A stretch of DNA of 32,000 nucleotides from Candidatus Syntropharchaeum caldarium (GCA_001766815.1 LYOS01000002.1:30001-62000), one strand, 5' to 3'. Shown: positions 1-32,000, counted from the first letter of the stretch. The notes: generated from the letters alone by a model not told the origin. Made by a program: numbers and translations.

Positions 1-764
1 AGGGGGTTCTTGAGAAGGTTTACATCTCATCCATCAACCCCAAAGATGGGATATTTGCTATAGAGGAGAACAAGGTAGTCAGTAGGCCCACAAACACAAA
101 ATTAAGTGCCCTTGCAGTAAAAGAGGAGGCTGCAAAGGTATTAGAGCCGTTAGTTCTCAAGATTGTTAATGAAAAAATTGCCATCAAATTACCTGAGTTG
201 AGCGAGATATTAAAAGAGACCTATGGAAATTCTGGCATAACAGATGATCTCGTCCTGATGGCAAGCGATAATCTTGAGATAGGTACCCAGGTGCATATAC
301 TGAGGAGGAAAGATGCGGTTGTAGTTCAGCTTCCTGAGGAGAGATTAATAGATGAAGTCAAGAAAAAGATATTCTTTGAAGTGAAAAAGGAGGGTGAGAT
401 CGATAAGGAAATCCTTATCGAGGAACTATCTAAGAGAATACCCACAGAAAAGAAGACGTTTGATGATGCTATCGCATACCTCATAGATGATGGAAAGTTG
501 GAGTTTGATAAAGAGTCCGATAAGCTCTCATTACCAAGGAAAAAAGATAAACCAGTAAAGCCAAAGAAAAGGATCATTATTAAAGAAGAAGGAACGACGA
601 GTGAGATAATAAATAAAATAGGGGAGATAGTGGAAGAGACTGACATTATAGAAGATGTCAGGATAGAGATTGTCAAGGACCTGTCTGCAAAAGAGCTCAA
701 GGAGCTTCTTGAGAGAACCGGCGAGATGAGTATAAAGTTAATGGCCAGGAGAAAGGAGATATGA
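1..764 (+). CDS. 3' part of a larger protein that begins upstream of the window. It is the first visible gene of the PglZ/methylase operon, and its function cannot be read from this fragment. By context it could be the large DUF499/BrxC-like ATPase partner.
   Basis: I translated nt 3-197 in the frame of the 198..764 ORF (GVLEKVYISSINPKDGIFAIEENKVV...) and found no stop. The TTG at 198 is therefore internal and the ORF is open to the window edge. The tail is K/E-rich and helical. Its stop overlaps the next start (ATGA at 761-764). Confidence 0.6.
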   Translation, partial: GVLEKVYISSINPKDGIFAIEENKVVSRPTNTKLSALAVKEEAAKVLEPLVLKIVNEKIAIKLPELSEILKETYGNSGITDDLVLMASDNLEIGTQVHILRRKDAVVVQLPEERLIDEVKKKIFFEVKKEGEIDKEILIEELSKRIPTEKKTFDDAIAYLIDDGKLEFDKESDKLSLPRKKDKPVKPKKRIIIKEEGTTSEIINKIGEIVEETDIIEDVRIEIVKDLSAKELKELLERTGEMSIKLMARRKEI

Positions 765-1675
765 TAGAGATCGCCGGGGGTTCAATAAAGATTAACGACG
801 TAAGCAAACTCGTTCATGGTAACCCGATAGATGGAGTATTTGAATCCTTAAACGATATATGGAGTCATGCATGGTTCAAAGACGATGAGTATTATCCCCT
901 CGGGGAGGAGCTGGCATCAAAATTCGAAGAACAGGTTTTCAATCTTTATCCTGAGATATACGATTGTATATTAACAAATGCAGAAAGGAGCGATAAAATA
1001 AGCGAGGTACTTTCAAAGCCCCGGTATTGCCTTGTTGTAATGGATGGAATGAGTTTAAGAGAGGTTTTGCCATTATTGAAGGAATTTAAAAAATATGGTG
1101 AGGTCAAATACAGATATGCATACTCAGCAATCCCAAGCGAGACGGAATTTTTTACGAGACGACACTTTAACACAGCATCCCCCTCCCAAATAAAATCCAG
1201 CGAAAGATATCACTTTGTCCATTTGCAAAGGGAGGATGATATCGAGGATATACCTTCAGACAAAGATAAGTTGATAGCCTGGTCAACATACCCAGATTCT
1301 ATCTTTTCCCAATTTAAAAGTGGTTTTGAAACCCAGGACCTCAAAGAGGTCTTCAATAAGACGAAGGATATTCTACTTAGGTTACTTGAGCACCTATCAT
1401 CCTCTAAGGAAATCATCATCACATCAGATCATGGATATTTTGTCGATACATTCTCGTGGAAGGGCTTGGATGACTTTCCAAGCGGGGAGAGATACTCGTT
1501 CAACATTCCAGAATCACTTAAGAGATACTGTAGGCAGTTCGATGACTACTGGATACTTGTGGGAAGGTACAACACGATAAAGCGGGGGAAGTACACTCAT
1601 GTGAGACATGGGGGGCTGTCATTCCTTGAGACGATAATACCCTTCATTGAAGTAAAAAGAGAGGGAGGAGAGTAA
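761..1675 (+). CDS. pglZ: Minimal PglZ-domain protein (alkaline-phosphatase superfamily), 304 aa
   Basis: PglZ/alkaline-phosphatase hallmarks are in the expected order: LVVMDGMSLRE (metal-binding Asp, aa 91-101), AIPSETEFFTRR (nucleophile Ser/Thr region), IITSDHGYF (aa 218-227) and HGGLSFLETIIPFIEV (aa 283-298). It has an ATGA overlap with the upstream gene, and its stop lies 1 nt before the next ATG. Confidence 0.8.
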   Translation: MIEIAGGSIKINDVSKLVHGNPIDGVFESLNDIWSHAWFKDDEYYPLGEELASKFEEQVFNLYPEIYDCILTNAERSDKISEVLSKPRYCLVVMDGMSLREVLPLLKEFKKYGEVKYRYAYSAIPSETEFFTRRHFNTASPSQIKSSERYHFVHLQREDDIEDIPSDKDKLIAWSTYPDSIFSQFKSGFETQDLKEVFNKTKDILLRLLEHLSSSKEIIITSDHGYFVDTFSWKGLDDFPSGERYSFNIPESLKRYCRQFDDYWILVGRYNTIKRGKYTHVRHGGLSFLETIIPFIEVKREGGE

Positions 1676-1676
1676 T

Positions 1677-4271
1677 ATGCCATACATTGAAAGAGATTTC
1701 CCAATCGAGCCGATCGATGAGATCGCATGGAGCGAGAGCAATGCTAGAAAACCTATATATGAAATGCATAAATGGTTTGCAAGAAGGGTCGGGAGTACAT
1801 TTAGAGCCTTAATACTTGGAACTTTCCTTGATGATGATCCAATGAAATATTATTACAGAAAAAACGAGCTGAAGAATGGAGAGGGAAAGCCACCGATCGT
1901 GCTTGACCCGTTCATGGGAGGGGGAACCACGATCATAGAAGGTCATAGATTGGGCTGTAAAATGATTGGTGTTGACATTAATCCTTTAGCATGGTTTATT
2001 ACAAAAAAAGAAATTGAACAAGTAGATAAGAAAAAGGTTGAAGAGGAGTTCAAAAGTATAGAGATGGCTTTAAAAGATAAGATTCTTTCATATTATAAAA
2101 CAAAATGTGATAATGGCCATGATGCAGATATTATGTATGTTTTTTGGATTAGAAAAATAAAATGTGAAAATTGCAAAAAAGAGGTTCCACTGTTGCGATC
2201 ATCATTGCTTTCGAATCCAAAGGGCAAAGATAATGTATACGCTTGCGTAAAATGTAAATCAATAGTTAAAATAAAGCCTGGAGATTCTCAAAAGTGTCCA
2301 TATTGCGGCGAGGATTTCGAAAATCCCTATGTTACCGATAAAAAATATACATGTCCTCACTGTGGATATCCTGGAGATATTACAACTGCATGGTTATCGG
2401 AAGATACACCTCCTCAAGAAGAAATGTTTGCAATAGAATATTATTGTGAAGTTTGTGGACGTAACTATAAATTGCCAGATAAAAAGGACATTGAGAGATT
2501 TGAAAGAATAAAAGATGAATACAATCAAAAGAAAGACGAATTGTTGGGAATCCTCATCCCAGATCAAAAAGTTCCATGGGAAGTTATGGCGACAAAACGT
2601 CCAAGAAGTACAGTATATAAATATTTTCATCAATTTTTCAACGAGAGGCAATTATTGTCCTTATCCCTACTTTTCGAAGAAATATTAAAAATAAAAGAGA
2701 AAAGCATACGCGAATTTTTCTTAATCGTCTTTTCTGACTGTTTAAATGCGAATAATATGTTTTGTATCTACAATACTCAAGGAGAGAAACTTGAACCCCT
2801 GTTTGGAGGTCATTATTATTCCCCTCCAAAAATGCCTGTGGAAAACAATGTTTGGGGAACGAAGATTGGCAGAGGAACTTTTATTAAATACTACAAAAAA
2901 GGATTAGAAGCTCTAGACTATCAAAAAAAACCATTTTTAATTAAATTCCAAACGAAGACTGGAAAATATGGGAAAGAAAGAAGAGAAAGAACTACAATCA
3001 TTAACAATAACGAGATGATAAATGGGGTATTGGCTAATGACTTCAGTGAGCTTATTAAGAACAAAAATGTTCTTTTAAAATCAGAAACATCAGAAGATAT
3101 GAGTTTTATACCAGATAATTCTGTTGATGCAATAATTTCAGACCCGCCTTATTATGATAATATAATGTATTCAGAGCTCTCGGATTTCTTTTATTCTTGG
3201 TTACATCTAGCTTTAAAAGATGATTATCCTGATGTTTTTGGTAAGAAGTTAAGTAGAAACGATAGGGAAATATTAGTAAATAGAAAAATTGGTAAAGACG
3301 ATAATTTCTTCATAGAAACATTAGGTAGAGTTTTTAGAGAATGTTATCGAGTCCTAAAAGATAATGGAATTATGGCCTTTGTCTTTCAACATAAGAGAAC
3401 AGAAGCATGGGCTGCGGTTCTAAAAGCGTTGCTAAAATCAGGCTTTTATGTGGTTGCGGTTTATCCAACCCATGGCGAGACGCCCAGCGGTGTAAGGGCA
3501 TACGGGATTAACTACAACTCCATCCTTGTCTGTCGGAAGCTACTTGAGAGAAAGCAGCAGCAGATACCCTGGATGATATTCGAGAGCGAATTGAGAAGCC
3601 ATGTAGATATGAGCATTGAGGAGATCCTTGATAAGCATCCTGATTTAGAGGTTGAGGATGCATTCATTATTGCGATGGGGAAGGCTTTACAGGTATACAG
3701 CCAGAACTACGGGAATATAGTAAAGGATGGTGAGATGTTTGATGTCTCAGAGGTTTCGATGGAGATCATGGGGGATATCGTATTTGATTCGCTTTTAAGG
3801 CGCGTTCTTGAGAGGGTACCTGATGTTGATAGGATATCAAAGATATACGCCAGCGTTTTTGCCAAGAAAGAGAAGATAACAAATGATACGATAAACAAGC
3901 TCACCAGACATGGCGGTATAGAAACAGATGCGTTTGAAGAGAAAAAACTGGTAAAGAAGAACAAAAAGAAGGGGATAATGACCATTACGCCTCCAAAAGA
4001 GAGGAAGGACTTTATAGCCAAAAAAATAGAGAAAGGTCTTCCCATAACCTACATTGATGCCGCTCATCTTCTATGGATAGAGAGGGAGAAGAATGGCAAC
4101 TTCAGAAACACGCTTGAAATGATTTTACGAACAGGTCTTGAGAAAGAAAGATTGGAGCAGTACATAAGGTTCATGGTCGAGAGAACGAACGATGAAACAT
4201 GGAAGAAGATAGAATACACCTTTAAATCCGCACCTGACAAGACCTTAGAGGACTTTGGCATGGAGGGATAA
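1677..4271 (+). CDS. DUF1156/COG1743-type adenine-specific DNA methyltransferase with nested Zn-ribbons (PglXI-like)
   Basis: The N-terminal signature ERDFPIEPIDEIAWSESNARKPIYEMHKWFARR is typical of DUF1156. SAM-binding motif I is VLDPFMGGGTT (aa 75-85, nt 1905-1931 for DPFMGGGTT). Catalytic motif IV is SDPPYYDN (DPPY at nt 3141-3152). Six Cys pairs or CxxxH motifs lie between them (aa 144-260). Confidence 0.85.
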   Translation: MPYIERDFPIEPIDEIAWSESNARKPIYEMHKWFARRVGSTFRALILGTFLDDDPMKYYYRKNELKNGEGKPPIVLDPFMGGGTTIIEGHRLGCKMIGVDINPLAWFITKKEIEQVDKKKVEEEFKSIEMALKDKILSYYKTKCDNGHDADIMYVFWIRKIKCENCKKEVPLLRSSLLSNPKGKDNVYACVKCKSIVKIKPGDSQKCPYCGEDFENPYVTDKKYTCPHCGYPGDITTAWLSEDTPPQEEMFAIEYYCEVCGRNYKLPDKKDIERFERIKDEYNQKKDELLGILIPDQKVPWEVMATKRPRSTVYKYFHQFFNERQLLSLSLLFEEILKIKEKSIREFFLIVFSDCLNANNMFCIYNTQGEKLEPLFGGHYYSPPKMPVENNVWGTKIGRGTFIKYYKKGLEALDYQKKPFLIKFQTKTGKYGKERRERTTIINNNEMINGVLANDFSELIKNKNVLLKSETSEDMSFIPDNSVDAIISDPPYYDNIMYSELSDFFYSWLHLALKDDYPDVFGKKLSRNDREILVNRKIGKDDNFFIETLGRVFRECYRVLKDNGIMAFVFQHKRTEAWAAVLKALLKSGFYVVAVYPTHGETPSGVRAYGINYNSILVCRKLLERKQQQIPWMIFESELRSHVDMSIEEILDKHPDLEVEDAFIIAMGKALQVYSQNYGNIVKDGEMFDVSEVSMEIMGDIVFDSLLRRVLERVPDVDRISKIYASVFAKKEKITNDTINKLTRHGGIETDAFEEKKLVKKNKKKGIMTITPPKERKDFIAKKIEKGLPITYIDAAHLLWIEREKNGNFRNTLEMILRTGLEKERLEQYIRFMVERTNDETWKKIEYTFKSAPDKTLEDFGMEG

Positions 4272-4277
4272 ATAAAA

Positions 4278-4673
4278 ATGGATTTGCAGAGAGCGGGTTT
4301 TCATGTGATAGATATTAAAAGGTTCAGGGAAGTCGAAGAGAAAGACCTGCCTTTAATGCATGATACCAGCATAATAAACCTGTTAAGGGATATAGAACGG
4401 GGAAGGCTTCAGAAATTTACAGTTGTTGATGGACTGGATGAATTCATGCGAAGTTCAACGGATGAGGCTATCGAGCAGGCAAGGAAAATCTTGAATAAAG
4501 GCATTACGGACATGCTTGCAATTGATGCATCGTTGGTCTTTGTTGTAAAATGCGATATCGAAAGAATCCCGGATAACCCCAGTGTTCATAATAAACCTCT
4601 GGCCATGATCTTCCCGAGGCCACATGATATTGGCTCTATGGAGCCAAGGTATCTCTATTATCCCATAATATAG
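4278..4673 (+). CDS. Hypothetical 131-aa protein with a Walker-B-like strand (FTVVDGLDEF) but no P-loop
   Basis: The ATG lies 7 nt after the methylase stop. The ORF ends (TAG) 7 nt before the GTG of the ATPase gene, which has an AGGAGG Shine-Dalgarno sequence. I recognise no family. The segment FTVVDGLDEF...ASLVFVVK resembles the Walker-B and following strand of RecA/KaiC-like folds. Confidence 0.5.
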   Translation: MDLQRAGFHVIDIKRFREVEEKDLPLMHDTSIINLLRDIERGRLQKFTVVDGLDEFMRSSTDEAIEQARKILNKGITDMLAIDASLVFVVKCDIERIPDNPSVHNKPLAMIFPRPHDIGSMEPRYLYYPII

Positions 4674-4680
4674 GAGGTGT

Positions 4681-5865
4681 GTGATTATAGGTCTCAATAT
4701 TGGAAAAGATAAGGACGGAAACGAGATATTCATTGATACGGGTAGGTCACATGCTATTTTCATTTGTGGTAAAAGGGGTGCCGGGAAGTCCTATACAATG
4801 GGCGTAATCGGAGAAGAACTTATCCAAAGATCAAAAGAAATAGTGCCTATAATTGTTGACCCTATCGGCGTTTATTGGACAATGTCAAAAGAGAACGACC
4901 TTGAGGATATCATGGACTGGGATATTATACCTCAGGCTTTTCCTGTACATCTTATAGTTCCCGGTGAGCCAGAGAGAGTTTACGGCGAGGAACTAATGGA
5001 TGAGATGGAATACTTGGGTATTAAGATCATACCTCTTAAAATCCCGCCTTACGATCTGGAGCCTGATGAATGGCTTGATCTCTATGGATTATCGCTTACA
5101 GATGCAATGGGAATCGCTCTTTTCAGGGCTACTGCAAAGTTATTCTCAAAGAAGGAAGATGAGGGATTTAGGTATACGTTTGATAATATCATAGAAGAGA
5201 TACTGAATGATGAGTATGCCCATGAAAGAACCAAAGTTGCACTGATGAGCAGACTGGATGTGTCAAAGAGATGGGGGATATTTGGAGAGGAAACATGGAA
5301 GACGTTTGATTTATTTCAGCCCGGTGTTTTGAATATCATAGACCTCAGCCATCTGGATCCACACAGGTTTGGACTGAGGCAATTTATCTTATCAATAGTA
5401 TGTAAGAAGCTCTTCTATGAACGGATCAGGGCACGGAAGTTAGAGGAATTCGGTAAGATTGTGGATGTGCCAAGGATATGGTTGCTGATCGATGAAGCAC
5501 ATCAGTTTATACCAACAGGACTAACAACAGCATCAAAACCCGTGCTTATAAGATGGGTAAAGGAGGGGAGACAACCTGGTTTATCAGTCGTATTAGCCAC
5601 TCAACAGCCATCAGCGATAGATAAGGAGGTGTTATCCCAGTGTGATATGGTGATCTCCCACAAGGTAACGATGAAACTGGATTTGGATGCGTTAAACGCC
5701 TTAAGCCACGAATATATGAAGCTGGAATTTAAGGAATACATGAAAAAGATAAAGAATCCAGGAGAAGCAATATATCTGGATGATGAGGCGGAAAAGATTA
5801 GATTGATTAGAATAAGAAAGAGGATGTCAAGGCACGGAGGGAGGGAGATCCTTAGGAGATATTAA
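4681..5865 (+). CDS. HerA/DUF87 (COG0433)-type P-loop ATPase lacking an N-terminal HAS-barrel
   Basis: Walker A is HAIFICGKRGAGKSYTMG (about nt 4768-4791). Walker B is IWLLIDEAHQFIP (D271 E272). The typical HerA/FtsK-like C-terminal motif GRQPGLSVVLATQQPSAIDKEVLSQCDMVISHKV is present. GTG start preceded by taGGAGGtgt. Confidence 0.8.
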   Translation: MIIGLNIGKDKDGNEIFIDTGRSHAIFICGKRGAGKSYTMGVIGEELIQRSKEIVPIIVDPIGVYWTMSKENDLEDIMDWDIIPQAFPVHLIVPGEPERVYGEELMDEMEYLGIKIIPLKIPPYDLEPDEWLDLYGLSLTDAMGIALFRATAKLFSKKEDEGFRYTFDNIIEEILNDEYAHERTKVALMSRLDVSKRWGIFGEETWKTFDLFQPGVLNIIDLSHLDPHRFGLRQFILSIVCKKLFYERIRARKLEEFGKIVDVPRIWLLIDEAHQFIPTGLTTASKPVLIRWVKEGRQPGLSVVLATQQPSAIDKEVLSQCDMVISHKVTMKLDLDALNALSHEYMKLEFKEYMKKIKNPGEAIYLDDEAEKIRLIRIRKRMSRHGGREILRRY

Positions 5866-5943
5866 AGATGGGCACACTCTCAAAAAATTGACTTAAACAC
5901 TCAAACAACTGATGGGTTATGAGCAATCACAGAGATGCCTCCC

Positions 5944-5951
5944 CTATATAT
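5944..5951 (+). promoter_or_regulatory. TATA-box-like element (CTATATAT), possibly driving a leaderless transcript of the VapB-like gene
   Basis: ctatatat lies 26 nt upstream of the ATG at 5977. Archaeal TATA boxes centre about 26-27 nt upstream of the transcription start. No Shine-Dalgarno sequence precedes ATG 5977. Confidence 0.35.
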
Positions 5952-5976
5952 CCGTGCAGTTTACATAGGTAAACAC

Positions 5977-6531
5977 ATGTCAAGAAAATTGATTTCGATC
6001 CATGAGGAAACCTACGAACAGCTTGAGGATTTGAAGGTGTCCCCATCCGAGAGTTTTAATGACGTCCTCAGCCGCCTCATTTCTTGGCCTGCCGAGGTTT
6101 TGAGATCACTTCAGGAAAACGCTGCTCGTGCGAGGGGCGAGACCCCTCTCGATATTGAGGTTATTGAGACCGTTCCTGTCCCAAAAGAGCCAAATATGAT
6201 CGCATTAGAAGAAAGATGCTGTGAAACACCTATTCCTCTGGTAATATATGATGACCTGAAAGGTAAGAAGGGCAATGAAGTGAAAAGGAGCCTGATTGTT
6301 GGTCGTGGCAGGGTATTCCTTCCTCCTGGGAGGTACATCGTGGAATTACAGGCAAGATGTGAGGAAGATAGATTCAATAAAAAACCAAGCATAAGGCAGA
6401 TATCCCTATACGAGCCGAGAACTATCAAATTTCACCTTAAGCAACCCACAGCTAATGAAAGGAGAGACCTTCTCTCACATCAGATTGAACCGCCCCCTGA
6501 AGAAGAACCACCATACAGGCAAATGAAATAA
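5977..6531 (+). CDS. Fusion protein: N-terminal archaeal VapB-type antitoxin-like domain plus an unknown beta-rich C-terminal region of about 140 aa
   Basis: MSRKLISIHEETYEQLEDLKVSPSESFNDVLSRLI matches the archaeal 'putative antitoxin VapB' pattern (M.K.IsI.eevYe.L..lK...ESFSdvi.rL). I prefer ATG 5977 over the track start at 5935 because of that homology start and the TATA spacing. The C-terminus (GRGRVFLPPGRYIVELQA...) looks like a beta-sandwich. Confidence 0.6.
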   Translation: MSRKLISIHEETYEQLEDLKVSPSESFNDVLSRLISWPAEVLRSLQENAARARGETPLDIEVIETVPVPKEPNMIALEERCCETPIPLVIYDDLKGKKGNEVKRSLIVGRGRVFLPPGRYIVELQARCEEDRFNKKPSIRQISLYEPRTIKFHLKQPTANERRDLLSHQIEPPPEEEPPYRQMK

Positions 6532-6708
6532 ATGTCCAAGGTAGCATGTGAAGTATTGGATGAAATCCACTTCACCCGCGCTGAGATCCTCCGTCACCTC
6601 AATCTGGCTCACGCCCGGCTTTCAAAGGTTGAATCCCTCCTGAACCCCATCCTCCGGCAGAGAAAAAAAAGGGTTCCTGTAGGCGGCAGGGGGGGTGGTT
6701 TCTTCTAA
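6532..6708 (+). CDS. Possible 58-aa helical small protein, below the ORF-track cutoff
   Basis: The ATG directly abuts the TAA of the preceding gene (TAA 6529-6531, ATG 6532-6534). Translation: MSKVACEVLDEIHFTRAEILRHLNLAHARLSKVESLLNPILRQRKKRVPVGGRGGGFF*. I recognise no family. Confidence 0.3.
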   Translation: MSKVACEVLDEIHFTRAEILRHLNLAHARLSKVESLLNPILRQRKKRVPVGGRGGGFF

Positions 6709-7119
6709 AAGGATGGATGAGAAAAGTTTGATTGAAAAATGTGATTTTTATAAGAGAGCCAAATATAAAGCGATAGAGAGGATCTTGGAGAGGGGTAATG
6801 TTTTTGTATCCTCATGTTTGAAAATAGCCTTATTTTTTGGTTTATGTAGGTCTCAGATGAATCTCCGATAAGACACCAGGATACCTCGCCGATGCACAGA
6901 AGGCAGAGGTTGAAAGTGAGAGGGCAAGGGTGAGGCAGATAGAAGGTGCTAAAATTGGTGGTATGACTGCCGGAAGAGGGGGACCAAAAGAGGATAATAG
7001 CCTCACTCCTCTGAGGGAGTAAGGCTAAAAGATGATAAAGGTGAATCTGTCGAGCTTGCCACAAAGAAAGCCAGAGATAGGGGTTAGCCATTTCAGACAG
7101 GACAGGCAAAAAAAGGCAC

Positions 7120-7275
7120 TCAAGAAATCTTTTTCAGGGTCAGCCCTTCCTTCGTGATAACCCACACAACCTCATCACCCTTCCTGATACCCACGGCCTG
7201 AGCAAGCACACGTGGGAGGGAAATCTTGAGTGACCCTTTCACCTCCCCGACCCGATACCTTTTTATTTCATCCAT
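7120..7275 (-). CDS. AbrB/SpoVT/MazE-family DNA-binding protein (antitoxin-like), 51 aa, absent from the ORF track
   Basis: Reverse-strand translation from ATG (7275..7273) to TGA (7122..7120) gives MDEIKRYRVGEVKGSLKISLPRVLAQAVGIRKGDEVVWVITKEGLTLKKIS*. The core SLKISLPRVLAQAVGIRKGDEV is the classic swapped-hairpin AbrB/MazE motif (..v.iPk.ir..lgi..Gd.v). Confidence 0.7.
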   Translation of the reverse strand: MDEIKRYRVGEVKGSLKISLPRVLAQAVGIRKGDEVVWVITKEGLTLKKIS

Positions 7276-7401
7276 GATTATATCTTTATGGATTATCGGT
7301 ATTAAATCACAACCTTTTTATTGATGGAAAATAACGAGGTAATGGTAAGCTTATGGTGTGGTTTTAACATGTCCACCAGCGGCTTGTTTTAACCAGATTC
7401 A

Positions 7402-7896
7402 TCAGAGATGAATGATCGTACTCTCTATTCTATTCCCTATATCGAGTATGCCGTATGAGTTATACCGTGCAAAGCGTTTATCAGTCGGTGAGCCTGGATT
7501 AAAGAAATGGATACCGTCTCTTATAAAATCAGCTGCCTCATGGGTGTGCCCATAGATTATGAGATCGATCCCCTCAATATCGGCGAACGCATCGAGCATC
7601 CGCCTTTCTATTCCTTCAGGTGCTCCGCTTCCGTGTATTACCCCGATCTTATGTCCTTCAACTTCAAGTATATCCCGTTCAGGTAGTTTTCTTCTCACCT
7701 CAGGTAAATCCATATTTCCGCAGACACCAACCACCTTTCCTTTACCGATCTGCTGTAGATACTCAAATACCTCGTAGACACAGAAATCCCCGCAGTGGAT
7801 GATGAGATCCACAGTTGAAAGGGCTTTTAAGACTTCACCCGGGAGCTCGATTCTACCAGCATGAAGATGTGTATCTGAGATTACACCGATCTGCAT
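7402..7896 (-). CDS. YfcE/MJ0936-family metallophosphoesterase (phosphodiesterase)
   Basis: Calcineurin-like motifs are present: ISDTH, HCGD, GNMD (CGNMD) and GHTH. Confidence 0.9.
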   Translation of the reverse strand: MQIGVISDTHLHAGRIELPGEVLKALSTVDLIIHCGDFCVYEVFEYLQQIGKGKVVGVCGNMDLPEVRRKLPERDILEVEGHKIGVIHGSGAPEGIERRMLDAFADIEGIDLIIYGHTHEAADFIRDGIHFFNPGSPTDKRFARYNSYGILDIGNRIESTIIHL

Positions 7897-7901
7897 CAGG
7901 A

Positions 7902-8014
7902 CACCCCCACCCGATCAAGGTATTCAACCTTTGCATACTTCCCTTCTAACAACTTATAATACTTTCTATTTTATGATTTGAATGGTTTCTGCTTGAGATT
8001 GGGTTGGGGGTGGG
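7902..8014 (-). promoter_or_regulatory. Long-range inverted repeat: an anti-SD-like arm after the helicase stop pairs with the Shine-Dalgarno region of the phosphoesterase gene
   Basis: In minus-strand RNA, CACCCCCA(A)CCC (plus-strand coordinates 8001-8012) pairs with GGGUGGGGGUG (7902-7912). That is 11 G/C-rich bp with one bulged A. The downstream arm ends 5 nt before ATG 7896. The loop of about 88 nt contains AT-rich TATA-like sequence. Confidence 0.3.
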
Positions 8015-8029
8015 ATTTGCAAAGACATC

Positions 8030-9226
8030 TTAAGCTTTAATGTGTTTAACGTGCTGTTTAAAAGTGGAGTTGTGGCGTCTGCGACTTTCAAAAGACCTGT
8101 TTTCCTTTTTGAATTTTAACCTGGGATATTCCTCCTGTGGTAGAGCTTTGACCTTGACTTTATGCGATTTGCATATATTACGAAAGACCATGTGATCCTC
8201 TGGACTTAAGAGTGTGATCGCCTCGCCTGACCCACCTGCTCTTGCGGTTCGCCCGATGCGGTGCATATACTCCTGTGGATCCTGTGATAGGTCGTAGTTT
8301 AAAATATGCGTGACATCTTTGATATCCAGACCTCTGGCTGCAACCGGTGAAGCAACAAGAAAGTCGTACCTGCCCTTGTGAAAGTTCTCGATTACACGAA
8401 GACGCTTTCCCTGATCGATCTTGCCGTGCAGCATCCCGTTTTTTATTCCATGATAGCGAAGGTTTTTTGCAACCAGTTCGACATTTGCTCGTGTTGAACA
8501 GAAGACAATTGCCCGTTCTATTCTGTCCTTCTTAAGTAGATGGACGAGCAGTGAAAATTTTTCATTTGTGATAACCTCATAGTAATATTGCTTAAGATAT
8601 TTTTCTGTAACCTGCAGTTCTGCCTGAGCAACGATCGGATGGTTCATGTATCGTTTTTTAAGTTGATCTATCTCTCTGGAGATGGTTGCACCGAACAAAA
8701 GAATCTGGCGATTTTTTGGCGTATGATCCAGCATCTTTTTTATATCTTCGATAAATCCCATCTCGACCAGCTTATCAGCTTCATCGAGAGCGAAACATTT
8801 GAGTTGTGATAGATCAAGCGTTCTCCTTCGAAGATGGTCGAGCAAACGACCCGGTGTACCCACAACAATATCTGCCTCAGAAATCTCTTCTATCTGGGAG
8901 TTAATTGATACTCCCCCATAAACACTGACGATCGAAGAATTCAAATATCTGCCAAACTTCTTCAATTCCTTCGATATTTGATCTGCAAGTTCTCGCGTTG
9001 GCGTTACGATTAAAGCGTAAAGTCCTTCTCCGGGAACTATTTTTTCAAGCACAGGTACGCCAAACGCTGCAGTTTTTCCGGATCCGGTCTTCGATTTCCC
9101 TATCACGTCTTTTCCAGACATAATTAGAGGAATTGCTTTTTTCTGAATCGGCGTGGGAGTTACTATACCCATCTCCTTCAGTGCTCTGACAGTCTCAGGC
9201 CTGGAACAAAGTACATCAAACGACAT
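8030..9226 (-). CDS. DEAD-box ATP-dependent RNA helicase
   Basis: Q-motif region (FDVL...GIVTPTPIQKKAIP), motif I (KSKTGSGKTAAF), DEAD (ALDEADKLV), GAT (a SAT variant) and HRIGRTARAG, followed by a basic C-terminal tail. ATG 9226 is preferred over the upstream GTG at 9271. Confidence 0.9.
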   Translation of the reverse strand: MSFDVLCSRPETVRALKEMGIVTPTPIQKKAIPLIMSGKDVIGKSKTGSGKTAAFGVPVLEKIVPGEGLYALIVTPTRELADQISKELKKFGRYLNSSIVSVYGGVSINSQIEEISEADIVVGTPGRLLDHLRRRTLDLSQLKCFALDEADKLVEMGFIEDIKKMLDHTPKNRQILLFGATISREIDQLKKRYMNHPIVAQAELQVTEKYLKQYYYEVITNEKFSLLVHLLKKDRIERAIVFCSTRANVELVAKNLRYHGIKNGMLHGKIDQGKRLRVIENFHKGRYDFLVASPVAARGLDIKDVTHILNYDLSQDPQEYMHRIGRTARAGGSGEAITLLSPEDHMVFRNICKSHKVKVKALPQEEYPRLKFKKENRSFESRRRHNSTFKQHVKHIKA

Positions 9227-9611
9227 TTTTCTTCTTCTCCTTTTGGAATTACCACTTACAGGAGATGCCACAAAACTCTCAGAATTTTAGTAAAAATTCA
9301 CTGAATCTTGATGAAACAGAAATGGTATAAAGATAGCATGACTTTACAACATGTTTCCCATATCCAGTAATGAACTCCAATAAATATAAAAAGTGTATCA
9401 TGCTTTTAAGTGTTTCTGTGGTATTTCCAAAAAAGAGCGGACAGGTATAATTTTACCTCTCTAAACACACATCGTGAAAAATTTGTAATAGTCACCTGTT
9501 TTTAGAAAAGATTTTTATATTGCAACACCAAGATATAGTTTGATTGGGCTTAAAACAGCAATAATTTGCCACAACTATAGTAAAATTTTAGAGAGGGGAG
9601 AGAAGAGGTCA

Positions 9612-10094
9612 ATGGTGACTGATGAGACATCAAAGATCATTCTAAGCAGGCTTGCAGCAAATGCAAGGGTCAGCATGAGCGAACTTGCAAAAGAACTCGG
9701 CTGTTCAGTTTCAACGATCCACAAGCGCATAAAACAGCTTGAAGATAGCGGTATCATCGAACAGTTTACGATAATAACAAACAGCGAGCTTACAGGAGAA
9801 ATAACGGCATTTATAGGTATCGTGATCGAGAATGGTGATGTGATGGGGGTGGTGGATGAACTAAAAAAAAGACCGGATATTCTCGAGATTTATGAGACGC
9901 TTGAACCATACGATATCTTCCTGAAAGTGAGAACCACCGATATCCATACGCTTAAGAACGAACTCATAAATCCGATTTCAGAGATCGATGGTGTTGTTGA
10001 GATCAGAAGCATATTAACAACTCGCCGACACAAGGAACAAACCACAAAGATTGGCATGAATGTAAAAGAGGATCTGAGGAGTTTAAATGTATGA
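9612..10094 (+). CDS. Lrp/AsnC-family transcriptional regulator
   Basis: HTH region (IILSRLAANARVSMSELAKELGCSVSTIHKRIKQLEDSGII) plus a C-terminal RAM/AsnC_trans_reg-like domain. ATG 9612 follows a purine-rich gggGAGAGaagAGG tract. The track start at 9540 adds a non-homologous extension. Confidence 0.85.
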   Translation: MVTDETSKIILSRLAANARVSMSELAKELGCSVSTIHKRIKQLEDSGIIEQFTIITNSELTGEITAFIGIVIENGDVMGVVDELKKRPDILEIYETLEPYDIFLKVRTTDIHTLKNELINPISEIDGVVEIRSILTTRRHKEQTTKIGMNVKEDLRSLNV

Positions 10095-10112
10095 AACTGG
10101 CGTGGAGGAATT

Positions 10113-10400
10113 ATGATGCTTGATATCTTGGAGCAGATGAACGGGCTTATCACAGCAACGATTTTCCTGATAGGTGGAGCACTGATCATCTTTATTTACG
10201 ATGCGTATAAGCAAACACAGAATAAAAATCTTCTGGCTCTCGCACTCGGGCTTTTCATCCTGATAATTGCAGGCAATATCCCCTCGCTCGTGTATCTCTT
10301 TGCATCGGATAGAATAGAGCTGATCGAAGCGCTAACAATCTCTCAATACACACAGATGGCTGGTATCATTGTAATACTCTACTCTGCACTTAGAGCGTAG
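10113..10400 (+). CDS. Small integral membrane protein (3 predicted TM helices), hypothetical
   Basis: Three hydrophobic spans of about 20 aa: ITATIFLIGGALIIFIY, LLALALGLFILIIAGNIPSLVYLF and MAGIIVILYSAL. It lies 18 nt after the Lrp gene. No family recognised. Confidence 0.55.
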   Translation: MMLDILEQMNGLITATIFLIGGALIIFIYDAYKQTQNKNLLALALGLFILIIAGNIPSLVYLFASDRIELIEALTISQYTQMAGIIVILYSALRA

Positions 10401-10431
10401 ATTTTGAGTTGTCAGGATGGAGACAGGATAG

Positions 10432-10923
10432 ATGGAACGATCTAAACGATTTGCACAGGAATGGCAGGCAATCGGGCTGACAAGCCGCATGAAGTGGAGA
10501 AAGAACAGAAAGGGTGAGATCACTCCACTGGTTGCAGCAAAGATCGTTGAAACCTTCGGGGGAAAAGGGCTTGAGGTGCTCTCTGCTGCTTATGAAGAAG
10601 TTGGAGAACACGACGGCTCAAAAATCGCAGAGAGTCTCCGTATCAAGAGTGAAGAAATTTCTGCTGCAATATCGGTTGTAGAAACTCTATGCATCATCTA
10701 TGGAATTCATTCAATCTGTGAGAGAGATGAAGATGGATCATTTGTACTGACACTTGATGCCTGTCCATTTGAGGATACACTGACACTTTACAGGGAGACG
10801 CTCTGCATATACTACCTGCGCGGACTCATACATGCGATAAACAGGGATATCGACGTTAAGATTACAGGAAAAATCTGTGAAGGCGATAAAACGTGCAGGT
10901 TCAGGTTTGAGATCAAATCATAG
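10432..10923 (+). CDS. V4R-like / ATC-hydrolase-like small-molecule-binding domain protein (tentative)
   Basis: The C-terminus ...CPFEDTL...LCIYYLRGLIHAI...KICEGDKTCRFRFEI resembles the C...G(D)..C.F signature that ends V4R and related domains. The assignment is tentative. Confidence 0.5.
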   Translation: MERSKRFAQEWQAIGLTSRMKWRKNRKGEITPLVAAKIVETFGGKGLEVLSAAYEEVGEHDGSKIAESLRIKSEEISAAISVVETLCIIYGIHSICERDEDGSFVLTLDACPFEDTLTLYRETLCIYYLRGLIHAINRDIDVKITGKICEGDKTCRFRFEIKS

Positions 10924-10928
10924 TATGA

Positions 10929-11219
10929 TCAGACAAGAACTCCAACCATCGCTTCTGTGAGTTCGTCGAACTTTGAGATGATCCGATCCACTGCATCCTT
11001 CAGGATTGTACGGGGTCCACGATCTCCTTCTTTTGTCCTGATGTACATTATGGGGTTACTGATCGTCGGGAACTTGATATCATAGGTTGCAACAAGCACA
11101 TCTGGATCTTCAAGCAGGGACGATTTCAGGAGATTCATAAATGTATGCCCCTCGCCTACAAACTCAAGTTCAAGTTCTCCTGCCCCCTCTCGCAGAACTT
11201 TAAGCTCGATATCCTTCAT
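10929..11219 (-). CDS. rpoL: DNA-directed RNA polymerase subunit L (Rpo11)
   Basis: 96 aa. The segment ELEFVGEGHTFMNLLKSSLLEDPDVLVATYDIKFPTISNPIMYIRTK matches the RpoL/Rpb11 pattern (..edHTlgNll...L..dp.V.fa.Y...HP). It has an ATGA overlap with csl4. Confidence 0.9.
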   Translation of the reverse strand: MKDIELKVLREGAGELELEFVGEGHTFMNLLKSSLLEDPDVLVATYDIKFPTISNPIMYIRTKEGDRGPRTILKDAVDRIISKFDELTEAMVGVLV

Positions 11220-11818
11220 ACAAGACCTTTCCCATAGTCACTCGATATCTTTCGGGTCTCGGTTCGCTCACATTCTGGACACTCAAGCACCTTATTCTTG
11301 CGTATCATTCCAACCTTGCACTTTGAACAGAATGCTTTGATAACGCCGTGGCGAGGATGAGTTGTATCAATCCTCAACGTCGCAGGATCAAGTATACGCC
11401 CTTTTATAATATCCTGATATCCAAACTCATGCTTCAGATCTGAGACGTAGGATTTTTTTACATTTGAGACGTGGATTGCAGCCATTATATCACCGGCAAT
11501 CTCCCGATTTTCAGACCCCTCGATGAAAGCGAGGTCAACAAGCACAACAGAACTCTTGATCCCTGAAACGGTTCCATAGACGATGTCCCCGCGCTTAATA
11601 ACTGGTGGTGCATCACACAGTGGTTTTACACCGATAACCCGTTTCTTTGGGTCTTCAACGACCGTACCAACAATGGTCGCATATATATTACCCTTCTCAT
11701 CAAAAGCTCCTTCTCCTGTGGTGTACTCCTCAGATATACCGATAATATCACCTGGCAATACGGTCTTTGCCCTTTCTGCTTTTGGTTCAGTCGCAGCCAC
11801 GCCTTCTCCATCTACCAT
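11216..11818 (-). CDS. csl4: Exosome complex RNA-binding protein Csl4
   Basis: N-terminal domain (VLPGDIIG), central S1 domain (GDIVYGTVSGIKSSVVLVDL) and a C-terminal Zn-ribbon (CSKCKVGM...CPECERTE). ATG 11818 is preferred; a GTG at 11827 is possible. Confidence 0.85.
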   Translation of the reverse strand: MVDGEGVAATEPKAERAKTVLPGDIIGISEEYTTGEGAFDEKGNIYATIVGTVVEDPKKRVIGVKPLCDAPPVIKRGDIVYGTVSGIKSSVVLVDLAFIEGSENREIAGDIMAAIHVSNVKKSYVSDLKHEFGYQDIIKGRILDPATLRIDTTHPRHGVIKAFCSKCKVGMIRKNKVLECPECERTETRKISSDYGKGLV

Positions 11819-11930
11819 TCTTTTCACACCTGTGATTATCTACCCACCTGATTTAAATAAAGCTTTCGATGGACAGAGATCTAAATACGCAACCAAACCT
11901 AAATATACGATCAGATCGGATGGAAATAAT

Positions 11931-12845
11931 ATGAGCAGGAGAGGGCCACTTGAGCGTTACTTTGAGATCGTGAGAGGAAAGCGGGATGCTGCGTATCTTA
12001 TGACAAAACAAACCATCATGGAGGATGGGAGAACGCTTCTTGACCATAAGCTTGCAGCAGCGGAAACAATGATGGAGAGCTGCCACCTATGTGAACGAAG
12101 GTGCAATGCAGACCGCAGGAGTGGAGAAGTTGGATACTGCGGTGTTGATGCCGTATCCAGGATTGCATCTGAGTTTCTTCATTTTGGTGAGGAGGAAGAA
12201 CTTGTCCCATCCCACACGATCTTCTTTACAGGCTGCACATTCTCGTGTGTTTACTGTCAGAACTGGGATATTGCAACATCTCCACAGTCAGGCACACCAG
12301 CCCTCCCTGAAATTGTCTGTGAGGCGATTGTGCGGCGCAATATCGAGGGTGCAAGGAATGTTAACTTTGTTGGCGGCGATCCAACACCACACATCCCAAC
12401 AATACTTCGGATTCTCAACCGCTGCAATGTAAACACACCCATCATCTTCAACTCAAATATGTATCTATCAAACGAGGGGATGGAACTGCTCGATGGTATC
12501 GTTGATCTGTATCTCGGTGATTTCAGGTATGGGAATGATGCCTGTGCAAAGAAATACTCAAATGTTGATCGATACTGGGAGGTTGTAACACGAAACTTCA
12601 TGTCTGCAGCCGCAGATGCCGAGGTTCTCATCAGACATCTCGTTCTCCCAGGACATCTTGACTGCTGCACCCGTCCAATAATGGAGTGGACGGCAGCAAA
12701 TATGGATAGAGTACGGTTCAATCTGATGTTTCAGTACCATCCATCTTACAGGGCAAATCTCTACCCTGAGATTGACAGGCGCCTCACACACGATGAGATG
12801 GCATATGCGACGGAGATGTATAACAGCTTACTTGCTGAACCATGA
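11931..12845 (+). CDS. Radical SAM protein, PflX-like (pyruvate formate-lyase-activase-related, COG1313-type)
   Basis: Radical SAM motif FTGCTFSCVYCQNW (CxxxCxxC) plus an N-terminal Cys cluster (CHLCERRCNADR...GYCG). The start is at ATG 11931. The track ORF start at 11583 runs antisense through csl4 and is rejected. Confidence 0.85.
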   Translation: MSRRGPLERYFEIVRGKRDAAYLMTKQTIMEDGRTLLDHKLAAAETMMESCHLCERRCNADRRSGEVGYCGVDAVSRIASEFLHFGEEEELVPSHTIFFTGCTFSCVYCQNWDIATSPQSGTPALPEIVCEAIVRRNIEGARNVNFVGGDPTPHIPTILRILNRCNVNTPIIFNSNMYLSNEGMELLDGIVDLYLGDFRYGNDACAKKYSNVDRYWEVVTRNFMSAAADAEVLIRHLVLPGHLDCCTRPIMEWTAANMDRVRFNLMFQYHPSYRANLYPEIDRRLTHDEMAYATEMYNSLLAEP

Positions 12846-13687
12846 GAAAAAAACCAGAAAGTGATCCGGATCTGATCGCACAGGCAGCCCAGCTTGCGAT
12901 GCTTCTTGAGGTATCTGCATCCCCAAAGGCTGGAAATGTTGATAGGTGCCACGACTACCCTGATACCAGGTATGAGGACTTTCTTGCATCCTCTGTCGCT
13001 GTATATCCTGTCTTTAGAAAAGCGGCATTAAAGGACACTGGGGTGGGAAAACTCATCTTTGAGGCGGTTGAAGCAAGTAAAAGGTGGCACACCGGCGGTA
13101 ACACGCATTTTGGAGCGTTTATACTACTCATCCCACTTGTAATGGCAGGAGGGGTACAGGATCTTGCAAAAGAGATTGTTAGAGGCACTGGGTGGCAGGA
13201 TGCCATAGATTTCTACCGTGCATTCGCTATCGCAGGTGTAAGGGTTGGAAAGGTCAATGATCTCAATCTTGGTAGCCAGGAGTCTCTTGATCGAATAAGG
13301 GAGGAAAAAATTACGCTCTTTGATATATTCAAGATCTCATCATCTTACGATTCGGTATCTGCTGAGTGGATAAACGGCTTTGAACGATCATTCAAATACG
13401 CGTGGATTGTTGGCACCAATGTCCGCGAGTACGGGATGAACGACGGTATTGTCCTAACATTCATGCAACTACTTGCGGAATATCCTGATACATTCATCGC
13501 GATGAAATCTGGAAATGAAACCGCACTCGATATCTCAGCGACTGCCTCAAAACTTGCCTGTGAGTTTGATCTTGATAAAATCAGGTCGTTCGATGAAGAA
13601 CTCATTGAAAGAGGAATAAACCCTGGTGCCACGGCCGATATGATCATCGCATCCATATTTATAGCACTCATCAAGGGGTGGCTTTAG
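12842..13687 (+). CDS. Triphosphoribosyl-dephospho-CoA synthase (CitG/MdcB)-family protein
   Basis: LLEVSASPKAGNVDR matches the CitG N-terminal K/PG(L/N)VD motif. Length and helical character fit the family. ATGA overlap with the radical SAM gene. Confidence 0.75.
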   Translation: MRKKPESDPDLIAQAAQLAMLLEVSASPKAGNVDRCHDYPDTRYEDFLASSVAVYPVFRKAALKDTGVGKLIFEAVEASKRWHTGGNTHFGAFILLIPLVMAGGVQDLAKEIVRGTGWQDAIDFYRAFAIAGVRVGKVNDLNLGSQESLDRIREEKITLFDIFKISSSYDSVSAEWINGFERSFKYAWIVGTNVREYGMNDGIVLTFMQLLAEYPDTFIAMKSGNETALDISATASKLACEFDLDKIRSFDEELIERGINPGATADMIIASIFIALIKGWL

Positions 13688-15724
13688 ATGCTGTATGATA
13701 TCATCATCTGGTATCTTTTTTTCCTTTTAGCAGGGCTGATCGCGCTCCCGTTTGTTAAAGATATTGGGTATGCATCTTCAAAGGCTGTTGCCATTCTTGT
13801 TACAACTTATCTCACATTTATAACAGGTTATCTGTATTGCTATGATCTCATAACCGTTGTTACCTCTTTTCTTCTCCTTGCGACGATTGCTGCAGGATAT
13901 ATGATATATCGCAAGGATTTTAAGATTCAGTGGAAGGTTTTTATCGAGTTTGAACTGGTGTTTGCGGTCGCTTTTTTCATTTTCGCGCTGGTGCGTGCAT
14001 TCTCCCCTGAGATCTACTTCACAGGTGGTGAGAAGCTTGGTGAGCTCGGATTTTTGAATGCGATCCTGAGATCGGGATCCTTCCCACCGTACGATCCCTA
14101 CTTTGGCGGTGAGCCGATGCAGTACTACTATTTTGGGCATCTGATCGTTGCAAACATCATAAAACTCACGGGTATAAGCCCTGAAGTAGGATTTAACCTT
14201 GCAACAGCCTCTCTTTTTGCCCTGAGTGTTCAGATTGCATACGGTCTCGGATTCAGGCTGAATATTCGTCGCGCATACGCTATGATAACCGTAGTCTTTC
14301 TTCTGATACTTGGAAATCTATCAGGTATCATCCAGTTTCTGCTTCAACATGCATCAGACCCATCTTCTGCCATCTACTTCAACTACTGGTATGCATCGCG
14401 GATAATCCCGGATACGATCAATGAATTCCCGTACTTCAGCTTTCTGCATGGTGATCTGCACCCCCACATGATCGCGATACCGTTTAAAATTATGCTCCTG
14501 ACCCTCTTTCTACAACTTCTTTCTGAAAAAAAAGATAATACAGCTTTCGTAATTGCAGCTGGATTCTTCACAGGTTTTTTAGCACCACTTAACACCTGGG
14601 ATTATCCTGTATTTTTATTGTTGCTTCTTATAATCCTATGGACTGGACGATACGGTCTTGATAAGATTGCTCTTTCGATATCAGCTGCCATAATCCCCTA
14701 TCTACCGTTTCTCCTCTCAACCACAGGACGCGGAATCGGTTTTGTCACAGAACGAACAGAGCTTATCAACTTCTTTGTAATACATGGTTTATTTCTTTTC
14801 ATACTCTTCTCATACCTCTTATTGAGGCTTGAGAGAAAATATCAGAACTATCTCATCATTATGATCCTTATTCTGCTTCCGATATCTTATCTCATACAGT
14901 TCCAGACACTATTTCTGCTACTGCCGCTCATCATCCTGCCGCTGTGGCTTCGATTCTGGGATGGTGGAGCAGATCACGCCTTTATAGATATTCTCATTCT
15001 TGTCGGGGCTCTTATCGCGCTTGGTTGCGAACTCTTCTACGTCGATGATGCTTTCACTGGAAAAATTGAGCGCCTGAACACGGTATTCAAGCTCTACCTG
15101 AATGTATGGATCTTCTGGGCAATTGCATCTGCTTATGCACTCAGAAATATCCTCATGCAACCTGGAAGACATGGTATGATGAGACGTATCTGGACGATCA
15201 CACTTACGATACTTCTGATCTCAGCCTCGATCTATCCTGTTTTTGCAACATCGGGGAGATCTCATGCATTTGGGGTTAAACCAACGCTTGATGGCTTAGC
15301 ATGGGCAAGAGATGAGTTTACATCTGATATGGATGCTCTTGATTGGATAAATAAGAACATAGATGGACATCCAGTATTTCTAACCGTGCCTGCACAGGAC
15401 TACAGGTGGGATTCGAGGGTTGCATCTGTAACAGGAGTTCCCATCATAATTGGATGGATGGGAGAGGAGATAATGTGGAGAGGGGATCGCGAAGAAGTTA
15501 ACAGGAGATTGAAGGATGTATCAAAGGTGCTATCTTCAGATAAAATCGATTCTGAGGTGATAGCGATCCTTGAAGATTACAATGTAAGTTATATCTACAT
15601 AGGGGAGATTGAAAGGACGAAGTTTCCTGAGGGTGTTCTGAAGTTTGATGGCTGGAGTGGGTGCGAGGCTGTCTTTAAGAATGAGGGGGTTACAATCTTT
15701 GAGCTTCTGGATGAAAACGCTTAA
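13688..15724 (+). CDS. DUF2298 'Chlor_Arch_YYY' polytopic membrane protein (GT-C-like fold family)
   Basis: More than 12 hydrophobic spans, the family-name motif PMQYYYFGHLI, the EFPYFSFLHGDLHPHM motif, and a soluble C-terminal domain. The ATG immediately follows the TAG of the CitG-like gene. Confidence 0.85.
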   Translation: MLYDIIIWYLFFLLAGLIALPFVKDIGYASSKAVAILVTTYLTFITGYLYCYDLITVVTSFLLLATIAAGYMIYRKDFKIQWKVFIEFELVFAVAFFIFALVRAFSPEIYFTGGEKLGELGFLNAILRSGSFPPYDPYFGGEPMQYYYFGHLIVANIIKLTGISPEVGFNLATASLFALSVQIAYGLGFRLNIRRAYAMITVVFLLILGNLSGIIQFLLQHASDPSSAIYFNYWYASRIIPDTINEFPYFSFLHGDLHPHMIAIPFKIMLLTLFLQLLSEKKDNTAFVIAAGFFTGFLAPLNTWDYPVFLLLLLIILWTGRYGLDKIALSISAAIIPYLPFLLSTTGRGIGFVTERTELINFFVIHGLFLFILFSYLLLRLERKYQNYLIIMILILLPISYLIQFQTLFLLLPLIILPLWLRFWDGGADHAFIDILILVGALIALGCELFYVDDAFTGKIERLNTVFKLYLNVWIFWAIASAYALRNILMQPGRHGMMRRIWTITLTILLISASIYPVFATSGRSHAFGVKPTLDGLAWARDEFTSDMDALDWINKNIDGHPVFLTVPAQDYRWDSRVASVTGVPIIIGWMGEEIMWRGDREEVNRRLKDVSKVLSSDKIDSEVIAILEDYNVSYIYIGEIERTKFPEGVLKFDGWSGCEAVFKNEGVTIFELLDENA

Positions 15725-15766
15725 TATATATACTGCTGCTTTAATTTAATATCTGGAGGATCGTCC

Positions 15767-16639
15767 TTGAATCCATGTGAATGGGAAGAGAAGCAGCTAA
15801 TCGAGAATCGACTGAATCGCATTCTTGATGAGATCGATGACTGGCCCCACAACAGGGAAATCATGCAGTATATAATTCGTTCAGGTGGTAAACGAACCCG
15901 TTCAATCATCGTTCTCCTCACATGCGAGCTTACTGGTGGCGATGCACGTGATGCGGTCGATGCCGCGGTCGCGGTTGAGTTCTCGCATATCGCATCACTC
16001 ATTCATGATGACATCCTCGATGCAGGCAAGATGCGGCATGGAATCCCAACGATTTACGAGAAGTACGGGCTCGATCAGGCGATATTGATCGGTGATTTTC
16101 TTATATCAAACTCAATCTTTCTTGGATCAACGTATGACGAGGCTGTGATAAAGGATCTTGCTCTGGCTACGATGAACATGGCAGAAGGAGAGATCCTCGA
16201 TACAGCAAGCAGAACCGATCCATATTTTGACGAGGATAAATACTATGACCTGATAGAAAAAAAGACAGCCTCACTCTTCTCAGCTGCTGCCTCTATCGGT
16301 GGCAGAATCGGGGGTGCATCAGAGAAGGAGGTTTTAATGCTTAAGGAGATTGGCACAAAGGCAGGAATCGCATACCAGATCCTTGATGACCTTCTTGAAT
16401 TTTTAAACCTTGAGATAGACAAACACTCAAGCGATGCATCCGTTACACTACCCCTAATTCTAAACAAAACGATGGAAGAGGAAGAAGTTAAATTTGAATG
16501 TATCGAGCGGATCAGGTCGCTTGTTGGTGGCTGCATGGATCTTATAAACGCGTTTCCAGAATCACCTGCTCGCAAACGCCTGATTCAGGTGATTGAGTAC
16601 ATGACCCTCGAACAGCTCAAAGATGAATGCTATCTCTGA
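15767..16639 (+). CDS. Polyprenyl (trans-isoprenyl) diphosphate synthase, chain length not determinable
   Basis: First Asp-rich motif SLIHDDILD and second Asp-rich motif YQILDDLLEF. TTG start at 15767 preceded by GGAGGA (15754-15759). Confidence 0.85.
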   Translation: MNPCEWEEKQLIENRLNRILDEIDDWPHNREIMQYIIRSGGKRTRSIIVLLTCELTGGDARDAVDAAVAVEFSHIASLIHDDILDAGKMRHGIPTIYEKYGLDQAILIGDFLISNSIFLGSTYDEAVIKDLALATMNMAEGEILDTASRTDPYFDEDKYYDLIEKKTASLFSAAASIGGRIGGASEKEVLMLKEIGTKAGIAYQILDDLLEFLNLEIDKHSSDASVTLPLILNKTMEEEEVKFECIERIRSLVGGCMDLINAFPESPARKRLIQVIEYMTLEQLKDECYL

Positions 16640-17255
16640 TCTTATCAACCGTCTTCCATGAGTGCCTGATGACGCGCAACATAGACTCGTCCTGACGCTT
16701 CAGTGCTTCAGCCACAAACGCGCGGCTTTCAGGATCCGCGGGGTATCCACTCCCGATCGTGCATCCAAGCTCTTCTTCGAGTTTCATCATCAGGTTATCT
16801 CTTGTGACCTTTGCAACAATCGATGCCGCAGATACGATCAGATATTTTACATCAGCGTTGTGCTCTGATGTGATCTTTGCAGGAGAAGCGAGAAGCTTTT
16901 TGAGATTCAGTCCAAAACGCTGGGCATTTACGTCTGCAGCATCAACATATACTTCATCGGGCATGATCCTGTTGATCACCTGTGCATGTGCTTTTAAAAC
17001 GATCTCATTCATCGTCATAACTTTTCTCAGTTCATCGATCATCTGAGCACCAACCTCAAGCACGTGCCATGATGTGATCTCTTTGATCTCAACGGCAAGC
17101 GCTTCACGCTTCTTCTTTGAGATCTTCTTTGAATCTTTAATACCAAGCGTTTCAAGATTGTGGAGATCTGCTTTTTCGAGTGCAACACACGCAACACACA
17201 TCGGTCCAACAACAGGTCCCTTTCCTGCCTCATCAACGCCCGCAACAACTACCAT
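16617..17255 (-). CDS. rnhB: Ribonuclease HII
   Basis: VAGVDEAGKGPVVGPM (catalytic DEAG), DSKK and ASIVAK motifs. ATG at 17255 (TTG at 17258 is possible). The 3' end overlaps the convergent polyprenyl synthase by 23 nt. Confidence 0.9.
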   Translation of the reverse strand: MVVVAGVDEAGKGPVVGPMCVACVALEKADLHNLETLGIKDSKKISKKKREALAVEIKEITSWHVLEVGAQMIDELRKVMTMNEIVLKAHAQVINRIMPDEVYVDAADVNAQRFGLNLKKLLASPAKITSEHNADVKYLIVSAASIVAKVTRDNLMMKLEEELGCTIGSGYPADPESRAFVAEALKRQDESMLRVIRHSWKTVDKIRDSIHL

Positions 17256-17297
17256 CAATCAGAAACTACTTATCTTACCACGACTATTAAAGTTATC

Positions 17298-18335
17298 ATG
17301 CAGGAGAAATCTAACCATGATCGTATCTTTTATATTATTTGCGGGATTGTCCTGCTTCTTGCATTTCTACTTTTACTGAGGGCTGTCTCCCCGCTCTTTG
17401 ATGGGATTATCCTGGGAGTCGTCTTTGCCTATGTTGCAAGACCGATAAAGAGAAAGCTTACGGTTCTTGGCGAGGTGCTTTCATCAGCGATCGCAACACT
17501 GTGTATCATCATCCCGATCGTATTAATCGTTATACTGGGGATTAGTGAGGCGATACGGCAACTTATCTGGCTAAGTTCGAAGCAGGAAGAGATCCTGAGT
17601 AAAACGTTGGGACTTCTGGGTTCAGATTTAGTTCCAGCGGATATCACAAATATGATCCATCAACGGCTACCAGAGATCCTGGATTACGTCACACCCATCC
17701 TTCACTCGATAATATCCATCGAGACGACGATAAACATGGGTATCCTCCTCCTTAATGTCTTTGTACTCATCGTTGTTGCCTACTACCTCCTTGCAGATGG
17801 TTCAAAGATCGTCACCGCCATCCTCAAGCTTGTACCTCTCGGAAAAGAGGATGTGGCATTGCAATACATACGTGAGGTCGATGATATAATTGCAGGGATA
17901 TATGTTGGAAACTTCTTTGTCGCACTCCTGATCGGTCTTTTATCTGTTCCTTTCCTCTTTGCCTTCAAAGTGCCGATGGTTGCGCTGATTGCAAGCCTCG
18001 TATTTCTTGCGGCTCTGGTACCACTTCTTGCAAAGTGGATGATCTGGGTTCCAATCTCAATCTATCTCTTCTACACATCCGGGATATATCCTGCAATCGC
18101 TTTCTTCATTCTGGTTCTGATTTTCATCGACGTCGCACCTGAGTTTTTTATACGACCAAAGCTCATAGGCTTGACGTCAAAGATACACCCGCTCCTGCTG
18201 CTTCTTGCTTTCATCGGTGGCGGCATTACAGGTGGTATCGCAGGATTCTTTGGGGCGCCTGTACTTGTTGGAATCCTCGTAGGATCGTATAACGTCTATA
18301 CCATGAGTGAGAAAGAGGAAGAAACGGAGGTATGA
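17298..18335 (+). CDS. AI-2E family transporter (PerM/UPF0118) membrane protein
   Basis: Polytopic, with family-typical segments (AYVARPIKRKL..., FIRPKLIG, GGITGGIAGFFGAPV). The start is at ATG 17298. The track start at 17160 is antisense to rnhB. Confidence 0.85.
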   Translation: MQEKSNHDRIFYIICGIVLLLAFLLLLRAVSPLFDGIILGVVFAYVARPIKRKLTVLGEVLSSAIATLCIIIPIVLIVILGISEAIRQLIWLSSKQEEILSKTLGLLGSDLVPADITNMIHQRLPEILDYVTPILHSIISIETTINMGILLLNVFVLIVVAYYLLADGSKIVTAILKLVPLGKEDVALQYIREVDDIIAGIYVGNFFVALLIGLLSVPFLFAFKVPMVALIASLVFLAALVPLLAKWMIWVPISIYLFYTSGIYPAIAFFILVLIFIDVAPEFFIRPKLIGLTSKIHPLLLLLAFIGGGITGGIAGFFGAPVLVGILVGSYNVYTMSEKEEETEV

Positions 18336-18338
18336 CCA

Positions 18339-19265
18339 ATGGGCTCCAGACACTTCGAAGGCGGACTTACTGGACTCGCTATCGGTGACGCACTCGGAAT
18401 GCAGGTTGAAGGTTTAAGCTCCTATGAGTTTATCAGTGATTATGGTGATGCAAGGGTTGATTCTGTGAATTACCCGCTCAAAGCAGGCCAGTACACCGAT
18501 GATACGCTTCAGATGCTCATCCTCACCGATTCAATCCTTGAGGCAGGTGGGTTTGATATTTCATCCTTCACAGCAGCACTTAAATCATGGGGCAGGGAGA
18601 TCATGAATGATCTGACCCTATCCCGTGGGATTGGACCAACCAGTATCGATGCGATCCAGAAACTACTCGATGGTGTACACTGGGAAAAATCAGGGGGCAT
18701 GAATCCAACGTGTGGTTCTGCAATGAGGGTTGCACCGATAGGACTGCTTTATTCTCATGATCTTGATCTGACAGCCGAAATGGCGGCAAAATCGAGTATT
18801 CCAACACACAGAAGTGATGAATCAATTGCAGGAGCTGTTGCAGTGGCTGTTATTATTGCAGGGGTAGCTTCAGGGATTGATATATTAAATGCAGCAAAAA
18901 AAGCAGTAGATTATGCAGAAGCATACTCAAAAAAGTTTTCTGATAAGATTCGGCTTGCAATCTCGCTCAGAGACGATCCACCAGAGATGGTGTTTAAGAC
19001 AATCGGGACGTCGATTCTCGCCATCGAGAGTGTTCCAGCCGCGATATTTGCTGCACTTCATGGGAGAAACTTCGAGGATGCGCTGCTCATTGCGGTTAAT
19101 CATGGCGGTGATACCGATTCAATCGGGGCAATGACAGGTGCGATCAGAGGTACGATGCATGGTCTTGATGGCATACCACAGAGATGGCTCGATGGACTTG
19201 AGGATTGTGCCAGGATCACCAGCTATGCAAAAAGATTATATGCCTTGCATGAAATGATCTTCTGA
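18339..19265 (+). CDS. ADP-ribosylglycohydrolase-family protein
   Basis: GLAIGDALG, YTDDT and GGDTDSIGAMTGAIRG motifs, which are the dinuclear metal ligands of the ARH family. Confidence 0.85.
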   Translation: MGSRHFEGGLTGLAIGDALGMQVEGLSSYEFISDYGDARVDSVNYPLKAGQYTDDTLQMLILTDSILEAGGFDISSFTAALKSWGREIMNDLTLSRGIGPTSIDAIQKLLDGVHWEKSGGMNPTCGSAMRVAPIGLLYSHDLDLTAEMAAKSSIPTHRSDESIAGAVAVAVIIAGVASGIDILNAAKKAVDYAEAYSKKFSDKIRLAISLRDDPPEMVFKTIGTSILAIESVPAAIFAALHGRNFEDALLIAVNHGGDTDSIGAMTGAIRGTMHGLDGIPQRWLDGLEDCARITSYAKRLYALHEMIF

Positions 19266-19777
19266 TGAGTACGCCAGAAGAACACAGGAAAGGAGCGAGA
19301 GAGCGGTTTGACCTATCTCTGATCACGATATCAACTTCCAAGTACTTTGATCGTGAGCGTGATGACCTGTCAGGTAAACTTGCAAGAGCGATACTCGAGA
19401 AAGCTGGGCACACGGTTTCATCAATGATTATTCTGCCTGATCAGAAAGATATGATCAGACGTGAGCTGCTCCGACTTATATTATCTGATACAGATGCAAT
19501 CATAACAAGCGGAGGCACAGGACTTACCCCCGATGATCTCACGATCGAGACGATCGCACCACTCTTCAAGAAAGAGATCACTGGTTTTGGTGAGCTATTC
19601 AGGAGATTGAGCTATGAGCAAATCGGTACAGCCTCAATGCTTTCGCGTGCTGCTGCTGGTGTGATCGAAGGGAAGCTGATCATCTGCCTGCCTGGCTCAC
19701 CAGATGCGGTAAAACTCGCGCTCGAAGAGATAATCGTGCCAGAGCTTCCTCACCTGATGCGCCACATATCAGGGTAG
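19265..19777 (+). CDS. moaB: Molybdenum cofactor biosynthesis protein B (MoaB/MogA family)
   Basis: ITSGGTGLTPDD and GLPGSP (CLPGSPDA) motifs. TGATG overlap with the upstream gene. Confidence 0.85.
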   Translation: MSTPEEHRKGARERFDLSLITISTSKYFDRERDDLSGKLARAILEKAGHTVSSMIILPDQKDMIRRELLRLILSDTDAIITSGGTGLTPDDLTIETIAPLFKKEITGFGELFRRLSYEQIGTASMLSRAAAGVIEGKLIICLPGSPDAVKLALEEIIVPELPHLMRHISG

Positions 19778-19823
19778 ATAACAATACTTATTTAAAACAG
19801 CGTGGATAATCACCTGTGATTCA

Positions 19824-21065
19824 ATGAGATATACGATACTGATTCTCGCTATCCAGCTTGCACTTCTAATAATTGCCCCAACCGCGGCAGGTGCCACAAC
19901 ACCAGTTACTGACTCTTCTGTCACAGTTGCAAACTATACCCTCGATCCACCGATCTTTATATCTGGTGATAAAGGCACACTCACGGTTACTATCATCAAC
20001 AGGGATACGACATCATCCGAGACAACGACCACATCAACCACGACAACAACCGGCACCACATCAACAACATCCACCTCTCTGATCAAGACAAAGATCGATG
20101 ACGTCCGCCTTTATAGCAGAAATATCGAGTCGGTTGGAGAAGATGGAAAACGAGTGATATATGACAACCCTGGTGCACTTTCACCCGGGGAGAGTATGAC
20201 ACTGACATTCCCGCTTGAGGCAGATGTCGAGGATGGCACGTACTTCCCTGAACTCAGGATCACAGTTGAGGATGGAATAAATACTCGCTATCCAATCCCG
20301 ATAACAGTTGATAGCTCACCCGTTGAGATCATCCCGATCGACATTCCAGGAGAGATCCCGGTCAAAGGATCGCAGTTGATCCAGCTTGCAGTTGCAAACA
20401 CAAGACAGAACAGTGTAGAAAGCGTCAGAATCACTCCCAGATCCAGTATCTTTAAATTTGCACCTGAGAGCATCTTCATCGGCAGGATGGCTCAGAATGA
20501 AGAGGTTAACGCCAACTTCACACTCACTCCACTTATTGATGGTGCAGGCGTAGATACGATCACGTTTCGGCTCGATTACAGAAACGGAGACAACACCCAT
20601 GTATCTACACTCGAAAAACGTGTCGAGGTCGTTGAGAGGGAGGATCTGAGAGTTATTGTTGTCTCATATCCTCAATCGATACCTGTGGGTGGTACTGGAA
20701 GAGTCGAACTGGATATCGCAAACGGCAGATCGAGCGATCTTTCAAGCGTACGTGTGGTGCCGATTACAGATGGGTTCACACTCTCACCGAAAGAGGTTTT
20801 TATAGGTGATATGGAGCAGGATGATGTTTTTTCCGCTGAGTTTGACCTGCGCCCGGTCTCAGGACCAGGTACGTTTGAAGAGGTCTCATTCAGGGCAATA
20901 TATCGAGATCTTGGTAATGACAAACTCTATGAGACAGAACCGATCACACTCACAATTGAGATTGGCGAAGAAGAGAAGGAATCGCCTGCCCTCTCTCCAA
21001 TTGCGCTTCTTATCGGGTTTGTTATCGCAGTTCGCCTTATTTCCCGTACTCGTCAACATTCTTGA
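19824..21065 (+). CDS. Secreted, membrane-anchored cell-surface protein with three CARDB/COG1361-like beta-sandwich repeats
   Basis: N-terminal signal peptide (MRYTILILAIQLALLIIAPTAAGA), a Thr/Ser-rich tract (aa 61-85) and a C-terminal TM helix with a basic tail (IALLIGFVIAVRLISRTRQHS). Internal repeats align: SVESVRITPRSSIFKFAPESIFIGRMAQNEEVNANFTLTP against LSSVRVVPITDGFTLSPKEVFIGDMEQDDVFSAEFDLRP. Confidence 0.75.
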   Translation: MRYTILILAIQLALLIIAPTAAGATTPVTDSSVTVANYTLDPPIFISGDKGTLTVTIINRDTTSSETTTTSTTTTTGTTSTTSTSLIKTKIDDVRLYSRNIESVGEDGKRVIYDNPGALSPGESMTLTFPLEADVEDGTYFPELRITVEDGINTRYPIPITVDSSPVEIIPIDIPGEIPVKGSQLIQLAVANTRQNSVESVRITPRSSIFKFAPESIFIGRMAQNEEVNANFTLTPLIDGAGVDTITFRLDYRNGDNTHVSTLEKRVEVVEREDLRVIVVSYPQSIPVGGTGRVELDIANGRSSDLSSVRVVPITDGFTLSPKEVFIGDMEQDDVFSAEFDLRPVSGPGTFEEVSFRAIYRDLGNDKLYETEPITLTIEIGEEEKESPALSPIALLIGFVIAVRLISRTRQHS

Positions 21066-21132
21066 AGAGCAGAATTCAAGCCAACCTGATCTGCACCATT
21101 GATCACGGTGCAAATCCGCCGATCGGGATAGA

Positions 21133-21140
21133 TTTTATAA
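21133..21140 (+). promoter_or_regulatory. TATA-box-like element (TTTTATAA) upstream of the permease gene
   Basis: ttttataa lies about 45 nt upstream of ATG 21185. An AGGTGAT Shine-Dalgarno-like sequence sits at 21168-21174 (11 nt before the ATG), consistent with a short 5' UTR. Confidence 0.35.
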
Positions 21141-21184
21141 TACAGCCCGATCAAGTGTTAATGAAAAAGGTGATTTGATCGAGT

Positions 21185-23389
21185 ATGCGAGGGATGGAAG
21201 AGGTTGAATTGAGCCGTGATATGGGGCTTTTCCATATCACGATGATCGGTATCGGTGCGATGATCGGGGCCGGAATATTTGTTCTGACCGGTATTGCAGC
21301 GGGTATCGCAGGACCTGGTTTCATACTCGCGTTTCTTTTAAATGGCATCATCGCAGGCTTAACCGCGATGGCATACGCAGAGCTTGGTTCGTGTATGGCA
21401 GAGGCAGGTGGCGGGTATGTATGGATAAAACGGTCACTGCCGAATCCACTTGGATTCTTAAGCGGATGGATGGATTGGTTCGCACACTGCATCGCCTGCA
21501 GCCTCTATTCACTCGGATTTGGTGCGTATTTTGTTATTCTTCTGGAGATGGCAGGCGTAAACTTCATGGGAATAGATAAAGGAATTCTAATAAAGGTTTT
21601 TGCAGTTATTATCTGCGCATTTTTTGCATACATCAATTTTAAGGGTGCATCTCAGACAGGAAAAGCAGAAAGCGTTGTTACAATGATAAAAATTATAATT
21701 CTCGTTATGTTCATCGGATTTGGCGTCCTCGCAATTATAAGAAACGGAGATTATACAAATTTCACGCCCCTCTTCCCTAAAGGATTTTTCGCGGTCTTCA
21801 CAGCGATGGGATTGACCTACATTGCCTTTGAAGGCTATGAGATAATCGCCCAGGCAGGGGAAGAGGTTGTAAACCCAAAGAAGAATATCCCCAGAGCGAT
21901 ATTTATATCACTTTTAATTGTAATTCCGTTATATCTGCTCGTTGGATTTGTCGCTATCGGTGCAACCCATATTGAGGGGATGGAAACATATCTATATCTT
22001 GGCCAGAGTGGTGAGACAGCGATGGTTGAAGCCGCAAAGACTTTTATGCCCGCGGGTGCGCTGATTCTTCTGATAGGCGGCCTCATGTCGACTGTCTCAG
22101 CGCTCAATGCAACGATTTATTCATCCTCCCGTGTCTCGTTTGCGATGGGGCGGGATCATGATCTCCCTGAAGTTTTTGGCAGAATTCACAACAGAACACG
22201 CACCCCCCATATTTCTATTTTCATATCAGCCACACTGATAATCCTGATGGCGATCCTCCTGCCAATCGAGGATGTAGCGTCTGCAGCAGGTATATTTTTC
22301 CTCCTTATTTTCATTGGAGTCAATATCGCCATGATACGAATAAGAAAACAGATGCCAGAACTTGATCGAGGATTTATAACGCCCTTATTTCCATTTATCC
22401 CGTTATTTGCAATCATAGCTCAGCTTTTCATTGCAGCCTATCTCTTTGGCTACAGCCCTGTTGCCTGGTACACCGCGTTTTTCTGGATCATAATCGGTGT
22501 GATTGCATTCTATCTCTATCCTGTGAAGAAGGAGCGTGAGGAGATCGAAGCACAGATTGTATATGAAGAAAAGGAGATCGAGAAGAGACCTTATCGAATC
22601 CTTGTTCCAATTGCAAACCCTGAAACCGTAAAGGATCTGATAACGCTTGCATCGATCATCGCAAGAGAGAAAGATGGTGAGATACTTGCAATGGCAGTCA
22701 TAAAGGTCCCTGAGCAACTTCCGGTATCAAGCGGCAGAGAGTTCGTGGATGAGAAGAAACCGATCATACAGGATGCAGTAGAGGCATGTCCTGATGATAT
22801 ACCAATAAATACCCTGATCAGGGTGGGACACAGCATTCCCAGGGCAATTACAGAAACTGCGAAGACAAGAAATTGCGATCTCATAATACTCGGATGGAGG
22901 GGCTGGACGTGGCGGCAGGAGCGTATACTGGGGAGCACAATCGATCCCGTTGTTATTCATGCACCCTGCGATGTTATCATCGCCAGGTTCAGGGATTTTG
23001 TACCAGAGATGGTAAAAACGATACTTGTTCCAACCATAGGCGGTGTACATGCCAACTTTGCCTATGAGATCGCCAAAATTTTTGAGCGTGCAGGTGGCAG
23101 GATAAGAGCCGTGCGAATTGTGAAAGATCTGAAAGAAGAAAAGACACACATCACCGAGGATGAAATGGATATTGAGCTTATTCGTGCACCATCTGTTCGA
23201 GCCAAGCTTATTGAGCTATCAAAAGAGTCTGATCTGCTCGTGATTGGAGCAACAGAGGAACCGATCTTTAAACGCCTGGTATTCGGCATTGTTCCTGAAA
23301 CTGTTGCACGTTCGGCAGACTGCACGGTGATCATGGTCAAACGGTATGAGAATAAGGTTGTATCGATCCTCAAGCGCTGGCTTGGCTGA
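21185..23389 (+). CDS. APC-superfamily amino acid/polyamine permease fused to two C-terminal universal stress protein (UspA) domains
   Basis: About 12 TM helices with the APC-type N-terminus (ITMIGIGAMIGAGIFVLTG). These are followed by two USP modules (ILVPIANPET...IILGWRG; ILVPTIGGVH...LLVIGATEE...TVIMVKR). Confidence 0.9.
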   Translation: MRGMEEVELSRDMGLFHITMIGIGAMIGAGIFVLTGIAAGIAGPGFILAFLLNGIIAGLTAMAYAELGSCMAEAGGGYVWIKRSLPNPLGFLSGWMDWFAHCIACSLYSLGFGAYFVILLEMAGVNFMGIDKGILIKVFAVIICAFFAYINFKGASQTGKAESVVTMIKIIILVMFIGFGVLAIIRNGDYTNFTPLFPKGFFAVFTAMGLTYIAFEGYEIIAQAGEEVVNPKKNIPRAIFISLLIVIPLYLLVGFVAIGATHIEGMETYLYLGQSGETAMVEAAKTFMPAGALILLIGGLMSTVSALNATIYSSSRVSFAMGRDHDLPEVFGRIHNRTRTPHISIFISATLIILMAILLPIEDVASAAGIFFLLIFIGVNIAMIRIRKQMPELDRGFITPLFPFIPLFAIIAQLFIAAYLFGYSPVAWYTAFFWIIIGVIAFYLYPVKKEREEIEAQIVYEEKEIEKRPYRILVPIANPETVKDLITLASIIAREKDGEILAMAVIKVPEQLPVSSGREFVDEKKPIIQDAVEACPDDIPINTLIRVGHSIPRAITETAKTRNCDLIILGWRGWTWRQERILGSTIDPVVIHAPCDVIIARFRDFVPEMVKTILVPTIGGVHANFAYEIAKIFERAGGRIRAVRIVKDLKEEKTHITEDEMDIELIRAPSVRAKLIELSKESDLLVIGATEEPIFKRLVFGIVPETVARSADCTVIMVKRYENKVVSILKRWLG

Positions 23390-23434
23390 TTAAATATTTA
23401 TATCATTAGATTAAACATTAGACGAGGGATACTG

Positions 23435-23809
23435 ATGTCTAAAGGATTCTTGAATAAGTTATTAGATCCACATGCGCGAACGAGAGAGGAAGAGTACATC
23501 GATCTGGATCTTGCTGAGTACGAGGAGATTCTTGATGAAGAACCTGCTGCACTCTTTGTCAAACTTGCAGAGTTGACAGGCGTGAACGACCTCCCGGAGA
23601 TCAAGAAAGAGGTGTATAACGGTAATATCGTAATTGTAGATATCTCACTTATCAAGAATGATAAGATCACGATGGACAGGACGACCAAAGAGCTTAAGCA
23701 GGTTGTGGCAGATATAAAGGGAGATATAGCGATGACAGAGCATGATCTGGTGATCGTAACGCCTTCAAATGTCAGGGTTGATCGGAAGAAACTTGTCAGA
23801 AAGTACTGA
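23435..23809 (+). CDS. sepF: Archaeal cell division protein SepF (DUF552)
   Basis: 124 aa with an acidic N-terminal linker. The SepF core is FVKLAELTGVNDLPEIKKEVYNGNIVIVDISLI...LKQVVADIKGDIAMTEHDLVIVTPSNVRV. Confidence 0.8.
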   Translation: MSKGFLNKLLDPHARTREEEYIDLDLAEYEEILDEEPAALFVKLAELTGVNDLPEIKKEVYNGNIVIVDISLIKNDKITMDRTTKELKQVVADIKGDIAMTEHDLVIVTPSNVRVDRKKLVRKY

Positions 23810-24179
23810 TCCAGCAACATCAAGGATCAAATCTGATACGAGGGGAAGAAGGTTTGAGTTTAGAATTATATCATGTGAGGACCTTCTGGTAAGGGTCATA
23901 CGGGCTGAAACCTGTCAGATTGAGATTCCTGAACTTGGTGTTGTGATAGAACCTGGTAACGCCTCTGAAGGATTTATCACAAATGTTGAGGGGGTGCTTT
24001 TGCGCATCGAGAAGGTTCTTGGTATGACGAAGAACTGGGCGATCAGAGACGGTGATAAAGATAAAATAGAACAGATTGAAGAACTCTCTAACCGAATTGA
24101 TGCGGTGAAAAATGGAGAATTTGCGATAACACTTATTCTGGAGGATGAAACAGGAAACTCGGCAATTCTCGGAGAGTAA
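23769..24179 (+). CDS. ZPR1-related protein lacking the N-terminal zinc ribbon; start uncertain
   Basis: EDLLVRVIRAETCQIEIPELGVVIEPGNASEGFITNVEGVLLRIEKVL matches the conserved middle of archaeal ZPR1-type proteins (DL..rV.rS..a.I.IPELg.ei.PG....G.It.vEG.l). No CxxC pairs are present. The only ATG upstream of the domain (23769) overlaps sepF by 41 nt. Confidence 0.6.
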   Translation: MSGLIGRNLSESTDPATSRIKSDTRGRRFEFRIISCEDLLVRVIRAETCQIEIPELGVVIEPGNASEGFITNVEGVLLRIEKVLGMTKNWAIRDGDKDKIEQIEELSNRIDAVKNGEFAITLILEDETGNSAILGE

Positions 24180-24182
24180 TAT

Positions 24183-26012
24183 TCAATCATCAAACTTCGC
24201 CTCAATCTCACGTGGAGGTATTCCGTTCTCATCCCAGCCCCGTCGTTTGTAATACAGCGAGAGCAGTTTCTGGAATTCATCTTTATCGATCACCTTTCCT
24301 GCATTGGGTCCGGTGAGAACGGGTCTGGCATAAACCTTGTAGGGCAGTGTATCATCCTTGCGGTTCACACCCATTCTTGTATTTATCAATCTCGTCAGAT
24401 CATAGATATCCTTCGATCGTTCCAGCAACTCTTCGAGCGAGGTTTCTCTGCCGGTCACATATCTGTAGAAATTCTCATAGTGACGTTCATTCAACCCCAG
24501 TTCAATCCATGGCAACCGACAGACTCCCAGCATATCAAAGAGTGGTCGTAGCGTCTGGTGATAGATCACGATCTCGACCTTCTCCTCATCTGTCCAGTTC
24601 TGCCCTTCTTCCATCTCCTTGGCGATGGTCCATGCACGTGTGTGGTGCGCACCGATATCAGAGGTAGCATATCCAAGTGCCATTGATATACCCGCACGAC
24701 TGTCATAAGCCGACTGTTCAAGCCCTTTGACATGCAGAATTATCTTCTCCATCTCAGGCCACCGTTCAATGATCCTGAGCGATCCCTGTGAAAGTATATC
24801 GCCGACTCCTTCTCTGAATGCGATCTTACGGATAAGGTTAAGGATTGCATCCTCATCTCCCCATGCTATCTCTTCATTGTCAATATCAGCAAGCGATAGT
24901 ATGCCCTGCTCATAACCCTCGATCACAGCCCCTATAATATTGCCGGTGGAGATCGTATCGATACCAAGTTCGTCACAAAGCCTGTTGGCAGCAAGCACCG
25001 CAGCGAAGTTATCGACACCAAGATTTGAGCCAAGCATCGCGCATGACTCATATTCTGGACCCTCGGTGACGGTTCCGGTGTATTTACCATTCTTGACCAG
25101 GCATATATTACCACAGGTCATGGAACAGGCGAAACAGGCACTATCACCTATCTTGTAACGATCGAGCATCTCTTCGCCATTTATTCTATCATGTCTTACA
25201 AATACCGTATCCCTGAAGTTGTAGGTGGGTAAAATTCCATGCTCATTCGCATACTCAATGACGTTCATCAATCCCTGCTGCTGCCAGAGTTCAAAATATT
25301 TGTGCTTTGATAGGTATTCATAGGCGCGATCAGCCTCTGCCACCAGGCCGTTAACATCATAGACAGGAAGATCCTTGTGGCCTCTTACAGCGATTGCTTT
25401 GAGGTTCTTTGATCCCATAATGGCGCCTATACCCGTCCTTCCCGCATTACGACTCCAGTCAGTATTTACACATGCAAAAAGAACCTGATTCTCGCCACCA
25501 ACACCAATGGCAGCAATGTGCATCGCATATGTGCCCAGCTTCTCGAATATGATCCCTTCTGTTTCAAGGCAACTCTTACCTTTGAGTTCAGGCATTGGTA
25601 TGATCTCGGTTGAGTCGTTGTCGATGAAGAGAATCGAAAGCTCAGGAGCCCTGCCCTTTATTGAGAGGACATCGATTCCTGACTGGCGAAGCTCAACCCC
25701 GAATGCACCCCCTGCAGATGAGTCACCATACATCCCTGTAGCAGGCGATATGGAGATGAAAGAGCACTTACCTGAGGATGGTAAGTACACCCCTGTAAGC
25801 GGCCCAGGCGCGATGACAAGCAGATTCTCTGGACCAAGTGGATCAATCTTAAAGTCGTGCATCCTGAGGTTATCCCAGACAAGTTTTGCACCAAACCCTC
25901 TGCCCCCGATATACTTTTCAAGGAAGGTTTCTGATAAATCCAGACGTTCAATCTCTCCATCGGTAAGATTGACATGGAGATGTTTCCTGAAATACCCGCT
26001 CCTGATGTTCAT
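24183..26012 (-). CDS. aor: Aldehyde:ferredoxin oxidoreductase family (tungstopterin enzyme)
   Basis: 609 aa with an AOR_N-like N-terminus (GGRGFGAKLV). GIGAIMGSKNLKAIAVRG, the [4Fe-4S] ligands CFACSMTC (CxxCxxxC) plus a later MLGVCRLP, and the family-typical C-terminus (YYKRRGWDENGIP). Confidence 0.9.
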   Translation of the reverse strand: MNIRSGYFRKHLHVNLTDGEIERLDLSETFLEKYIGGRGFGAKLVWDNLRMHDFKIDPLGPENLLVIAPGPLTGVYLPSSGKCSFISISPATGMYGDSSAGGAFGVELRQSGIDVLSIKGRAPELSILFIDNDSTEIIPMPELKGKSCLETEGIIFEKLGTYAMHIAAIGVGGENQVLFACVNTDWSRNAGRTGIGAIMGSKNLKAIAVRGHKDLPVYDVNGLVAEADRAYEYLSKHKYFELWQQQGLMNVIEYANEHGILPTYNFRDTVFVRHDRINGEEMLDRYKIGDSACFACSMTCGNICLVKNGKYTGTVTEGPEYESCAMLGSNLGVDNFAAVLAANRLCDELGIDTISTGNIIGAVIEGYEQGILSLADIDNEEIAWGDEDAILNLIRKIAFREGVGDILSQGSLRIIERWPEMEKIILHVKGLEQSAYDSRAGISMALGYATSDIGAHHTRAWTIAKEMEEGQNWTDEEKVEIVIYHQTLRPLFDMLGVCRLPWIELGLNERHYENFYRYVTGRETSLEELLERSKDIYDLTRLINTRMGVNRKDDTLPYKVYARPVLTGPNAGKVIDKDEFQKLLSLYYKRRGWDENGIPPREIEAKFDD

Positions 26013-26545
26013 TATAACTCCTCTTTTCCTATCTCAGCATACTGAATGACCTTCTTCTCACCCTTCTCATAGAACTCGATCTCCTTCATCTGGGTGTAGC
26101 TAAGGACATTGTTGAGGCGCCTGACTTCTCCAAGCGCTGCCTCTGGTATGAGCCTGAGTGCGCCCTTCGGGCATTTTTTAACACATTCTGGGTCTCCGCC
26201 ACACATATCACACTTGATTGGAAACTCACAGTCCTCATGGGCATATATCGCACCAAATGGACATGCTTCGATGCATTTGAAGCACGAGATACAGACGTCC
26301 TTATCCAGCTGCACCACACCATTATCCCGGCGCAGTGCACCCACAGGACATACCTCTTCACATGTTGACCGCTTACACTGGCTGCAAACGATCGGCATTC
26401 GCAGAACAGGATGTGGATATACAACAATCACCCTGATTGCCGCCTTTTTGGGGTTGTTCACACCAAATTGCCTGATTGAACAGACAAGCTCACATATTTT
26501 ACAACCAGAACACTGCTCTGGGATTACGGTCAGTTTCCTGGACAT
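26012..26545 (-). CDS. 4x[4Fe-4S]-type ferredoxin-like Fe-S protein, probable electron-transfer partner of the AOR
   Basis: Four Cys clusters: CSGCKICELVC, CSQCKRSTCEEVCP, CISCFKCIEACP and CDMCGGDPECVKKCP. Its stop shares 1 nt with the AOR start (TAATG). Confidence 0.9.
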   Translation of the reverse strand: MSRKLTVIPEQCSGCKICELVCSIRQFGVNNPKKAAIRVIVVYPHPVLRMPIVCSQCKRSTCEEVCPVGALRRDNGVVQLDKDVCISCFKCIEACPFGAIYAHEDCEFPIKCDMCGGDPECVKKCPKGALRLIPEAALGEVRRLNNVLSYTQMKEIEFYEKGEKKVIQYAEIGKEEL

Positions 26546-26550
26546 GATAT

Positions 26551-26618
26551 AGATCTCCCATATATCTATCTGTTATTGAGCTATTTATTAAAAACTGTAT
26601 CTGTACTTTTGGAGATCT
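26551..26618 (-). promoter_or_regulatory. Inverted repeat AGATCTCC/GGAGATCT bracketing the aroD to Fe-S-gene intergenic region; the downstream arm contains the Shine-Dalgarno sequence
   Basis: There is a perfect 8-nt inverted repeat, at 26551-26558 and 26611-26618. In minus-strand RNA, UG-AGAUCUCC (overlapping the aroD stop) can pair with GGAGAUCU, which ends 5 nt before ATG 26545. The loop carries the TATA-like sequence TTTTTAATAAATAG. Confidence 0.25.
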
Positions 26619-27295
26619 CATACAGCCATCACATTGAGCAGCCGTTTCATCTCCCCCACACTCATCTGTCCTGGTGCAACCGCTTCTCTCACAAATCCAT
26701 AGTTCAGGGCTGATCCATAGATTGGCGCAATGACTCTTGCATGCCTCCCCAGTTCACCCATCGTTATAACAGAAAGTCGCATCGGAGAATCAAGCAGAAG
26801 CTCAAACAGTCTCAGACAGTCATGGAGGTCGTTGACCATCGTCGCAATCTTTCCAATATCGGCTCCACACGCTTTCATCCTTGAAACGATCATGGAGAGT
26901 TCATCCTCATCTGGAGTTAGCTCAAAGTTGTGGCAGGAGACAATCACTTCAACTCCCTGCTCCTTGGCCTTCCTGATCACATCATCCCGCACCCCGCATT
27001 CAAGCTCAATATCGACGTAATCAAGAATATCCAGCATGTGAATCAAAAACTCGATTCGAGCCTCTTCATCCTCTTTAAATCTTCCACCCTCAAGCTCCCA
27101 TCTGTTTGTTCCGATGATTTCAAGACCGATCCTTTTAAGTTTCAGGAGGAATCGCCTTGTATCCTCCAGTGAGAGCCCCCAGAGATCGAGCCTCGCCTCA
27201 AGGACGTCTGCACCATCCTTCTTTGCAAGTTGAGCACTCTTGAGATCTGGTTCATCGATTACACCAACGATCAGTGGTTTGAGTTCATCGCCCAT
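26618..27295 (-). CDS. aroD: 3-dehydroquinate dehydratase, type I
   Basis: TIM-barrel DHQase-I pattern: LEARLDL, SCHNFELTP (catalytic His region) and GADIGKIATMV (Schiff-base Lys). ATG at 27295 (TGATG overlap); the alternative TTG at 27298 is the track start. Confidence 0.85.
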   Translation of the reverse strand: MGDELKPLIVGVIDEPDLKSAQLAKKDGADVLEARLDLWGLSLEDTRRFLLKLKRIGLEIIGTNRWELEGGRFKEDEEARIEFLIHMLDILDYVDIELECGVRDDVIRKAKEQGVEVIVSCHNFELTPDEDELSMIVSRMKACGADIGKIATMVNDLHDCLRLFELLLDSPMRLSVITMGELGRHARVIAPIYGSALNYGFVREAVAPGQMSVGEMKRLLNVMAV

Positions 27296-28452
27296 CAATC
27301 GAGTTCCTCCATAAACTCCCTGATGCGAGTCATGGCCTCCCTTATGTCATCAACCGAGACTGCATAGGCACATCTAACAAAACCCTTACCACATTCTCCA
27401 AAGACCTCACCAGGGACAACAGCAACCTTCTTCTCATTAAAGAGACGCTCTGCAAACTCAGTTGAATTTAGTCCGCTCGCCTCTATCGAGGGGAATGTAT
27501 AGAATGCACCGCGTGGGTTGAAGCATTCAAGCCCAGCCTCTTCAAGCCCAGCCACCATCAGCCGCCTGCGTCTGTTGTACTCATCCACCATCTCGGTACA
27601 GGCGTCTTCGCCATTTCGCAAAGCCTCACAGGCTGCGAGTTGTGACTGTATTGGAGCACAGAGCATTGTGTACTGGTGTATCTTCATCATCGCCTCAATT
27701 ACATCTCTGTTTCCACAGGCATACCCGATTCTCCATCCTGTCATCGCATAGGACTTTGAGAATCCATTCAGGAGTATCGTTCTCTCCCGCATACCGTCCA
27801 GGGATGAGAAGCATGTGTGTTTTCCATTATAGGTCAACCTGCTGTAGATCTCATCAGATACCACAAATAAATCATGCTCGTTTGCAATATCTGCGATTTC
27901 TTCCAGCTCTTTTTTTGATAGAATTGCACCTGTAGGATTATTTGGATAACCAAGTATCAATGCTTTTGTTTTCTCTGTTATCTTCGATTTAATGTCCTCT
28001 ACAGTTGGTTTGAACTCGTTTGAACTCTCGGTTGGCACAACCACAGGTTTACCATAAGCAAGAATGATGCAGGGCTTGTATGAGACGTAGCACGGCTCAA
28101 TCACGATAACCTCATCCCCTGGATCAAGGAGTACACGCATCGCGATATCAAGCGCTTCTGATACACCGCTTGTGACGAGCACCTCGCCATGCATATCATA
28201 ATCAACGTTGCAATCACACTTTACCGACTCTGAGATCAACTCTCTGAGTTCAATTAGACCCCAGTTTGAGGTATAGGATGTGCGTCCGTCCTCAAGCGCC
28301 TTTATCCCTGCTTCTCTGATGTGCCATGGTGTGACAAAGTCGGGCTCTCCAACACCGAGCGAGATCACATCAGGCGTGTTCAGTATCAGATCGAAGAACC
28401 TTCTTATCCCTGATGCAGGTATATCATTTAACCGCTGCGAGATTGGTTTCAT
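27295..28452 (-). CDS. Class I/II pyridoxal-phosphate-dependent aminotransferase (aspartate/aromatic type)
   Basis: GEPDF, NPTG (YPNNPTG) and the PLP-Lys motif SKSYAMTGWRIGY. 385 aa. Confidence 0.9.
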   Translation of the reverse strand: MKPISQRLNDIPASGIRRFFDLILNTPDVISLGVGEPDFVTPWHIREAGIKALEDGRTSYTSNWGLIELRELISESVKCDCNVDYDMHGEVLVTSGVSEALDIAMRVLLDPGDEVIVIEPCYVSYKPCIILAYGKPVVVPTESSNEFKPTVEDIKSKITEKTKALILGYPNNPTGAILSKKELEEIADIANEHDLFVVSDEIYSRLTYNGKHTCFSSLDGMRERTILLNGFSKSYAMTGWRIGYACGNRDVIEAMMKIHQYTMLCAPIQSQLAACEALRNGEDACTEMVDEYNRRRRLMVAGLEEAGLECFNPRGAFYTFPSIEASGLNSTEFAERLFNEKKVAVVPGEVFGECGKGFVRCAYAVSVDDIREAMTRIREFMEELD

Positions 28453-28937
28453 AGCGATACCGCCAGTCGCCCTCCTCCATCCCGCTGGTAAACGATCTCA
28501 CCTTCATCCTTGTACATCTTGAGTGAGAAATGAGTGACCGTGCGCTGAACATTATGGATCGTTGCGATCTTATCCTCGACAAAATATGCCACATCCTTGA
28601 GCGTCCTGCCACGCACTACAACTGAGAGATCGTAGCTACCTGATACAAGCCGTACCGATCGAACTTCGGGGAACTCTGCGATTCGCTTTGCCACAACATC
28701 ATATCCCTCACCCTCTTCCAGATTGATACTGATCTCAATCAGGGCGTAGACGTACTCCTGTCCTGCCTTCTCCCAGTCGATCATCGTCTTGTACTTGTGT
28801 ATGATACCCTCCTCCTCAAGTTGCTTTATCAGAGCTTCGACCTCTTCAACCGATCTTCCAACCATCTTTGCGATCTCTTCAGTCGGAGTTCTTGCATTCT
28901 TCTCAAGAATATCAAGTACATCCATCATAAAGGTCAT
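28449..28937 (-). CDS. Lrp/AsnC-family transcriptional regulator embedded in the asd-aroD operon
   Basis: HTH region (DILEKNARTPTEEIAKMVGRSVEEVEALIKQLEEEGII) plus a RAM-like C-terminal domain. ATGA overlaps at both ends. Confidence 0.85.
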   Translation of the reverse strand: MTFMMDVLDILEKNARTPTEEIAKMVGRSVEEVEALIKQLEEEGIIHKYKTMIDWEKAGQEYVYALIEISINLEEGEGYDVVAKRIAEFPEVRSVRLVSGSYDLSVVVRGRTLKDVAYFVEDKIATIHNVQRTVTHFSLKMYKDEGEIVYQRDGGGRLAVSL

Positions 28938-29977
28938 TTAACTATCCCTCGCTCCACTGCGAATACTTCGGCATTGAGGACAGACGCTCCAACAGCACCC
29001 CTTATCGTGTTGTGCCCCATGGCGATGTACTTCAATCCCATACTATCTGCCCGTATCCTCCCGACAGAGACCGTCATCCCCCTGCCAAGATCGCGATCAA
29101 GGCGTGGCTGTGGACGATCTTCCTCTTCCATCACCATGATCGGCATCTCTGGAGATGTGGGAGACTCAATCTCTCTCCTGAAGTCATAAAAAGCCTTTTT
29201 AATTTCACTAACTGAGGGATCGGATGTGAACTCAACCCAGATCGCTTCTGTATGTCCATCTATCACAGGAACTCGATGGCAGCTCGCACTTATCTTGAAG
29301 TTTGCAGGTTTCACGACATCACCATCAAGCTCACCGAGGATCTTCAAAGGCTCTGTTTCCATCTTTCCCTCTTCACCACCAATGAAGGGTATGACATTGT
29401 CGTGTATCGCCATCGCAGGCAAGCCCGTATATCCTGCACCAGAGATCGCCTGCATCGTTGCAACCCGCACATGCTTAATCCCAAATTGCATGAGTGGTTT
29501 GAGCGTCATGGTCATCACGATGGTTGAACAGTTCGGATTTGTGATGATGCACCCATCCCAGCCGCGCTTTCTTTGCTGGACCTCGATCAACGCGAGATGA
29601 TCACGGTTAACCTCAGGAATTACAAGTGGAACATCTGCATCCATACGGTGAGCTGCTGCGTTGCTTGCCACGGTAAAACCGGCCTCTGCAAATTCGACTT
29701 CAGTCTTTTTAGCGATATTTGCAGGTATAGCTGAGAATAGAAGTTCAATATCACTATTTTTGAGTGATTCGGGTCTTGCAAGCTTGACCTCCATCGTCTT
29801 GAGATCTTCGGGCAACGCTGTCTCGATGAGCCACTTTGTAGCATCCCTGTACTTCTTTCCAGCACTTCGTTCAGATGCAAGAAGTTCTGTAATCTCAAAC
29901 CATGGATGTTCTGAGAGTATCTGGATAAAACGTTGTCCCACAGCTCCTGTTGCTCCAAGTACGCCTACTTTTATCAT
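28934..29977 (-). CDS. asd: Aspartate-semialdehyde dehydrogenase
   Basis: Rossmann N-terminus KVGVLGATGAVGQRF, active-site NPNCSTI, and a His region (SASCHRVPVIDGHTEAI). Confidence 0.9.
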   Translation of the reverse strand: MIKVGVLGATGAVGQRFIQILSEHPWFEITELLASERSAGKKYRDATKWLIETALPEDLKTMEVKLARPESLKNSDIELLFSAIPANIAKKTEVEFAEAGFTVASNAAAHRMDADVPLVIPEVNRDHLALIEVQQRKRGWDGCIITNPNCSTIVMTMTLKPLMQFGIKHVRVATMQAISGAGYTGLPAMAIHDNVIPFIGGEEGKMETEPLKILGELDGDVVKPANFKISASCHRVPVIDGHTEAIWVEFTSDPSVSEIKKAFYDFRREIESPTSPEMPIMVMEEEDRPQPRLDRDLGRGMTVSVGRIRADSMGLKYIAMGHNTIRGAVGASVLNAEVFAVERGIVK

Positions 29978-30110
29978 TTTATACCCACCTTTAAAACCTA
30001 CAAATCTACTCCTTTATATACTTATACTTTTCGATTGACCGTATTTTACCCACAAATTCACATATCCCTCACCAATTCTTTAATAGATCCAGCATCATAT
30101 ATTTATCTAC

Positions 30111-30986
30111 ATGATCGAAGTGAGGGAGTTGCGAAAGGAGTATGGCAAATTTGTAGCGGTTGAGGGTCTGGATTTTACGGTTGAAAAAGGCGAGATATTT
30201 GGTATTGTGGGCCCAAACGGGGCTGGAAAGACGACAACTCTCAAGATGATCTCAACACTCATCCAGCCAACCTCTGGAAAAGTGCGCATTGGAGGTTTTG
30301 ATGCGATTGATGATGAGATCGAGGTCAGGAAACGACTTGGTTTTCTGCCGGAAGAATCACCACTCTATGAAAACATGACGATCGATGGGTATCTCCTTTT
30401 TTTCTCAGAGCTTTATGGACTTGAACCAGAGGATGCACTTTTGAAAATAGATAAGCTACTGTCAATGCTTAATTTAGAGAACAATGGAAAGAGACTCGGT
30501 AATCTCTCGAAAGGAATGAAAAGAAAGGTCGTAATTGCAAGATCTCTCCTGAACGACCCTGATGTTTTGATCTATGATGAGCCAACATCTGGACTTGACC
30601 CAATGACCTCAAAGCAGATCATTGACTTCATTTATGAGATGAAACAGGAAGAGAAGACGATTGTTTTCAGTGCACACAATCTCTATCAGGTTGAGAAGAT
30701 CTGTGACAGAATTCTGATCATGAAAAATGGTAGATCAGTTGTTATCGGGACTGTTGACGAGATTAGAAAAAGATGGGGCGAGGAGAGCTATTTTGTGGAG
30801 TTTGTCTCCGCGAACCCTCCTCAGGGAGATCTCTGGCGTGAGAACGGACATTATAAAATGAAGTGCAGAGGTTCACACGAGATGAACGATGTGACGCGCT
30901 TCATACTGGAGCATGGGGGAGAGATCCTCAGGATAACGCCATACGAATCAACGCTCGAGGAGATCTTCATACGTGTTGTGGAGTAG
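30111..30986 (+). CDS. ABC transporter ATP-binding protein (ABC-2/CcmA-like)
   Basis: Walker A GPNGAGKTT, Q-loop, signature variant LSKGMKRKV, Walker B LIYDEPTSGLD and H-loop SAHN. No permease gene follows within the window. Confidence 0.9.
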   Translation: MIEVRELRKEYGKFVAVEGLDFTVEKGEIFGIVGPNGAGKTTTLKMISTLIQPTSGKVRIGGFDAIDDEIEVRKRLGFLPEESPLYENMTIDGYLLFFSELYGLEPEDALLKIDKLLSMLNLENNGKRLGNLSKGMKRKVVIARSLLNDPDVLIYDEPTSGLDPMTSKQIIDFIYEMKQEEKTIVFSAHNLYQVEKICDRILIMKNGRSVVIGTVDEIRKRWGEESYFVEFVSANPPQGDLWRENGHYKMKCRGSHEMNDVTRFILEHGGEILRITPYESTLEEIFIRVVE

Positions 30987-30997
30987 ATGTAACACCA

Positions 30998-32000
30998 TCA
31001 GGCTTGCTGTTCAAGTAGTGCTATCGCAAAAGTAATCATATTCTTGTACTGATCATCCACCCGCTCTTTTGCATCACGCAGAGCGTCGATAACACTTTTA
31101 TCCCCCAGATACCCAAGTGCAACCGCTGCACCACCAGTAAGATCCCCATCCTCTGAGTTTAGAAGCTCAGTGAGCAGATCACGGGCGCCTTCAACGCCTT
31201 TCATCTGTGCGAGACAGTTGAATAGAATCACTGCCCTGTTTCTTCTATTATAAGATTCTGAACTTGTGAGTTCCTCTTTCAGGAATGGAAGCATGTCTTC
31301 GCCTGATTCAACAATTTTATCCACAAACGCACCGATGACAGCCTCATCAAAGACTTTGATTCCGTCGATCATAACCCTTTTAGATGAGTCACCACCGATC
31401 TTTGAAAGGATCTCAGGTGCATCCAGTGAAATTGGATCACCGCGCAGGATGGCAGATCGAAGATATGGTATCGCATCCTCGCCGAGCTCAACGATCTCAT
31501 CAACTTCACCGCCCGCAACGATCGCGCAAAGATCAGAGTCCGTGTCAACAGTGCCTGCTGATTCAAGTGCCATGATCTCATTCACGCGCCATATCAGGTT
31601 ATCAAACTCCTCTCGATTAAGATATCTGGTCTCTGGATCACCAGCATGCTCATTATATTTTATTGCGAGTTCTACTCCCTCTTCTGCGAGTTTTAAAGCC
31701 TCATCATAGGTGCCGGTCTTTATCATGCCCTCGATCAGTTTTGCACGGCTTAAAAGATCCTCTGGGTAGCGTGATGCGATCTTACCCCCAACCTCGATAA
31801 GCTCATCAACCCGGTTCTCCCGGTCAAAGAATGCCATGAGATTTACAAGGGCTGAATAATCGTCTGGATTAACCTCCAGAACCTCCTTAAATTCTTTCTC
31901 AGGATCTTTTACCTCCACATATCCTGCAACAAGGTAATCAGCGAGCCTATCAAAGATCTCTTCCCCTCTTGCCTCTTCTACAATTGAGATTGCACGCTCA
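30998..32000 (-). CDS. HEAT/TPR-like repeat protein, possibly 5'-incomplete
   Basis: C-terminal PBS-lyase/HEAT-like repeats (AAVALGYLGDKSVIDALRDA; AILRGDPISLDAPEILSKIGG). The track start is a GTG at 31918. I translated 31919-31999 in the same frame (...ERAISIVEEARGEEIFDRLADYLVAGY) and found no stop, so the gene may begin beyond the window. Confidence 0.7.
   Translation of the reverse strand, partial: ERAISIVEEARGEEIFDRLADYLVAGYVEVKDPEKEFKEVLEVNPDDYSALVNLMAFFDRENRVDELIEVGGKIASRYPEDLLSRAKLIEGMIKTGTYDEALKLAEEGVELAIKYNEHAGDPETRYLNREEFDNLIWRVNEIMALESAGTVDTDSDLCAIVAGGEVDEIVELGEDAIPYLRSAILRGDPISLDAPEILSKIGGDSSKRVMIDGIKVFDEAVIGAFVDKIVESGEDMLPFLKEELTSSESYNRRNRAVILFNCLAQMKGVEGARDLLTELLNSEDGDLTGGAAVALGYLGDKSVIDALRDAKERVDDQYKNMITFAIALLEQQA

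Follow-up and report, generated by a model that had tools for sequence, protein, structure and literature searches.

The window analysed here, a 32,000-nt stretch of the Candidatus Syntropharchaeum caldarium genome, opens with a compact cluster of five genes on the plus strand, followed by a DEAD-box gene on the minus strand:

1..764, plus strand: DUF499 (BrxC-like/HmaC-like) ATPase, C-terminal 253 codons of 998 aa; the ORF is open at the window's 5' edge
761..1675, plus strand: standalone PglZ-type enzyme of the alkaline-phosphatase/NPP superfamily, 304 aa; presumed effector
1677..4271, plus strand: DUF1156-type N6-adenine DNA methyltransferase, 864 aa; three-zinc-site insert between motif I and DPPY
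4278..4673, plus strand: inactive-STAND-like small protein, 131 aa; Pfam DUF8076, no Walker A
4681..5865, plus strand: HerA/FtsK-like P-loop ATPase, 394 aa, GTG start; Pfam DUF87
8030-9271, minus strand: DEAD-box gene, not kept in related loci

Recomputing the layout returned five co-directional genes of the sizes given in an earlier, sequence-only reading of this DNA, with identical junctions of -4, +1, +6 and +7 nt. The G+C content of this island is 0.32-0.41, against 0.39-0.49 (mostly 0.43-0.49) in the remaining window, and the genes downstream of the cluster are housekeeping genes. The first gene, which the earlier reading had left truncated and wished to see extended, was completed with contig L001, whose 7,698-nt overlap with the window contains 2 mismatches and which reaches further upstream: the full gene (L001 2379-5375) encodes a 998-aa DUF499 ATPase. 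The 4.6 kb upstream on L001 hold this gene and two non-conserved ORFs without BREX matches. No ORF of L001 or of the window island gives a Pfam or PADLOC match to BrxA (a DUF1819-type DNA-binding protein) or BrxF; no SF2 helicase lies on L001 or in the flanks of the system within the window, and the Lhr-like helicase BrxHII is absent from L001 and the window. The lack of BrxA and of an Lhr-like BrxHII, first noted from the window, thus holds, and the L001 DNA does not supply BrxF, BrxHII or BrxA from upstream.

Catalytic residues are intact in both ATPases, the methylase and PglZ. In the 998-aa ATPase, Walker A (GYLGSGKS at 87) and Walker B (LMLIDE at 177) are complete; the protein matches Pfam DUF499 (6.8e-14) and PADLOC HmaC (1.7e-13) but no BrxC model of Pfam or PADLOC, and its orthologues in related loci are 36-74% identical. 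The methylase passes the Pfam cut-off for DUF1156 (27.9 bits, cut-off 24), scores 55.2 bits with N6_N4_Mtase and carries FMGGG at residue 79, DPPY at 489 and three conserved zinc sites (C144/H148/C163/C166, C190/C193/C207/C210 and C226/C229/C257/C260), bearing out its initial assignment as a DUF1156 Zn-ribbon N6-adenine methylase. In PADLOC, it matches PglXI and HmaB equally (both 3.8e-33) and mad2 at 7e-13, while NCBIfam DUF1156_antiphage gives 139 bits, under its cut-off of 1000.

The PglZ protein gives sub-threshold sequence profiles, with 19.9 bits in Pfam (cut-off 25) and 20.6 bits for NCBIfam BREX_PglZ_3 (cut-off 250), the latter over the C-terminal 38 residues only. Its AlphaFold model (pLDDT 91.7) matches PglZ-containing PorX proteins best in Foldseek (E 2e-11), followed by the Acinetobacter BREX PglZ 9zn5_B (E 5e-9), with generic NPP enzymes ranking behind these at E about 1e-5, and the residues D95, T128, D223-H224 and H283-G-G are invariant across 26 homologues. 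Despite the weak profiles, the predicted structure and the invariant residues together confirm the PglZ assignment. With 304 aa and no extra domains, the protein corresponds to the bare catalytic domain seen in the sequence-only reading; it is presumed to be the effector of the system.

For the 131-aa protein, the precomputed Pfam assignment, shared with its orthologues, is DUF8076. It lacks a Walker A motif and ends in a conserved C-terminal tail, PRPHD...YYPI; its AlphaFold model (pLDDT 81.7) shows an alpha/beta fold whose matches to P-loop NTPases are all weak (E at least 0.02). Profile alignment with hhalign relates it to the syntenic small proteins of helicase-bearing relatives (probability 97.8%, E 1.2e-12) and to the published Type-3 BR iSTAND Representative_2 (probability 82%, E 1.1e-5). 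Judged by these alignments, it is the inactive STAND (iSTAND) module of Type-3 BR, a system discussed below. The protein is rare, with only 9 clusters at 50% identity among 1.84 billion representatives.

Canonical archaeal and defence HerA proteins combine an N-terminal HAS barrel with a RecA-like ATPase and measure about 500-600 aa. The 394-aa ATPase scores above the cut-off for Pfam DUF87 (52.6 bits, cut-off 23.2; 8.4e-14) and carries Walker A (GKRGAGKS at 30), Walker B (LLIDE at 268) and conserved Arg/QQPS residues, so its HerA/DUF87 assignment stands. In solved HerA, Walker A is found near residue 146; here it lies at residue 30, too close to the start for an N-terminal HAS domain to fit. 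Its best PADLOC model is mad8 (2.9e-19, full length); in the PDB, its sequence matches defence and archaeal HerA proteins over the C-terminal half only, and NCBIfam HerA models reach 38-46 bits against cut-offs of 800-970. On these sequence criteria, the protein is a HerA/FtsK-like ATPase rather than a canonical HerA orthologue, presumably acting as a ring DNA translocase. It is the most conserved protein of the set, with 58-95% identity to orthologues in five-gene loci, and shares 45-49% identity with the HerA proteins of BRC (BREX-Related Capture) loci (L003/L004, L096/L097, L099), among them that of Halogeometricum limi, a taxon in the BRC list of the PMC12839542 supplement. An orphan with 62% identity has a peptidase gene and radA as its neighbours in a housekeeping region (L002), indicating that this HerA subfamily is not exclusively tied to the system.

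How widely is the arrangement conserved? We found the five genes together on many independent contigs, at 33-95% identity, which places the arrangement far beyond chance. The genes are co-directional in the window, L014, L019 and L020, and divergent, in the form [PglZ<-DUF499][MTase->small->HerA], in L008, L010, L011/12, L023, L025-27, L094 and L095. Of the 15 clade lineages with the slot visible, 13 have a HerA that is complete or truncated by nothing but the contig end, and it lies 7-30 nt after the small gene in 13/15 clade lineages with the region present. The Theionarchaea locus L013 lacks it, and in L015/17/18 only 107 codons of it are left, showing that the other four genes can persist without it. 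In 14 further lineages of the clade, no SF2 helicase is conserved, and the available flanks contain no conserved BrxA, BrxF or Lhr-type helicase. The suggestion of an archaeal variant applies only to the two named hosts, a Theionarchaea MAG and Syntrophoarchaeum, the remaining loci being metagenome contigs. Pseudogenisation is frequent among the related loci, and their neighbourhoods contain other defence genes (HEPN, NurA/HerA, EVE, GmrSD and a Piwi-domain protein); related systems are also found on plasmids.

Relatives whose PglZ is 28-31% identical retain the gene order DUF499-PglZ-MTase-small protein. An SF2 helicase gene follows the small gene immediately and often overlaps it by 4 nt; in 7 loci it encodes a ResIII+Helicase_C protein of 526-536 aa, in L075/76 an SNF2-type protein of 956 aa. 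In L029, an Lhr-type helicase lies upstream on the opposite strand. Many contigs of the helicase clade, some of them short, carry no motor gene at all, and none is adjacent on the Haloplanus plasmid, so the fifth (motor) slot may be optional rather than essential. In neighbour-joining trees of PglZ and of the methylase (built without support values, with sampling limited to the best 80 of 367 metagenome matches), the HerA loci form one clade nested among the others: the motor swap has a single origin, and the HerA and helicase slots are positionally equivalent. The sequence-only reading had a small-protein/HerA pair occupying the place of a helicase. Its second member is indeed a HerA-type ATPase in that place, but the 131-aa protein does not pair with HerA: helicase-bearing relatives have it too, ahead of their helicase, and it is a conserved iSTAND component.

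These features bring the locus close to Type-3 BR, a DUF499-centred BREX-related system (Rakesh & Krishnan, NAR 2026; PMC12839542). Both share a DUF499 ATPase, a DUF1156-type N6 methylase (including, in a subset of Type-3 BR, a multi-zinc-finger insert), a standalone PglZ of ~300 aa with all metal and nucleophile residues, an inactive STAND protein of ~130 aa and the gene order of many metagenomic and plasmid relatives; a separate iSTAND gene is present in 82% of Type-3 BR taxa (PMC12839542). The sequence-only reading had taken PglZ with a DUF1156 methylase and a DUF499 ATPase as the core of type 3 BREX; according to PMC12839542, DUF499 plus DUF1156 methylase is instead the hallmark of DUF499-centred BREX-related (Hma/BR) systems. 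The locus departs from Type-3 BR in its motor: as defined in that paper, Type-3 BR has a BrxHII-like SF2 helicase that is not fused to a nuclease, whereas our clade has a HerA/FtsK-like ATPase of 390 aa in that position, and the main text of PMC12839542 mentions HerA for BRC systems only. The "distinct variant" originally proposed is therefore distinctive in its motor swap, while its DUF499-PglZ-MTase-iSTAND core is already known as Type-3 BR; the HerA-bearing locus is a rare but conserved variant and not a new kind of system. Hma as defined in PADLOC is Type-1 BR and has in common with the locus the HmaB-like methylase and HmaC-like ATPase; the locus lacks the HmaA helicase-nuclease and has PglZ, the iSTAND protein and HerA instead.

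The canonical type 3 BREX set comprises BrxF, BrxC, PglXI, BrxHII, PglZ and BrxA, and our locus follows the same overall logic: both combine PglZ and a large ATPase with a small (i)STAND protein, an ATP-driven motor and an N6 methylase into which a target-recognition domain is inserted. Could it be such a system, a class reportedly going back to Goldfarb et al. 2015, with the missing genes outside the window? The weak BREX-3 matches (PglXI in PADLOC, BREX_PglZ_3 in NCBIfam) would fit, but the 4.6 kb upstream contain nothing beyond the DUF499 gene and two ORFs without BREX match, the downstream genes are housekeeping, the flanks of the further clade lineages are equally devoid of a conserved BrxA, BrxF or Lhr-type helicase, and the PglZ is a single domain far below the BREX_PglZ_3 cut-off rather than a multi-domain protein. 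The large ATPase, too, matches DUF499/HmaC and not BrxC, which in type 3 BREX belongs to a clade other than DUF499, and the DUF1156 domain of the methylase, the helical domain that PglXI lacks, is assigned to BR systems (PMC12839542). Canonical type 3 BREX is thus extremely improbable, and we rejected it for want of BrxA, BrxF and BrxHII and on account of the bare PglZ, the DUF499-clade ATPase and the DUF1156 methylase; the sequence-only reading was right to set the locus apart from it. Membership of BRC or MADS, outside the DUF499-centred BR family, we regard as highly unlikely. With BRC, in which a HerA/FtsK translocase is universal (PMC12839542), the locus shares a same-family ATPase, a PglZ effector, a BrxC-like ATPase and a proposed modification-based self-marking. 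However, the DUF6079 ATPase, active STAND NTPase, DUF4007, long PglZ with an inactive Swi2/Snf2 N-domain and GNAT/TGT (deazaguanine-type) modification genes of BRC are absent from L001 and the window in Pfam and PADLOC searches; in their stead are DUF499, an inactive STAND module, an N6-adenine methylase and a bare PglZ. As to MADS, the methylation-associated defence system of Pseudomonas aeruginosa, Mad8 is the best defence-library model for our HerA-like ATPase, and deletion of mad8 lowered resistance to phage DMS3vir (bioRxiv 10.1101/2023.03.30.534895). The locus matches only the mad8 and the accessory mad2 models of this eight-gene system, which includes a kinase and a specificity subunit, and no locus protein matches the PADLOC models of Mad6 and Mad7, which are mandatory along with Mad8. 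The ATPase, PglZ, the methylase and the small protein of the locus each cluster with their Type-3 BR relatives.

A different question is whether HerA belongs to the system. It might be a mere neighbour, such as a separate mobile or repair ATPase, beside a four-gene DUF499-PglZ-MTase-iSTAND core with its motor elsewhere or with none, as the loci lacking or truncating HerA, the orphan in a housekeeping context and the helicase-clade loci without an adjacent motor, such as the Haloplanus plasmid, would suggest. Against this, the short spacing after the small gene is kept although the two halves of the locus are rearranged between co-directional and divergent forms, indicating that HerA travels with the MTase-small gene unit, and its conservation, the highest in the set, argues for purifying selection within the system. 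Moreover, the HerA loci form a single clade in the neighbour-joining trees of PglZ and of the MTase (without support values), and same-family HerA is a fixed component of BRC, beside PglZ-type genes. HerA is thus co-conserved with PglZ, DUF1156 and DUF499 in other loci, and the unrelated neighbour that the sequence-only reading had considered is, in our view, unlikely. A role in host epigenetics or DNA maintenance, with an orphan methylase and accessory ATPases instead of defence, would agree with the lack of a restriction nuclease domain and with the orphan HerA next to radA. Yet the distribution is patchy and rare, as the few small-protein clusters illustrate, the G+C content is low relative to the host, related systems reside on plasmids and often decay by pseudogenisation, defence genes populate the neighbourhoods, and there is homology to Hma/BR systems, for which antiphage activity is reported (PMC11232893); we therefore give such a host module only a very small chance.

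Taken as a member of the Type-3 BR subtype of the DUF499-centred BREX-related family, the locus is probably a complete five-gene, methylation-based anti-mobile-element system in which a BRC-related short HerA/FtsK-like ATPase replaces the SF2 helicase. The computation establishes its gene content, intact catalytic motifs and co-conservation, the single origin of the swap and the equivalent positions of the two motors; defence, methylation and a coupling of HerA to PglZ are inferred. In such a system, the DUF1156 methylase would mark host DNA at N6-adenine, with the zinc-ribbon insert reading the target motif. By analogy to BrxC-BrxB-PglZ of BREX, where a BrxC-BrxB fusion binds PglZ as recorded under PDB 9zn5, the STAND-type DUF499 ATPase, the 131-aa inactive-STAND adaptor and PglZ may form a sensing and effector complex. 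On unmethylated incoming DNA, a ring of the HerA-like ATPase would use ATP to reel the DNA towards PglZ, whose metal-dependent phosphodiesterase site could nick or degrade it and thereby block replication; PglZ nicking activity and models for Type-3 BR and BRC are given in PMC12839542.

A bolder proposal, for which we see about even chances, is that the HerA clade is a fourth BR subtype with a function of its own, that it bridges Type-3 BR and BRC in evolutionary terms, and that in it a hexameric dsDNA pump, and not a monomeric SF2 helicase, delivers foreign DNA to the bare PglZ. If true, BREX-like systems would have an interchangeable 'motor slot', and the locus would offer a minimal system of five all-single-domain proteins for dissecting the long-debated effector role of PglZ.

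Finally, antitoxin-like genes adjoin the low-G+C island in the window.

Judged by its gene content, the operon at the 5′ end of the window appears to be a variant, with a different motor, of the very recently described Type-3 BREX-Related (BR) kind, whose core has been known since 2026. The ORF table exactly reproduces the five-gene layout of the sequence-only reading, with junctions of -4, +1, +6 and +7 nt between consecutive genes.

Genes of the system in the window (ORF table)
..764, open at the window's 5′ end, + strand: first gene, 5′-truncated ORF (DUF499 ATPase)
761-1675, + strand: PglZ, 304 aa (SCAL_000577)
1677-4271, + strand: DUF1156-type methylase, 864 aa
4278-4673, + strand: small protein, 131 aa
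4681-5865, + strand: HerA-like ATPase, 394 aa

The G+C content of this stretch is 0.32-0.41, against 0.39-0.49 (mostly 0.43-0.49) in the remaining 26 kb of the window, where the genes are those of ordinary metabolism and housekeeping; neither a tRNA scan nor an Rfam scan of the window gave a match. An exact-protein look-up identified the 304-aa protein as SCAL_000577 of Candidatus Syntrophoarchaeum caldarius. The proposed upstream extension was achieved with contig L001, which is 12.3 kb long, comes from a public read set, shows 2 mismatches to the window over 7.7 kb and adds 4.6 kb upstream: the cut first gene encodes a 998-aa DUF499 ATPase. Two ORFs further upstream on L001, of 374 and 246 aa, matched no defence model, and in Pfam gave one weak wHTH match alone (HTH_45, E 0.039). 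Both were rejected as components, as was the downstream VapB-like 198-aa gene, because none of the three has a homologue in related loci. The 198-aa protein (5935-6531, + strand), encoded after the system, carries an N-terminal VapB/DUF7557 antitoxin-like domain; together with a 51-aa MazE-like ORF near the system end (~7120-7275, - strand), likewise not conserved in related loci, its gene forms the edge of the low-G+C island. The DEAD-box gene at 8030-9271 was considered as the missing helicase and rejected: it lies on the opposite strand, encodes a typical 413-aa DEAD-box/Helicase_C protein and is not conserved beside the system elsewhere.

The 998-aa protein matches Pfam DUF499 (6.8e-14) and PADLOC HmaC (1.7e-13), and its Walker A and B motifs are intact. 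The 864-aa protein is predicted to be a DUF1156-type N6-adenine methylase: FMGGG and DPPY are present, and the three zinc sites between them are conserved in all orthologues examined. For the 304-aa protein, sequence-profile scores lie under the PglZ cut-offs. Its assignment as PglZ nevertheless stands, since the best structural matches of its model (pLDDT 91.7; predicted structures were built from database homologues) are PglZ-containing PorX and the BREX PglZ of PDB 9zn5, with generic NPP enzymes ranking behind, and since none of the metal ligands and the threonine nucleophile (D95, T128, D223, H224, H283) varies across 26 homologues. With its motifs intact, the 394-aa protein belongs to the HerA/FtsK-like P-loop ATPases (DUF87 8.4e-14). 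The position of its Walker A, residue 30 as compared with ~146 in solved HerA structures, leaves no space for the N-terminal barrel found in canonical HerA; NCBIfam HerA models scored far under their cut-offs, and the defence-library model that it matches best is Mad8 of the methylation-associated defence system (MADS).

The 131-aa protein lacks a Walker A motif and is modelled with an alpha/beta fold. A fold search returned no significant match, weak P-loop NTPase folds being the sole matches, so that the protein is identified from profile comparison and synteny. By hhalign it is homologous to the small proteins of helicase-bearing relatives (probability 97.8%, E 1.2e-12) and to the published ‘Type-3 BR iSTAND Representative_2’ (probability 82%, E 1.1e-5), so it is a core member and not a HerA-specific partner; most probably, it is the iSTAND module of the conserved core. 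The earlier notion of a ‘small-protein/HerA pair’ was accordingly dropped, as homologues of the 131-aa protein precede a helicase in relatives without HerA. Pfam DUF8076, given for this protein in precomputed tables, was not reproduced by hmmscan and serves as a label only; we found no mention of DUF8076 in the literature.

All five families occur together on five independent contigs or contig pairs found by a search seeded with HerA homologues (57-61% identity), and a metagenome scan seeded with PglZ added further loci with the five-gene set. The genes are either co-directional, as in the window, or split into a PglZ<-DUF499 unit and a divergent methylase->small protein->HerA unit. Among these loci, HerA is best conserved (58-95% identity); identities are ~46-64% for the methylase, 36-83% for the small protein and 33-74% for DUF499 and PglZ. 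In 13 of the 15 lineages of the clade with the relevant region present, HerA is intact or cut by a contig end alone; one lineage retains its first 107 codons (L015:7289-7627, also L017 and L018), and in another, the Theionarchaea metagenome-assembled genome (MAG) L013, it is missing (L013:16922-17550). The same MAG was the one locus returned by a genome-collection scan with a DUF499 alignment. In L009:3017-8665, HerA is intact while DUF499 and the methylase are broken into several ORFs. The truncated or missing HerA and these split genes point to decay within the clade. None of the HerA-clade lineages has a conserved SF2 helicase, BrxA or BrxF in its surroundings. The main observation against an exclusive link between HerA and the system comes from L002:9243-12097, where a 62%-identical HerA-like ATPase stands alone in an apparent operon of an S49/NfeD-like peptidase, the HerA-like protein and RadA, within an archaeal housekeeping region (MCM, ribosomal proteins, Alba) from which the other four system genes are absent. 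The clade is rare: searched against 1.84 billion representative proteins, a profile of its small protein retrieves only nine clusters.

In one HerA-bearing subclade, DUF499 is closely preceded on the same strand by a highly conserved ORF (~140 aa, 72-87% identity), which contains a GGGGG motif and matches nothing in Pfam. This ORF, not present in the window, may encode a sixth component.

Occurrences of the ~140-aa GGGGG ORF
L008:6447-6884 (-)
L025:4935-5363
L026:5872-6294
L094:4079-4420 (-)
L095:746-1168 (-)

More distant relatives (PglZ 28-31% identical) share the order DUF499-PglZ-methylase, followed by a ~130-aa protein. After this small gene, often with a 4-nt overlap, seven loci encode a 526-536-aa ResIII/Helicase_C helicase; L075/76 has an SNF2-type helicase at this position, and in L029 the helicase is of Lhr type and is encoded upstream on the other strand. 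All HerA-bearing loci form one clade, nested among other loci, in both the PglZ tree and the methylase tree; these are neighbour-joining trees and carry no support values. The simplest reading is that the helicase was replaced once by the HerA-like ATPase, with long co-evolution thereafter. [quoted passage not shown]

How does this arrangement relate to known systems? A 2026 comparative-genomics study (Rakesh & Krishnan, NAR 2026; PMC12839542) defines DUF499-centred ‘BREX-Related’ systems and lists for Type-3 BR a DUF499 ATPase, a DUF1156-type methylase, a BrxHII-like helicase without nuclease, a standalone active PglZ and an inactive STAND protein; a subset of the methylases has extra 4-Cys zinc fingers. 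The window locus shares four of these five features, while the fifth, the helicase, is replaced by the HerA-like ATPase. The same study gives the HerA family as the universal BRC component and, in its supplement, places H. limi under BRC. In its main text HerA comes up for BRC alone, and a search of the supplementary tables, whose text may be incomplete, found no HerA within Type-3 BR, no Syntrophoarchaeum and no PRPHD motif, part of the conserved C-terminal tail of the 131-aa protein. Several defining features of canonical type 3 BREX were tested for and are absent, which excludes that system, and the locus belongs to neither BRC nor MADS. The earlier attribution of DUF499 and DUF1156 to type 3 BREX did not hold; the core proposal of a non-canonical methylation-coupled variant with HerA at the expected helicase position proved correct.

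The analysis shows the gene content, the intact catalytic motifs, the co-conservation and that both kinds of motor occupy the same position; the mechanism is proposed from parallels with BREX, Hma/BR, BRC and MADS. The methylase would mark host DNA at N6-adenine, and DUF499, the inactive STAND adaptor and PglZ would form a sensing and effector complex. The HerA-like ATPase would act as a ring that translocates unmethylated DNA, which PglZ would nick. PglZ was proposed as the nicking effector of BREX-type systems only recently. According to its entry title, PDB 9zn5 is a solved BREX complex in which a BrxC-BrxB fusion is bound to PglZ. Mad8 may offer some precedent for the role of the HerA-like ATPase, because this best defence-library match, when deleted, reduced phage resistance in methylation-based MADS (bioRxiv 10.1101/2023.03.30.534895).

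The HerA clade retains the predicted sensing, modifying and effector core while swapping the motor class, providing natural evidence for the motor as a modular, replaceable DNA-handling component. It connects Type-3 BR with BRC, two separately described systems, and suggests that the motor slot is interchangeable. The locus has just five genes, all small and of single function, which makes it a compact candidate for reconstitution. Its host, an alkane-oxidising archaeon, gains a putative defence system; to our knowledge, almost nothing is known of virus defence in this group. The gain is incremental, as the core was already described in 2026 and the function is putative.

Other loci vary the surroundings of the core. 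L098 (Haloplanus rubicundus plasmid pCBA1113-01, 20722-27219) carries a four-gene core of DUF499, ‘alkaline phosphatase’, DNA methyltransferase and a 132-aa hypothetical protein with no motor gene adjacent; a PD-(D/E)XK and UvrD-helicase pair (AddAB-like) lies divergently upstream. In L043:11962-15292 (same in L044), two genes come after the DUF499-PglZ-MTase-small protein core, one for a PD-(D/E)XK nuclease and one for a 754-aa protein whose Piwi-domain score of 23.9 bits is under the cut-off of 28.9, and no helicase was detected on the contig; these additions suggest an Argonaute-like add-on. EVE domains are readers of modified bases, and small EVE-domain proteins are encoded immediately downstream of HerA in L094:8756-8992 and L095:5563-5973. 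The setting of L008 is defence-island-like, with a HEPN_Swt1 protein upstream (within L008:1-2388), and a NurA and 501-aa HerA pair and a D12-class adenine methylase downstream (L008:11763-15502). Finally, in the BRC-type loci L005:9049-11161 (also L006 and L007) and L003:8886-11179, a 316-aa or 372-aa gene with faint similarity to the PglZ profile built in this analysis (19-21 bits) directly precedes HerA, so that HerA directly beside a PglZ-like gene is perhaps a recurring arrangement; L005-L007 look like a compact BRC variant.
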